Shown here: positions 1 through 50,487 of the stretch, one piece after another | How positions within the stretch are numbered: position 1 is the first letter of the stretch | Layout: each line of letters starts with the position of its first letter | DNA from: Pyrinomonadaceae bacterium | Lineage (GTDB): Bacteria > Acidobacteriota > Blastocatellia > Pyrinomonadales > Pyrinomonadaceae | Direction of reading: 5' to 3' | Assembly (NCBI GenBank): GCA_043772175.1 | Contig: JAYVGL010000167.1 | Location: 1 to 50,487, forward strand | DNA: 50,487 nt | Position numbers and translations under genes: made by a program | The notes under the pieces: model-generated | Seen by the model: only the letters and a program-made list of their open reading frames with translations | Database searches by the model: none | Told to the model about the DNA's origin: nothing

Positions 1-366
1 CTGGCGGAAGACATCGGAAAAAAATTAGAAGTCGGGGCGCATCTGGCGGAGTTGCGGCGGACGAAAGCGGGCAAATTCGATATATCGAAAGCCGTCACGC
101 TCGCAGAATTGGAAATCATCGCGTCCGAAAATCGTGTGAGCGACGTTTTAGTTTCGATGAACGAAGCCGTTTCGCATCTGCCGCAGATTATCCTGGACGA
201 AAAGGAAATCGCCGACACAAAAAACGGCAAGCCGCGGCGATGTGAAAACGCCGCGCTCGAAGATCATCAAACGGTGCGAATGATTGACGAAGCGGACAAT
301 TTAATTGCCGTCGGTTTTTATAAAAGCGCGGAAAAATCCATCCAGCCGAAACTCGTTTTGGTGTAA
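1..366 (+). CDS. truB: tRNA pseudouridine(55) synthase TruB, C-terminal fragment (5' end lies outside the window)
   Basis: Frame 1 is open from base 1 (LAEDIGKKLEVGAHLAELRRTKAGKFDIS...). The PUA-like C-terminal region is typical of TruB. Stop TAA at 364-366. Confidence 0.8.
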   Translation: MAEDIGKKLEVGAHLAELRRTKAGKFDISKAVTLAELEIIASENRVSDVLVSMNEAVSHLPQIILDEKEIADTKNGKPRRCENAALEDHQTVRMIDEADNLIAVGFYKSAEKSIQPKLVLV

Positions 367-389
367 AATCAGCAGAGAGAGAATTTTTT

Positions 390-1385
390 ATGAACAAAAA
401 GAATCTGGCTTTGGGAATCGGCGGCGCATTGGGCGCAATCGTCGCGGTGAAAATGCTTTCGCGGGCGAAGACGGTCGCGTGGGAAACGGTTTCCGATAAA
501 ATCGAACACGCGGAGAATTCGCACTTCGTCGAAATTGACGGCGCGACGATTCATTATCAGGAATTCGGCGAACGAACCAACCCGACGCTACTTTTAATTC
601 ACGGCTACACGGCTTCGACTTACGTTTGGAAAACGGTCGCGCCGATGTTCGCGGCGCAGAAGTTTCACGTGGTTGCGGTTGATTTGGTCGGCTTCGGTTT
701 TTCAGATAAACCGACGTGGTTCGACTACACCATCGCCTCGCAAGCCCGCGTCATCGAGCGTTTGATGAACCGGCTCGGCATTGGGAAGGCGACGGTCGTC
801 GGGAGTTCTTACGGCGGAGCGGTGGCGGCGACGCTCGCTTTGGATTACGCGGAGCGCGTCGAAAAACTCGTGATGGTCGGGGCGGTGGCGAACGACGAAG
901 TTCTCGACAATCCGATTTTGAAGCTTGCTTCGGTTCCGATTCTCGGCGAAATTTTCACGCCGTTTATGATTGATTCAAAAGCGTTGGCAAAAACGCGGAT
1001 GAAGCGGACGCTCGCGCCGGAGAGTCAGCATTTAATTACCGACGAGCGCGTCGAAGCGGTTATTCGTCCGCTCAAAGCCAAAGACGCGCATCATTCCGTG
1101 CTGGCCTCGGCACGCAATTGGGACGCGAACCGCATCGGCGAAGACGCGCATTTAATCAACCAGCCGACGCTTCTGCTCTGGGGCGAAGACGACGAAATTA
1201 TTCCGCTTTACAACGGCGAAAATCTCTACGATGCCATCGTTCATTCGCGGCTCGTCGTTCTGAAAAACTGCGGGCATCTGCCGCCGGAGGAAAAACCCGA
1301 AAGATTCGTCGCGCTCGTCGGCGAATTTTGCCGCGACCGCAAAGGCATCGTCCACGCGGAAGCGAGCGAACGGCTCAGTGCCTGA
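390..1385 (+). CDS. alpha/beta-fold hydrolase
   Basis: HG motif (LIHGYTAS), nucleophile elbow GSSYG, and C-terminal NCGHLPPEE carrying the catalytic His. The length (331 aa) is typical of the fold. Confidence 0.9.
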   Translation: MNKKNLALGIGGALGAIVAVKMLSRAKTVAWETVSDKIEHAENSHFVEIDGATIHYQEFGERTNPTLLLIHGYTASTYVWKTVAPMFAAQKFHVVAVDLVGFGFSDKPTWFDYTIASQARVIERLMNRLGIGKATVVGSSYGGAVAATLALDYAERVEKLVMVGAVANDEVLDNPILKLASVPILGEIFTPFMIDSKALAKTRMKRTLAPESQHLITDERVEAVIRPLKAKDAHHSVLASARNWDANRIGEDAHLINQPTLLLWGEDDEIIPLYNGENLYDAIVHSRLVVLKNCGHLPPEEKPERFVALVGEFCRDRKGIVHAEASERLSA

Positions 1386-1475
1386 ATTTTTATTATTTTT
1401 TACAACTTAAACCGCGCGCCCGACTTCCAAAGTGCGGCTTAATAACCGCTCTCCCGCGCCTTTGGAGGAAAAATT

Positions 1476-1880
1476 ATGAAAACGATACTTTTAACTTTAA
1501 TTCTAACGCTTTTGTTCGGGAGTGCGGTGCTGGCGAACGGGCAAAAAACCGACGCGCCGCTTCAGGTTCGTGTCGGAAAACAGAAAAAATTTTCGCGCAG
1601 TAAAGTCAGCGTCAAATTCGTCTCCCTGGTTGAAGATTCGCGCTGTCCCGAAGGTGTCAACTGCGTCTGGGCGGGCAATGCGCGAATCACGGTGCAGATT
1701 ACCGAACCGGGCGGCGCGGGCGAAATCTTTGATATGAACACGAATCTCGGCGCAAAAGGCGCGACTTTCGCCGGCTACGCGGTTAATTTAACCAGCCTCA
1801 CCCCGACTCCGAAAGAAAACGTGCGAATCAACAAAAACGGCTACACGGCGACGTTTTCCATCGTGCGGATGACGCGGTAG
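1476..1880 (+). CDS. small exported protein of unknown function
   Basis: GGAGG lies 7 nt upstream of the ATG. Signal peptide MKTILLTLILTLLFGSAVLA. Confidence 0.7.
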   Translation: MKTILLTLILTLLFGSAVLANGQKTDAPLQVRVGKQKKFSRSKVSVKFVSLVEDSRCPEGVNCVWAGNARITVQITEPGGAGEIFDMNTNLGAKGATFAGYAVNLTSLTPTPKENVRINKNGYTATFSIVRMTR

Positions 1881-1983
1881 AAAATTTCGGCTTTTTTCGC
1901 CTATCTTCACAGCCGCAGTGAAGTATTAAAGTGTTCGACGAAAAGTGTTTCGGCGGTTGAGAAGTATAACTGACAATTTAAAA

Positions 1984-2847
1984 TCAGTAATTTGCTTTTA
2001 ATTCATCAACCATTTTAACCGCACCTTCGATGTCGCCTTTATAGACTATCTGCCCGTTTCGGTTGATGACAAAAGTCGTCGGATAACCTTTCACGCCAAA
2101 TTTTTCAGCTAAATCTTCGTCTGTCGTAACGACTACCGGAAAACCGTATCCCTCTTGACGAATATCGTCAAAGGCTTGATTCGGTTTATCTTCTTCAATC
2201 GGTTTATTAACGGCTAAAATCATTACGGACGAATCGTTTTTATATTTGTCGTAAACGCCTTGAACTTGCGGAAATTTCTCGAAACAAATTCCGCAACGTG
2301 TGAACCAAAAATCGAGTAAAACGATTTTATTTCTGAAATTCTCATCCGCGACGAAAATTTTTTGTTCGTCAAATGCTTCAAATTTTGTTGGCAAATTATA
2401 CGCCCGAACTTTTGCGGTATAAGTTCCATAGTTAATTCTATGAATCCAGTAATCCCAACCTTGAAAAAACATAAACACTACGAAGCAACTACTTAAGGAA
2501 AAAAACAGGATATTTTTCGGTAATTTATTTTTGTAGTAGAAGTAAGCAGAAATAACGCCTAAGCAATAGGTAATTACTACTGGTAAAGTGTAAGGATCAC
2601 CCTTCAAAAACGTGAAGATCGTATATAATTGAAGGGGAAACATTGTTCCGAAAATAATTGCTACAATTGAAATCACCGGCAGTTTTCTACTGAAAACTTT
2701 GAAAAAAAATAATGTGAGGTAAAAATAGCCGATAAATGAGAGTAAGGTAATAAAGTAAACTTTATTTGAAATAAACGGTATTGACAACGGCATTACCAAA
2801 GAAACTAAAAGTATTACAGCGAATGCTTCGAGGATGGCTTTATACAT
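1984..2847 (-). CDS. polytopic membrane protein fused to a TlpA/ResA-like thioredoxin-fold thiol-disulfide oxidoreductase
   Basis: Several N-terminal TM helices are followed by LLDFWFTRCGICFEKFP (CxxC = CGIC) and KGYPTTFVI (cis-Pro loop). ATG at 2847 (MYKAILEAF) is preferred over the longer track ORF. The gene is strongly AT-rich. Confidence 0.85.
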   Translation of the reverse strand: MYKAILEAFAVILLVSLVMPLSIPFISNKVYFITLLSFIGYFYLTLFFFKVFSRKLPVISIVAIIFGTMFPLQLYTIFTFLKGDPYTLPVVITYCLGVISAYFYYKNKLPKNILFFSLSSCFVVFMFFQGWDYWIHRINYGTYTAKVRAYNLPTKFEAFDEQKIFVADENFRNKIVLLDFWFTRCGICFEKFPQVQGVYDKYKNDSSVMILAVNKPIEEDKPNQAFDDIRQEGYGFPVVVTTDEDLAEKFGVKGYPTTFVINRNGQIVYKGDIEGAVKMVDELKANY

Positions 2848-2865
2848 ATAAAAATTTTTGAGGCG

Positions 2866-2893
2866 AAAAAGGCAGTAGAAATACTGCCTTTTT
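2866..2893 (-). terminator. hairpin terminator between the two low-GC island genes
   Basis: AAGGCAGTA (2869-2877) pairs with TACTGCCTT (2882-2890) around a GAAA loop. An A-run on one side and a T-run on the other make it usable on either strand. Confidence 0.7.
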
Positions 2894-2932
2894 CGAGTAA
2901 GTTTTCGTCGAATCGCAAATCCCAATTACTGA

Positions 2933-3938
2933 CTAACCGCACAAATAGTTACATCTTGTTGTGCCATATGGTCCGCAATCCCCAACAGGTGAACTCTGAC
3001 AACCATTCGGTGCACCGCAAGAAGGGTCTCCTTCACAATAAAAATTACAGTTGCAGACGCCAGCCCTTGGGTTCTCGGTAGTGACAGGTTCGTCTTTCAC
3101 GTATTTCTGAATTCCAAGCGACATAAAAACTGCGAATCCTTCCTCTTTAGTAAAAGCATTTAAAATGCTTGACAGCAAAAGTTCCTCAGCTTTGGATTCT
3201 TCTTCTTTTGTAAGATTCAAACGGGCGGTAAAAGTTTCAGGAGATAATGTTGTCAGCATCTCTAAAACAAACTCGTTTTGAAATTTTGCAAATTTTCCTG
3301 TAGCTAAATGATACGCCAACTGAGTTTTCCAGATGTTTACCCGATCATTTACAAACATCTCTTTGACAATCTTCCTTCTCGCTTTCATTCCATTCTTCAG
3401 CAAATCCTCATACTTCTGTAAGAGTGTCACTTCTTCATCTTTGCTTGTGTTCAAAGGCTCAACAAAATCGCCTGCCTCCTTGGACGGAAACAACCCGAAG
3501 GCTCTGTTTATCATCTCTAGTCCGCTTTGCTCATTGCGTTTTACTTTTTCAGGATCGGATTTCTCGTAAATATCAGCGGAAACTTTTGAGATTGCGTCTA
3601 AAACAAATTCTCGCTGCTCTTTTGTCATGTTCGGTCGCTTGATGAACTGTAAAGCCAGATTAACTCTTATAAAAGATGCTTTTTGTTCGTTAGATAGTTT
3701 TGAAAATGATGAGCGTCTTTCTTTTGCTGGTAAAGATGCCACTCTCACAAAGTCTCCATACGCCTCGTTGTTTACAGAGATGGATGAAGGTAAAACAAGT
3801 TTCCTGAAGCATTTCGATTGAGGTTGTTCAATTTTCGGAGAGTCTTGCTTTTGAGCAGAAACGGTTGTTGGAAATGTGCTTAAAAGCACGCCGACGGTAA
3901 AAAGCGCAAGTAACGCTAAGTTGTTTTTTTTTGTTCAT
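2933..3938 (-). CDS. exported protein with an 8-Cys C-terminal tail (bacteriocin-like candidate); reading frame broken at an A9 run after the start codon
   Basis: GGAGG lies 8 nt upstream of ATG 3938. With one A fewer the N-terminus reads MNKKNNLALLALFTVGVLLSTFPTTVSAQ, a signal peptide. The body ORF is 2933..3889. The last 40 aa are VCNCNFYCEGDPSCGAPNGCQSSPVGDCGPYGTTRCNYLCG. Confidence 0.6.
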
Positions 3939-4104
3939 TTAAGTTGCCTCCAGAATTTTAGATTGATTTTTGGTGTGAACGAAAATAAGGCGAAACCGTT
4001 GCAAATCGGAAATTTCCAATTCTTAGAAGTCGGCAAAGTTTTCACGAATTTTGTTTACAATCTGGTTTATACTCTTTTTTAAGCTGAATTTCAAGAAAAA
4101 TTTT

Positions 4105-5454
4105 ATGAGCAGAAAAAGCATTTTAGTCGTTGACGACGAGAAAAGTCAGCGCGAGATTTTGGAGATGATACTGTCGGGCGAAGGCTACGATGTCACGATG
4201 GCTTCGTCTGGGGAGGCGGCGATGAAGTTTGTCGCCGACCGGCATTTTGATCTGGTTTTGACTGATTTGAAAATGACGGGAATGAGCGGTCTGGATTTGC
4301 TGAAAGAGTTGACTGATTTCGATAAGTCTATTATCGTCCTGCTTTTAACGGCGCACGGGACGGTTGATTCCGCCGTTGACGCGCTGCGTTTGGGCGCGTT
4401 CGATTTTTTGCAGAAACCTTACGACCGCGACAAACTGCTCGAAACTATCTCACGCGCACTGAACAAACTTTCGGCACTCGATTCGGAAATCGTCTCCGAT
4501 TCGCCGGAGATGGATAAGGTGAAAAAACTGATCTTGAAGGTGGCGAAGTCGAACTCGACCGTTTTGATTCGCGGCGAATCGGGAACGGGCAAGGAATTAA
4601 TCGCCCGCGCCATTCATAAAAACTCGCTGCGGACGAGCGAAGTTTTTCAAGCCGTCAACTGCGCGGCGATCAACGAAAATCTGCTCGAAAGCGAACTTTT
4701 CGGACACGAAAAAGGAAGTTTTACGGGCGCGGTCGGCGAGAAAAAAGGTTTGTTTGAAATCGCCGACAACGGCACGCTTTTCCTTGACGAAATCGGCGAA
4801 CTCGATATTTCACTGCAAGCGAAAATTCTCCGCGCTTTGCAGGAAAAGCAAATTCGGCGGGTTGGCGGCATTCGTGAAATTGACGTTGACGTGCGCGTCG
4901 TTACGGCGACGAACCGCGATCTGCTGAAGATGTCGCAGGAAGGACGTTTCCGCGAAGATTTATATTATCGCCTGAACGTGCTTTCGATTGAGTTGCCCGC
5001 GCTGCGGGAGCGGCGTTCGGACGTTCCGGTGCTGATTGATTATTTTTTGGCGAAACACACACGCGGCACGAACCGGAAAGTCGCACTCGATAAAGATGCG
5101 CGGCGAATCTTGGAAAATTACGGTTATCCAGGCAACGTCCGCCAGCTCGAATCGGCACTCGAACGCGCCGTTCTATTGTGCGAAAACAACACGATCACGG
5201 CGGAAGATTTGCCGCCGGAGATGTCGCAGTCGGCGAGACCTTCGTCGGCAAATGATTTGTTCAAACTGCCCGCCGAAGGCATCAATTTTGAAGATGTCGA
5301 GCGCAGTTTGATAATGCAGGCGATGGAGCGAACCGATAATAACATCACGAAATCGGCGAAACTTTTGGGTTTGACGTTTCGGACTTTGCAATACCGATTG
5401 GAAAAATTCGGCTACAAGAAAGACGCGGGCGCGGAAGCGGAAGACGAGGCGTAA
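4105..5454 (+). CDS. sigma-54-dependent Fis-family response regulator (NtrC-like)
   Basis: Receiver domain (ILVVDDE ... LVLTDLKMTGMSG), AAA+ Walker A GESGTGKE, GAFTGA-type loop GSFTGA, Walker B LFLDEIGE, and C-terminal HTH NITKSAKLLGLTFRTLQYRL. ATG 4105 (MSRKSILVVDD) is preferred. Confidence 0.93.
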   Translation: MSRKSILVVDDEKSQREILEMILSGEGYDVTMASSGEAAMKFVADRHFDLVLTDLKMTGMSGLDLLKELTDFDKSIIVLLLTAHGTVDSAVDALRLGAFDFLQKPYDRDKLLETISRALNKLSALDSEIVSDSPEMDKVKKLILKVAKSNSTVLIRGESGTGKELIARAIHKNSLRTSEVFQAVNCAAINENLLESELFGHEKGSFTGAVGEKKGLFEIADNGTLFLDEIGELDISLQAKILRALQEKQIRRVGGIREIDVDVRVVTATNRDLLKMSQEGRFREDLYYRLNVLSIELPALRERRSDVPVLIDYFLAKHTRGTNRKVALDKDARRILENYGYPGNVRQLESALERAVLLCENNTITAEDLPPEMSQSARPSSANDLFKLPAEGINFEDVERSLIMQAMERTDNNITKSAKLLGLTFRTLQYRLEKFGYKKDAGAEAEDEA

Positions 5455-5487
5455 GCGGGTTAAAATCCGCGTGTGAGGTGAGAAATT

Positions 5488-5736
5488 ATGTTGACGATTG
5501 AAGGGATTTATAAAGACGGCAAAATCGAGTTGCTCGAAACCGTGTCCGAGATGAAGCAGTCAAAAGTTTTGATAACTTTTATCGAGAACAGCGATGTTGA
5601 CTTACAAACTTTAGGCATTGGTCGGGAGGAAGCCGGGGATTTGCGCGAAAAGTTTGCGGCTTTTGAAGATTGGAACGATCCCGCGCTCGACGTTTACGAC
5701 GATTATGACAACGCCAAATCAGCCCTCGGCGAATAA
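5488..5736 (+). CDS. putative antitoxin (DUF104-like N-terminus)
   Basis: GAGGTGAG ribosome-binding site. The N-terminus IEGIYKDGKIELLE resembles the DUF104 antitoxin family. The C-terminus is acidic, and a MazF-like gene lies immediately downstream and overlaps. Confidence 0.65.
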   Translation: MLTIEGIYKDGKIELLETVSEMKQSKVLITFIENSDVDLQTLGIGREEAGDLREKFAAFEDWNDPALDVYDDYDNAKSALGE

Positions 5737-6079
5737 AATAGAACGCAGCAGTGTTGTATTGCTGCCGTTTCCGAATTCGGATTTGCGGACTGCTAAACTG
5801 CGCCCCGCTTTAGTCATTCAGGCGGACGGATTAGAAACCGGACTGGAGCAGATTATCTTGGCGATGATTAGCAGTAACTTGAGTCGCGCCGAACATCAAT
5901 CACGAATTCTAATTGAGACGAAAACAGAAGCGGGAAAACAAAGCGGACTGCTTTTCGACTCGGTGATAATGACCGGCAATTTGGCAACGGTCGCTTCGCC
6001 GAGAGTTACGAGAATTATCGGAAAACTAGAAGCGATGCGCGACGTTAACGACGCTCTGCGCCACACCCTTAAATTGTAA
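5705..6079 (+). CDS. PemK/MazF-family toxin (endoribonuclease type)
   Basis: SSVVLLPFPNSDLRTAKLRPALVI matches the MazF/PemK N-terminal beta-strand motif. The size is about 124 aa. ATG 5705 overlaps the upstream gene by 32 nt. Confidence 0.75.
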   Translation: MTTPNQPSANKIERSSVVLLPFPNSDLRTAKLRPALVIQADGLETGLEQIILAMISSNLSRAEHQSRILIETKTEAGKQSGLLFDSVIMTGNLATVASPRVTRIIGKLEAMRDVNDALRHTLKL

Positions 6080-6120
6080 GAAAAGAGCCATTGTGAAACG
6101 ATTTTTCTGAAAACGATCTT

Positions 6121-7350
6121 ATGTCGAGCAAAACAAATTATACGGCGGCTTGGCTTTTTTTACCGGCAATCGCTTTGGCGGTTTTCGCAATCACGGCGAT
6201 TCCGGTGTGGCTGATTCAGCCGTTTGCGCCGCAGACGGAGAACGCGCTGCAAATTTCGTATTTTTTGAAATCGTGGTCGCCGATTTTTACATTAGCGGCG
6301 TTGTTCACGTCTATTGCGCTAATTGTTTTTCTCTGGCGCAATTTAAAGCGTCGGTTCGCCAAAGCGTTGCTGTTTTTCCCGCTCATCACCATTTTGCCGT
6401 GCGTCTGGTTTGCGCGGCAGAATCATTTTGAATGGATGTTTAATCCGCTCGATCAAACCGCGTTTACGACGGTGAGCGAAGCCGATTTCGTGGCGGATGA
6501 CGAGATGGTTTTGGCGGTCAAAATAAATGGTGAAGCGGTCGCTTATCCGGTGCGGCAGATGGCTTATCACCACGTCGTCGCGGATGTCGCCGGCGGACAG
6601 CCGATTACGGCGACTTACTGAACGCTCTGCCACACGGGAATTGTGTGGCAGTCCGTCGTGAACGGGCAGACTTTGAGATTTCGCCTTGCCGGAATCAACA
6701 ACCAAAATTTTATAATGCGCGACGAAGAAACCGGCTCGTGGTGGCAGCAGGTTTCGGGCGAAGCGATTCAAGGTTCGCTCAAAGGTCAGAAACTCGAAAA
6801 CGTCGCTATGGACGAACTGACTTTCGCTGTTTGGAAGCGCGAAAATCCGAGCGGGCGCGTTTTGCGTCCCGATGAAAAGATTTTGGCAGCGAACAAATAT
6901 GAAGCGGCGGATTGGGAAAACGAGGTGGCGAAAATGCCGGTGAGAATCGGCGATAGATTAGATAAAACGCTGGAGCCGCGCACTTTGATTGTCGGCATCT
7001 CCGTTAACGGCAAAACCAAAGCGTATCCGTTTTCGGCGGTCGAGAAACAATCGCCGATTTTAGATTCGGTCGGCGGCACGGCGATATTGATTGTGCTTAA
7101 CGAAGATAAAAAATCGGTTCGCGCTTTTGAAAGAACGGTTGACGGGAAAACTCTGGAATTTTTCGTCAAGCCGGAAACTGCCGAAGTCGTTGACGCGGAA
7201 ACGGGCAGCGTTTGGAATTTTGCGGGCGAGGCGACGGGCGGCGAAGCGACGGGCAAACAGCTTAAGCAAATCCAAGTTTTGAAAGATTACTGGTTCGACT
7301 GGAAAAACTACAATCCCGAAACGCAGCTTTACGCGCCCGGTTCCCGCTGA
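6121..7350 (+). CDS. membrane-anchored DUF3179 protein with a single in-frame TGA (6619-6621); candidate selenoprotein, otherwise a pseudogene
   Basis: ORFs 6121..6621 and 6643..7350 share one frame (522 nt apart). The junction reads ITATY-TGA-TLCHTGIVWQSV. Both DUF3179 halves are present (ING.AVAYP, RDEETGSWWQQVSGEAIQG, DAETGSVWNFAGEA). Confidence 0.6.
6627..6651 (+). promoter_or_regulatory. candidate bacterial SECIS hairpin
   Basis: CTGCCACAC (6627-6635) pairs perfectly with GTGTGGCAG (6643-6651). The 7-nt loop is GGGAATT. The stem begins 5 nt after the TGA. Confidence 0.5.
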
Positions 7351-7434
7351 TTTCGATTGAGTTGCAACATATAGAAAACTGATGCGGCGGAAAGATTTTT
7401 CGATTCCGAACGCGATTTGAAACAACGTGAAAAT

Positions 7435-8859
7435 ATGCAGAAACCACCCGCCGAACTAAAAAAGCGAACGCGGAAAATGAACAAAAAAGTCGTTCGCAAA
7501 AAGGCGAAATACGTTTTGTGCTGGCTCCAACAGAACCTTCGCGCTTTTGACAATCCGATTATTGACGCGGCGATTGCGGCAGGGAACAATTTGAATCTGC
7601 CGGTCGTCGTTTATCACGGGCTGGGGCAAAAATATCCGTACGCCAACGACCGTCTGCACAAATTTATCGTCGAAGCCGCCGCCGCGCTCGCGCCCGCCGT
7701 CGAAGAACGCGGACTGCGCTGTCTGAATTACATCGAGCGTCCGGGGAAATATGAAAAAGGTTTGGTTTATCGTTTGGCAAAAGACGCGGCGGCGATTTTT
7801 ACCGACGACGTTCCGGCATACATCGTGCGCCGGCAAACTGAAAGCGTCGCCGCCAAAGCCGATCTCGCGGTGTTCGCCGTTGACGCTTCGTGCGTCGTGC
7901 CGATGAACGAATTTCCGTTTCAAGCCGAAGCGAACGCTTTTTTTCGCCGCGCTCACACGCCTTTTCGGGAGCAGTATCTGAACGCAAAAACCGAAATGTC
8001 GCCGGAAATTTCACGTTACGAAGACGGATTCGATTTTGAGCCGGACGATTTGGCGACACTGGACACTGATAAACTGATCGCCGAATGCGAGATTGACCAC
8101 AGCGTTTTGTCGGTCGAAAGTTTTTCCGGTTCGCGGGAAGCGGCTTTGCGGCGTTTGCAGTGGGCGTGCGAAAAGGTTCTGCCGGTTTACGAAAGTATGC
8201 GCTCGAATCCGGCGCATCCTTTGTGCGGGACGCGCCTTTCGCCTTACCTGCATTTCGGCGTTTTGAGTGCGCGGGAAGTTATTTGGGAAATTCGCAAACA
8301 CGCGGACGGCAAGCAGAAAAACTGGCGCGTTTCGGATGAAATTTTATCGTGGCGCGAATTTTTTCATCATCAGGCGCGGTTTGAAAACGATCCGGCGGCT
8401 TACGAAACGCTGCCTGGATGGGCGCGGGAAACTCTCGCTAAACACGCGCCCGAACGCGCTGGTTCGCCGACGCTCGACCAGATTATTCACGGCGAAACCG
8501 AGGATGAAACGTGGAACGCAGCGCAGAAACAATATCTTTTGGAAGCGTGGATGCCGAATAATATCCGTATGTATTGGGGCAAACGGCTGGTCGGCTGGCG
8601 CAAAACGCCGGAAGAAGCGTGGCGGACGGCGTGTTATCTGAACGACCGTTTCAGTCTCGACGGGCGCGACGCGGCGACTTACGGCAACCTCGCCTGGTGT
8701 TTCGGCAAAATAAATCACCCGTCGGGCGAACACGAAATTTACGGCAGAGTCGGGCGACCGTGGGACGCGGCGATGCGGAAACGAAAAGGTGTCAGCGAAT
8801 GGCTCGCCGAACAAGCCAAGCGCGAAACTTACCGCGTTTTCGTCCCGGAAGAAGTTTGA
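7435..8859 (+). CDS. class II-type deoxyribodipyrimidine photolyase-like flavoprotein
   Basis: NNIRMYWGKRLVGW and LNDRFSLDGRDAATYGNLAWCFG resemble the class II photolyase C-terminal FAD-binding region. Alternative starts are TTG 7417 and ATG 7477. Confidence 0.8.
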   Translation: MQKPPAELKKRTRKMNKKVVRKKAKYVLCWLQQNLRAFDNPIIDAAIAAGNNLNLPVVVYHGLGQKYPYANDRLHKFIVEAAAALAPAVEERGLRCLNYIERPGKYEKGLVYRLAKDAAAIFTDDVPAYIVRRQTESVAAKADLAVFAVDASCVVPMNEFPFQAEANAFFRRAHTPFREQYLNAKTEMSPEISRYEDGFDFEPDDLATLDTDKLIAECEIDHSVLSVESFSGSREAALRRLQWACEKVLPVYESMRSNPAHPLCGTRLSPYLHFGVLSAREVIWEIRKHADGKQKNWRVSDEILSWREFFHHQARFENDPAAYETLPGWARETLAKHAPERAGSPTLDQIIHGETEDETWNAAQKQYLLEAWMPNNIRMYWGKRLVGWRKTPEEAWRTACYLNDRFSLDGRDAATYGNLAWCFGKINHPSGEHEIYGRVGRPWDAAMRKRKGVSEWLAEQAKRETYRVFVPEEV

Positions 8860-8868
8860 GTTGAAAAG

Positions 8869-9002
8869 ATGTTTAGAAACCCAGAATTTTGCCCACGAAA
8901 TACACGAATCAAACGAAAAAAGACAAAAATCACTTTAACGCCCGATTTAATTTTTCGTGAATTTAGTGTGTTTCGTGGGCAAAATTCTGGGTTTCTAAAC
9001 AT
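8869..9002. repeat. 134-bp palindromic intergenic element (37-nt arms, 36/37 complementary)
   Basis: ATGTTTAGAAACCCAGAATTTTGCCCACGAAATACAC (8869-8905) pairs with its complement at 8966-9002. The inner segment GCCCACGAAATACACGAATCAAACGAAAAA recurs at 17531-17560 (28/30). Confidence 0.9.
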
Positions 9003-9086
9003 AGTTTTTAGTGGAAATTTGAAACGTCGTTTCTAAAAATTTCGTTTTACAATGTGAATGATTTTTCGTTTCGGGAGTAGGAAATT

Positions 9087-9713
9087 ATGGAATGGTTTTC
9101 AACCTTGAGTTTGGCACTCGGCACAGCCTGGACTTCGGGCATCAATCTTTACGCGACCGTCACGGTTTTGGGCTTGCTGCAAAAGTTTAATCTGACGCAT
9201 TTGCCCGGCGGTTTGGATGTTTTGGATAATTGGTGGATTATCGGCATCGCCGGATTTCTCTACGCGGTCGAGTTTTTCGCCGATAAAATTCCTTACGTTG
9301 ATTCGATCTGGGATGTCATACACACTTTTATCCGCGTTCCGGCGGGCGCAATTGTCGCTTACGCGGCGACGAATCAAACCGACGCGGGCGTTCAGACGAT
9401 TGCCGCTCTGCTCGGCGGCGGGCTGGCGTTTTCATCGCACGGCACGAAAACGGCTTTGCGGATGGGCGCGAACCTTTCGCCCGAACCCGTCTCCAACTGG
9501 ATTTTATCAATCGTCGAGGACATCATCGCCTTTGCGGGAACGCTTCTCGCGGTTTTCGCGCCGGTTTTGATTGCAATTGTCTTGCTGATTTTCGCCGTTT
9601 TCTTCATCTGGTTTTTCCCGAAAGTCGTGCGCGGCGTAAGAAAATTATTCGACGGCATTCGCGCACTTTTTCGCGGCGAAAATTACCGCGAAGCTGCTCG
9701 CAGGTCGGTTTGA
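9087..9713 (+). CDS. DUF4126 membrane protein
   Basis: TSGINLYATVTVLGLL ... AVEFFADKIPYVDSIWD is typical of DUF4126, and the protein has several TM helices. Confidence 0.8.
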   Translation: MEWFSTLSLALGTAWTSGINLYATVTVLGLLQKFNLTHLPGGLDVLDNWWIIGIAGFLYAVEFFADKIPYVDSIWDVIHTFIRVPAGAIVAYAATNQTDAGVQTIAALLGGGLAFSSHGTKTALRMGANLSPEPVSNWILSIVEDIIAFAGTLLAVFAPVLIAIVLLIFAVFFIWFFPKVVRGVRKLFDGIRALFRGENYREAARRSV

Positions 9714-10005
9714 AGTTTGTATTAAAGATTGATGTTGTTTGACTAAGACGGTATTTCAGCGAGTCATACGACAATCAGCAAGCAAAGTGCAAACGCTCGT
9801 TGAAATTTTAATGGAATCAATTCGTAAAAATAATTTCGCCCCGTTTTGTGTTCTGATTCTTGTTTTCGCGCGCGCTCTGATCGAACTTCTATTGTTTTTC
9901 GTCTGACGTTTTGCCTGCTTTATTTTATGATACGATATTTTTAAGAAAGCATCACAAATGTATGTTAGCTGGCGAAATCGTCCGGGGAGAGATCAAAACG
10001 AACAG

Positions 10006-10206
10006 ATGAATTTAGAAAGAATTTTTCAAATTATAGCGGTAATTCTGATCGGAGTTGCCGCGTTTTTCTTGTGGAAAGGCAATAATGACGGCTTGTTTAT
10101 CGCGGCGGTCGTCGCGGCGGTGAGTTTTTTTCTGAGCATTCGGTTTCAAGTGAAAGAGCGTTTGGAACAGCGGAAGAAAGAACCAGCGGACGAGAGTAAA
10201 GCGTAG
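10006..10206 (+). CDS. small two-TM membrane protein
   Basis: MNLERIFQIIAVILIGVAAFFLW ... LFIAAVVAAVSFFLSI, followed by a charged tail. No family recognised. Confidence 0.5.
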   Translation: MNLERIFQIIAVILIGVAAFFLWKGNNDGLFIAAVVAAVSFFLSIRFQVKERLEQRKKEPADESKA

Positions 10207-10227
10207 ATTTCGAGCGTCCGAACCTTT

Positions 10228-11526
10228 ATGAAAATCGTTATCTCAACCTTCGGCTCGCTCGGCGATTTGCATCCGCTGCTGGCTCTGGCGATTGAACTGC
10301 GAACTCGCGGACACGAAATCGCCGTCAATTCTTCAGAGGCTTACCGCGAAAAAATCGCCGCGCTCGGTTTTGAATTTTTCCCGCTGCGTCCCGACCTCGA
10401 CCCGGAGAAAGACCGCGCTCTCGCCCGCGAAATTATGGATGCTCGCAAAGGCACGGAAAAACTGCTGCGTGAAATTCTGATTCCGAATATTCGCCCGATG
10501 TATGAAGATTTGATGAAGGCGTTGGTCGGCGCGGATTTGCTGATTTCCGGCGAAGTCGTTTATCCGGCAAGCTCGGCGGTCGAAAAAACCGGAGTCCGCT
10601 GGATTACGACGAGTCTCGCGCCCGCGTCTTTTCTGTCGCCGCACGACCCGTTCGTGCCGCCGACGGCGCAGTGGCTGAAGAATTTTCGATTTCTCGGCGC
10701 GACATTTCACGGCGCGATGTATTCGCTGGTCGAGCGGATGGTCGCCTCGTGGCTCGCACCTTACCGAGAATTCCGGCGCGAAATCGGCTTACGGGAAAAT
10801 CACGATCCGGTTTTTAGAGACAAGTATTCAAACTTACTTCACTTGGCGATGTTCTCAAAAGTTCTCGGCAAGCCGCAACCCGACTGGCACTCGCCGACTT
10901 TGCAAACCGGATTTTGTTTTTACGACGGGCAGAATGATTTGGGGAAGATGCCGGAAAAATTAACCGAATTTCTCGACGCGGGCGAGCCGCCGATTGTTTT
11001 CACGCTCGGTTCCGCCGCCGTGATGGACGCGCGGGATTTTTTTGAGGAAAGCGGACGCGCCGCGCAGATTTTGAATCGCCGCGCCGTTCTGCTTTACGGA
11101 ATTTTTAACGAAGCACCGAAAATAGTGGAAAGTGGAAAGTGGAAAGTGGAAAATGCGGCAGAGAGACAATCGAACATCGCGGCGTTCGATTACGCACCGT
11201 ATTCGCAGATTTTTCCGCGGGTGGCGTGCGTCGTTCATCAGGGCGGAGTCGGGACGACGGCGCAGGTTTTGCGCGCCGGAGTTCCGGCTTTGATGATGCC
11301 GTATTCACACGATCAGCCGGACAACGCGGCGCGCTGCGAACGAATCGGCACGGCGCGTTCGATTTCACGCGACAAATACACGGCGGAAAGTGCGGCGAAG
11401 GAGTTGCGCGAACTGCTTTCAAATTCGAGTTACCGAGTCAAAGCCGTCGAAGCCGCCAAAATCGTCAACGCCGAATTCGGAACGAAAATCGCCTGCGACG
11501 CGATTGAAAAAGTCACGTTGAGATAA
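10228..11526 (+). CDS. GT1-family glycosyltransferase (MGT / UDP-glycosyltransferase-like)
   Basis: N-terminal GSLGDLHP motif. C-terminal nucleotide-sugar motif HQGGVGTTAQVLRAGVPALMMPYSHDQPDNA. Confidence 0.85.
   Translation: MKIVISTFGSLGDLHPLLALAIELRTRGHEIAVNSSEAYREKIAALGFEFFPLRPDLDPEKDRALAREIMDARKGTEKLLREILIPNIRPMYEDLMKALVGADLLISGEVVYPASSAVEKTGVRWITTSLAPASFLSPHDPFVPPTAQWLKNFRFLGATFHGAMYSLVERMVASWLAPYREFRREIGLRENHDPVFRDKYSNLLHLAMFSKVLGKPQPDWHSPTLQTGFCFYDGQNDLGKMPEKLTEFLDAGEPPIVFTLGSAAVMDARDFFEESGRAAQILNRRAVLLYGIFNEAPKIVESGKWKVENAAERQSNIAAFDYAPYSQIFPRVACVVHQGGVGTTAQVLRAGVPALMMPYSHDQPDNAARCERIGTARSISRDKYTAESAAKELRELLSNSSYRVKAVEAAKIVNAEFGTKIACDAIEKVTLR
11124..11151 (+). repeat. perfect tandem heptamer (AGTGGAA)x4 inside the glycosyltransferase CDS
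   Basis: The four copies sit at 11124-11130, 11131-11137, 11138-11144 and 11145-11151 and encode VESGKWKVEN. Confidence 0.95.
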
Positions 11527-11529
11527 ATT

Positions 11530-12177
11530 ATGCCGAAACTGAATCATTTACTGGAAAATAATCAAAATTGGGTGAAGGAAATCACCGACGAAACTCCCGA
11601 TTTTTTTCGTGCGCTGGCGAACGAGCAAAAGCCGTCTTATCTGTGGATCGGCTGTTCGGACAGCCGCATTCCCGCCAACGCCGCTCTCGGATTGATGCCG
11701 GGCGAACTTTTCGTGCATCGCAACATCTCGAATCTCGTCGTTCATTCTGATTTGAACTGCCTTTCCGTCATTCAATACGCCATCGAAGTTTTGCAGATTG
11801 ATAACATCATCGTCTGCGGTCACTACAACTGCGGCGGTGTCAAAGCCGCGCTCGAAAACCCGGAACTCGGTTTGATTAACAACTGGCTGCGGCATATTCA
11901 GGAAACCGCCCGGCTTCACGAAAACACGCTGAACGGAATTGATGATCTTCAACAGCGCGTGAACAAACTTTGCGAGTTGAACATCATCAAACAGGTTCTG
12001 AACGCGGCGGAGACGACCTTCGTGCAAAAAGCGTGGGAAATCAATCGAAAAACGACGATTCACGGATGGATTTACGATTTGCGCGACGGGCTGATTCGAG
12101 ATTTGAAGGTCAGTCTCGAAAACGTCGAACAGATGCGCCTGTTAAGACGCAATTTCTGGAATGAAAAAGCGAATTGA
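11530..12177 (+). CDS. can: beta-class carbonic anhydrase
   Basis: Zinc ligand motifs CSDSR and HYNCGG. The overall length and N-terminus resemble E. coli Can. Confidence 0.92.
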   Translation: MPKLNHLLENNQNWVKEITDETPDFFRALANEQKPSYLWIGCSDSRIPANAALGLMPGELFVHRNISNLVVHSDLNCLSVIQYAIEVLQIDNIIVCGHYNCGGVKAALENPELGLINNWLRHIQETARLHENTLNGIDDLQQRVNKLCELNIIKQVLNAAETTFVQKAWEINRKTTIHGWIYDLRDGLIRDLKVSLENVEQMRLLRRNFWNEKAN

Positions 12178-12209
12178 CGTAGAATGCTTATCGGCAAAGG
12201 AGATTGAAA

Positions 12210-12419
12210 ATGGCGAACACGATTACATTTGAAATGACGGAAACACAGGCGAAGAGTTTTGAGAGACTTCTTGATGAGTTTAACGACACAATGAAACGGG
12301 CGACGAAAGATGAACCGGCGCGGGAAGCGGAACGCTCTAAGCTGCGAACCGAAACTCATCTTTTACTGGCGCAAGCCGGTGAGGAATTGAAAAAAATTAA
12401 AGCCGTCAATTCGAATTAG
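12210..12419 (+). CDS. small hypothetical protein
   Basis: AAGGAG lies 7 nt upstream of ATG 12210. The product is a 69-aa charged helical protein. No family recognised. Confidence 0.5.
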   Translation: MANTITFEMTETQAKSFERLLDEFNDTMKRATKDEPAREAERSKLRTETHLLLAQAGEELKKIKAVNSN

Positions 12420-12682
12420 AAGCGTTTCCGAATAGATGTGGGAGAAAATCTATAATGCTCTGGCAACACTCGGGACCATCGGCGTTAAAGTTGAAAAGCA
12501 CGAAAAGGAAATTGATTTGCTGAGAACGGAAATGCGGTAGGTTTCCGCGATGCTGCACGAAGTTCTCGCTGAGTTGCGAAACGTCAAGCAACACCACAAA
12601 TCGGATCAGCGTGAAGTGAATTTGTTCGTCGAAAATGAAATGCTTAAATTTGAACGCCGTCTGCCGTCGGGAAAAGAAGAAA

Positions 12683-14611
12683 ATGAGAAAAAAGACTAGT
12701 ATTATTTTAATTATCTTGTGTTGCGCTTTGGGCGTTTCCGCGCAGATGTCGCGGAAACCTTCGCCGACTCGTGAACCGGAAGGCGCGATGTTGAAAAAGC
12801 CGGATTCGGAAAAACGATTCGTGCCGAAAATCGCGTCGCGGAAGGAATTCGATAAGATGGCGCGGACGTATCATCAGAATACGCCGTATGCTTTGCCGCA
12901 CGCGATGTTTATTATTGACCGCCGTTTTAAAAACAAAATTTATTTCGTTAACTCGCAAAAATACCGTTTTCACAAAGATTTCCTGCTCGCAAATTATCTG
13001 GTCGCTCGCGGCGAAGACGTTTTTACGCCGATTTACATCAATCAAAATCGCCGCTTTATCGTCGGGACGATTGCGTTTCAGAAGCCGATTGAGAGGTTTA
13101 CGTTTGAATTGTGGGAAGGCGATCTGGCTTCGCCCGAATTGATAAAACTGACTTACGACACGATCAACGCGGCGTTTTTTACGGCGGTCGCATATAAACC
13201 GAACTCGATCCGGCAGGATGAAGCGTCGGTAAAACTCAGCATCAGCCGCGTTTCGGCGGACGAAATTCAGAGCAACCAGGAATATCTCGCCCTGAACACG
13301 GGCAAAGCCGTCGGGCGCGTTCACATCATCGAAAAACTCGACGACACGGTGGAAATCGGCGACAACGAGATTTTGATTTTGAAAGAATTGCCGATTAATC
13401 TGCCGCAGGTGCGCGGCATTATCATCGCCAAACCGTCAACGCCTTTGTCGCACATCAACATTCTGGCGCGCGGTTGGGGAATTCCGAATGTTTACATCAA
13501 AGATGCCGACAAACTTTTCAAAGAATTAGACACCTACGTGATCGAATTCGACGCGACGCTGACCGATTACAAATATAAACGCGCCGATTTGGAAACGGTG
13601 AAAAAACAATTCGTTGACCCGGAACAAGCCGTCGCGCCGTCGGATTTGAAAGTAACGAAACTCACTTCGATTCGTGAAATGCGGGCGCGGGACAGCATCG
13701 CTTTCGGCGGAAAATCGGCGAATCTGGGCGAGATGATTAACGCGAAAAATCCGAACATCACGATTCCCGAAGGTTTTACCGTGCCGTTTTACTGGTATGA
13801 TAAATTTATGCGCGAGAACGGTTTGAACGACAAAATTGACGTTCTGATGGACGATTTGGATTTCGTTCACAACCCGCGCATCCGTCGTCAAAAACTGGAA
13901 GAATTTCGCAGCGAGATAAACAACGCCAAATTTGACGAGCAGTTAAAAGCGGAAATTATTAACAGGTGGAAAACCGAACTCGGCGGACAGGGCGTTTTCG
14001 TCCGCAGTTCGTCGAACGCCGAAGATTTGCCGAATTTTTCCGGCGCGGGACTTTATTCAAGCGTGGCGAACGTCAAAACCGACGAAAAAGTGATCGAAGC
14101 GGTGAAAAAAGTTTGGTCGTCTCTGTGGAATTTCGAGGCGTATGAAGCCCGCGTCAGAAATTACGTTAATCAGCGCGAAGTTTTTATGTCGGCGTTGATT
14201 CAGGTCGGCTTAAATATGGACAGCGGCGGCGTTTTGATTACCAAAGACCCGTTCGACCCGGAAAATAAAAACGCCGTTTACATCAGTGCGGTTTGGGGAC
14301 ACAACGAAAAAGTAACGGCGAACGCATTCGTTCCCGAACAGGTTTTATACAATCCGAAATCGAACGCCGTGCAGATTCTGACGCTTTCACAGCAGAATTC
14401 GGTTTTGAAATTCGGCGAGAAAGGCGATTTAATAGAAACCGATGAAAAGTTTGAACGCCGTGTTCTTGATGATAAAAACGTCCGTGAACTCGTCAAAACT
14501 GCCGGACAGATTAAGAGAATTTTCGGCGGAAAAAAAGAACAGGATATTGAATGGGGAATTATGGGCGGCAAAGTCTATATTCTTCAATCGCGCCCTTACA
14601 TTGAGAAATAA
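12683..14611 (+). CDS. exported PEP/pyruvate-binding (PPDK_N ATP-grasp) protein with the swivelling His domain placed N-terminally
   Basis: Signal peptide MRKKTSIILIILCCALGVSAQ. His-domain motif STPLSHINILARGWGIPNV. ATP-grasp motif FGGKSANLGEM, with VFVRSSSNAEDL further downstream. Confidence 0.8.
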   Translation: MRKKTSIILIILCCALGVSAQMSRKPSPTREPEGAMLKKPDSEKRFVPKIASRKEFDKMARTYHQNTPYALPHAMFIIDRRFKNKIYFVNSQKYRFHKDFLLANYLVARGEDVFTPIYINQNRRFIVGTIAFQKPIERFTFELWEGDLASPELIKLTYDTINAAFFTAVAYKPNSIRQDEASVKLSISRVSADEIQSNQEYLALNTGKAVGRVHIIEKLDDTVEIGDNEILILKELPINLPQVRGIIIAKPSTPLSHINILARGWGIPNVYIKDADKLFKELDTYVIEFDATLTDYKYKRADLETVKKQFVDPEQAVAPSDLKVTKLTSIREMRARDSIAFGGKSANLGEMINAKNPNITIPEGFTVPFYWYDKFMRENGLNDKIDVLMDDLDFVHNPRIRRQKLEEFRSEINNAKFDEQLKAEIINRWKTELGGQGVFVRSSSNAEDLPNFSGAGLYSSVANVKTDEKVIEAVKKVWSSLWNFEAYEARVRNYVNQREVFMSALIQVGLNMDSGGVLITKDPFDPENKNAVYISAVWGHNEKVTANAFVPEQVLYNPKSNAVQILTLSQQNSVLKFGEKGDLIETDEKFERRVLDDKNVRELVKTAGQIKRIFGGKKEQDIEWGIMGGKVYILQSRPYIEK

Positions 14612-14633
14612 TTTAATAGAAAATGAGTTTATA

Positions 14634-15320
14634 ATGAGCATATTTGGGAAAAAGAAAATGAACGAACAAGAATACAACAGCGAAGAAGTGAACGAAGAGG
14701 CAATCGAAGGCGAAGTTTTCTTCAACGACCAACGCCGTTTCGACGGCGACGGCGAACGAATCAAAGACGACCCGAAAGCCGCGAACGTCAAATCGCCGGA
14801 AGTCGTCAAACTTGAGAAAGAATTAAAAGATGAACGCCTCCGCCGCGAAGCCGCCGAAGCGAAACTCGTCGGCGTGCAGACGAAATTCGACGAAGTAAAA
14901 GCGCAGATGGAACGCGAAACCCAGGAGATGCGCCAGCGTCTGATGAAAACTCTGGAAGACCGCGCCAAACAGGGGCAATTTAATTTTCTGACGACGCTGC
15001 TGCCGGTTTTAGATAATTTGAATCTCGGCATCAAGGCGAGCGAAACCGATTCGTCATTCGAGCATTTATTATCAGGCGTAAAAGGCACAGCCAGAAGTTT
15101 TGAACAGGCGTTAATCAGCGTCGGTGTCGAACCGATTGCGGCAGTCGGCGAAGTTTTCAACCCGGAAATGCACGAAGCCGTCGAGATGGTCGAAACGAGC
15201 GCAGAAAACGACGACAAAATCGTCGGCGAATTCTCACGCGGCTACAAATTCGGCGACAAATTACTGCGCCCGTCGCGTGTTCAGGTCGGCAAAGCGATTT
15301 CCAAATCGGTCGGCGAGTAA
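14634..15320 (+). CDS. grpE: nucleotide exchange factor GrpE
   Basis: Long coiled coil, then the C-terminal beta domain GVEPIAAVGEVFNPEMHEAVEMVE ... LRPSRVQV. Confidence 0.9.
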   Translation: MSIFGKKKMNEQEYNSEEVNEEAIEGEVFFNDQRRFDGDGERIKDDPKAANVKSPEVVKLEKELKDERLRREAAEAKLVGVQTKFDEVKAQMERETQEMRQRLMKTLEDRAKQGQFNFLTTLLPVLDNLNLGIKASETDSSFEHLLSGVKGTARSFEQALISVGVEPIAAVGEVFNPEMHEAVEMVETSAENDDKIVGEFSRGYKFGDKLLRPSRVQVGKAISKSVGE

Positions 15321-15326
15321 TTTTTT

Positions 15327-15917
15327 ATGGGATTAGCGAAACTGAAAACGGCAACGCTTCTCACGCCCGAAGATTATTTAATTTTCGAGCGTGAAAGCGA
15401 TTCGCGCCACGACTACATTGACGGTGCAATCTTCAAGATGGCGGGCGAAAGTTTTTCGCACAGCCGGATTTGTATGAATTTGACGCGGGAAGTCGGAAAC
15501 AAACTAAAAGGCAAACCGTGTGAGGCGTTGTCGTCGAATATGAAAGTCCGCACGTCGAACGCGAGTTTGTTTTCATATCCTGATTTGACGATTGTCTGCG
15601 GCGAACCGCAGTTTCACGATGTCAAGAAAGACGTTTTTGAAGTTCTCTCGCCTTCGACCGCCGAATATGACCGGACGACGAAATTTCAGCGGTATCGAAT
15701 GAGCAACGAAACTTTGACCGACTATATTTTAATTTCGCAGGACAAATGTTTCGTCGAACGATTTACCAGACAAGCGAAAAATGATTGGTTTTACCGCAGT
15801 TTCGCCGCGCTCGAAGACAACTTGAAAATCGAATCCGTCGAATGCGAACTGAGTTTGCGGGAAATTTACGACCGTGTGGAATTGACGTTGGAAGACGAAG
15901 ATTTTGAGGAAGAATAA
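15327..15917 (+). CDS. Uma2-family (DUF820) endonuclease
   Basis: YIDGAIFKMAGES ... FEVLSPSTAEYDRTTKFQRY is typical of Uma2. Confidence 0.8.
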   Translation: MGLAKLKTATLLTPEDYLIFERESDSRHDYIDGAIFKMAGESFSHSRICMNLTREVGNKLKGKPCEALSSNMKVRTSNASLFSYPDLTIVCGEPQFHDVKKDVFEVLSPSTAEYDRTTKFQRYRMSNETLTDYILISQDKCFVERFTRQAKNDWFYRSFAALEDNLKIESVECELSLREIYDRVELTLEDEDFEEE

Positions 15918-15918
15918 A

Positions 15919-16401
15919 ATGGATTCACAGTTTTTGCAGGCGGAAGAACTCGGCATCAAACTTGAAATCGTCAACGGGTTGCCGGTTTGGGAAGCATCGC
16001 CGGTAATGCGCCATCAGATGGCAGTTGATCGCATTCGTGAATCAATTAAACATTCTGAAACAGCCGAGAACTGCGATTGTTTTCACGTCGCCGACATTTA
16101 CGTTCAGTTTCCCGACGGTTCGTTGAAGCGTCCCGACATTTCGATTTATTGTAAAACGCCGTCTGAAACCGACGAAGCCGTCAAAGATGTTCCCGATGCG
16201 GTGATCGAAATCATCAGCAAAGGTTATGAGAAAAAGGATTTGGAAATCGGCGTTCCGTTCTATTTGGCAAACGGTGTCAAAGATATTGTCGTTTTCAATC
16301 CATACACAGATGAAGTTTTGTATTTCCGAGATGGCGAAAAGCGCGAACTGACTTCGCCCATCGAGATCGAATTGGAATGCGGCTGTTCCTGCACGGTTTA
16401 A
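15919..16401 (+). CDS. Uma2-family (DUF820) endonuclease, second copy
   Basis: PDAVIEIISKGYEKKDLEIGVPFYLANGVKDIVVFNP. ATG 15919 follows the stop of the first copy directly. Confidence 0.8.
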   Translation: MDSQFLQAEELGIKLEIVNGLPVWEASPVMRHQMAVDRIRESIKHSETAENCDCFHVADIYVQFPDGSLKRPDISIYCKTPSETDEAVKDVPDAVIEIISKGYEKKDLEIGVPFYLANGVKDIVVFNPYTDEVLYFRDGEKRELTSPIEIELECGCSCTV

Positions 16402-16404
16402 GCA

Positions 16405-16711
16405 ATGTCTTTCTATACCTTCATTATGGATTACAAAGGCGGAACTTATATTTCGCAAGTCAACTCACCTTCACTCGAAACAGCCTGCGCGGATTGGGCG
16501 AGTAATTTAAAAGTTTCGGAGATAGATGACTTCGGGGGAAATCAGCAGAAAGCAACTCATTGAGCAGATGAAAGATGAAAAACCCGTTTTGCTTAGTGGA
16601 TTAGTAAACGCTTGGTGCAATTCGGCAATTCTTCGCAAAGGAACGGCTTTAATCAATATTATTCAAACAGTTGACTTGCCCGACAACGAACAATCAAGAA
16701 CCGACAACTAA
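16405..16711 (+). pseudogene. small conserved-looking ORF split by a +1 frameshift in a G5 run
   Basis: ATG 16405 reads MSFYTFIMDYKGGTYISQV...EIDDFGG and stops at 16561. Frame +1 continues with EISRKQLIEQMKDEKPVLLSGLVNAWCNSAILRKGTALINIIQT to 16711. Removing one G of 16534-16538 joins the two parts. Confidence 0.55.
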
Positions 16712-16719
16712 CAAAAACA

Positions 16720-17523
16720 ATGTATCCAGAAATTTTCCGCATCGGCAGTTTTCCGATAAACACTTACGGCGTTTTGCTGGCAATCGGCTTGATGCTGGCG
16801 TTGTTTGCGGCTTCAAAATTGGCGGCGCGAGACGGTCTGCCGACTGAGCGGATTTACGATTTGGGTTTGTGGACGATTATCGGCGGGTTGGTCGGGTCGA
16901 AGATTTTGATGTTTTTCACCGAAGATAACGTCAATATCTTTTCGATGGATTTTCTGCGTTCGGGCGGCGTTTACTATGGCGGATTTTTGGGTGGATTTGT
17001 CGCGCTAATCTTTTTAATCAGATTTTATAAGCTGCCTTTCTGGAAAGTCGCCGATGCGTTCGCGCCGGGTGTCGCTTTGGGGCAATTCTTCGGGCGGCAA
17101 GGCTGTTTTTCGGCGGGCTGCTGTTGGGGCAAACCGACGAATCTGCCGTGGGGCGTGCATTTTACCGAAGCCGGACACGAAAACACGGGCGTTCCGATTT
17201 TCGACGCGGCGGGCGGCGCACTCCATCTGCACCCGACGCAGCTTTACGAATCGTTTGCAATGCTTGTCGTTTTCGCCGTGTTATTTTACCTGCACCGGCA
17301 CAAACGATTTGACGGGCAAATTCTCATCGGCTATATGATTCTGTATCCGATAGTGCGTTTTACCATCGAATTTTTCCGCGACGATCCGCGCGGCGATTTA
17401 TTCGGATTGACGACTTTGACGGGACTTTCGACTTCGCAGACCATCAGTTTATTGGTCGCTTTCGGCGCGGTTTGTTTTATGATTTATCGCCTGCGGATTG
17501 CTAAACCTGTCGAAGCGGTATAA
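16720..17523 (+). CDS. lgt: prolipoprotein diacylglyceryl transferase
   Basis: Polytopic membrane protein with HPTQLYES and the G-R-x-G loop (GRQGCFSAGCCWG), characteristic of Lgt. Confidence 0.92.
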   Translation: MYPEIFRIGSFPINTYGVLLAIGLMLALFAASKLAARDGLPTERIYDLGLWTIIGGLVGSKILMFFTEDNVNIFSMDFLRSGGVYYGGFLGGFVALIFLIRFYKLPFWKVADAFAPGVALGQFFGRQGCFSAGCCWGKPTNLPWGVHFTEAGHENTGVPIFDAAGGALHLHPTQLYESFAMLVVFAVLFYLHRHKRFDGQILIGYMILYPIVRFTIEFFRDDPRGDLFGLTTLTGLSTSQTISLLVAFGAVCFMIYRLRIAKPVEAV

Positions 17524-17530
17524 TATTTCT

Positions 17531-17613
17531 GCCCACGAAATACACGAAACAGACGAAAAAGAAAATCAAATTCTCTTGACATTATTTTCGTTTGTTTCGT
17601 GTATTTCATGGGT
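17531..17613. repeat. second copy of the GCCCACGAAATACACGAA palindromic element
   Basis: GCCCACGAAATACACGAAACAGACGAAAA (17531-17559) pairs with 17585-17613 (26/29). It starts 8 nt after the lgt stop. Confidence 0.85.
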
Positions 17614-17624
17614 GATAAAATTCT

Positions 17625-18584
17625 ATGAGTGAAGATAATTCAAATCTCAATTTTCAAATCAAAACGGAAGATGCCGGGAAGCGTTTCGACGCTTTTCTAT
17701 CGGAGAAAATCGAAAATCGGTCGCGTTCAAAACTGCAAAAACTGATTGATGACGGCGACGCGACGGTTAATCAAGAGACGGTCAAATCGTCTTACAAAGT
17801 CCGCCTCGGCGACGAAATCGAAGTCGAATTAGCCGAACTTACGGCGAAAAATTTTGCGCCGGAAGACATTGCGCTCGAAATAATTTACGAAGACGAATTT
17901 TTAGCTGTCATCAACAAACCGTCGGGAATGGTCGTGCATCCGGGTGCGGGCATCTCCAACGGAACACTCGCCAACGCCATCGCGCATCACTTTAAATTAC
18001 AGGCGGGCAATTCCAAATACGAAAACCGCGTCGGCATCGTTCACCGGCTCGACAAAGACACTTCGGGTTTGCTGGTCGTGGCGAAAACCGATGAAATGCA
18101 CGAAAAATTGAGCGAACAGTTTCGGGAACGCCAAGTATTTAAAAGTTACGTCGCACTCGTTCACGGCGCAATCGAGGCGAACGAAGGAACGATTGACCAG
18201 CCGATTGCGCGGGAAAAACACAATCGGACGAAGATGGCGATTCGGTCGCACGGGCGCAACGCTTTGAGTTTGTGGAAGGTTCGCAGAAAATTTGAAAAAT
18301 TCACACTGCTCAACGTCGAAATCAAAACCGGCAGAACGCACCAGATTCGCGTTCATTTAATGTCAATCAATCATCCGGTGGTCGGCGATGAAACTTACAA
18401 CGCCGGACGCGATAAAACCGTCAAGGATTTGACCGTGCGGCAGGCGATTGCGGATTTGAACCGATTTTTTCTCCACGCCGAACGCCTGAGTTTCACACAT
18501 CCGAACACTTCGGAACGGCTGGACTTTTATCAGCCGATGCCGCCGGAATTAACCGATTTACTTGCTGCGATCAAGAATTTGTAA
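17625..18584 (+). CDS. rluD: RluA-family 23S rRNA pseudouridine synthase (RluD-like)
   Basis: N-terminal S4 domain and catalytic motif HRLDKDTSGLLVVAKT. Confidence 0.9.
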   Translation: MSEDNSNLNFQIKTEDAGKRFDAFLSEKIENRSRSKLQKLIDDGDATVNQETVKSSYKVRLGDEIEVELAELTAKNFAPEDIALEIIYEDEFLAVINKPSGMVVHPGAGISNGTLANAIAHHFKLQAGNSKYENRVGIVHRLDKDTSGLLVVAKTDEMHEKLSEQFRERQVFKSYVALVHGAIEANEGTIDQPIAREKHNRTKMAIRSHGRNALSLWKVRRKFEKFTLLNVEIKTGRTHQIRVHLMSINHPVVGDETYNAGRDKTVKDLTVRQAIADLNRFFLHAERLSFTHPNTSERLDFYQPMPPELTDLLAAIKNL

Positions 18585-18650
18585 TTTATCGCGCACTGAT
18601 TCATAATGCGTTTGCTTTAGTTTTTCAAATCAAATGCACCACTCTAATCA

Positions 18651-19271
18651 ATGGAAAAAGAAAATCGCGTCGGCGGATTTCATATCTTTCTGCTCTTCAG
18701 TTTGCTGCTCGTTTTAGTCTGGTCGGCGATCAAACCGCACGACTATTTCACCTGGTTTTTGGAAGTTTTGCCCGCGCTGCTCGCCGTCGCCATCTTCGCT
18801 TTCACCTTCAAAAAATTCCGCTTTACCAATCTCATTTACGCCGTCGTCTGGTTTCACTGCATCGTTCTAATTGTCGGCGGGAAATACACTTACGCGGAAG
18901 TTCCTCTATTCGATTATTTTAAGGAAGTTTTCGGTTTGGCGCGGAACAACTACGATAAAGTCGGACATTTTATGCAGGGATTTTCGCCCGCTTCGATTGC
19001 GCGGGAAGTATTTATCCGCAAGGAAATCGTCAACGGCAAATGGTGGACGTATTTTATGGCGGTCGCCGTCCCATTGGCGTTTTCGGCGTTTTACGAATTC
19101 GTCGAATGGTGGATTTCGCTCGCGTCGGGCAGCGCGGGCGATTCGTTTCTCGGCACACAAGGCTACATTTGGGACACGCAAACCGATATGTTTATGTGTT
19201 TTGTCGGTTCGATTCTGTCGCTGTTTTTATTGAGCGGCCGGCAGAACAAGCAGATGAAGAATGTAAATTAA
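18651..19271 (+). CDS. DUF2238 (YjdF-like) membrane protein
   Basis: KPHDYFTWFLEVLPALL ... NNYDKVGHFMQGF is typical of DUF2238. Confidence 0.8.
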   Translation: MEKENRVGGFHIFLLFSLLLVLVWSAIKPHDYFTWFLEVLPALLAVAIFAFTFKKFRFTNLIYAVVWFHCIVLIVGGKYTYAEVPLFDYFKEVFGLARNNYDKVGHFMQGFSPASIAREVFIRKEIVNGKWWTYFMAVAVPLAFSAFYEFVEWWISLASGSAGDSFLGTQGYIWDTQTDMFMCFVGSILSLFLLSGRQNKQMKNVN

Positions 19272-19402
19272 AATGTTCCGGCAAACAGCGTTTGAATTGA
19301 GAGATGCCGCGCGTTTTCAACACCGGCATTTTCTTGTATGCTGTTATTTTGTTATCAGAAATTTATATTGTGCATTTTTTTAATTAATAAAACGGAGAAT
19401 TT

Positions 19403-21349
19403 ATGAGCGAAGAAGTTGTGATGCCGCAGATGGGCGAATCAATTACCGAAGGAACGGTTTCCAAATGGCTGAAAGCCGTCGGCGATAAAGTCGAAAAAGA
19501 CGAAAATATACTAGAGATTTCGACCGATAAGGTTGACGCGGAAGTGCCGTCGCCGATTGCCGGAATTTTATTGGAAATTCGCGCTCAGGAAGGCGAAACG
19601 GTCGAAGTCGGTGTTGCCGTCGGCATCGTCGGCGAAGAAGGCGAACAACCGGCGGGCGGCGGCGGGCAGTCGTCGAACGGCAATCAGTCTGCGCCGCCGA
19701 AAGTCGAGGAAATTCAGGCGGTTACCGCCGAACTCGAAGAAACGAAAGCTACGCCGGTTGCCGAACAAATCAAAGCGGTCGAAGATGTCGCTGAAACGTC
19801 TGCGCCGTCCGTCAATTCGACCGACGCGGCGAACGCGGAAGAAGTCGTAATGCCGCAGATGGGCGAGTCAATTACCGAGGGAACGGTTTCCAAATGGTTG
19901 AAAGCGGTTGGCGATGCGGTTGAAAAAGACGAGCCTTTATTAGAAATCTCGACCGACAAAGTTGATGCGGAAGTGCCGTCGCCGATTGCCGGAACGCTGC
20001 TCGAAATTCGCGTCAATGAAGGCGAAACGGTCGAAGTCGGCGCGATTGTCGGTTTGGTCGGCAGTTCGGTCGGCGGTCAGCAGATAGCGAACGGCAGTCA
20101 GCATTCGGCGGTCGCGCAAAAACAGGGGGTCGAGCAAACCGCGCAGGCGACGGGCGCGGAGACTGCGCCGCCGGAGACGGCAAAATCAGCCGCTGCCGCC
20201 GCCGGAAATGTTCAGGAAACCGAAGGCAGAAGTTACGATTATCAGCGTCCCGACGCGGTTGAAGACGTGCAGAAATCTTCCAACGGGCAAACGGCGACTA
20301 GCGGACAAGCGGCGACCAACGGGAAATCGAACGGCGAGATGTCGCTCGAAGATTTGCGGAAAACGAAATCTTCGCCGCTGGTTCGCAACATCGCCAAGGA
20401 ACATAGTGTTGATATTTCGCGCATCGAAGGTTCGGGAATGAGCGGGCGCGTCACGAAAAAAGATATTCTGAATTTCATCGAATCGGGCGCGGCAATTCGT
20501 CCGCAGGATTTGCTGGCGAACGTCGGAACGGCGAAAGCGTTCATCGCGCCGTCCGTCCCGCAGACAACGCCGCAATCTGCGCCGCAAATGCAAACACAAA
20601 CCGCGCCGAAAACCGCTTTTACTGCACCGCAAGTTGCATCGGCGGTCGGCGACAGAATCGAACCGATGTCGGTGATGCGAAAGAAAATCGCCGAACATAT
20701 GATTTTCTCTAAACAGACTTCGGCGCACGTCGCCAGCGTTTACGAAATTGATATGACGAACGTAACGAAGTTCCGCAATAAAAACAAAGTGGAGTTTCAG
20801 AATCGTTACGGCACGAAGCTGTCATATATGCCGTTTATTTTTCAAGCGGTAACGAACGCCCTGCGAAAGTTCCCGATAGTCAACTCGCAGATTTCGGGCG
20901 AGCAGATTATTTACAAAGGCGATGTCAATTTAGGAATAGCGGTCGCGCTCGACTGGGGCTTGATTGTGCCGGTCATCAAACGCGCCGATACGCTTTCCTT
21001 GAGTGGTTTAGCTTTGACGGCGAACGACTTAGCCGACCGTGCGCGAACGAAAAAGCTGATGCCGGACGAAGTTTCCGGCGGAACTTTTACGATTACGAAT
21101 CCGGGCGTTTTCGGGGGACTTTTCGGAACGCCGATCATCAATCAGCCGCAGGTCGCTATTTTATGTGTCGGGACGATTGAAAAACGTCCGAAAGTCATCA
21201 CCACTGTCGAAGGTGATGATGTGGTTGCGATTCGTTCGATGGCGTATTTCGCTTTGACGTATGACCACCGCGTCGTTGACGGCGCGGATGCCGAAAAATT
21301 TCTTTCTTTTATGAAGGAGTATCTCGAAACGACGCAGTTTAATTTTTAA
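19403..21349 (+). CDS. dihydrolipoamide acyltransferase (E2 of a 2-oxo acid dehydrogenase complex) with two lipoyl domains
   Basis: Two lipoyl domains (EISTDKVDAEVPSP, twice), a peripheral subunit-binding domain (SPLVRNIAKEHSVDISRIEGSGMSGRVTKKD) and the catalytic motif DHRVVDG. Confidence 0.92.
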   Translation: MSEEVVMPQMGESITEGTVSKWLKAVGDKVEKDENILEISTDKVDAEVPSPIAGILLEIRAQEGETVEVGVAVGIVGEEGEQPAGGGGQSSNGNQSAPPKVEEIQAVTAELEETKATPVAEQIKAVEDVAETSAPSVNSTDAANAEEVVMPQMGESITEGTVSKWLKAVGDAVEKDEPLLEISTDKVDAEVPSPIAGTLLEIRVNEGETVEVGAIVGLVGSSVGGQQIANGSQHSAVAQKQGVEQTAQATGAETAPPETAKSAAAAAGNVQETEGRSYDYQRPDAVEDVQKSSNGQTATSGQAATNGKSNGEMSLEDLRKTKSSPLVRNIAKEHSVDISRIEGSGMSGRVTKKDILNFIESGAAIRPQDLLANVGTAKAFIAPSVPQTTPQSAPQMQTQTAPKTAFTAPQVASAVGDRIEPMSVMRKKIAEHMIFSKQTSAHVASVYEIDMTNVTKFRNKNKVEFQNRYGTKLSYMPFIFQAVTNALRKFPIVNSQISGEQIIYKGDVNLGIAVALDWGLIVPVIKRADTLSLSGLALTANDLADRARTKKLMPDEVSGGTFTITNPGVFGGLFGTPIINQPQVAILCVGTIEKRPKVITTVEGDDVVAIRSMAYFALTYDHRVVDGADAEKFLSFMKEYLETTQFNF

Positions 21350-21371
21350 GCAAACGGCTTTTGAATCGAAT

Positions 21372-21400
21372 GCGGACAGTTTTGTAGAAAGACTGTCCGC
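21372..21400 (+). terminator. possible terminator hairpin after the E2 gene
   Basis: GCGGACAGT (21372-21380) pairs with ACTGTCCGC (21392-21400). No T-run follows, so the call is weak. Confidence 0.4.
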
Positions 21401-21729
21401 AAAGAAAACGCTTTGTCGTCCAAAATCATTTACGGCTAACACTTCAAATTTTATTTTTCCTAATTAACCTCAAACATAACGAGCTTTAGCTGAAGCGCAG
21501 CGTTGCGAATCTGATCTGCGGCACAATTATTGAGTGTGAAGACTTCTATTGAAAATCTGATTAAAAGTGTGCGATTATTCAACAGTGATGAAAACGTGAG
21601 TTTTGCTATCATCATCGAAATCAATTGAGACTGATAGTTAAGACAACTTTTTCGACAACCCCTTCAGTTTGAAAAACGTCAAAAATCAGCGGTATAAATC
21701 CAATTTTAATTGCAAGGAGTCAAAAATAT

Positions 21730-22710
21730 ATGTTGAAAAAATTACCGGCAATGGTGTTTGCGTTGTTGTTAGGCGCAACCGGCATCTTGGCACAGGATGC
21801 TCAAACCCGCAGTTTGACCAGCGGACAAAAATACAAAATTAAAGGCGTAGTGGTTTCTAAGGACGACAACAGTTTCACGGTTCGTGACACGGTCGGCGTG
21901 GACACCAACGTCGTGCTGAGTTCCAACACCAGCATCAAAACTAAAGGCGGATTTTTCGGCGGCGGCGACGCGGTGGCGACTAACGGCATCGTGCGCGGTT
22001 TGAATTTGGAAGTTGAAGGACGCGGCGACGGTGCGGGTGCTTTGGCGGCAACGAAAGTTCGTTTCGGCAAAGACGATTTCCGCGTCGCACAGTCAATTGA
22101 CAGCCGCGTATCACCGGCGGAAGAACGCCTAACGCAATCCGAACAAAACGCCCAGCGCGTTTCGGGACAGATTGACGAACTGATGGCTATTTCCAATGCG
22201 GCTCGCGGCGGCGCAAAAGCGGCGCAGGATATGGCGGACGCGGCAATCGCGGGCGTTAACGCGACCAACCAGAGAATTTCGTCGCTCGACGATTACGTTG
22301 TTCAGTCAACCTCGACGGTGAATTTCAAGGTGAGCAGCGCGGTTTTGTCCGATGAAGCGAAGGCTAATTTGGATCAAGTGGCGCAGACGGCGATGACGAT
22401 GAAGGGTTACACTATCGAAATCACCGGTTTTGCTTCGTCCGACGGCGATGTCGAGAAAAACAAAACATTGAGCCAACGCCGCGCTCAAGCTGTGATTGAC
22501 TATTTGGTTGAAACGCACAATGTTCCGCTTCGTCGAATCGGAACGTCCTACGGTTTTGGTGAACTTCAAGCGGTTGCCGATAATACGACTCTTGAAGGAC
22601 GCAATCAAAATCGCCGCGTCGAAGTAAAATTGCTGGCGAGTCGCGGTATGAACCAGAACGTGGAAGTCAGAAAAGATTCGACTACTGAACCGACCACCAA
22701 CGACCAGTAA
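21730..22710 (+). CDS. exported OmpA-family protein
   Basis: AAGGAG ribosome-binding site and a signal peptide. C-terminal OmpA domain: ITGFASSDGDVEKNKTLSQRRAQAV ... NRRVEVKL. Confidence 0.88.
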   Translation: MLKKLPAMVFALLLGATGILAQDAQTRSLTSGQKYKIKGVVVSKDDNSFTVRDTVGVDTNVVLSSNTSIKTKGGFFGGGDAVATNGIVRGLNLEVEGRGDGAGALAATKVRFGKDDFRVAQSIDSRVSPAEERLTQSEQNAQRVSGQIDELMAISNAARGGAKAAQDMADAAIAGVNATNQRISSLDDYVVQSTSTVNFKVSSAVLSDEAKANLDQVAQTAMTMKGYTIEITGFASSDGDVEKNKTLSQRRAQAVIDYLVETHNVPLRRIGTSYGFGELQAVADNTTLEGRNQNRRVEVKLLASRGMNQNVEVRKDSTTEPTTNDQ

Positions 22711-22740
22711 TCGTTCTAATTTTTTGCAGAGTTAAAGTAA

Positions 22741-22790
22741 GAGGGCAAGTTGATGTGAAACAAGTGGTTTTCACATCCTGCCCTCTTTTT
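22741..22790 (+). terminator. rho-independent terminator
   Basis: GAGGGCA (22741-22747) pairs with TGCCCTC (22779-22785), and GATGTGAAA (22752-22760) with TTTCACATC (22769-22777). TTTTT follows. Confidence 0.8.
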
Positions 22791-22854
22791 CAGATAGTTT
22801 TTAATTATCAACAATCTGCGCGGCAGAAACGCGCAGTCATTCCGAGGTGAACCC

Positions 22855-23961
22855 GTGAAATTAAAATTTGCCGCTTTTATTCTTGCCGCGTGTTGGTGTT
22901 TTTCGATTTCCGGCTTCGCGCAAACCGTGCCGCCGACACCGCCGGTGGTTGAAGACGACGGCGAAGTGATTAAAATTGATTCGCGGCTGGTCGTCGTGCC
23001 GATTTCGGTAACGGACGCGAGCGGGCAAGCGGTCGGCGGATTAAAAACGGAGGATTTTCGTATTTCCGAGGACGGTAAAACGCAGGAAATCTCGCAGGTT
23101 TCCGCCGCCGAAAAAGTTCCGCTCGAAATCATTCTGCTGTTCGATGTTTCGGCAAGCACCGATTCGATGTTCAAATTTGAGCAGGAAACCGCCGCGCAGT
23201 TTTTGAAAGACGTGATGCGTCACGACGACCGGGCGACGATTATTACCGTCGGCGCGGAAGAACGCATTATTCAGGCACGCGGTTCAGCCGAAGAAGCGGC
23301 AATCGCCGTCAAATCAATCCAGCCGACGAAAGAGCAAACCGCCTTTTACGATGCGGTCAGAATCGCCGCCGATTATCTGCAAAAAAACGCGCCCGTCGGC
23401 AGGCGCAAAGTGATCGTCGTCATTTCCGACGGTGAAGATACGAACAGCGACGGCGTTTTGAAAGCGATTTGGAACGCGGAAAGAAAAATCGTTGACGGAA
23501 CTTTGAGCGGTGAAAAATTGCGCTTCCTGCGCGTTCGGTCGCGTGATGAGGCGAAAGCCAAAGAACAAAACAAAGTTCTTCGCTCGCTGCAAAACGCCGA
23601 CACGGTTTTTTATGCGATCAATCCGGCGGGTAGTTCCTATCAGCTGAACAAAATGAGTATGTTCGGGCAGTCGAACCTGCAGAAGTTTGCCGACGAAACC
23701 GGCGGCACGGCTTTTCTGCCGAAGTTTCAGCCGATTGACACGAAAGACAAAATGCAGAATTCCTCGAACACGCGGCGCAATCAGGAAACTCTGACGCGAA
23801 TTTTTAAGCAGCTGACTAATGAATTACAAGCGCAGTACCTCGTGCAGTATTATTCGACGGGAAATTTTCCGACGAACCAATATGTCAAACTCAATGTCGG
23901 TCTGACGACTCTGCAGAAGTTTCGCCTGCGGGCGCGACAGGGTTATTTTGTGAAAAAGTAG
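22855..23961 (+). CDS. exported VWA-domain protein (acidobacterial VWFA-related type)
   Basis: GAGGTG ribosome-binding site with a GTG start, then a signal peptide. N-terminal module IKIDSRLVVVPISVTDASGQAVGGLKTEDFRISEDGKTQEI. VWA motifs LLFDVSAS and VISDGEDT. Confidence 0.85.
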   Translation: MKLKFAAFILAACWCFSISGFAQTVPPTPPVVEDDGEVIKIDSRLVVVPISVTDASGQAVGGLKTEDFRISEDGKTQEISQVSAAEKVPLEIILLFDVSASTDSMFKFEQETAAQFLKDVMRHDDRATIITVGAEERIIQARGSAEEAAIAVKSIQPTKEQTAFYDAVRIAADYLQKNAPVGRRKVIVVISDGEDTNSDGVLKAIWNAERKIVDGTLSGEKLRFLRVRSRDEAKAKEQNKVLRSLQNADTVFYAINPAGSSYQLNKMSMFGQSNLQKFADETGGTAFLPKFQPIDTKDKMQNSSNTRRNQETLTRIFKQLTNELQAQYLVQYYSTGNFPTNQYVKLNVGLTTLQKFRLRARQGYFVKK

Positions 23962-23981
23962 GATTTGAACTCGAAAATGAA

Positions 23982-24013
23982 AAGCCGCCGGTGAATTTAT
24001 CGGCGGCTTCTTT
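23982..24013 (+). terminator. probable terminator hairpin
   Basis: AAGCCGCCG (23982-23990) pairs with CGGCGGCTT (24001-24009), followed by CTTTG. Confidence 0.6.
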
Positions 24014-24114
24014 GTAAACGAAAGTCAGTTGGAACAAGCAAAGTAACAGCAAGCCGGTGAAACTGTTCACTATCCACCATTAACTATGCACTATCAAACA
24101 CAATATCTTTCCGT

Positions 24115-24142
24115 TTGACAGTGAACGATTGACAGTTAATAT
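24115..24142 (+). promoter_or_regulatory. near-consensus sigma-70-type promoter candidate with no sense-strand gene downstream
   Basis: TTGACA (24115-24120), a 16-nt spacer, then TAATAT (24137-24142). It points into the 3' end of the minus-strand gene 24234..24767. Confidence 0.3.
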
Positions 24143-24233
24143 CAAACAGTTTAGATGTTTGCCGAATGTTCGGAAACGATAATTCACTCGGATTTATTAA
24201 CCCGAACTAAGGTCAAACGATGTCGAACGGCGT

Positions 24234-24767
24234 TCAATTTTTCCCCGCAGCAATTTTTCCCAGGATCATTTCGGACGAAGGCGAAGGTTTCGGCGTTGAT
24301 TTCGGAGTCGGCGAGGGAGCCGCCATCCCGCCCATCATCGGGTAATACTTTTCCGGTGTCGGCGTTGGTGTCGGCTTGTAAACCGCCGTCCCGCCCATCG
24401 CCGTTTCCTCGCTTGATTGACTGAACATCGCCGCCAACCCCAAACCGCTGATTAAACTGAACACCAGCGAAGCGAAAGCCGCCGCCTTAACCGACACGCG
24501 TCTTTTAATCGCCTGCCAGCCGACCGGACAATCCTGCGTCAAAACCGTTCCGTCCTCGCGCTTGAAAAATCTGACGCACAAACGACCTTCCGCGTTCATA
24601 ATCAAGTTTTCGGCTTCCGGGCGCGACATTCCCGACAGATTATAGACGTTCAGTTTGCATTCGCCGCAGTATCGCCGGCGTTCCGTGCCGATCATCGCGT
24701 CCCAATCCTGCGAACACGGACTGGCGATTTTCAAATTTTCCAATGGATTCGTATATTTCGTGGTCAT
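24234..24767 (-). CDS. membrane protein with an N-terminal Cys-rich (zinc-ribbon-like) domain and a Pro/Thr-rich tail
   Basis: GGAG ribosome-binding site. SPCSQDWDAM...RRYCGECKLNVYNLSGMSRPEAENL, then one TM helix (AAAFASLVFSLISGLGLAAMF), then a PTPTPTPE...PSPTPKSTPKPSPS tail. Confidence 0.7.
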   Translation of the reverse strand: MTTKYTNPLENLKIASPCSQDWDAMIGTERRRYCGECKLNVYNLSGMSRPEAENLIMNAEGRLCVRFFKREDGTVLTQDCPVGWQAIKRRVSVKAAAFASLVFSLISGLGLAAMFSQSSEETAMGGTAVYKPTPTPTPEKYYPMMGGMAAPSPTPKSTPKPSPSSEMILGKIAAGKN

Positions 24768-24879
24768 AGAAAAACTCCGTTCGATTTTAATTCGGCGTGT
24801 GCCTTGTCGAAATGAACGGAGCGCGAAAATTTTTCTTGCAGGGATTTTTCGCGTTCTGGAAAATAAATCGGAACTCTTC

Positions 24880-25047
24880 CAAGCCGTCCGCCCGAATCAT
24901 CAAACCATCTGCGCGAATCATCAAACCGTTTTCACGGAACGCCAAACCGTTTGCGCGAATAATCCGAAGCGTTGCACGAAGCGTCAAACCGTTTGCACGG
25001 ATAATCTGCGCCATAGCACGAAGCGTCAAACCGTCCGCACGAATTGC
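24880..25047. repeat. eight tandem 21-bp units, consensus about CAAACCGTTTGCACGAATAAT
   Basis: Units start at 24880, 24901, 24922, 24943, 24964, 24985, 25006 and 25027. The array fills the gap between the DUF4112 stop (25064) and the next gene's start (24767). Confidence 0.9.
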
Positions 25048-25063
25048 CTGACCGAAATCATCT

Positions 25064-25588
25064 TTAGATACCCGGCGAATTCCAAAGCCCTCTGACCAAT
25101 AAACCCAAAATATAAACGCTGACGGCAATCGAACCGACGAGAATTCCGACGAGCAGCAGAATCATCCCGCACACAAAAATATAATCGCCCGTCGTTCCCG
25201 CGCCTCTGCCCGTGCCGCGTTCCCGGATCAAATCCATATTCTGCTTGTTCGATTTCCAGAAAAAATCGAACGCATCGCCGACGAACGGAATCGAGCCGAC
25301 GACGTAATCAAGTCCGATATTAAACGCCATCCTGAGCAGAGTGATTTTCGGCACGCCGTAACGAACGCCCGCGATGAGAATGTAGAAAGACGCAAACGAA
25401 GTCAAAGTATCGCCGACGTTCGGAATCAACCCGATCACCGCATCCAGCCCGAATCGCCAGCCGACGACGGGAATTTTCACCCAATCGTCGAGGTATTTCG
25501 AGAGACTTTCCAGCCCGTCTTCGATCTCGATTTGCTTGCGCTCTTGCTTCGTCGTTCCAAAGACGCGGCGTTTTTGTATTTCTTCCAT
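25064..25588 (-). CDS. DUF4112 membrane protein
   Basis: LDDWVKIPVVGWRFGLDAVIGLIPNVGDTLT ... LDYVVGSIPFVGDAFDFFWKSN is typical of DUF4112. ATG 25588 is preferred over TTG 25603. Confidence 0.8.
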   Translation of the reverse strand: MEEIQKRRVFGTTKQERKQIEIEDGLESLSKYLDDWVKIPVVGWRFGLDAVIGLIPNVGDTLTSFASFYILIAGVRYGVPKITLLRMAFNIGLDYVVGSIPFVGDAFDFFWKSNKQNMDLIRERGTGRGAGTTGDYIFVCGMILLLVGILVGSIAVSVYILGLLVRGLWNSPGI

Positions 25589-25592
25589 AAGT

Positions 25593-25820
25593 TTACGCCG
25601 CAATTTTCAAGCCTTTGCCCTGATTGTGCAAAGCCACTATTTGATTTTTCCGTAAGGCAAACATCGCGTATGTCTGTCCTTCGTCATCGGAAAATTCAAT
25701 TTCAAAAACATCCGGCGCAAGAATTTCAACGACCGTGCCGACTTCGCCCTCTTTTAAATTACGCTCCGGTAGATCTTCTAACAAAGCCACCGTATCAAGC
25801 AGTTCAATTTTATTTTGCAT
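25593..25820 (-). CDS. DUF4926 protein
   Basis: LLDTVALLEDLPERNLKEGEVGTVVEILAPDVFEIEFSDDEGQTYA matches my recollection of the DUF4926 pattern. Confidence 0.7.
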   Translation of the reverse strand: MQNKIELLDTVALLEDLPERNLKEGEVGTVVEILAPDVFEIEFSDDEGQTYAMFALRKNQIVALHNQGKGLKIAA

Positions 25821-25845
25821 TTTATTTTCCTTCTTTCAAAACATA

Positions 25846-26166
25846 TCAAGTTGTCAATCGCGGAAAGTCTTCCATGTGCAGAACAATCCAACCGCTGCGA
25901 ACTTTTGCTTCACCAATTTCGGTTATTAAATGAAAGTCAACCGTATAGCGTTGTCCGAACAAATCAAGTTCATCTAATTCTGCTTCAGAGTCATTAATGA
26001 TTTTAAGCAAAATACCTTGCAGTTCTTCGGCGTTTTCAGCCTTTATTCCAAGCGCGGAAGCAAAGACTCGCGCTTTGTGACGACCTTTCGGGCTTTCAAA
26101 GTTTAGCGAATAATCACGCAGTTTCCGCAGATCAACAAAAGCATTTTCCGCATTCGGCAAAATCAT
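25846..26166 (-). CDS. DUF6883 protein
   Basis: VDLRKLRDYSLNFESPKGRHKARVFASALG resembles DUF6883. It is paired with DUF4926, as is often annotated. Confidence 0.6.
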   Translation of the reverse strand: MILPNAENAFVDLRKLRDYSLNFESPKGRHKARVFASALGIKAENAEELQGILLKIINDSEAELDELDLFGQRYTVDFHLITEIGEAKVRSGWIVLHMEDFPRLTT

Positions 26167-26167
26167 T

Positions 26168-28384
26168 TTATTTTCCTTTGCGACTTTTTAATTTCTCTGG
26201 CGGCGACTTTCCTTCGACGATTTTCACCGTCAAAATTACATCGCCGCGCACGAGATTATCTACGACTTTCATATCCGTTTCGTTCACGCGCCCGAAAACC
26301 GTGTAGCCGCCGTCGAGATGCGGCTGCGGCGAATGCGCGGCGAACCACTGCGAGCCGCCCGTGTCTTTGCCCGACAACGCCATTCCGACCGCGCCGCGTT
26401 CAAACGGCAGCATATTTATTTCACACCGAATAGAATAACCGGGCGAGCCGTTGCCGTCGCCGCGCGGGTCGCCGTCCTGCATCACGAAATTCGGCACGAC
26501 GCGGTGAATCGCCAAGCCGTTGAAATAATTCTTTTTCGCTAAATTGATAAAATTGTCAACCGTCAAAGGCGCGGCTTCCGGCGCGAATTCAATCGTGAAA
26601 ACTCCCTTTTCCGTCGTCAGAATCGCCCGCGCCGTTTGGCGCGAAACGGCGCGAACGTAATCGGCGTTCGTATTCAAAACCTGTCCGAGTTTCGTTTTCG
26701 TGTTCGGATTATAAACTTTCACCGTGCCGACTTTTTCTTCGGCGTTCGGAAAATCTTTCGCCAGATCGTTTTGCTCTATCAAATCGGCGGCGTGTCGGCG
26801 CACGAGATAATCGGGCGCGTCGAGCGCGAGTTTTAATGAAGATGCGGCTTGTATTTTGTCCGTTCTCACGAGCGCGGAAAGAATCGCCAGTTGCGCGTCG
26901 TTATAATATCTATCTTTTTCCAACGATTGCGCGAACGCGGTTTTTAATGTTTCGACGTTTTCTTTCGTCGCCGTTTGTTCGCCCAAAAGTTCGGCGGCAG
27001 TAGCACTAACAAAAATATCATTGTATTTTAATAAATCGCGCAAAATTTCCGATAAATCGTTCGTCTTGAAGCTGGCAAAAGCTCTTAATCTGTCGGGGAT
27101 AGCTTTTATGGCGATTTGGTCGGTCGCAAATTCAGATTTTTTGTCTGATTTTACTTGCTCTCGTAAAATGTTAGAGGCTTCGCCGCGCAAAGAATTATTT
27201 ACGTCCAAATTCGCAAACTCATTAAGTCCTTGTGCTTGTCCGCTGTAAAATTGCCAGCAAGACGGCGTAATCCTCGCGTAATTAACATCGCAAATATATT
27301 CCGGCACATCTATTTGCAGAAAATTTGAAGGGGAAATTTTAGCAATGGCGATATGAATTTCGGAAGAATTATAACTGTCTTTAATTCCGAACTTATTCAA
27401 AAACTTTAGTGTTTTTTCATCATCCGAATTTGGCAAAACTCTGCCCAAAGTCGAGGCAATTTCGAGTAATTCATTTTTATCAAAAGGCGCAACTGCATAA
27501 AATTCCTTTTTATACGCTTTCAGTAAATTTTCGCCGCGTTCAATCAACTTATCGGCGGCGCGTTTGTCCTTCAAACTGCCGAGCGAGCGAATCGCCGAGA
27601 CGCGGACGCGGGAATCTTCGTCGGTCAAAGCGGCTTCGAGCAGGGAGTCGAACGCTGAAACATCTTCCGCCGCGCCGAGAGCGCGGGCGACGTTGGCGCG
27701 AACGATTGCGTCGTCATCGGATAAAAGCATTGCGCGAAATTGTTCGTTCGCATTTTTAGCGCGAAGTCTCGATAAAGTGTTGGCGGCATCGGCGCGAATT
27801 CGCGGGTTCAAATAATTTAAGAATTTCGCCGCGACGAAATTGCCGTCTTCGGGTTTGACACGCAAAACGGCGGTTAAACCGAACAAAATTGCGTTCGTAT
27901 TCGGCTTTGAACGCCGCGAATCTTCGTATTCGAGCGCGTCCAAAATCGCTTCGCCCAACGCTTTTGATTTTTCATCTTGAGAGTTTGCCGCCGCGATTTT
28001 GCCTGCCGCTTCGATAGCGCGGGCGCGAAGTTCGCCGTCGTTTTTCGTCTCCGCCAGAATTTTCAGAATCGCGTCCGCGCCCTTGATTGATTCGATTTCG
28101 CCGAGCGCGAACGCCGCTATTGTGCGGACTTCACCGGACGAATCTTTTTCCAAAAGCGCAATCAACGATAAAATGGCACGTTCGTCGCCGATGCGTCCGG
28201 CGGCGAGCGCGGCGCGGATGCGAAATTTTTCATTCGTGCTTTTCAATAAATCTTCGAGCGTTTTATCAAATCTTCTTTCGTCTTCGGCTTTGACGATAAC
28301 AACTAAAGTCGCGGTCGGAATTTGCGCGAAAACGGCGAGCGACAAACAGAGAACGGCGAAACAGGCGGTTATAAATTTTTTCAT
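26168..28384 (-). CDS. exported HEAT-repeat protein fused to a cyclophilin-type peptidyl-prolyl isomerase
   Basis: Signal peptide MKKFITACFAVLCLSLAVFAQ. Repeated ...R..AA.ALG.. HEAT units. C-terminal PPIase motifs HRVVPNFVMQDGDP and GAVGMALSGKDTGGSQWF. Confidence 0.88.
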   Translation of the reverse strand: MKKFITACFAVLCLSLAVFAQIPTATLVVIVKAEDERRFDKTLEDLLKSTNEKFRIRAALAAGRIGDERAILSLIALLEKDSSGEVRTIAAFALGEIESIKGADAILKILAETKNDGELRARAIEAAGKIAAANSQDEKSKALGEAILDALEYEDSRRSKPNTNAILFGLTAVLRVKPEDGNFVAAKFLNYLNPRIRADAANTLSRLRAKNANEQFRAMLLSDDDAIVRANVARALGAAEDVSAFDSLLEAALTDEDSRVRVSAIRSLGSLKDKRAADKLIERGENLLKAYKKEFYAVAPFDKNELLEIASTLGRVLPNSDDEKTLKFLNKFGIKDSYNSSEIHIAIAKISPSNFLQIDVPEYICDVNYARITPSCWQFYSGQAQGLNEFANLDVNNSLRGEASNILREQVKSDKKSEFATDQIAIKAIPDRLRAFASFKTNDLSEILRDLLKYNDIFVSATAAELLGEQTATKENVETLKTAFAQSLEKDRYYNDAQLAILSALVRTDKIQAASSLKLALDAPDYLVRRHAADLIEQNDLAKDFPNAEEKVGTVKVYNPNTKTKLGQVLNTNADYVRAVSRQTARAILTTEKGVFTIEFAPEAAPLTVDNFINLAKKNYFNGLAIHRVVPNFVMQDGDPRGDGNGSPGYSIRCEINMLPFERGAVGMALSGKDTGGSQWFAAHSPQPHLDGGYTVFGRVNETDMKVVDNLVRGDVILTVKIVEGKSPPEKLKSRKGK

Positions 28385-28518
28385 TGTATTATGAATCCAG
28401 AGCGCACGAAGATTTTAACGAGTCGGGCGTTGAAAACCAAATCAGTCGGCAATATCAGAATACCGGCGATTTGGTTTATAATTAACCGACATTTCAAAAT
28501 CATCAACGAAAAATTCAA

Positions 28519-30324
28519 ATGCTGAAAAATTTATTAAAAATCGCGCTTCTTTTATCAATAAGTTTGCCGAACATCGTTTTCGCGCAGACGAAACAGAAAA
28601 TTTCTCTGCTGTTATTCAACGGCAAAGTTTTCACGGTGGACGCGCAATTTTCCATTACCGAAGCGGTCGCGGTTGACGGCGAACGAATCGTCGCGGTCGG
28701 GACGACGAAAGACTTGCAGTCGAAATATCAGGCGGCGCAAGAGATTGATTTAAAAGGCAAGCTCGTTACGCCCGGATTTAATGACGCGCACGTTCATTTT
28801 TTGCGCGGCGCGTTGTCGCTTTTGACGGTGAATTTGCTCGACGCGAAGACGATTGACGAAGCGAAACAGCGTGTTGCGGCGAAAGCCAAAGAAACCAAAG
28901 CGGGCGAATGGATTATCGGGCGCGGCTGGGATCATACGCTTTGGGGCGGAAAGTTTCCAAACAAAGCTGATTTGGATGTGGTTGCGCCGAATAATCCGGT
29001 TTATCTGATGCGCGTGGACGGGCATATCGGTTGGGTCAATTCCGCCGCGCTCAAACTGGCGAAGATTGATAAAGCGACGGCGAACACCGAAGGCGGCGAA
29101 ATCGAGCGCGATGCAAGCGGCGATGCGACGGGAATTTTGAAGGAAACGGCGCAGAGTTTGATCGGCGACTTGATTCCGCAACCGACGAAGGAACAGCAGA
29201 TTAAAGGTTTGGAACTCGCGCTGAAAATGGCGCGTGAATACGGCATCACGTCGGTTCAGGATAATTCCGGTTACGAGACGACGAAACTTTACCGTGACTT
29301 CTTAAATCAAAATAAATTAACCGTCCGCGTCGCCGAATGGCAGGATTTTGAAGATTCGATTGTCGAATTAAAACGCCAGCGCGAAGAATTCGCCCAGTTC
29401 AAAGACGACGCGAATCGTTTGAAATTAACCGCGCTGAAAGGTTACGTTGACGGCACGCTCGGTTCAAAAACCGCTTCGATGCTCGCGCCGTTCGCCGACG
29501 ACGATAAAAACGTCGGCATTATGCGCCATCCGCCGGAAGAATTGACCAGAATGATCGTCGAACGCGACGCGGCGGGATTTCAGATTGCGCTTCACGCGAT
29601 TGGCGACAAGGCGAATCGGATGGCTTTGGATGGATTTGAGGCAGCTAAAAAACCAATTAGAGTTGAAGGAAATCAGCAAAACTCACCAACTGCGCCAAAA
29701 GGTATCTTTACTGTTTATGACGGACAGCCGTTGAAAGCAGGAGAATTCACCTTTGGCGGAAAATCAGGATACGGACGTTCTTTAGAAAGTTATATAAATC
29801 CTAATCGCCATCGCATCGAACACGCCCAAGTCGTCAATCCGTCAGATTTCAAACGCTTCTCGGAACTCGGCATTATCGCTTCGATGCAGCCGACGCACGC
29901 GGTTTCGGATAAGCGTTGGGCGGAATCGCGGCTTGGCGAATATCGCGTTCTCGGTGCTTATGCGTGGCATTTGATGAAATCTTATAATGTTCACATTCCG
30001 TTCGGCACGGATTTTCCCGTCGAGGCGATTAACCCTTACGCGACGCTTTACGCCGCCGTTTCGCGCCAAGATGCGGAAGGGATGCCGGAAGGCGGATGGC
30101 AGCCACAGGAACGCCTTTCGATTCAGGACGCGCTGCGCTGTCATACTTACGAATCGGCTTACGTGGAATTTGCGGAAAATACCAAGGGCGAAATAAAAGC
30201 GGGAATGCTCGCCGATTTAGTCGTGCATTCCAAAGATTTGACGACGATTGCACACAAAGAAATACTAACGACCGCGCCGGTTTATACGATTTTTAACGGG
30301 CAGATTATTTACGAGAAAAAGTAA
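28519..30324 (+). CDS. exported amidohydrolase-family (YtcJ-like) metal-dependent hydrolase
   Basis: Signal peptide, then PGFNDAHVHF, HAIGD, RHRIEHAQ and FGTDFPVE. Confidence 0.88.
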   Translation: MLKNLLKIALLLSISLPNIVFAQTKQKISLLLFNGKVFTVDAQFSITEAVAVDGERIVAVGTTKDLQSKYQAAQEIDLKGKLVTPGFNDAHVHFLRGALSLLTVNLLDAKTIDEAKQRVAAKAKETKAGEWIIGRGWDHTLWGGKFPNKADLDVVAPNNPVYLMRVDGHIGWVNSAALKLAKIDKATANTEGGEIERDASGDATGILKETAQSLIGDLIPQPTKEQQIKGLELALKMAREYGITSVQDNSGYETTKLYRDFLNQNKLTVRVAEWQDFEDSIVELKRQREEFAQFKDDANRLKLTALKGYVDGTLGSKTASMLAPFADDDKNVGIMRHPPEELTRMIVERDAAGFQIALHAIGDKANRMALDGFEAAKKPIRVEGNQQNSPTAPKGIFTVYDGQPLKAGEFTFGGKSGYGRSLESYINPNRHRIEHAQVVNPSDFKRFSELGIIASMQPTHAVSDKRWAESRLGEYRVLGAYAWHLMKSYNVHIPFGTDFPVEAINPYATLYAAVSRQDAEGMPEGGWQPQERLSIQDALRCHTYESAYVEFAENTKGEIKAGMLADLVVHSKDLTTIAHKEILTTAPVYTIFNGQIIYEKK

Positions 30325-30342
30325 TGTTAGACCGGATTAGTT

Positions 30343-30492
30343 TTAGCTCCGTCAGGAGCGAAATGTTTGTAGAATTGGGTTTTGCAGAAAATTAAAGTTC
30401 CGCAGGAACGGCACAGATTTATGCCGTTCCTGCGGAACTCTTTCGGTTTCTCTATTCTGAATCTACAAGTATTTCGCTCCTGACGGAGCTAA
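30343..30492. repeat. 150-bp nested palindrome (outer 31-nt arms, inner 18-nt arms)
   Basis: Outer arms 30343-30373 and 30462-30492 (29/31). Inner arms AGTTCCGCAGGAACGGCA (30396-30413) and TGCCGTTCCTGCGGAACT (30422-30439) are perfect. It lies between convergent genes. Confidence 0.9.
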
Positions 30493-30514
30493 TTTAACTT
30501 TCAAGTTTCCAGAT

Positions 30515-31351
30515 TTAATTTGAAGAATTAACGCTCACGCCGCCGTTCGTCGTGACGATGCGGACGGTCGCGCCGCCGCCGTTGATGTCGCGGCTCAGAT
30601 TAACGCCGCGCTGCCAGTCTTTTTCATCGCGTTCGACTTTCAGCGCGGCGAAGTCGGTTCGATAGCCGCCGTTGACGGTTTTGGTTTCAAATCGCGCCGC
30701 GTAATTCTCCGGCATTTCAACCTTCACGCCGCCGTTCGTCGTTTCGACATCAAGCCCCGCACCTTTCCAGTTTGTGCCGTTTAATTCGACGTGCAAACCG
30801 CCGTTCGAGGTTCTGCCTTTGACATCGCCCGCCAGATCGCTCAGATTTACGCCGCCGTTTTTCGCTGTAAAGTTGATCGCGCCTTCGACGTTCGAGATCG
30901 AAATGCCGCCGTTGAGCGTCGTCAGATTCAAATTAGTATTGCGCGGCACGAGAATCTCGTAAGAAACCGAATAATTTTTCTCGTCATTTGCGCCCGTCGC
31001 CTGAATCGTGCCGCCGGTTTCGATGCGAACGCTTTTCGCTATCGAATTCGCTTCGGCTTCCGAGTTCGCCCACGCCTGAACGCAGGCGCGAACCAGCACG
31101 TCCGAACGATTTTCGCCCTTGATCGAAATGCCGCCGTTGCGCTTGCCGTCAACATTCACGTCGCCCGCCGCCACGGTCGTCTCACGCAGATTACTCGTCG
31201 AAACGCGGTCGCCGCTCAACCAATTGTTGGAACAAAAGGCGCGGTCGTATTTTTTATCTTTATCTTTTTCCTGCGCCGTCGCGCACGAAACCGTCACCAA
31301 AAGGAATGCCGAAACCAAAACGCCGAAACGTATTACATTTGTATTTATCAT
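30515..31351 (-). CDS. exported DUF4097-type beta-strand repeat protein
   Basis: Signal peptide, then repeated NGG(I/V)x(V/I) units: NGGISIKGE, NGGISISNV, NGGVNLSDL, NGGLHVEL, NGGVKVEMP, NGGVSVNSS. Confidence 0.8.
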   Translation of the reverse strand: MINTNVIRFGVLVSAFLLVTVSCATAQEKDKDKKYDRAFCSNNWLSGDRVSTSNLRETTVAAGDVNVDGKRNGGISIKGENRSDVLVRACVQAWANSEAEANSIAKSVRIETGGTIQATGANDEKNYSVSYEILVPRNTNLNLTTLNGGISISNVEGAINFTAKNGGVNLSDLAGDVKGRTSNGGLHVELNGTNWKGAGLDVETTNGGVKVEMPENYAARFETKTVNGGYRTDFAALKVERDEKDWQRGVNLSRDINGGGATVRIVTTNGGVSVNSSN

Positions 31352-31513
31352 CGCTTGAAACTCTCCCGAATTGTTTTTATTAAGTTGTCGCGTATTGCGC
31401 TTTCAAAGGTAAAACACCGCGAGTTTTCGTTTTGTGACAAAAAATTTTAATTGATGAAATCGGGCTTAATAATTTTAAATGAATTGCCATTAGCTTTAAC
31501 TAGCGGCAATTTA

Positions 31514-32254
31514 TCAGGAATAAAGATTCATCGGGCGCGTCAATAATGCAATCGGGTCTTCGACGTTCAGAGCCTCGCGCACGAAAAACGGTTCGCCCGC
31601 CGCGACTCCGATTAAACTGCCGAAATAGCGCGAACGATTTTCGAGTTCGTCAATAAATCCTTCGCTCGTCAGCCGCGTTTCCAATTCGTCCGCGCTCGCG
31701 TTCGGATTGTAAAACTGCGATTTATGAGCGCGAATCGCTTCGGTTTTCGCCGCGATAAATTCGGAGATATCTACGATAAACGACGGCGTAACGCGCTGTG
31801 AAAAAATGTTGTGCGCGACAATCGGCGCGGTAATTCGTGCCTGCCCGAAATCGCCGTCATATTTTTGCATCGAACACAAACGCGCCGCTTCCCGAACCAA
31901 CTGCACGATATGATTATGGTCGGGATGCGGATCGTCGGCTTGATGCGTCAAAAGGATTTTCGGCTTCAAACGACGCAAAACTCTGACTAATTCCGTGCGC
32001 GTTTCCTCGTTCACCCAAACGTGACCGTCGGGCAATTCGAGATTTTCGCGCACGTCGAGCTTCATAATCTGCGCGGCTTCGGCGGCTTCGGCGGCGCGAC
32101 CTTCGACCGTGCCGCGTGTTCCCATTTCGCCCTTTGTTATGTCCAACGCGCCGGTTTTATAACCCAAAGACTTCATCTTTAAAAGCGTGCCGCCGACGGT
32201 TAATTCAACATCGTCGGGATGTGCAAAAATCGCTAAAACGTCTATTTCATTCAT
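31514..32254 (-). CDS. bshB1: PIG-L/LmbE-family deacetylase, BshB1-like
   Basis: VLAIFAHPDDVELTVGGTLLK, DITKGEMGTRGT and HPDH. The subfamily call is from memory of BshB1 sequences. Confidence 0.75.
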   Translation of the reverse strand: MNEIDVLAIFAHPDDVELTVGGTLLKMKSLGYKTGALDITKGEMGTRGTVEGRAAEAAEAAQIMKLDVRENLELPDGHVWVNEETRTELVRVLRRLKPKILLTHQADDPHPDHNHIVQLVREAARLCSMQKYDGDFGQARITAPIVAHNIFSQRVTPSFIVDISEFIAAKTEAIRAHKSQFYNPNASADELETRLTSEGFIDELENRSRYFGSLIGVAAGEPFFVREALNVEDPIALLTRPMNLYS

Positions 32255-32276
32255 AGAAATTAATTTATCACAAAAA

Positions 32277-32345
32277 TTTTAACAGGATGGACAGGATAGG
32301 CAGGATTTTTTGAGCAGGAATTTCATCCTGTCCATCCTGTTAAAA
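32277..32345. repeat. hairpin element with CAGGAT-repeat arms (perfect 21-bp stem)
   Basis: TTTTAACAGGATGGACAGGAT (32277-32297) pairs with ATCCTGTCCATCCTGTTAAAA (32325-32345). It lies in a divergent promoter region. Confidence 0.9.
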
Positions 32346-32368
32346 TAATTCTTTGCTATTATTGGCTT

Positions 32369-33133
32369 ATGAAATTTATCGTGCTTGGTTCGGGAACTTC
32401 CGTTCCGCATTCGCAAAGAAGTTCATCCGGTTTTTGGCTGGAAACTGAAAGCGGTTCGATTCTGCTCGACTGTTCGGCTTCGGCGGTGCATCGGATGGCG
32501 CAGGAAAATCTCGATTGGGCGAACCTCGACGCGATTTGGATTTCGCACTTTCACCTCGATCACGTCGGCGGACTATTGCCGTTTTTGTTCGGCACGAAAT
32601 ACGCGCCCGAAACGCAAAGTCGAACGAAATCGCTGAAGATTTTCGGCGCGAAAGGTCTGCAAAGTTTGATTGAGAAATTCGACGCGGCAAACGACTATAA
32701 TTTATTGCGGCAGCCGTTCCCGCTGGAAATCGTCGAAGTCGAACCGCTCGAAAAGTTCCAGATTCTAGAAAACGTCGAAGCCGTCGCAATGGACACGCCG
32801 CACACGCCGGAAAGTCTGGCGATTCATATCGCAAGCGGCGATAAAAAATTGGTTTATTCGGCGGACACGGGCTATACGAAAACGCTCGCGGCATTCTCGA
32901 AAAACGTGGATTTGCTCGTTTTGGAATGTTCTTTCTACGAAAATAAGCCGGTCGAGACGCATCTCGATTTAAGTGAAGCGATGCGAATCGTGCGTTACGC
33001 CCAGCCGAAAAAAGCGATTTTTACGCATTTTTATCCCGAATGGGACGCGATTGATTTGGCATCGGAAGTCAACAAATTTTCGCCGCCCGGCGAAGTTTTT
33101 GAAGCGCGGGACGGCGAAAGATTTGAAATATAA
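32369..33133 (+). CDS. MBL-fold metallo-hydrolase (RNase Z/BN-like)
   Basis: HFHLDHVGG (HxHxDH) and the overall beta-lactamase-fold layout. Confidence 0.85.
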   Translation: MKFIVLGSGTSVPHSQRSSSGFWLETESGSILLDCSASAVHRMAQENLDWANLDAIWISHFHLDHVGGLLPFLFGTKYAPETQSRTKSLKIFGAKGLQSLIEKFDAANDYNLLRQPFPLEIVEVEPLEKFQILENVEAVAMDTPHTPESLAIHIASGDKKLVYSADTGYTKTLAAFSKNVDLLVLECSFYENKPVETHLDLSEAMRIVRYAQPKKAIFTHFYPEWDAIDLASEVNKFSPPGEVFEARDGERFEI

Positions 33134-33142
33134 ACGACTTTT

Positions 33143-33493
33143 TTACTGAATTGAAATCGTCATCGTGAAAGTCGTGGCGCGGCTGCCGTGATTATCAACG
33201 CTGATGTAAACGTCGCCGTCCGCTTCGACCTCCTGTGAATACTGCGTGTCGTGCAGTGCGCCCTGCGTAAAATCGACTTTGCCGTTCGTCGAACTGAGCG
33301 TTCCCGACAATTTTTGCCCCTGCGAGGCGCGAAGCATATAACCTCTCGTTGCGCCCGCCGCCAAGGTTCCTTTGATCGTCGCCGAATTGCGCCCGCGAGC
33401 AAAACGAATCCGCGTCTGCGCCAGCGAATCCGAAGCCGCCATCGTCAAAATCATCGCCAAGATCGTAATTTTTAATCCAATTTTCTTCAGCAT
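33143..33493 (-). CDS. small exported protein of unknown function
   Basis: Signal peptide MLKKIGLKITILAMILTMAASDSLAQ, followed by a beta-rich sequence. Confidence 0.7.
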   Translation of the reverse strand: MLKKIGLKITILAMILTMAASDSLAQTRIRFARGRNSATIKGTLAAGATRGYMLRASQGQKLSGTLSSTNGKVDFTQGALHDTQYSQEVEADGDVYISVDNHGSRATTFTMTISIQ

Positions 33494-33968
33494 AAACTTC
33501 TCCTCTAAAATGTATCGTTACTTAAAACTCGATTTTCCTCTCAAAAATTTCTATCAACCCGGTTCGATTGAAGAACCGAATTAAACGTCTTTACCGTTCC
33601 GATTCGATGCTGCTATCTGTCATCTGTTCGATTGCCGCACAGCGTCGGCGTTATTCGGGCATCAGACAAAAGACGGCTTGATCATTCGACTTTTGCGATC
33701 TGCGCCGCCTTCGGACGATTGCCTGGAACGAGGCGGCGACATTATTGCGATCTCCGACAAACGATTTGACCTTTGTGGAAGTTACGCAGTTGAAAAAAGC
33801 GGCAAGCGTCAAACAGGCGTTGAGCTTTTTCGATTGTTTGACCGCCGCGCTTATGGAAGTCGAGAAAACCGACTGACCGCCTGTTTGACGTTCAACTGCG
33901 TAACTCCTATGTTGCTTTTATGCCCCGCAGACTATAAATTAATAAACAAATAATAAGGGGGAAAGTTT

Positions 33969-34184
33969 ATGTCAAAAGATACGATCAATGTCGGCGGCGA
34001 AGATAGAGTAGTCAGAGAAGATACGGCGAAAGCGTATCGCGGAACAATGTGGATTCTGGGAGTCGTCGGGATGGTTTTGGTAACGGCGTTAATTCTATTT
34101 TTCGTGTTTCTCGGGACTTCGATGTTCAGCACCGATTTGCAGAGTCCGAAGGCAATCGAAGAAAAAAGACAGCCGGGACAGTGA
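33969..34184 (+). CDS. small single-TM membrane protein
   Basis: AGGGGG ribosome-binding site upstream of the ATG. TM helix WILGVVGMVLVTALILFFVFLG. Confidence 0.6.
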   Translation: MSKDTINVGGEDRVVREDTAKAYRGTMWILGVVGMVLVTALILFFVFLGTSMFSTDLQSPKAIEEKRQPGQ

Positions 34185-34190
34185 GTAACG

Positions 34191-34247
34191 GAAAATGGAA
34201 AGTGGAAAAAGTGAAGGCAGATTCTTCACTTTTCACTTTCCATTTTC
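34191..34247. repeat. hairpin element with TGGAAA-repeat arms
   Basis: GAAAATGGAAAGTGGAAAAAGTGAAG (34191-34216) pairs with CTTCACTTTTCACTTTCCATTTTC (34224-34247) with a 2-nt bulge. The arm resembles the repeat at 11118-11156. Confidence 0.85.
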
Positions 34248-34266
34248 TATTTTCCACTAGAAGTTT

Positions 34267-35343
34267 ATGTTGGTTTTAGGAATTGAAAGTTCGTGCGATG
34301 AGACGGCGGCGGCGATTATTAAAGACGGCAGCGTGATTTTGTCGTCGGTGATCTCCTCGCAAATCGAACTGCATAAACCGTTCGGCGGCGTTGTGCCGGA
34401 ACTGGCGGCGCGGGAACATCTGGAAAAAATCGATCCGATTGTGGACGAAGCGTTGGAGAAAGCCGGTGTCGGGTTAAAAGACATTGACGCGATTGCCGTC
34501 ACCAGAGGTCCGGGCTTGATCGGCTCTTTGTTGGTCGGCGTGTGTTACGCCAAAGCCTTAGCGTTCGGGTTGGAAATTCCCTGCATCGGTGTCAATCACA
34601 TCGAAGGACATATTTTTTCGGTCGCTTTTGAAAATCCGCCGATTCGTTTCCCGGCGTTCGCGCTGATCGTGTCCGGCGGACACACCAATCTTTTCTTCGT
34701 TCCCGAAGCCGGACAATACAAAGTTATTGCGCGAACCCGCGACGACGCGGCGGGCGAAGCGTTCGATAAAGTGGCGAAAATGCTCGGACTCGAATATCCG
34801 GGCGGACCGATTATCGAAAAGATCGCGCTGGAAGGCGACGCGGAACGAATAAAATTTCCGATTGCGAAAATTTCCGACGGCAGACCGGATTTCAGTTTCA
34901 GCGGTTTGAAAACGGCGGTTTCGCGTTATGTCAGGGAAAATGAAATTGAAAAGGTCGGCGCAGACAAAATAGTTTCGCAGGAAATCAAAGACATCGCGGC
35001 GAGTTTTCAGGCGACGGTCATTAAATCCCTGATGAAAAACGTCGGCAAACTCGCCGCCGAATATCATCCGAAAACCTTCATCGTCGCCGGCGGCGTAGCT
35101 TGCAATAACGCTCTGCGCGAAGCGGCAAAGACGGTCGGCGAGCGATTGACAATTCCAGTCTATTTTCCGTCGAAACATCTCTCGACCGACAACGCGGCGA
35201 TGATCGCCGCCGCCGGATACTTTCATCTTCAGCGCGGCGAAAAATCCGACTTGCGAATGACGGCGGACGTTTCGATGCGTTTGCAAAACCTCGAAAACGA
35301 AGACGCGGAATTGAAGCGGAAAAAAGTTCGCTACCGTTTGTGA
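34267..35343 (+). CDS. tsaD: tRNA N6-adenosine threonylcarbamoyltransferase TsaD
   Basis: LGIESSCDETAAAI, NHIEGHIF, and the full-length Kae1/Gcp layout. Confidence 0.95.
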   Translation: MLVLGIESSCDETAAAIIKDGSVILSSVISSQIELHKPFGGVVPELAAREHLEKIDPIVDEALEKAGVGLKDIDAIAVTRGPGLIGSLLVGVCYAKALAFGLEIPCIGVNHIEGHIFSVAFENPPIRFPAFALIVSGGHTNLFFVPEAGQYKVIARTRDDAAGEAFDKVAKMLGLEYPGGPIIEKIALEGDAERIKFPIAKISDGRPDFSFSGLKTAVSRYVRENEIEKVGADKIVSQEIKDIAASFQATVIKSLMKNVGKLAAEYHPKTFIVAGGVACNNALREAAKTVGERLTIPVYFPSKHLSTDNAAMIAAAGYFHLQRGEKSDLRMTADVSMRLQNLENEDAELKRKKVRYRL

Positions 35344-35349
35344 GAACAA

Positions 35350-35426
35350 TTCAAGATTCAGAATTCAGAATTCAGGATTCAGGATTCTAAACTAGCCGTC
35401 GTCAATCCTGAATCCTGAATCTTGAA
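35350..35426. terminator. bidirectional hairpin between convergent genes, arms built from GRATTCA heptamers
   Basis: TTCAGGATTCAGGATT (35371-35386) pairs perfectly with AATCCTGAATCCTGAA (35404-35419). About 4.9 tandem heptamers occupy 35354-35387. Confidence 0.7.
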
Positions 35427-35427
35427 C

Positions 35428-38136
35428 TTAACCCGTCTCCGTATATTCGCCGCTCGGTTCATTCTCAAAGCTGCCGATTTGCTGCAACATTTTGCCGATC
35501 AAACCCGTCCAGCCGGTTTGATGGCTCGCGCCCAAACCGCCGCCGCGGTCGCCGTGAAAATACTCGAAAAACAAAATGTAATCGCGCCAGTGCGGGTCGG
35601 TTTGAAACTTTTCCGTCGTGCCGAAAACGGCGCGTCTGCCTTCCGCGTCCTTCAGGAAAATGTTCGACAAACGCCCGGATAATTCCTGCGACACTTCCCA
35701 CAAAGTCAGCATTTTTTCCGAGCCGGTCGGAAACTCGATTTTGAAACTGTCGCCATAGTAAAAATCGAACTTCTGTAAAGATTCGATAATCAGAAAATTC
35801 ATCGGAAACCAGATCGGACCGCGCCAATTCGAGTTGCCGCCGAACATTCCCGTGTGCGATTCCGCCGGTTCATAACCGACTTCAAATTTATGTTCGCCGA
35901 TTTGAAATTGATACGGATTCGTTTTGTAATGGCGCGAAAGGGCGCGAATGCCGTAATCGGACAGAAATTCGGCTTCCGACAGCATCGTTCGCAGAATTCG
36001 CCGCAACCGGTCTTTGTTGACAATCGCCAGAATGTGTCGGTTTTCCCGTCCCGATTCGTCCATTCGCGCGATGTCTTCGGTTAAATCCGGGCGATTTTGA
36101 AAAAACCATTCGGTGCGTTTTTTGAACGCCGGCAACTCGTCGAGCCAATCTTTTTCCAGAGTTTCGACGGCGAACAAAGGAATCAAACCGACCATCGAAC
36201 GCAGTCGAATCGGGATGTTGCGCTCGTTCGGCAGATGCAGAACGTCGTAATAAAAGCCGTCGCGTTCGTTCCAGAGTTCGGTGTTTTCGTTGCCGAGGTT
36301 GTTCATCGCGTCGGCGATATAGACGAAATGCTCGAAAAATTTGCTCGCCACGTCTTCGTAAACTTTATCTTCTTTGGCTAATTCGAGTGCGATTGCCAGC
36401 ATATTCAAGCAATACATCGCCATCCAGCTCGTGCCGTCCGACTGTTCGAGAAAGCCGCCGTCGGGCAGTTCCGTGTTGCGGTCGAAAACGCCGATGTTGT
36501 CCAAACCCAAAAATCCGCCTTCAAAGACGTTGTTGCCTTCTGCGTCCTTGCGATTGATCCACCAGGTGAAATTGAGCAGTAACTTGTGAAAGATTTTTTC
36601 GAGAAAAACCCGGTCGGGCGTGCCGCACCGTTTGGCTTCGATTTGATAGACGCGCAGTGCCGCCCAAGCGTGAACCGGCGGATTGACATCGCCGAACGCC
36701 CATTCGTAAGCCGGAATCTGTCCGTTCGGGTGCATATACCATTCGCGCAAAAAAAGCAGCAGTTGGCTTTTGGCAAACTCCGAATCAATAATCGCCAAAG
36801 AAACGCAGTGAAAAGCCAAATCCCACGCCGCATACCACGGATATTCCCATTTGTCCGGCATCGAAATCACGTCGTCGTTGTAGAGATGTTTCCATTCTTT
36901 GTTCCTACCGCTTTTGCGCGGCGCGGGCGGCGGCGAAAATTTGCCGTCGCCGTCGAGCCACGATTTGACGACGTAATGATAAAACTGTTTTGACCAGAGC
37001 ATTCCCGCTAAACCCTGCCGCATCACATTTTTCGCGTCGTCGCTTAGATTATTCGGAATGATTTCCGCGTAAAACTCATCGGCTTCTCTGATGCGTTCGA
37101 CGAAGATGTTTTCGCAGCTTCGGATAAATTCGTCGTGATGCTCGAACGGCTGACCGCTGTCCGCTGACTGCCGACGGCTAAGGCGCAAATAAATCGTTTC
37201 CGACGACTGCGCCGCGATGTTGAAAACGTGATGCGCGGCGGCTTTCGTTCCGGTCTGCTGCGAATTGACGGCTTTTTCACTGCCGTTGATGATGTAATCG
37301 CCGATGCCGTCTTTGGCGTATGGCGAATCGTTTGCGCCGCCGAAAATCTTTTGATAATTCGTTTCGTTCTCGGTGAATAAAAGGTTGGACGAACCTTCGC
37401 AAGTTAAAAAATAGTCGCCTAATTTTTCTTCCGTCAGATGAATCGTCGCTAAGTTTTCCGCCGCGTTTTTCACTTCGCGCATCACGGGTTTTTGCGCTTT
37501 TTCATACCACGACCAGCGGTTGCGAAACCAGACCGTCGGCAGAATATGAAGCGGCGCGGCTTCACTCCCGCGATTGTGCGCCGTGATTTTGATGCAGATG
37601 TCTTCGGTGTCGGCTTTGGCGTATTCGATGAAAACGTCGAAGTATCGGTCGTCGTCGAAAACGCCCGTGTCCATCAATTCGTATTCGGGTTGTGATTTGT
37701 CGCGCCTGGCGTTTTCTTCGTAGATTTTCTGATAAGGAAACGGGCTTTGCGGATATTTGTAAAGGTATTTTTGGTAAGAATGCGTCGGCGTGTTGTCGAG
37801 ATAAAAATAGTATTCTTTGACATCTTCGCCGTGACTGCCCGTGTCGCCGCCGAGTCCGAACAGGCGTTCTTTCAAAATCGCGTCCTGCCCGTTCCACAGC
37901 GCGACGGCGAAACAGATGCGCTGCCGCCGGTCGCAGATTCCGGCGATGCCGTCTTCGTTCCAGCGATACGCCTTCAAATGCGATTGCTCAAACGGAAAAT
38001 AATTCCACGCCGCGCCGTCCGCCGAATAATCTTCGCGCACCGTTCCCCAGGCGCGTTCGGAGATGTAGCAGCCCCATTTTTTCCAGTCTTTTTCCTGCCG
38101 CCGCGTCTCTTCGAGTCGTTGTTCTTCTGTTTTCAT
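35428..38136 (-). CDS. GH63-like (MGH1-type) glycoside hydrolase
   Basis: Large (alpha/alpha)6-type sequence with [16 protein letters not shown] and [17 protein letters not shown] 38136 is preferred over TTG 38178. Confidence 0.8.
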
Positions 38137-38205
38137 TATTGGCTTTACGCTCGAATAAGCGAAAGAATTCCCCTTCAAGTTCGCATTCTGAATGTTCGTT
38201 GATTT

Positions 38206-38886
38206 TTATTTGTTGACCGCTGAAACCACACTGACAAATCCCTTTTCAAAAATCAAACGCATCACCCAGGGTTTCGACGAATCCTGATTATATTCGATTC
38301 GTTTCAGCGTTCCGCCCAAAAATAATTCGCTTTCGGGCAGACTGTTCAGCGGCTTCAGATCGTCGAAAACGACGTAATCGAACGAATGAATCGCCGTCCC
38401 TGCTTTGTTCGTCGCCGTCACCCGCAAAGCGCGTTCGTCGCCCGCGACGCGGCAGATATAATTAACGCGCTTTTGGCATTCGTTTAAAAAACGATGCGGC
38501 GGCAGAACGAATTCCGCCCCGTTAAATTCGCTCGCCGCATCGTCCAATTCCTTCCAAAGCGCGTTAACATTCGCCGGAACATTCGCGCCCGAAACCGCCA
38601 GAATTGTTCCCGCCAGCGCGTAAAGCCGCAGGTGACGCAGTTGGGCAAGCTGTTTTTTATCGTTGTCGGTTTTTAATTTTCGTAGATACTGCGCGGCGAC
38701 TGCCGCCGCTTTCGTCCAGTCTTCCGCTTCCAATGCGCCGGTCAAAACCTTCCATTCGGCATCGGAAAGTTCCGTTACCGTCGAATTTTGCACCGGCTTT
38801 GCGCCGCCGATCTTTACAGTCTGAGTTTTTTGGGCGAAACAAACTGCCGCCGAAGTCAAAATTACCAATAAAATAGCTTTCTTCAT
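38206..38886 (-). CDS. exported hypothetical protein
   Basis: Signal peptide MKKAILLVILTSAAVCFAQ. No family recognised. Confidence 0.7.
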   Translation of the reverse strand: MKKAILLVILTSAAVCFAQKTQTVKIGGAKPVQNSTVTELSDAEWKVLTGALEAEDWTKAAAVAAQYLRKLKTDNDKKQLAQLRHLRLYALAGTILAVSGANVPANVNALWKELDDAASEFNGAEFVLPPHRFLNECQKRVNYICRVAGDERALRVTATNKAGTAIHSFDYVVFDDLKPLNSLPESELFLGGTLKRIEYNQDSSKPWVMRLIFEKGFVSVVSAVNK

Positions 38887-38950
38887 AAATTACATCGTGT
38901 GTCTCGCCGATGTTTCTGCTGTCAAATCTCGCCTTTCGCTAAATTTATAC

Positions 38951-39170
38951 GGTGTAATGTTCATCTTGCACGGCTAAATAAGTCATTCGTCGTGTGCGAT
39001 GAGCAACTCACACGAACTAATTGACAATTTGATCGTGCGTAACGGTTAATTTGCACGGCTTGATATGCGGTTCATCGGGCGTAATGTGCAACTTGTCGTG
39101 TGCAATATGTAATTTATCGTGTGCAAAGTGCAATCTGCACGACCGAATGTAAAACTGCTCGCTGCTGTTT
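38951..39170. repeat. degenerate tandem array, about ten units with a 21-22 bp average period and a TGCACG / CGTG(T)GCA core
   Basis: Core motifs are centred near 38969, 38994, 39011, 39036, 39054, 39100, 39121 and 39139. GTAATG-like motifs recur in between. Confidence 0.7.
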
Positions 39171-39177
39171 ACGCATT

Positions 39178-42030
39178 TTATCGAACGCTGACGGAAACGT
39201 CTTTTCTGCCGCACGGCATCTCAAACGTAACCGTGAAAATTCCTTTCTTTTGGCTGACCGATTTGACGACGAACAAGGCGCGTTTCGTCTGCCCGCCGAT
39301 TGGCGAATCGAAAACGGCTTCGACATCGGCGGGACTGCTCGAAGTCGCTTTGATTTCTTCGACCGCGCCGTCGCCGACTAATTCGGCGATCAACGCCAGA
39401 CTGCCGCCGTCAACGACAACCGAAGCGGATTCCTGATTAAGAAGAATTTTACACGGCGGAATCGGCGCGGCTTCCGGTTCGACGACCACTCGCGGACGGC
39501 TTTCGCCGGTTTCTCCCAAAGATTTTTTCGGCGTACGGGTTTCGGTTTTCGGGACGGTAATGATAATCGGCTCAAACAGCGACTTTTGCGCCGGTTCGAC
39601 GGGCGGCGTTTTCACCGTTTCTTCAACTTCGACTTTTTCGGGCGTGATTTTAACGGCGGTCGGTGCGCTTTCCGCTGTTTCCGGCGGGCTTTTTATTTCG
39701 GCGGGCGCGACGATTTCGACGACCTTCGTTTCCGGTGTCGCGGCGGTGTCTTCCTTTTTAATTTCGGGCGATTCTTCTTTCTTAATCTCCGATGGCGGCG
39801 TAATTTCGGCGACTTTCATCTCTTCGATTTTCGGTTCTACAACTCTGGTTTCCGATGGCGGCGCAGGTTCGGTTTTGACCGTCGTCAGTTCGGTCGGCGC
39901 ACTTTTCGTCGCCGGTTTCGTGATGACCGTCGGCGACGGCGGAAGTGCTTTCGTCTGCGTGTTCGCCGCGTCCGGTGTCGGTTCGGCGTTCGGTATCGGT
40001 TCGATCTGAGCCGTTTCCGCCGCTGTCGTCTGCGTCGTCGTCGGCACATTTTGAACGGCAGGTTCGCCGATCAACGAAGCGGGTTTTTCGCCGATTTTCG
40101 CTTCCAAACCGTCGGTGCTGCCATTGACTCTCTGATAAACCGCCGCGACGACGGCGTATTTCGCCGAATCGGATTTGCCGCTCAGATAGCTTTTGACGTA
40201 GGCATCAAGCGCGTCCTTTAACTTTTCGTTCGCTTCCAGAGCCGTCCCGTATCGCCACTGTGAATCGCGCCACCACGAACTTCCCGGCGGCAGAATACTG
40301 ACGGCGCGTTTCAGGCGCACGACCGCTTCGGCGGATTTGCCGTCCTGAAATAACGCCCAGCCCGCCAAATCTTCGATTCTGCCGCGCAGGATGTTGGAAA
40401 GCGTCAGCCGTGAAACTTCCGGGACGACGATGATTTCGCCGCGTGTCAACGCCAGTTTTCGATTGTCGTAAAGCTCGTCCGCCAGCACTGCCGCCGCCGG
40501 ATTTGCGACGGTCAGCCCCGCGTCCACGCCGCCGCCGCCCGCCGCCGCTTTGGTTAGTTCCAGAACCTTCGGCAGATTCGATTTTTTATTTAATAAACGG
40601 CTGGCGACGAATAATTGGCGGTGCAGCTTCATTTTATCTTCGCCTTTGATAAATTCGTCGGCTTTGGCGATGATCGTTTCGTCGTTCGGCGCGGCTTCGA
40701 GTGTTTGGTAGAAATCGAGCAGCGACTTTAACCTGTCGGCATCTTCGGCGGTGTCCGCCGCGAGCGGTTGAAAAATACCGGCGCGGCGTTCGAGAGCCAG
40801 CAGTTCGATAAAATTTTTCGCTTCCTTCGAGACGCGCCCGCCAAGTTTGGTTTCGATCACGCCGTCCTTAATCGTAAAATTTCTCGCTAAACCTTCGGCG
40901 GCTTCGCGGTAAAATCCCGTCTGAAAACGGGCGGCGGCGAGTTCGTATTCGAGCGTCGGGAAATTACCGTATCGTTGGGCAGACAGCAACGCTTTCTCCG
41001 CCTCAAGCGGGCGTTTCTGCATTATCAATCCACGCGCCAGAGCGATGTGCGCCCAGGTGTAGCGCGGCTCGACGCTAACGGCTTTTTCCGCCAACCCAAT
41101 CGCTTTTGCGCCGTTGTTGTGCGCCGCATACCAATAAGCCGCGCCGACCAGAAGCGACAGATTATTCGGATTCGCGGCGAGAGATTTCGCCATTTCGCTC
41201 TCGGCTTCGGTTTTGTTTTCCGCGTCAAAAAGGGCGAGCGTCAAACCGGTTTGCGCCGCCGCGTCGTTCGCGTCTTTTTCCAGAATTTCGCGGTAGAGCG
41301 CGACCGCTTCGGACGGTTTGCCAACGGCGCGTTTCATCTCCGCCAGATTGCGTTTCGAGACGACGAAATTTGCGTCCAGTTCCAAAGCCTTTTGATAAGC
41401 GGCGACCGATTCTTCCAGTTTGAAATCGAGGCGTTCGGCGAGTCCGAGCATCTGGTAAGCGGCGGGCGTGTCGGGCGCGAGGGCGAGGGATTTTTCCGCC
41501 AGCCGTTTAACTTCTGCCGCGTTTTCCAAACCGAGATAAAATCCGGCGAGGGCGAGCGTCTGTTTGGCGTTGCCGCCGGCTTTTTCTTCGACCGTCCGCG
41601 CCGCCTCAATCGCCGCCGCTGTCTGTCCGCGCAGAAAAAGGCTGTTCGGAATCTGGATTAAAACTTCGGTGAAAAGTTTGTTGGAAACCGGCGGCGGCGC
41701 GTCAACGACGGCGCGTTTGAACAGTTCGATACCGCTTTCGGTTTCGCCCGCCTGCATTTTTTCATCGGCGAGCGCGGCGAGTGTGCTGACGAGCAGTTCG
41801 GAGACGCGAGTTTTTTCCGCCGATTTCGGAAAGTCCGCGAGAAATATCCGCAGGGAATTGATGCGCTCCGCTTTGTCGGTTTGCGCGGCGGCATTCTCTA
41901 ATTCTCCTTTTTCATTAACGGCGTTTTTCGCCGCCGCACTATTTCTCCTCGGCACACGCGGGCGCGATTTCTGAGCGAACGTCGTCTGCGATAATAAAAT
42001 CAACAAAAATAAAAGCGCGAATTTTCTCAT
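39178..42030 (-). CDS. exported TPR-repeat protein with a long Pro/Thr/Glu-rich linker and a C-terminal globular domain
   Basis: ATG 42030 gives the signal peptide MRKFALLFLLILLSQTTFAQ. Many TPR units follow (AYQKALELDANF, ALYREILEKDAND ...), then a low-complexity PTPDAANTQ...PPETAESAP stretch. Confidence 0.85.
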   Translation of the reverse strand: MRKFALLFLLILLSQTTFAQKSRPRVPRRNSAAAKNAVNEKGELENAAAQTDKAERINSLRIFLADFPKSAEKTRVSELLVSTLAALADEKMQAGETESGIELFKRAVVDAPPPVSNKLFTEVLIQIPNSLFLRGQTAAAIEAARTVEEKAGGNAKQTLALAGFYLGLENAAEVKRLAEKSLALAPDTPAAYQMLGLAERLDFKLEESVAAYQKALELDANFVVSKRNLAEMKRAVGKPSEAVALYREILEKDANDAAAQTGLTLALFDAENKTEAESEMAKSLAANPNNLSLLVGAAYWYAAHNNGAKAIGLAEKAVSVEPRYTWAHIALARGLIMQKRPLEAEKALLSAQRYGNFPTLEYELAAARFQTGFYREAAEGLARNFTIKDGVIETKLGGRVSKEAKNFIELLALERRAGIFQPLAADTAEDADRLKSLLDFYQTLEAAPNDETIIAKADEFIKGEDKMKLHRQLFVASRLLNKKSNLPKVLELTKAAAGGGGVDAGLTVANPAAAVLADELYDNRKLALTRGEIIVVPEVSRLTLSNILRGRIEDLAGWALFQDGKSAEAVVRLKRAVSILPPGSSWWRDSQWRYGTALEANEKLKDALDAYVKSYLSGKSDSAKYAVVAAVYQRVNGSTDGLEAKIGEKPASLIGEPAVQNVPTTTQTTAAETAQIEPIPNAEPTPDAANTQTKALPPSPTVITKPATKSAPTELTTVKTEPAPPSETRVVEPKIEEMKVAEITPPSEIKKEESPEIKKEDTAATPETKVVEIVAPAEIKSPPETAESAPTAVKITPEKVEVEETVKTPPVEPAQKSLFEPIIITVPKTETRTPKKSLGETGESRPRVVVEPEAAPIPPCKILLNQESASVVVDGGSLALIAELVGDGAVEEIKATSSSPADVEAVFDSPIGGQTKRALFVVKSVSQKKGIFTVTFEMPCGRKDVSVSVR

Positions 42031-42111
42031 ATAAATACTGTGAAACCGTTTTGATACGTTTGATAATCTGAAAATAATATCACGAAATTGCAATTCTCAC
42101 GCGCCGGTTTT

Positions 42112-42639
42112 ATGCTCGAAGCTATGAACGAACTCGACGAAGTTTGGTCGCAAAAATTAAATGCCGCGCTCGCCAAAGCCCAAACCGCCGGACAGGGCGA
42201 TGTCGCCGATTACCTCACGCTCCGCGCCACAAACGACGCTTTGCGCCAGACGAGTTTGAAATGGCTGTTCGGTTCTTTAATAGAAATCGCGGCGTTTGCC
42301 AACCGCAAAGGCAGCGCGATTGCGGTTGAAACCGAAAATCAGCATTGTTTCAGCTTCGGAAATTCCACGCTGCAAGGCGGACAAATTCGCTTGTCGCAGG
42401 GAGTTCGATGTCTGACGGTTGAAGCGGGTTGGACGCGCACGCCCGCCGACGGTTTTATGCGCGGCGGCGCACTGGCAATCGGTCGCGTCTCGCATTTCGG
42501 CATCTCCAAACACAACGTCGAACTTTTTTTAGTTTTGGAAGCAGATTCGCCGCGCTGGTTCGCCGCCGACAAAGACGGCAGACGCACGGTTTTCGATTCG
42601 AGACATTTGAACGAACATTTTGAGGTGTTTTTGGGCTAG
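42112..42639 (+). CDS. hypothetical protein
   Basis: Coding-like composition. No motif recognised. The start is uncertain (ATG 42112 or 42124). Confidence 0.55.
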   Translation: MLEAMNELDEVWSQKLNAALAKAQTAGQGDVADYLTLRATNDALRQTSLKWLFGSLIEIAAFANRKGSAIAVETENQHCFSFGNSTLQGGQIRLSQGVRCLTVEAGWTRTPADGFMRGGALAIGRVSHFGISKHNVELFLVLEADSPRWFAADKDGRRTVFDSRHLNEHFEVFLG

Positions 42640-42801
42640 AGCGCGATTGAAAATCAAAATCAGCGAACAGTTTCAAATTTTACATTCGGCATTTTTCATT
42701 TTGCTTTGGAAACTTTTTGCCGAGTGAAAGTTTAGAATGAAGAACGCAAAATTCAGAATTGTTTAGGTTTCTCGAATTTCCAAATAATCTGGGAGAAAAT
42801 T

Positions 42802-44085
42802 TTGTCGGAAAAAATCTACCGCGACTCGGTTCACAACATTATTCGGCTGAAAACCGACACGCCCGAAGGCAGACTGCTCGCCCGCCTCGTGGACACGGCG
42901 GAATTCCAGCGTCTGCGTCGCATCAAACAACTCGGACTCGCGCTGTTTGCGTATCAGGCGGCGGAACATTCGCGCTTTACGCACAGCTTGGGCGCGCTGC
43001 ACTTGGCGACGCGAACGCTCGACAAACTCCAGTCGAAATATAAAATTTCCATTGAAATAAACACCGCCGTCCGCTGTGCCGCGCTGCTGCACGACATCGG
43101 ACACGGCGCGTTCTCGCACGTCATCGAGCCGATTCTCGATTTTCACCACGAACAATTCACCATCGAAGCCGTGTTAAGCGACGAGACGGAGGTCGGACAA
43201 GTTTTGCGCGAATTCTCGGACGAGTTGCCGGAAAACGTCGCGGCAATCGTGCGCGGCGATTTTCGACCGATGGCTTTGGCGCAATTGGTTTCGTCGCAGT
43301 TAGACGTTGACCGGATGGATTATCTGTTGCGCGATTCACTGATGACCGGCGCAAAATACGGCATTTACGATCTCGAATGGATTATCAAATCGCTGGAAAT
43401 TGACGAAGAAAACGACCGTCTGTATGTGGCGGCGCGGGGCATTTACGCCGTCGAAGATTACTTGCAGGCGCGTTATTATATGTTCCGCCAAGTTTATTTT
43501 CACCGCACACTGCGGGCGGCAGAGGCGATTTTGAAATCGCTTCTGCGCCGCGCTTTGCGGCTTTTTGCCGACGGCAAATTTGTCTGGTTCGCTCGAAACA
43601 CGCCGTTTGAGAAGATTTTAAAAGGCGAAAAATTATCGCTCAAAGAACATCTCGCACTTGATGATTCGGACGTGATGTTTCACATCAAACAGTGGCAAAC
43701 GTCGGACGATTCGATTCTTTCGGATTTGGCGAAACGATTTTTGAATCGCCGATTATTTAAGGTTTTCGATCTTGATATGCCCGAAGCGGAACGACAGGAA
43801 TTCCTTGAAAAATCGAGAAAGCTGGTGAAAGATTCGGGCTTTGACACGGATTATTATTTTATCGAAGACTTCGCGGGCGACGTGCCGTATTATTTCTACA
43901 CGAAAGAGCGAACCGACGCGAAAAATATGATCTACGTCGAGGAAGGTTTTTCGCGTCCCGTGATCCGCGAAATCTCCGAAGTCAGCGCGGCGGTGCGCGG
44001 CTTGCAAAAAGGCTTTCAAATCCACCGCGTCTGCTTTCCGCCGGAATTAAAATCGGAAATGGCGAAACTTTACCGTCGTAAATAA
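42802..44085 (+). CDS. HD-domain phosphohydrolase, SAMHD1/COG1078-like (putative dNTP triphosphohydrolase)
   Basis: GGGAG ribosome-binding site with a TTG start. FQRLRRIKQLG, HSRFTHSLG, LLHDIGHGAFSH and DVDRMDYLLRDS. Confidence 0.85.
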   Translation: MSEKIYRDSVHNIIRLKTDTPEGRLLARLVDTAEFQRLRRIKQLGLALFAYQAAEHSRFTHSLGALHLATRTLDKLQSKYKISIEINTAVRCAALLHDIGHGAFSHVIEPILDFHHEQFTIEAVLSDETEVGQVLREFSDELPENVAAIVRGDFRPMALAQLVSSQLDVDRMDYLLRDSLMTGAKYGIYDLEWIIKSLEIDEENDRLYVAARGIYAVEDYLQARYYMFRQVYFHRTLRAAEAILKSLLRRALRLFADGKFVWFARNTPFEKILKGEKLSLKEHLALDDSDVMFHIKQWQTSDDSILSDLAKRFLNRRLFKVFDLDMPEAERQEFLEKSRKLVKDSGFDTDYYFIEDFAGDVPYYFYTKERTDAKNMIYVEEGFSRPVIREISEVSAAVRGLQKGFQIHRVCFPPELKSEMAKLYRRK

Positions 44086-44091
44086 AACGAA

Positions 44092-44177
44092 AATCGAACA
44101 GGATGAACAGGATTGACAGGATGTTTCTTTGCTGAAAAATATCCTGTCAATCCTGCCCATCCTGTTCGATTTTTTCT
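44092..44177 (+). terminator. rho-independent terminator built from CAGGAT repeats
   Basis: AATCGAACAGGATGAACAGGATTGACAGGAT (44092-44122) pairs with 44141-44171 (29/31), followed by TTTTTT. Confidence 0.8.
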
Positions 44178-44206
44178 TTCGCGCAAATTACTCTAAAATT
44201 AAAAGT

Positions 44207-44241
44207 AATTTGGAATTTGAAATCTGGAATCTGGAATCCGA
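44207..44241 (+). repeat. five tandem AATYTGR heptamers abutting the start codon of the ATPase gene
   Basis: AATTTGG AATTTGA AATCTGG AATCTGG AATCCGA, then AA-ATG (44244). Confidence 0.85.
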
Positions 44242-44243
44242 AA

Positions 44244-46958
44244 ATGCACATCACAAAAATCGAACTCGAAGACATTAAATCTCATCAGGCGGCGACTTTT
44301 GATTTTCAGCGCGGGACAACGGCGATCACCGGCGCGAACGGCGCGGGGAAAACGACGATTATCGAAGCGGTCGCGTGGACTTTATTCGATTTGCTCGATT
44401 ACAAAAAAGACGATTTCGTGCGGCGCGGCGCAAAGAAAGGCGTGGTCAACGTAACTTTTGAAAGCGGTTTGGACGAGCGCGAGTATCGCGTTTACCGCGA
44501 CACGGGAACCGGTTATTACGTTTACGACATCGCGCTCAAAAATCGCATCGCCGATAAAAAAGAAGAAGTTACGCGCTTTTTGTGGCAGCATCTCGGAGTT
44601 GAAGCGGGAACTGATTTAGAGTCCTTGTTTCGCCGCGCCATCGGCGTTCCGCAGGGAACTTTTACGGCGATCTTCTTAGAAACCGCCGCCGAACGGAAAA
44701 AGGCTTTCGATAAACTTTTGAAGGTCGAAGAATATCGGGAAGGCGCGGATAAATTACTGACAACTTCGCGTTATATCGAGATGCAGATTGGTGCAGCGAG
44801 GGAGAAAATCGCCCGCGCCGAAGGCGAATTGGCGCGATTTGAAACGGTCGAAGCCGAACATAAAATCTACGCAGCGCAAACTGCCGAACTAGCGTTGAAA
44901 CTCGAAACACTCGAAAAAGAAATCGTCGAAAAAGGCGCGTCGGTCAAAGATTACGACGAAATCGAAAAACAGGTTAACGAATTAAAAGCGACTTTCGATC
45001 AATTAAACACGGAAAAAATCCGCGCTGAAATCACGCTCGAACAAAAGTCGAACGAGTTGAATCAAGCTAAAAACGCCGCCGCCAAAATCGAAATCGTCCG
45101 CGCCGATTACGAAACGCATCTTTCGGCAACCGGCAAATTAAAAGAATTGGAGCGCGAACGCGGGATGCGCGATCAACTTAATCAGGAAAAATCGAAAATC
45201 GAAACCGCCCAAATCAACGTCAAAGCCGAAAAAAGACGTTTTCAGGAAAATCTCGAAAAATCGCTGAACGCAAAACGCGAAACGGAAATTTTAACGCCGC
45301 AAATCGCCGAACAGGAAACGCTCGAAAAACAAATCGAAACACTGCGAAACACGCTGGCGAACGCTCGCGCCAAAGAAAGTCTGATTAAAAGTCTGGACGA
45401 TAAAATAAATCGTCTGCGCGAAAGCTACAAGGCGAATCAGACGAATATCCGCGAAGCCGAAGCGAAAACCGCGTTCGCCGCCGATTACGAAACGCTGCAC
45501 AAACGCGACGCGGACATCACGCAGAAAATGGCGCGTTTGCGGGCGCGGCTCGAACACGACGAACAATTTCAGGCGACGGTGAAAGGCGGCGTATGTCCGA
45601 TTTTGTCGCAGAAATGTCTTAATTTGAAATCGGGCGAAACTTTGGAAACTTTTTTGCGGAGTCAATTCGTCGAGTTAAAATCGGAAATCAACGCTTATCA
45701 AAAGGCGCAGATCGAAAACACGACCGCGCTGAAAATCGCCCGTGATGCCGAAAAGTCTCTGGCGACGCTCGAAACTCTGCAAAGCCGCGAACGCGAAATC
45801 GGCGACGAAGGCAAGCGTTTGAAAGAAGAAAAGGAAACGCTGCAAAACGGCGCGGCGGATTACTCCACCTCGCAAAACGCTCTGACGGAAATAGAATCGA
45901 AACTGAAAGCGTTGGAGAATCCGAAAGCGAAAGTTCAGATGATGGCGGCGGAGGCGAAACGCGAAACGGATTGGCGCGAAAAATTGACGGAAGTCGAAAA
46001 AAATCTCGAACGGCTCGAAAGCGACAATCGAATCACGGTCGAGAAACTGGAAAGCTATAAAGATTTGGACGCGAATTGGGCGCGGTATTCTTCGGAGAGA
46101 GACTTGACGGCAAACGCGCACCGCGAATTTCTGACGAACGAAAATCTCGCCAAAATGCTGCCCGAACGCAAAATAAACTTCGCGGAAATCGAACGGCAGA
46201 TGATACTTTTGCGTGAAAATTCGGCGAAAGCGGAAACCGAGTATGAATCGGCAAATCGAAATTACGACCGTGACAAACATTCTGCGGAAAAATTTGCGCT
46301 CGTCGAAATGGAGAGACAGCAGACGGAAACGCGGACGAATCTGGAAAACATCCAAAAGCGCGAAACACAGTTGGCGGAAGAATTAAATCGCCTGACGGAA
46401 ATCCGCCGCTCGATGCAAACGGAATTTCAGGAAAAAGAACGCCTCGAAAAAGTCGGCGAGGCGACCACCTTCATCCGCGAAACTTTAAAGGAAGCCGCGC
46501 CACAAGTCGCTTGGAAATATATTAGTCACATTTCTAAAGAGGCAAATCAAATCTTCCGCGAAATTTCGGGGAATGCAGAACATACTTTGAAATGGGAAGA
46601 TGGAAATACTGATAAAACTTATACTGAATATGAAATTACTCTGGAAGAACTTGGACAAAAACGTCCGTTTCGCAATCTTTCCGGCGGTGAACAAATGGCG
46701 GCGGCTTTATCAGTTCGGCTTGCGCTTCTAATACAACTATCTGATGTCCGAATAGCCTTTTTTGATGAGCCGACAACCAATATGGATGCGGAACGCCGTG
46801 AACGCCTTGCCGAGCAAATAGGGCTTATAACCAAAAAACAGGTAGGAGGGAAACCTTTTTTTGATCAACTTTTTGTTATCTCGCACGATGATACATTTCA
46901 CGGCTACTTGGATAACGAAATTTCAATTTTAGGCAACAAAGAAGAGTCGTCGGCCTAA
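44244..46958 (+). CDS. SbcC/Rad50-like SMC-family ATPase
   Basis: Walker A GANGAGKTT, about 600 aa of coiled coil with a central Cys pair (GGVCPILSQKC), signature LSGGEQ, and Walker B IAFFDEP. Confidence 0.85.
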   Translation: MHITKIELEDIKSHQAATFDFQRGTTAITGANGAGKTTIIEAVAWTLFDLLDYKKDDFVRRGAKKGVVNVTFESGLDEREYRVYRDTGTGYYVYDIALKNRIADKKEEVTRFLWQHLGVEAGTDLESLFRRAIGVPQGTFTAIFLETAAERKKAFDKLLKVEEYREGADKLLTTSRYIEMQIGAAREKIARAEGELARFETVEAEHKIYAAQTAELALKLETLEKEIVEKGASVKDYDEIEKQVNELKATFDQLNTEKIRAEITLEQKSNELNQAKNAAAKIEIVRADYETHLSATGKLKELERERGMRDQLNQEKSKIETAQINVKAEKRRFQENLEKSLNAKRETEILTPQIAEQETLEKQIETLRNTLANARAKESLIKSLDDKINRLRESYKANQTNIREAEAKTAFAADYETLHKRDADITQKMARLRARLEHDEQFQATVKGGVCPILSQKCLNLKSGETLETFLRSQFVELKSEINAYQKAQIENTTALKIARDAEKSLATLETLQSREREIGDEGKRLKEEKETLQNGAADYSTSQNALTEIESKLKALENPKAKVQMMAAEAKRETDWREKLTEVEKNLERLESDNRITVEKLESYKDLDANWARYSSERDLTANAHREFLTNENLAKMLPERKINFAEIERQMILLRENSAKAETEYESANRNYDRDKHSAEKFALVEMERQQTETRTNLENIQKRETQLAEELNRLTEIRRSMQTEFQEKERLEKVGEATTFIRETLKEAAPQVAWKYISHISKEANQIFREISGNAEHTLKWEDGNTDKTYTEYEITLEELGQKRPFRNLSGGEQMAAALSVRLALLIQLSDVRIAFFDEPTTNMDAERRERLAEQIGLITKKQVGGKPFFDQLFVISHDDTFHGYLDNEISILGNKEESSA

Positions 46959-46976
46959 ATAAAATAATTGTGAATT

Positions 46977-48236
46977 TCAATCGCCCGTCATCGTTTCCGC
47001 CGGACGATTGGAAAATTCGCGCCACGATTGCGGATGACTGCCGTCGTCGAGTCTGACCATCGAAATCGCTCCCGGCGCAGGGCAAACCAACGCGCAGAGA
47101 TTGCAGCCGACGCATTCGGGTTCGTCAACGACGGGAAACTTGTCTGCGTCAAAATCGAAACACTGATGCGCTCCGTCTTCGCAGGCGACGTAGCAGAGAT
47201 TGCACTTGATACAATGCTCGTTGTTGACGCGGGCGACGACTTTGTAATTCAAATCAAGATTTCCCCAATCGGTCATTCGATTGACAGATTTTCCGACAAT
47301 ATCGTTGACCGACGCGAAACCTTTGTCGTCGAGATAATTATTCAAGCCGTCAATTAAATCTTCGACGATGCGGTAGCCGTAGTGCATTACGGCGGTGCAA
47401 ATTTGCACGTTCGACGCGCCCAACAGTAAAAATTCCACCGCATCGCGCCAATTATTGATGCCGCCGATGCCGGAAATCGGAATATTCACGCCCGAATCCC
47501 GCGCTAATTCCGAAACCATATTGAGCGCAATCGGTTTGACGGCTGTTCCGCAATAGCCGCCGTGCGCCGCCATTCCGTTGACATTTGGGTAAGGAATCAT
47601 CGTGTCAATGTCCACGCCCATCACAGAATTTATCGTATTTATCAGTGAAATCGCGTCCGCACCGCCGCTCGCCGCCGCGCGTCCGGGCGGCAGAATGCTC
47701 GTGACGTTCGGCGTAAGTTTGACGATCACGGGCAGATTTGAAACTTCCTTCACCCATTCCGTAACCATCTTTGTATATTCGGGAACTTGCCCCATCGCCG
47801 CGCCCATTCCGCGCTCGCTCATTCCGTGCGGGCAGCCGAAATTGAGTTCAAAACCGTCCGCGCCCGTGTCCTGCGATTTTTTAACGATCTCGTGCCAGGC
47901 TTCGCGTTTCGATTCGACCATCAGCGAAATAATCATCGCGTGATTCGGATATCTCTTTTTGCACTCATAAATCTCTTTTAAATTTACATTGAGCGGTCGG
48001 TCGGTAATCAATTCGATATTATTCAGCCCGATCATCCGCTGTGCGCCGTAATCAAGAGCAGCCAGCCGCGACGAAACATTCACAATCGGCTCGCCCAAAG
48101 TCTTCCAAACCGCGCCGCCCCAACCGGCATCAAACGCCCGCTCGACCATCGAACCCATATTCGTCGGCGGCGCGGATGCCAGCCAGAACGGATTCGGCGA
48201 TTTGATGCCCGCGAAATTTGTCGTTAAATCTGCCAT
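46977..48236 (-). CDS. preA: NAD-dependent dihydropyrimidine dehydrogenase subunit PreA-like
   Basis: DHODH-like TIM barrel (FELNFGCPHGM) plus two C-terminal 4Fe-4S motifs (CIKCNLCYVAC, CVGCNLCALVCP). Confidence 0.88.
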   Translation of the reverse strand: MADLTTNFAGIKSPNPFWLASAPPTNMGSMVERAFDAGWGGAVWKTLGEPIVNVSSRLAALDYGAQRMIGLNNIELITDRPLNVNLKEIYECKKRYPNHAMIISLMVESKREAWHEIVKKSQDTGADGFELNFGCPHGMSERGMGAAMGQVPEYTKMVTEWVKEVSNLPVIVKLTPNVTSILPPGRAAASGGADAISLINTINSVMGVDIDTMIPYPNVNGMAAHGGYCGTAVKPIALNMVSELARDSGVNIPISGIGGINNWRDAVEFLLLGASNVQICTAVMHYGYRIVEDLIDGLNNYLDDKGFASVNDIVGKSVNRMTDWGNLDLNYKVVARVNNEHCIKCNLCYVACEDGAHQCFDFDADKFPVVDEPECVGCNLCALVCPAPGAISMVRLDDGSHPQSWREFSNRPAETMTGD

Positions 48237-48441
48237 AATTCTTTTACAAGTTTCCTATCTCCATTCGCTTCAGAGATGCTTTTAGCTCTTCATTCTCAGA
48301 TCTTGTCATTCCACATATCAGGGCTTTGTCCGAAGGATGTCATTCCGAACAATTTAACCGACGTTCAGACGTAATCATACCAAAGATTTGTTTTTGCCGC
48401 TGCTGTTCGGCAGACCGCGCAAATCACGAATCGCCGCCAAG

Positions 48442-48477
48442 AAAAAACCTCGAATCTGAGATTTCAGATTCGAGGTT
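48442..48477 (-). terminator. rho-independent terminator of the RNR gene
   Basis: A 14-bp perfect stem (48446-48459 pairs with 48464-48477) with a 4-nt loop. The A6 run at 48442-47 gives U6 on the minus-strand transcript. Confidence 0.85.
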
Positions 48478-48532
48478 AAATGGTGTTGAAGGTGATTTTG
48501 CTGCTCCGCTTTTATCCGAAAGCCGAACGGTT

Positions 48533-50487
48533 TTATTTGCATTTCGAGTAACCGCAGTCGCGGCAGAAATCACAGCCCGAAGCGTGTTCGAGCTGTCCTT
48601 TGCATTCGGGGCATTCGCCGATCAGCGATGACATCTGCGGTTTCGTTTCGGCGATTGGCAAAATCTCCGCTGCCTTGCCCGATTGACGTTCCGACGCGGG
48701 CAGATTTTTTAAGCGGCGGTCAATCAATAAAAGACATTCGGCAATCGCCTGTTCGGGCGATGTCAAAAGCCGTTCGTTAAACCAGACCGAATGCGTTCCC
48801 GTAACTTTGTTCAGACTGCGGGCGACTTCTTTGACTTCAAATCCGCCGCGCAGCATTTTTGAGGCGAGCAAGCCGACACCTTCGGAAATCGTTCCCGTCG
48901 CAAAAACTTCGAGAACATTGCTGCCGTCGTGATTAACCGTTACATATAGATTGCGTCCGTCGAACGGAATGCGCCACGTCGAACCCTGCAGCTCACGCGG
49001 GCGTTCGATTTTCTCCGCTTTGCGCGTCTGCACTTCGAGTTTCGTCTCGATAAGCGGCTGAGTCGTCGTCAGTTCGCTACATTCTTCGACCAGAACGGTT
49101 CCGGCGTTTTCGGCACTTTCGGGCGTTTCATTCGTTGTCTCCGCCGGTTCTTCTTCAGCTTTCATCGAAGTCAAAACCTGTCCGGTGCGCGAACCGTCGC
49201 GGTAGTATGAAACGCATTTGCAGCCCAAATCACGCGCCATTCGGTAAAGTTCGTCCACCGATTCAATCGTGTCGTCGTTCGCGCCGTTACAGGTTTTCGA
49301 CACGGAATTGTCAACATTTCTCTGCGCCGCCGCCAAGACCTGAACGTGCTGTTTCGACGTAATGTTCAACGCCGAAATAAAATACGGCGGCAGTTTGTCT
49401 TCGTTTTCGACGACGAACTGCGCGGCTTTTTTAATGGATTCTTCATCGGTTTGGTCAACCGTCATTCCCAACGCTTCCGCCGCCGACGTGTGAACGTAAG
49501 TTCTCGTTCCAATCGTATCCTGCCGAACGTAAGCCCACGAAAAATTCGGTTCACAGCCCGACGAAGTTTCGGCGACCAAACTGATCGTTCCGGTCGGCGC
49601 AATCGTCGTCGTTTCGTAGTTGCGCGGAGTCAAAGGCACATCACGCGAAATGCCGATTTCGTCGTAAATAAATTTAGCGTAGGCTTCGCGGTTCGCCTCA
49701 AATTCGGGAAAAGTTCCTTTCTCCGCCCCGATTTTCAAAGATGCCTTCCACGCTTCTTTGCGAACGAAACCCATCACTTTGCCCATCAAGTCAATCGAAG
49801 CCTGTTCGCCGTAGGTGATTTGCAGTTTCAGACACAAATCCGCGAAACCCATAATTCCGAGACCGACCGGGCGAGTGCGTTTGACGACATCATCAATCTC
49901 TGCAAGGGGAAAATCGCCTGCGTCCACGACGTTATCCAGAAACTGCGTGCTGAGCTGCGTTACCTGCGCCAGACGTTCCCACTCGACGCATTCGTCGGCG
50001 TTCACGCCGTCGCCGACTTGCTTGTAAAACTTCGATAAATCAATGCTTCCGAGATTGCAGGAATTATTTGCGTGGAGCATCTGTTCGCCGCACGGATTAC
50101 TCGCAAAAATCGGCCCCATCGAGTTCATCAGATAGTTATGACGATTCACTTCGTCAATGAACGCGATTCCCGGTTCGGCGTATTTGTGCGCCGACGCGAT
50201 AATCCTATTCCAAATATCCGGCGCGTAAACCATTCCGGGCGACGGCGAATTTTCAATCGTGCAGTCGCTCAAATCGGCATCTTCAAAGGCGAATTTGTCG
50301 GCAAACGTCATCGTTTCACCCGTCGGACGACGATAGACGACGTAATCCGTTTCGGTCAGCACGTCGAAAACCGGCTGCGTCCACGCCTCGCCGTCAAATT
50401 CCGTCTGAAACCATTCTTTATTATCAACCGCTTCGAGAAATCTATCGGTAACATTGACGGAAATATTGAAATTCGTCAGTGAATGCT
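48533..50487 (-). CDS. nrdJ: class II (adenosylcobalamin-dependent) ribonucleotide reductase, N-terminus outside the window
   Basis: [22 protein letters not shown]-terminal Cys cluster [25 protein letters not shown]. The frame stays open upstream of the track's GVG start (...[35 protein letters not shown]) to base 50487. Confidence 0.9.

Follow-up and report, generated by a model that had tools for sequence, protein, structure and literature searches.

A putative slippage-gated cassette pairing a fulvocin C-related precursor with a membrane thioredoxin in Pyrinomonadaceae

What is the low-GC, two-gene block in a contig of a Pyrinomonadaceae bacterium, in which an exported protein ending in a cysteine-rich tail lies beside a membrane-anchored thioredoxin? 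An earlier note had read it as a compositional island and a candidate disulfide-rich bacteriocin module. The whole stretch of DNA analysed here, 50,487 nucleotides long, is called the window. Over 400-nt windows, its mean GC content is 49.4% (sd 5.0%), and positions 1901–4200 are the sole long stretch below 40%, with 36.2% at 2001–3000 and 39.6% at 3001–4000 between flanks of 48–52%. GC at third codon positions (GC3) is 0.36 in gene 2 and 0.37 in gene 1, compared with 0.62–0.68 in the hydrolase gene, the 134-aa gene and the regulator gene around them. These figures bear out the description of a low-GC block with GC-normal flanks whose codons end mostly in A or T, and the block does hold two minus-strand genes and no more. 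No Rfam match was found anywhere in the window. The features discussed below are as follows.

1901..4200, no strand: low-GC block with the cassette and its promoter region (GC 32–40%, window mean 49.4%)
1984..2847, minus strand: gene 2, 287 aa, with a five-helix membrane domain (~2428–2847) and a ResA/TlpA-like thioredoxin-fold domain (~1987–2415)
2284..2295, minus strand: CGIC active site inside the motif WxTxCGxCFxKFP, conserved in 38 homologues
2864..2895, no strand: hairpin between genes 1 and 2, a 14-bp stem with a GGCAGTA core, then a T run on the minus strand; putative terminator or attenuator
2933..3938, minus strand: gene 1, fulvocin C-related precursor (NF033852, 76.8 bits), with start codon and open reading frame (ORF) in different frames
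2936..3058, minus strand: C-terminal 41-aa tail with eight Cys (VCNCNFYCEGDPSCGAPNGCQSSPVGDCGPYGTTRCNYLCG), probably homologous to mature fulvocin C by alignments and HMM match
3122..3766, minus strand: two tandem helical modules of ~105 aa each (3455–3766 and 3122–3439), matched by NF033852 in two stretches and seen in the AF2 model
3854..3938, minus strand: signal-peptide coding region (MNKKNNLALLALFTVGVLLSTFPTTVSA), in frame only once the A run is shortened by one (−1)
3924..3932, minus strand: slippery run of nine A (A9) at codons 3–5, one A longer than the A8 that puts relatives in frame
3947..3951, minus strand: GGAGG Shine–Dalgarno site, 8 nt before the ATG at 3936–3938 (the GTG at 3889 has none)
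4066..4094, minus strand: candidate sigma-70-like promoter TTGAAA-17-TATAAA for gene 1, from conserved columns in 14 intergenic regions
4105..5454, plus strand: divergent NtrC-type sigma-54 response regulator, a conserved neighbour that marks the insertion site

We consider it somewhat probable that positions 1984–4100 are an old, clade-wide cassette of the Pyrinomonadaceae type, in which a toxin precursor is paired with a dedicated oxidative-folding partner and gated by slippage. The observations of the earlier note hold for composition, gene content, hairpin, cysteine tail and CGIC site, but not for the reading frame of gene 1; its interpretation survives as to the fulvocin C family and the conserved partner, but not as to a recent insertion or a link with Bacteroidota.

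The family of gene 1 is set by a profile match. Against the NCBIfam model NF033852, 'bacteriocin fulvocin C-related protein' (150 positions, curated cut-off 35 bits), gene 1 scores 76.8 bits with E = 3e-21, aligning residues 171–317 to profile positions 1–149, and a second, weaker stretch also matches. The likeness to fulvocin C-related proteins, for which the earlier note proposed an HMM search, is thereby supported. The model, which also matches distant family members, corresponds to one helical module plus the tail of gene 1. The AF2 model of gene 1 (pLDDT 86.8, pTM 0.85) contains 14 helices arranged as two modules; the repeat is plain in distant members, and P0408 has a single module. A known fold or solved relative was rejected: the best Foldseek match in the PDB had E = 0.32 with TM-scores of at most 0.2, and sequence searches of the PDB gave nothing below E = 0.09. 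Homologues of gene 1 number 129, and the full-length ones start MNKKNN.

The tail carries the link to a known bacteriocin. Much as described earlier, eight Cys lie in the last 41 residues, with one further Cys near the N-terminus. Conservation of this tail had been named beforehand as a test: all eight Cys are invariant in an alignment of 16 homologues, and in one of 71 sequences six are invariant and the other two are kept in at least 90%. The linker ahead of the tail is variable and bears insertions. The sequence taken as that of mature fulvocin C aligns with the tail of the distant member P0403 at 57% identity (E = 9e-14) and weakly with the window's own tail (E = 0.005); this sequence and its four disulfides reportedly go back to Tsai and Hirsch in 1981, whose paper PMC8708641 cites. 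The connection between the window's gene 1 and fulvocin C would run through the family profile. With fulvocin C, from Myxococcus fulvus, and NF033852, gene 1 shares the spacing pattern of eight Cys in the C-terminal region; of fulvocin C, only the 45-aa mature peptide has ever been characterized. What sets gene 1 apart is a pair of helical modules, one more Cys near the N-terminus, a dedicated thioredoxin partner, a slippery start and the weak similarity of its own tail to fulvocin C.

Gene 2, of which 253 homologues were found, passes the cut-offs of the Pfam models Redoxin, AhpC-TSA and Thioredoxin_8 (1e-11 to 1e-12). Its scores against NCBIfam subfamily models stay below their cut-offs (ResA 60.4 of 170, StoA 52.4 of 210, DsbE 37.2 of 123, TlpA 23.5 of 230), and it is a relative of these proteins and a member of no named subfamily. 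Its AF2 model (pLDDT 91) consists of six helix elements over five hydrophobic segments, followed by a thioredoxin fold. Foldseek aligned the thioredoxin domain alone with ResA, DsbE and SdbA at target TM-scores of 0.75–0.83 (ResA: E = 2e-8, 0.79), and found no structural match for the five-helix membrane domain among PDB folds. The CGIC site described earlier is present, and across 38 homologues the W, both Cys, Gly, F, K, F and P of its motif are invariant and Thr is kept in at least 90%. A conserved YPT provides the cis-Pro motif, so that the fold, CxxC and cis-Pro of thioredoxins are all found, as in ResA/TlpA/CcmG-type proteins and SdbA of Streptococcus gordonii. SdbA is said to be an example of such a fold able to act as an oxidase. 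Classical members of the ResA/TlpA/CcmG group are held by one membrane anchor and work in the maturation of cytochromes; gene 2 differs in its five-helix domain and in scores far below the subfamily cut-offs. Two Cys in its membrane helices are not conserved across the 38 homologues, and in the absence of a conserved Cys pair gene 2 is not, by sequence, a DsbB- or VKOR-like re-oxidase. Proteins of the ResA/TlpA type are classically reductants, and therefore an oxidase or isomerase role for gene 2 is an assumption.

The pairing of the two genes is conserved. The same pair lies beside the same sigma-54 regulator in 13 of 13 related Acidobacteriota/Pyrinomonadaceae loci with a scorable neighbour, in proteins 38–81% identical. 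All 13 loci whose fetched sequence includes the regulator keep the order, regulator divergent from gene 1 followed by gene 2, and gene 1 precedes gene 2 on every contig that is long enough. Over 66 locus pairs, the mean protein distance is 0.14 for the regulator, 0.43 for gene 2 and 0.47 for gene 1; the distances of genes 1 and 2 correlate at 0.70 (partial correlation 0.68), those of gene 1 and the regulator at 0.23. The cassette genes thus co-diverge as a unit, decoupled from the flank, and the thioredoxin gene named earlier as a companion of gene 1 is indeed a conserved and co-diverging one.

A related arrangement has been studied experimentally in Bacteroidales. In bacteroidetocin (class IIf) clusters, the gene for a Cys-containing peptide is accompanied by two accessory genes, one for a five-TM protein and one for a thiol oxidoreductase; the toxin requires both of them for its activity, and neither confers immunity (PMC6671954). 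Like the cassette, these clusters belong to Gram-negative bacteria, combine a Cys-containing secreted peptide with five-TM and oxidoreductase parts and have a lower GC content than the host (PMC6671954). The two parts are separate genes in bacteroidetocin clusters and fused in gene 2. The peptide differs as well: bacteroidetocins have a GG leader of 15 aa and use a C39-ABC exporter, and gene 1 has a Sec signal, a ~250-aa pro-region before the tail and no transporter. A second likeness is EntV of Enterococcus faecalis, which needs the thioredoxin-like DsbA and proteolytic release by the protease GelE (PMC6606811). EntV has a Sec-type secreted precursor, an active C-terminal peptide and a thioredoxin-family disulfide catalyst, features that gene 1 would share by inference. 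It is a Gram-positive protein with a single disulfide; the putative catalyst of the cassette shares one polypeptide with a polytopic membrane domain, its gene is paired with that of the precursor, and no gene for a protease is adjacent.

The earlier note had left open whether gene 2 folds the peptide or protects against it. Immunity, in which a membrane-anchored periplasmic reductase or the membrane domain disables or blocks the arriving toxin while general periplasmic machinery folds the precursor, is the strongest of the alternatives, though an unlikely one. Co-divergence of the two genes (r = 0.70) is also a feature of toxin–immunity pairs, the reductant habit of TlpA/ResA proteins suits protection, and locus L004, with one precursor gene followed by two thioredoxin genes, resembles an orphan-immunity arrangement. 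Moreover, a paralogous fulvocin-related subfamily in the same bacteria lacks the thioredoxin partner and has, in the position of gene 2, a translationally coupled three-TM protein of ~112 aa, a classical immunity-like arrangement. That protein, however, shows no detectable homology to the membrane domain of gene 2, and kinship between the two was rejected at an hhalign probability of 0.2%. The thioredoxin domain is the best-conserved part of gene 2, which suits a catalyst better than a specificity determinant. In the sole tested analogue, the five-TM protein and the oxidoreductase gave no protection and both were essential for production (PMC6671954); this analogue favours folding.

The surroundings of the genes speak to expression and to a second alternative. 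The hairpin noted earlier at 2869–2890 is real, with its 14-bp stem at 2864–2895 and a T run after it. In 12 of 13 loci this position carries a stable hairpin; eight of them share its sequence, and in L006, L008, L011 and L012 the stem sequence differs. The candidate promoter at 4066–4094 abuts the regulator start codon; it was deduced from the alignment and went unreported by a simple scan. A conserved 5′-leader RNA structure was rejected (RNAalifold −0.17 kcal/mol).

The product may instead be no toxin, but a secreted Cys-rich signal, structural or metal-binding protein tied to the neighbouring two-component system. The cassette always adjoins the NtrC-type regulator and in relatives a histidine kinase too; the large conserved helical domain, with no fold match and with conserved polar residues, exceeds the needs of a simple leader; and the extra Cys near the N-terminus is nearly invariant in the 71-sequence alignment. 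We regard this as rather improbable. No evidence was found that the regulator at 4105–5454 controls the cassette, and no conserved −24/−12 sigma-54 motif (GG-N10-GC) occurs in the 14 intergenic regions upstream of gene 1. Sigma-54 control was accordingly rejected, the adjacency being better explained by the insertion history described below. The sole characterized relative of the tail is a bacteriocin (PMC8708641), and fast cassette-wide divergence at a conserved locus, together with gating by a slippery tract, is typical of genes for antagonism or surface variation.

The gate itself lies at the start of gene 1. The gene had been described as continuous over 2933..3938, a span of 1006 nt that is no multiple of 3. 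Its 333-codon ORF occupies 2933–3934 including the stop, and its start codon 3936–3938; the two are out of frame because of the A9 run at 3924–3932, the sole homopolymer of at least nine A/T (or at least eight G/C) in the window. Translation from the ATG at 3938 begins MNKKKQLSV and runs for 36 codons before a stop. The long ORF lies in the +1 frame relative to this ATG, and its first canonical start is the GTG at 3889. The Shine–Dalgarno site reported before was found as GGAGG, 8 nt upstream of the ATG, and its GAG is invariant in the alignment of intergenic regions. The signal peptide described earlier, with cleavage between MNKKNNLALLALFTVGVLLSTFPTTVSA and QK, is coded, but it is out of frame with the gene 1 body and readable only with one A taken from the run. 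A −1 slip in the A9 RNA would give MNKKNN followed by 329 further codons. Full-length homologues have a typical Sec signal peptide with an invariant A–Q cleavage context.

The length of the tract varies among relatives. It is A8 and in frame in L001, L002, L010 and L012; A9 and out of frame in the window, L006, L008, L011, L021, L022–24, L025 and L026; and A10 in L014, A7 in L016 and a perfect (ACAA)15.2 repeat in L013 at the same site. Among 11 out-of-frame alleles, 10 are +1. The sister lineages of A9 alleles either carry an in-frame A8 or lack the run altogether, and on and off alleles interleave on the tree. The closest comparison is that of L027, in frame, with L028, out of frame: they are 96.1% identical over 1311 nt, and the sole gap falls in the tract. 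A 5′ coding repeat whose length sets the frame (A7, A8, A9, A10 and (ACAA)15 in orthologues), differing between close relatives while the ORF stays intact, is what characterizes a contingency locus; a run of about nine A in which a one-base slip restores the ORF is equally what transcriptional slippage would use, nine bases being the length at which such slippage becomes significant in many bacteria (PMC1088944).

An out-of-frame tract could also be meaningless, whether an artefact of sequencing or assembly or a newly arisen inactivating mutation, in a gene that is simply normal or dead. Homopolymers are error-prone, and L014 and L016 carry additional disruptions besides the tract and may be real pseudogenes or poor assemblies. 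In-frame versions reconstructed for nine out-of-frame alleles gave no hit by exact look-up in a collection of 15 billion proteins, most alleles coming from one to four samples. A scan of metagenome DNA for tract variants returned five stretches only, three of them unrelated, one the contig of L001 itself and one an A7 allele. Against this explanation, independent assemblies from JGI, Logan and NCBI contain A9 in no fewer than eight different alleles; one of these is present in three samples, and the contig of another in four. About 40% of 120 homologue cluster representatives lack a signal peptide by gene call, and all nine that were checked are tract frameshifts. Downstream of the tract, the ORF is intact over 329–376 codons, and pairs of A9 alleles have dN/dS of 0.12–0.18 at dS of ~1: these alleles are under purifying selection. 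The independent repeat type at the same site in L013 also argues against error, and we hold this explanation to be improbable. An A9 allele gives the full-length exported protein only after a one-base slip, and therefore the window's copy of gene 1 is read as low or off but alive.

The cassette is old at this locus. Direct repeats of the regulator 5′ end (45–208 nt, 90–100% identical) flank it in L002, L008, L011, L012 and L013, and a histidine kinase adjoins the distal repeat copy in L002 and L008, where the locus extends beyond. These repeats, with the kinase beyond them, support an ancient insertion between a histidine-kinase gene and the sigma-54 response-regulator gene. In the window, the copy of the regulator 5′ end beside the cassette is absent, and the far flank differs from that of relatives in lacking the kinase and a penicillin-binding protein gene. 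The 13 related loci have the same GC3 deficit (0.36–0.37 versus 0.60). The earlier note would have given way had close relatives carried the same genes at the same locus with no compositional contrast; genes and locus are indeed shared, but the contrast is present throughout. A foreign island recently acquired from a donor of low GC content, for instance Bacteroidota, to which the GC3 gap to the flanks (~0.62), the insertion-like repeats and the altered far flank might point, is very improbable, as every relative examined, down to 38% protein identity, has the pair at this locus, synonymous sites are saturated or nearly so in most pairs (dS 0.8–1.6) and the GC3 offset nevertheless stays constant and follows host GC3 (r = 0.85–0.87 over 13 loci), and all named homologues of both genes come from Acidobacteriota. 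The Bacteroidota association mentioned earlier did not show up: the named homologues all come from Acidobacteriota or Pyrinomonadaceae, the 856 distant representatives of the wider family being without taxonomy.

The folding-cassette reading suggests the following sequence of events. Gene 1 would be a Sec-exported precursor built of a signal peptide, two ~105-aa helical modules, a variable linker and the 41-aa, eight-Cys tail; gene 2 would place a thioredoxin domain with its CGIC site in the periplasm, held by the five-helix membrane domain. The precursor would be exported first, and its four tail disulfides would then be formed or shuffled by the tethered oxidoreductase. The knotted tail, in place or cleaved off, may act as a diffusible antibacterial peptide, as fulvocin C does. 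The intergenic hairpin probably sets a high ratio of precursor to enzyme. Production would be gated by the run at codons 3–5, open in A8 alleles and dependent on a one-base slip in A9 alleles; the slip may be heritable in DNA (A9 to A8) or occur in a fraction of transcripts or ribosomes. Counting against this mechanism, no outer-membrane export route and no protease is encoded nearby; as the earlier note observed, no protease, exporter or radical-SAM gene adjoins the pair. The weak alignment of the window's own tail with fulvocin C, the missing Cys pair in the membrane domain and the paralogous subfamily that does without a thioredoxin also count against it.

More tentatively, the locus might be a contingency-type antagonism cassette of soil Acidobacteria, in which slippage switches or throttles the export of a fulvocin-family toxin precursor and a five-helix/thioredoxin fusion serves as a self-contained disulfide-forming machine of a new type, and that diversifies by repeat recombination. 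Its gate would possibly be the start-proximal A tract or, in one lineage, the tetranucleotide repeat. The fusion could conceivably join accessory proteins that are separate in bacteroidetocin clusters, and the cassette might also duplicate, with recombination at the direct repeats of the regulator gene, which we likewise hold as doubtful. With contingency loci and slippage genes bearing 9A or 9T, gene 1 shares a start-proximal repeat, a length that toggles the frame and an intact ORF (PMC1088944; PMC3711429). Known cases come mostly from host-associated pathogens, IS elements and endosymbionts (PMC1088944; PMC3711429), whereas the gene gated here codes for a precursor of a bacteriocin family in a soil acidobacterium, and the variation is seen between relatives.

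In the literature searched, no papers on the fulvocin C-related family were found; the family now gains a precursor of defined architecture, a partner enzyme that looks obligate and a model of processing that can be tested. As a Rosetta-stone hint, the fusion of five-TM and oxidoreductase parts in gene 2 hints at a joint action of the two accessory proteins, so far unexplained, in bacteroidetocin clusters. Owing to the start-proximal tract, public annotations show about 40% of the family members as truncated proteins with the signal peptide missing, and a named toxin family is therefore systematically mis-called. No report of phase variation in Acidobacteria, a phylum abundant in soil and poorly cultured, was found in the literature. 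Should the tract act as a switch, a competition factor of Acidobacteria would be gated in a stochastic and heritable way, of which few cases are documented, and this one would possibly be the first for the phylum.

The compositional block described in the earlier note is real: GC content falls to 36.2% at 2001-3000 and 39.6% at 3001-4000, against 48-52% on both sides, and a scan of the whole window in 400-nt segments identified 1901-4200 as the sole long stretch below 40% GC in the 50 kb (mean 49.4%, s.d. 5.0). Five more short patches below 40% in the same scan (9701-10100, 14301-14700, 21301-21800, 25601-26200 and 27001-27500) are all far smaller. GC at third codon positions (GC3) is 0.36 in gene 2 and 0.37 in gene 1, versus 0.62-0.68 in the hydrolase, the gene for a 134-aa protein and the regulator. 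The earlier note was largely correct in its observations, and the two minus-strand genes, the hairpin, the Shine-Dalgarno sequence, the Cys-rich tail and the thioredoxin active site that it described were all located:

1984-2847, minus strand: gene 2, membrane domain and thioredoxin fold
2284-2295: CGIC active site of gene 2
2864-2895: hairpin between gene 1 and gene 2, 14-bp stem, then a T run
2933-3938, minus strand: gene 1, fulvocin C-related precursor, with 8 Cys within its last 41 residues
3947-3951: GGAGG, 8 nt ahead of the gene 1 ATG (3936-3938)
4105-5454, plus strand: the divergent NtrC-type sigma-54 response regulator gene (the regulator)

Gene 1 has no match in Pfam, and scores 76.8 bits over residues 171-317, with a weaker second stretch upstream, on the 150-position NCBIfam model NF033852 ("bacteriocin fulvocin C-related protein"; cut-off 35 bits), confirming the family that had been guessed. 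A search of 5.8 billion proteins returned 129 relatives at 40-81% identity; those with a named source belong to Pyrinomonadaceae or Acidobacteriota, and the NCBIfam name is already attached to some of them. Searching 1.84 billion cluster representatives with a profile yielded 856 family members. None of the eight Cys of the tail varies across 16 aligned sequences; among 71 aligned sequences, six remain invariant and the other two persist in at least 90%. An additional Cys near the N-terminus is nearly invariant. The linker ahead of the tail varies in length, with insertions of up to ~45 residues, and the helical body is built of two tandem copies of a ~105-aa module, as seen in distant members; the homologue P0408 has one module plus the tail, which is the extent of the NCBIfam model. 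A confident AlphaFold2 model (pLDDT 86.8, pTM 0.85) displays 14 helices and a small beta-rich tail, and neither sequence nor fold searches found a solved relative (top Foldseek match E = 0.32, TM-score at most 0.2).

The tail of another homologue, P0403, aligns at 57% identity (E = 9e-14) with the 45-aa sequence taken to be mature fulvocin C. The alignment begins two residues ahead of the first Cys, a start point that fits a tail released from a larger precursor. Against the same presumed query, the window's own tail is weakly similar (E = 0.005). The gene 1 product may be a toxin, and its tail may be cleaved off. In P0356, a distant representative of 583 aa, a C-terminal extension of ~240 aa, rich in Cys and Gly/Asp, comes after two helical modules and the Cys tail; the knot can therefore lie inside a larger secreted protein. 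The one publication found lists the fulvocins among the few known myxobacterial ribosomal peptides (PMC8708641).

In gene 2, five membrane helices make up the N-terminal 140 residues, a domain that has no match in Pfam or the PDB; two Cys in these helices are not conserved among homologues, and the domain is thus not DsbB- or VKOR-like by sequence. The second helix contains a T8 run (2702-2709, codons L-F-F-F). The C-terminal 140 residues have a thioredoxin fold of the ResA/TlpA/DsbE type, matching Redoxin, AhpC-TSA and Thioredoxin_8 in Pfam (1e-11 to 1e-12) and ResA, DsbE and SdbA in Foldseek (target TM-score 0.75-0.83), while every score on the NCBIfam models for ResA, StoA, DsbE and TlpA is far under the cut-off. 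Across 38 homologues the active site reads WxTxCGxCFxKFP, with W, both Cys, Gly, F, K, F and P invariant and Thr present in at least 90%; conservation extends to the cis-Pro motif YPT. The named sources among 253 homologue matches are all Pyrinomonadaceae.

The regulator, gene 1 and gene 2 recur in the same order, with the regulator divergent, in 13 related loci with neighbouring sequence, down to 38% gene 1 identity. Some loci (L007, L009 and L013) carry tandem cassettes of gene 1 and gene 2, and L004 carries a second thioredoxin gene. A stable hairpin lies 3' of the gene 1 stop in 12 of the 13, with a different stem sequence in four. GC3 over the 13 loci averages 0.60 in the regulator, against 0.36 in gene 1 and 0.37 in gene 2, and the cassette values follow that of the regulator at a constant offset (r = 0.85 and 0.87). 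Synonymous divergence among the loci (dS 0.8-1.6) has reached or nearly reached saturation in most pairs; a contrast that is constant over such distances is therefore maintained, and is not the residue of a recent transfer. Over 66 locus pairs, mean differences are 0.14 for the regulator, 0.43 for gene 2 and 0.47 for gene 1. Gene 1 and gene 2 distances are correlated (r = 0.70; partial r = 0.68 given the regulator), and those of gene 1 and the regulator are nearly decoupled (r = 0.23), so the cassette changes as a whole, by divergence or by exchange, at a locus that is itself conserved. The idea of a recent island gives way to an ancient, clade-wide and internally co-evolving cassette.

Among systems that have been tested, the bacteroidetocin cluster of Bacteroidales comes closest. 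Its genes specify a peptide toxin that contains Cys, a five-TM protein, a thiol oxidoreductase and an ABC exporter, in a region with GC below the host's; activity needs both accessory genes, and neither confers immunity (PMC6671954). In the cassette, a single protein combines a five-helix domain with an oxidoreductase, and this fusion suggests that the two act together. Enterococcus EntV offers a processing analogy: its precursor is secreted, a thioredoxin-like DsbA is involved, and proteolysis frees the active C-terminal peptide (PMC6606811). These parallels favour a role for gene 2 in oxidative folding of the gene 1 product, its redox direction presumably being oxidation, over the alternative that it is the immunity determinant. 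Less favoured, immunity is pointed to by the co-divergence of the two genes and the extra thioredoxin gene of L004. It also draws on fulvocin-related paralogues from Pyrinomonadaceae (a subfamily of P0366 type with higher GC; L030:5001-6442, L031:2131-3572 and L032:5001-6418) without a thioredoxin neighbour, where an immunity-like three-TM protein of ~112 aa is encoded in the same position by an overlapping gene, followed by a DUF4062 gene. One genome of this subfamily has an IS (rve/HTH_Tnp_1) upstream.

Just past gene 2, in five loci (L002, L008, L011, L012 and L013), the first 45-208 nt of the regulator recur in direct orientation at 90-100% identity, and these repeats bracket the cassette or cassettes:

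L002:7953-8021
L008:7922-8017, adjoining a convergent histidine-kinase gene
L011:6916-7025
L012:2232-2278 and 4412-4433
L013:7919-8125 and 10045-10089, the two cassettes being bracketed by three repeat copies

The simplest reading is an ancient insertion, in which a kinase-regulator operon was invaded by the cassette and the regulator's 5' end duplicated; the repeats would then permit tandem duplication and cassette exchange. In L012, an extra insert of ~700 nt separates regulator and cassette. No conserved -24/-12 promoter was found ahead of gene 1, and a conserved TTGnnA-17-TATAAA adjoins the regulator start codon. Given this promoter result and the insertion history, the regulator is a landmark and not a demonstrated controller. 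On the regulator side, the window keeps synteny (PemK-like gene, DUF4126 gene, glycosyltransferase). Directly after the regulator gene, 5488-6079 holds two small overlapping ORFs, the second of which (5618-6079) is 66% identical over 5714-6076 to a PemK-family toxin in the same position in L002; by this similarity they are probably a toxin-antitoxin pair. On the other side, the HAMP-HisKA kinase and penicillin-binding transpeptidase genes found beyond gene 2 in relatives (L002, L004, L025 and L026) have been lost along with the repeat, and 1-1983 instead encodes a 134-aa exported protein without family match and an alpha/beta hydrolase. The kinase is absent from the whole 50-kb window, and the regulator is thus a local orphan.

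Gene 1, taken in the earlier note as one intact ORF, spans 1006 nt, and its frame is broken at a slippery tract whose state differs among relatives. The frame from the ATG at 3938 (MNKKKQLSV...) stops after 36 codons; the 333-codon ORF lies in the +1 frame, where the earliest canonical start, GTG at 3889, is without a ribosome-binding site and would remove most of the signal peptide. The frames join at an A9 run (3924-3932), the sole homopolymer of such length in the 50 kb, and deletion of one A gives the signal peptide MNKKNNLALLALFTVGVLLSTFPTTVSA followed by QK, matching the N-terminus of full-length homologues.

State of the tract in the window and related loci
A8, in frame: L001, L002/3, L010, L012
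A9, +1, out of frame: window, L006, L008, L011, L021, L022-24 (three samples), L025, L026 (four samples)
A10, +1 in its own context: L014
A7, -1: L016
A9 after TT, in frame: L027
A7CAACAAC, +1: L028/29
Interrupted codons without a long run, in frame: L004, L007, L009, L015
Perfect (ACAA)15.2, in frame: L013:5966-6026, signal-peptide N-region, reading MHKQTNKQTNKQTN...

The shift is +1 in 10 of 11 out-of-frame alleles. L027 and L028 are 96.1% identical over 1311 nt, the sole gap being the tract, and the protein tree interleaves in-frame and out-of-frame alleles, requiring at least four changes. The downstream ORF is intact in all A9 alleles, with pairwise dN/dS of 0.12-0.18 at dS ~1, and these are therefore not decaying pseudogenes. 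Further disruptions occur in L014 (5997-6970; a mid-gene frameshift besides A10), L016 (several stops besides A7) and L007 (3726-4579; a second thioredoxin copy divided between two frames); either these genes have truly decayed or the assemblies are poor. In many bacteria, transcriptional slippage becomes significant once a run reaches nine A's, and such slippage can restore ORFs of this kind in RNA (PMC1088944; see also PMC3711429). DNA slippage would shift lineages between A8, with full expression, and A9, which selection may tolerate or even favour, since slippage by RNA polymerase or ribosomes would leave some product. Reconstructed in-frame versions of nine out-of-frame alleles had no counterpart in the protein collection, and switching within a single strain is therefore hypothetical. 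At the site of the window's A9, L013 has an independent slippery repeat of another kind, (ACAA)15.2, which argues that hypermutability at the site is itself selected.

The tract also shapes how the family is recorded. About 45-49 of 120 cluster representatives are called without a signal peptide, 25 of them beginning at one shared internal Met, and a frameshift in the tract accounted for all nine that were checked. The window gene (2933-3889) has two different public calls, P0002 (231 aa) and P0241 (271 aa), both of which start from an internal Met and so lack the signal peptide. With ~40% of family representatives truncated likewise, the annotation of the family is systematically affected by the tract.

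Follow-up and report, generated by a model that had tools for sequence, protein, structure and literature searches.

A DUF3179 gene of a Pyrinomonadaceae bacterium with a conserved in-frame UGA codon and a SECIS-like hairpin: a very probable selenoprotein of soil Acidobacteriota

The window analysed here, a stretch of 50,487 nucleotides from a Pyrinomonadaceae bacterium (Acidobacteriota; contig JAYVGL010000167.1), harbours on its forward strand a gene that the gene caller returned as two pieces, 6121-6621 and 6643-7350. A check of frames and stops assigned both pieces to one DUF3179 gene whose sole interruption is the TGA at 6619-6621, confirming a preliminary description of this DNA, made from the letters alone, in which two ORFs sharing a frame were said to be split by a single TGA; all coordinates given there were correct. 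Read through, the junction is ...GGQPITATY-[TGA]-TLCHTGIVWQSVVNGQ.... The features considered in this study are the following.

6121..7350, forward strand: probable selenoprotein gene, complete, with 409 codons of which one specifies Sec, and with its true stop TGA at 7348-7350
6136..6414, forward strand: N-terminal membrane anchor, three hydrophobic helices at residues about 6-37, 51-75 and 79-98
6565..6573, forward strand: codons TAT CAC CAC for Y149-H150-H151, a conserved loop 16 residues before Sec
6619..6621, forward strand: UGA, the probable codon of Sec167, with which the U-T-L-C motif opens, placed by alignment to a Cys column
6622..6624, forward strand: ACG, possible 5' side of a lower stem, pairing with 6654-6656 in the minimum free energy (MFE) fold of the window-like class
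6627..6651, forward strand: putative SECIS hairpin, stem 6627-6635 / 6643-6651, codons L169 to Q177
6628..6630, forward strand: TGC codon of Cys170, the residue that closes the UxxC motif; the codon is part of the hairpin's 5' arm
6654..6656, forward strand: CGU within UCC GUC, possible 3' side of the lower stem, predicted from MFE structures

The DUF3179 identity, already proposed in the preliminary description, is supported by a nearly full-length match to PF11376 (E=1.8e-70, 238.1 bits against a Pfam gathering score of 27), spanning positions 7-292 of the 292 of the profile and residues 110-401 of the readthrough product, and tblastn matches in 80 genomes cross the TGA and cover residues 1-409. 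No NCBIfam model matched the DUF3179 protein, and a search of public assemblies for the C-terminal fragment encoded in the window itself returned no record of it. Synteny around the gene is weak, a DUF4126 neighbour (29 of 81 loci) being the only one to recur. The 35 long ORFs of the window end in TAA (23), TGA (10) or TAG (2); the TGA codons at 1383-1385 and 8857-8859 are ordinary ORF ends, and the terminator of the DUF3179 gene itself is also TGA. Since TGA is the normal terminator of 10 of these 35 long ORFs, it has not undergone genome-wide reassignment, and the earlier view that the genetic code is not recoded holds.

The anchor helices were located by hydropathy and their topology by charge count. 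An AlphaFold2 (AF2) model of homolog P0001 places helices at 7-31, 40-74 and 78-99, and at least one hydrophobic segment precedes the domain in 87 of 99 diverse DUF3179 members. The loop between helices 2 and 3 (WRNLKRRFAK) contains five K/R, so that the positive-inside rule suggests an N-in topology that puts the DUF3179 domain on the non-cytoplasmic side, probably in the periplasm.

In full-length Cys homologs the residues around the Sec167 column read ATY-C-TL-C-HTG, and both cysteines of the CxxC motif are invariant in 20 full-length homologs. The Sec167 column is occupied by Cys in 92 of the 99 diverse family representatives, and that of Cys170 by Cys in 91 of the 99 and in all 161 sequences of the related set described below. 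The alignment thus bears out the proposal that the TGA takes the place of the leading Cys in this motif, giving UxxC.

The related set comprised 80 genomes of GTDB species, 80 metagenome contigs and the window, with protein identities of 45-78% among the relatives compared. At the site of the Sec codon, TGA was found in 160 of the 161 sequences and TGC in one (L125), with neither TAA nor TAG in any; by source, TGA occupies the site in 80/80 GTDB species genomes and in 79/80 metagenome contigs, the remaining contig having TGC. The metagenome scan was run with a Cys-form profile and aimed at Cys controls, and because it yielded 79 Sec forms and a single Cys form, Cys controls were fetched singly (n=6). 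The search for TGA-containing orthologs that had been suggested for this gene therefore returned them in nearly every relative, and in the soil Pyrinomonadaceae/Blastocatellia clade the DUF3179 gene is almost uniformly of the Sec form.

This distribution bears on two other explanations of the TGA. It might be an error of sequencing or assembly, with TGC or TGT as the true codon, as it lies one base from a Cys codon and relative L125 does have TGC, but the identical TGA recurs across many projects, in 159 independent assemblies, leaving this explanation a negligible probability. Alternatively, the TGA might be a genuine stop, the locus then being a pseudogene or else a gene conserved in two separately translated parts, an anchor with one half-domain and the other half-domain. 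Gene callers and public databases do list the halves apart, many of them as fragments of 230-236 aa, cluster representatives end at residue 166 or begin at 175-180, and a GTG is present at 6643. A true stop, however, would be expected to drift among TGA, TAA and TAG, whereas the only exception observed is a Cys codon; its position would moreover be that of the leading cysteine in an invariant CxxC, midway through a beta-strand/loop unit within a single compact domain. Furthermore, the TLCHTG segment, which follows the TGA and precedes any restart codon, is kept as protein, all third-position differences among relatives being synonymous, and the restart codons picked differ between records (VW in P0004 and P0034, MNG in P0003 and P0007). 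We consider a genuine stop extremely unlikely.

A hairpin starts 5 nt past the UGA. Its arms, CTGCCACAC (6627-6635) and GTGTGGCAG (6643-6651), are exact reverse complements over 9 bp and enclose the apical loop GGGAAUU at 6636-6642, which becomes GGAAU if G6636 and U6642 also pair (stem of 10 bp). For the 25-nt core, with this extra pair included, the folding energy is -15.7 kcal/mol; for the 61-nt context it is -24.5 kcal/mol (z = -2.3; 6 of 200 shuffles equally stable). As codons L169 to Q177 encode it, the hairpin overlaps the active-site motif. The loop lies 14-15 nt beyond the UGA, or 17-18 nt counted from its U, and the position, 9-bp pairing, loop sequence and 17-nt distance from the U first reported for this hairpin all proved exact. 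The published consensus for bacterial SECIS (bSECIS) elements includes an apical loop of 3-9 nt with G in its first two positions, an upper stem of 4-16 bp and an MFE of at most -7.5 kcal/mol (PMC13188914); a loop of 7 or 5 nt starting with GG, a stem of 9-10 bp and the energy given above all lie within these limits, in accordance with the initial proposal of a SECIS-like hairpin directly after the UGA. The published UGA-loop spacing is 16-37 nt, with the counting convention unstated (PMC13188914), and the spacing found here is at or just under this range, depending on that convention. No SECIS or other family was detected by an Rfam scan of the window at the gathering threshold, and with E up to 10 the sole match within 6500-6800 was a chance miRNA.

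A perfect 9-bp palindrome at exactly this place in a coding sequence had been called unlikely by chance. Perfect hairpins of at least 9 bp occur at nine distinct sites in the window (15 when nested ones are counted, where shuffled windows averaged 1.2), most of them intergenic, so that a 9-bp hairpin alone is not extraordinary. By our own estimate, the chance of one just after this in-frame TGA is roughly 0.3%, and it is this placement, together with its retention in relatives, that makes the hairpin significant.

Codon usage among the relatives supports a constraint at the RNA level, synonymous sites varying freely 5' of the UGA and being nearly fixed 3' of it. The Thr at -2 is encoded by ACT (93), ACC (53), ACG (11) or ACA (4), while at +1 the codon chosen for Thr, out of four available, is ACG in 156 of 160 relatives, and single codons dominate further downstream (CTC 136, CAC 151, GGT 121, CTG 128, GTG 143). 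The constraint on ACG at +1 could reflect the predicted lower-stem pairing, whose 3' side (6654-6656) is not kept in class B relatives, or, equally, an effect of UGA context.

The stem itself is kept in the same register in TGA orthologs, with compensatory change, which answers favourably the question of hairpin conservation raised at the outset. In this register 88% of cells pair, as against 27-58% when it is slid, and the covariation score of the stem exceeds those of 500 of 500 shuffles. Stem pair 15-27 is CG in 34 sequences, UA in 7 and unpaired in none. At wobble positions, His CAC occurs with Val GTG (n=143) and CAT with GTA (n=7), with no mixed combination among 150 class A/B sequences, and the compensated CAT/GTA pair is present in two or more separate lineages. 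In class C relatives, in which Gly is replaced by Ala, CAT occurs with GTC, uncompensated, and another stem, CCGCUC/GAGCGG, is formed, the loop of which still presents GGUCU.

These patterns also bear on whether the hairpin might be a mere by-product of encoding C-H-T-G-x-V-W-Q, with no role in decoding. The codons for Cys-His-Thr (UGY CAY AC) and Val-Trp-Gln (GU NUG GCA) are by nature nearly complementary, and the Cys forms L161, L162 and L125, of which L161 and L125 are the closest Cys forms, still fold the hairpin. Nevertheless, the free wobble positions covary strictly; in four of the six Cys forms (L163-L166) the CHTG[LI]VW peptide is retained and the stem is lost through use of GTC or GTT; the collapse of synonymous variation is confined to the 3' side of the UGA; and class C has a replacement stem that keeps GGUCU in its loop. 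A by-product origin is thus highly improbable.

No selA, selB or selD was found in the 50-kb window, a length at which their absence is uninformative, and when the window was searched together with 166 loci, amounting to 1.6 Mb, E. coli SelA, SelB and SelD used as tblastn probes gave no true matches. A scan of 60 loci detected no tRNA-Sec, and the window has no tRNA of any kind. Such absences are expected by chance. An apparent SelB beside the gene in relative L073 (ORF 902-2749) is LepA/EF4. In eight related loci, including two Blastocatellia genomes, we identified an AhpD/CMD-like gene with a C-x-x-TGA motif and an invariant hairpin of its own, which often adjoins the DUF3179 gene; it is absent from the window.

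The UGA might also be translated as an amino acid other than Sec, either as Cys by a tRNA with a UCA anticodon delivered by a SelB-like factor or through general suppression or recoding. Naturally occurring Sec systems altered so as to insert Cys at UGA have reportedly been described by Mukai and colleagues, which counts in favour of such a reading. Against it, the use of TGA as terminator, including that of the DUF3179 gene, contradicts a genome-wide reassignment, recoding of the SelB type is recognised by just such a site-specific hairpin, DUF3179 and the neighbouring CMD-like family are both catalogued selenoproteins, and Sec use in Acidobacteria is documented in the literature. Non-Sec translation is accordingly rated very unlikely.

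Our preferred reading, to which we assign a probability of about 0.9, is that 6121-7350 is one gene of a Pyrinomonadaceae/Blastocatellia bacterium, encoding a DUF3179 protein that contains selenocysteine, with the UGA read as Sec by means of the hairpin. Its observed basis consists of an intact gene, the Sec/Cys column, the conserved TGA and an RNA constraint with covariation. In translation, the UGA at 6619-6621 would be decoded as Sec, the mRNA hairpin at 6627-6651 acting as a bacterial SECIS that sets its G-rich apical loop at the observed distance from the UGA. The hairpin would recruit SelB-GTP-Sec-tRNA(Sec) to the ribosome and so outcompete release factor 2, a dependence on SelB that we infer from the established bacterial mechanism. 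The predicted product has 409 residues, with three N-terminal transmembrane helices and a DUF3179 domain, probably facing the periplasm, that carries U167-T-L-C170.

As for the chemistry of this protein, motif logic and weak fold matches suggest that U167 and C170 most likely constitute a selenol/thiol (selenylsulfide) redox centre, the alternative being a metal site made up of UxxC and the conserved H150-H151 loop. Y149-H150-H151 is invariant in 20 full-length homologs, and among the 99 diverse members His occupies position 150 in 90, while 60 have H and 30 have E at position 151; UxxC may share a metal or redox site with this loop. A heme-c site, with U-x-x-C-H read as CxxCH, was rejected because the His is invariant in the clade only (the position being R in 40, N in 14 and H in 12 of the 99 diverse members) and because UxxT is also permitted by the published motif. 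For the beta-rich subdomain of the AF2 model, Rieske [2Fe-2S] folds (e.g. PDB 3gce, 5cxm, 1fqt) gave the best structural matches, with Foldseek TM-scores of about 0.5-0.65, normalised to the small target, and E-values of only 0.03-0.4. The spacing of the two ligand-like loops, with a beta-hairpin between them, is Rieske-like (HH-x15-CxxC in DUF3179, CxH-x15-17-CxxH in Rieske proteins); unlike in the latter, loop 1 of DUF3179 lacks Cys and no conserved His follows loop 2. Searches of the PDB by sequence, with the single protein and with a profile, returned nothing meaningful and no similarity to Rieske sequences. In view of the HH...CxxC motif, these E-values and the lack of sequence matches, membership of the Rieske family was rejected, leaving a possible distant structural analogue.

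A broader and rather doubtful reading would make the DUF3179 selenoprotein of soil Acidobacteriota an extracytoplasmic derivative of the Rieske fold, in which U167/C170 and H150/H151 form a selenium-containing metal or redox centre, acting as a module with the AhpD/CMD-like CxxU protein that is often encoded next to it. If this were true, DUF3179 and AhpD/CMD-like proteins would make up a two-selenoprotein system, and the near-universal Sec form would indicate that a function dependent on selenium is of ecological importance in soils. The adjacency and the hint of a Rieske-like fold offer in any case a starting point toward the function of DUF3179.

The identification of the gene as a DUF3179 selenoprotein is strongly supported and is not a discovery. 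The preliminary description knew of no report of DUF3179 as a selenoprotein family; the family is listed, with motif UxxC/T, by Zhang et al. 2022 (PMC9312934) and in a 2026 AEM review (PMC13188914), and novelty therefore fails. Both reviews credit Zhang and Gladyshev 2007 (PMC1976440) for it, the text of which does not show which of its 'OS_HP' families corresponds to DUF3179. DUF3179 selenoproteins are also provided for in the naming rules of NCBI, where 'DUF3179 domain-containing (seleno)protein' is a product name in use. The practical value of the result lies in annotation, as the gene is split or truncated in the window and in most public records of the clade, one fragment of 230-236 aa being named plain "DUF3179 domain-containing protein" by NCBI; a widespread selenoprotein of soil acidobacteria is on that account systematically under-annotated. 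In addition, three hairpin variants over active-site codons, clean covariation and Cys forms with leftover hairpins could improve models of bacterial SECIS elements.

Compared with known systems, the AhpD/CMD-like proteins (PF02627; TIGR01926, 'peroxidase-related enzyme'), catalogued as selenoproteins in the same review table as DUF3179, similarly have Sec in place of one Cys of a CxxC motif. They differ in their unrelated fold, in the position of Sec, which is the second of the motif (CxxU), and in the lack of a membrane anchor. With the SECIS of E. coli fdhF type and the bSECISearch consensus, the DUF3179 hairpin shares its location in the coding region 3' of the UGA and a small loop starting with GG, and its stem length and stability are within the bSECIS consensus. 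The loop GGUCU of class B relatives is similar to GGUC, the loop of fdhF. Unlike fdhF-type elements, the hairpin has no bulged U, and by our own count its UGA-loop spacing is one codon shorter than in E. coli fdhF. The closest likeness is to the published DUF3179 selenoproteins, with which the gene shares the Pfam family, the position of Sec, the UxxC motif (here U167-T-L-C170) and a hairpin immediately downstream, a comparison made by family and motif description. The published examples come from a marine worm-symbiont metagenome and from MAG accessions, whereas the clade described here is that of soil Pyrinomonadaceae/Blastocatellia, with a three-helix membrane anchor and almost all members in the Sec form.

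With a probability that we put at about 90%, the gene at 6121-7350 is a genuine selenoprotein gene of the DUF3179 family carrying a SECIS element. The ORFs at 6121-6621 and 6643-7350 share one frame, the sole stop between them being the TGA at 6619-6621, across which readthrough gives ...ITATY-[TGA]-TLCHTGIVWQS...; the resulting product matches the Pfam DUF3179 profile across the entire model (E=1.8e-70). Full-length homologs with 38-52% identity read ATY-C-TL-C-HTG at this column, and the TGA therefore occupies exactly the position of the first Cys of the CxxC motif, whose first and second cysteines are conserved in 92/99 and 91/99 diverse family representatives, respectively. The preliminary description had assigned the TGA to this column, and the two in-frame ORFs, the single TGA and the perfect 9-bp hairpin that it reported are all present in the sequence as described. 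It was also right that TGA is an ordinary stop elsewhere in the window, where it terminates 10 of 35 long ORFs, including those ending at 1383-1385 and 8857-8859 and the DUF3179 gene itself (7348-7350).

At 65-81% identity, most of the close homologs in the protein database are only 230-236 aa long, being fragments that start just past the Sec position, and many cluster representatives stop at residue 166 or begin at 175-180. These breaks fall at the Sec position, which is thus the codon where gene callers have cut many of the orthologs; public annotation systematically truncates this selenoprotein. Dozens of such C-terminal 230-236 aa fragments from this clade occur among the public records P0003-P0120 (e.g. 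P0034), and one carries the plain NCBI name 'DUF3179 domain-containing protein'.

One genome per GTDB species was scanned, giving 80 loci that all belong to Pyrinomonadaceae, Blastocatellia, Chloracidobacterium or other Acidobacteriota MAGs (55-78% protein identity); their tblastn alignments continue across the stop, and their homologous codon is TGA in every case (80/80). Searching metagenomes with Cys-form proteins as seeds yielded another 80 loci, 79 with TGA and one with TGC. Including the window, the codon is TGA in 160 of 161 sequences and never TAA or TAG, which rules out both a sequencing error at the window TGA and a pseudogene or ordinary stop; the other TGA-containing orthologs proposed as a check were thus found, and the stem is conserved in two of the hairpin classes described below.

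The window hairpin is a perfect stem, CTGCCACAC (6627-6635) pairing with GTGTGGCAG (6643-6651), around the loop GGGAAUU, with a core fold energy of -15.7 kcal/mol. Compared with shuffles, its 61-nt context has z = -2.3, a modest value taken alone, and the hairpin by itself is not decisive because nine distinct perfect sites of 9 bp or more, most of them intergenic, are present in the window; what is decisive is its position and conservation. The bacterial consensus in a 2026 review (PMC13188914) comprises 3-9 nt in the loop, 4-16 bp in the upper stem, G at the first two loop positions and MFE <= -7.5 kcal/mol, and the element agrees with all of these; its UGA-to-loop spacing is 17-18 nt when counted from the U and 14-15 nt when only the intervening nucleotides are counted, against a consensus of 16-37 nt given without a counting convention. 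The hairpin matches no Rfam family.

Two classes of sequences conserve the stem in the same register. The window belongs to class A, which encodes VWQ (CUC UGC CAC ACG GGA AUU GUG UGG CAG; 9-10 bp), and class B encodes VWE (U CAC ACC / GGUCU / GGU GUG G; 7 bp plus flanking pairs). In a third class, class C (CHTALVWER), the usual stem is lost and CCGCUC/GAGCGG instead encloses the loop UGGUCUGG.

Loci with the class C SECIS variant
L081-L084, L086, L088, L089, L092-L094, L138: metagenome contigs

Several observations show that the stem is selected as RNA. In formal pair counts over 41 distinct sequences, 88% of stem cells were paired, against 27-58% with the partners slid, and the covariation score exceeded 500 of 500 shuffles; pair 15-27, joining the His and Val wobble positions, was CG in 34 sequences, UA in seven and unpaired in none. 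CAT/GTA has independent origins, being present in two or more groups whose nearest relatives have CAC/GTG. Class C serves as a control, with His CAT next to an uncompensated Val GTC, this pair lying outside its stem. Synonymous sites vary freely 5' of the UGA and are almost fixed directly 3': the Thr codon at -2 is ACT in 93, ACC in 53, ACG in 11 and ACA in four sequences, the Thr codon at +1 is ACG in 156/160, and the codons further 3' are dominated by CTC (136), CAC (151), GGT (121), CTG (128) and GTG (143).

The codons for Cys-His-Thr...Val-Trp-Gln are intrinsically near self-complementary, and for this reason six Cys-form genes encoding the same peptide were examined. Four (L163-L166) use GTC or GTT for Val and have no hairpin, one (L162) retains a shorter stem, and the Cys form nearest the Sec clade (L161:1661-2899, protein P0001) retains the exact class B sequence; small as the sample is (n=6), it shows that the peptide does not force the hairpin. 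The exact class B sequence is also retained in L125, the only TGC variant of the metagenome set. Both sequences are consistent with recent Sec-to-Cys conversion that would have left the SECIS behind; in L125, a single contig, the TGC may possibly be a sequencing error.

Within the window, no tRNA was found and a Pfam scan of 34 long ORFs revealed no sel gene, but 50 kb is uninformative on the whole genome. E. coli SelA, SelB and SelD gave no real match in 1.6 Mb of fetched DNA (the single weak one was LepA), and no tRNA-Sec was found in the flanks of 60 loci, each of these negatives being expected by chance. The literature documents the use of Sec in Acidobacteria. When other conserved in-frame TGAs were looked for, eight related loci, including two Blastocatellia genomes (L062, L072), proved to share a gene encoding about 186 aa with the motif NRC[HF]Y-TGA-xxSHAEF (CxxU); its product matches PF02627 (CMD) and TIGR01926 ("peroxidase-related enzyme") above cut-off. 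The gene is absent from the window.

AhpD/CMD-like TGA genes in related loci
L062:11380-11682, +
L072:20578-20880, +
L083:1046-1342, -
L088:416-718, -
L092:521-820, -
L138:1517-1816, -
L093:1840-2142, -
L145:2984-3283, -

This gene has its own invariant downstream hairpin, CACGCAGA-GUU-UCUGCGUG, and CMD-like CxxU proteins are a selenoprotein family in the tables of two reviews (PMC9312934, PMC13188914). As a second selenoprotein gene, it lends indirect support to a Sec machinery in related genomes. It directly adjoins the DUF3179 Sec gene in 6/8 loci, divergently or convergently, and L165, a Cys-form DUF3179 locus, has Cys at the corresponding TGA position in a CMD gene (5342-5935) two genes downstream; the two genes may form a functional pair.

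A DUF4126 membrane protein gene lies directly 3' of the DUF3179 gene in 29/81 loci. Here the DUF4126 gene (9087-9713) is separated from the DUF3179 gene by one resembling photolyase (7417-8859; weak PF00875 match), suggesting that a local insertion or rearrangement took place. Between the photolyase-like and DUF4126 genes lies an inverted repeat (8864-9007) with 57-nt arms (8864-8920 and 8951-9007), 30 nt apart and 86% complementary, whose 29-nt core is exact in both arms and absent from the rest of the window; the repeat may act as a terminator or be what is left of a small mobile element. Directly upstream of the selenoprotein gene, at 5488-6079, an 82-aa ORF (5488-5736) overlaps a PemK/MazF-like toxin ORF (5618-6079; PF02452), a probable type II toxin-antitoxin pair. 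Elsewhere, two Uma2-family genes (putative restriction endonuclease, PF05685) stand in tandem with slight overlap at 15327-16401. At 1984-3889 (-), a 318-aa ORF without Pfam match precedes one of 313 aa, whose product has a thioredoxin-like/Redoxin domain at its C terminus and an uncharacterised 180-aa half at its N terminus; the frames of the two ORFs differ, and a readthrough pair was rejected.

Residues 1-100 of the DUF3179 protein form three hydrophobic helices, and hydrophobic N-terminal segments occur in 87/99 diverse family members. The loop between helices 2 and 3 is strongly basic (5 K/R), and the DUF3179 domain is therefore predicted to be extracytoplasmic. An apparent heme motif CxxCH was rejected, being specific to the window clade and not to the wider family. 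Our preferred guess is a selenol/thiol redox centre that faces the periplasm, the alternative being a metal site. The AF2 model of the homolog P0001 is confident (pLDDT 89, pTM 0.85), and its best PDB matches, weak (E 0.03-0.4), are consistently Rieske-type ferredoxins. The beta-hairpin between the conserved YHH loop and the U/CxxC loop has Rieske-like spacing, whereas the ligand pattern differs and sequence similarity is nil; the model thus hints at resemblance to the Rieske fold, not membership.

The candidate selenoprotein with SECIS of the preliminary description stands, but although that description was aware of no earlier account of DUF3179 as a selenoprotein family, the family is already known as one. 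Both reviews (PMC9312934, PMC13188914) list it with the motif UxxC/T and example accessions, crediting Zhang and Gladyshev 2007 (PMC1976440), where unnamed "OS_HP" families are listed, and NCBI names one homolog "DUF3179 domain-containing (seleno)protein". To this known system our results make incremental additions: a large clade of soil acidobacteria has the Sec form almost universally, this form is widely mis-annotated as separate fragments, the SECIS overlaps active-site codons and occurs in three variants, and a second selenoprotein gene often accompanies the DUF3179 gene.
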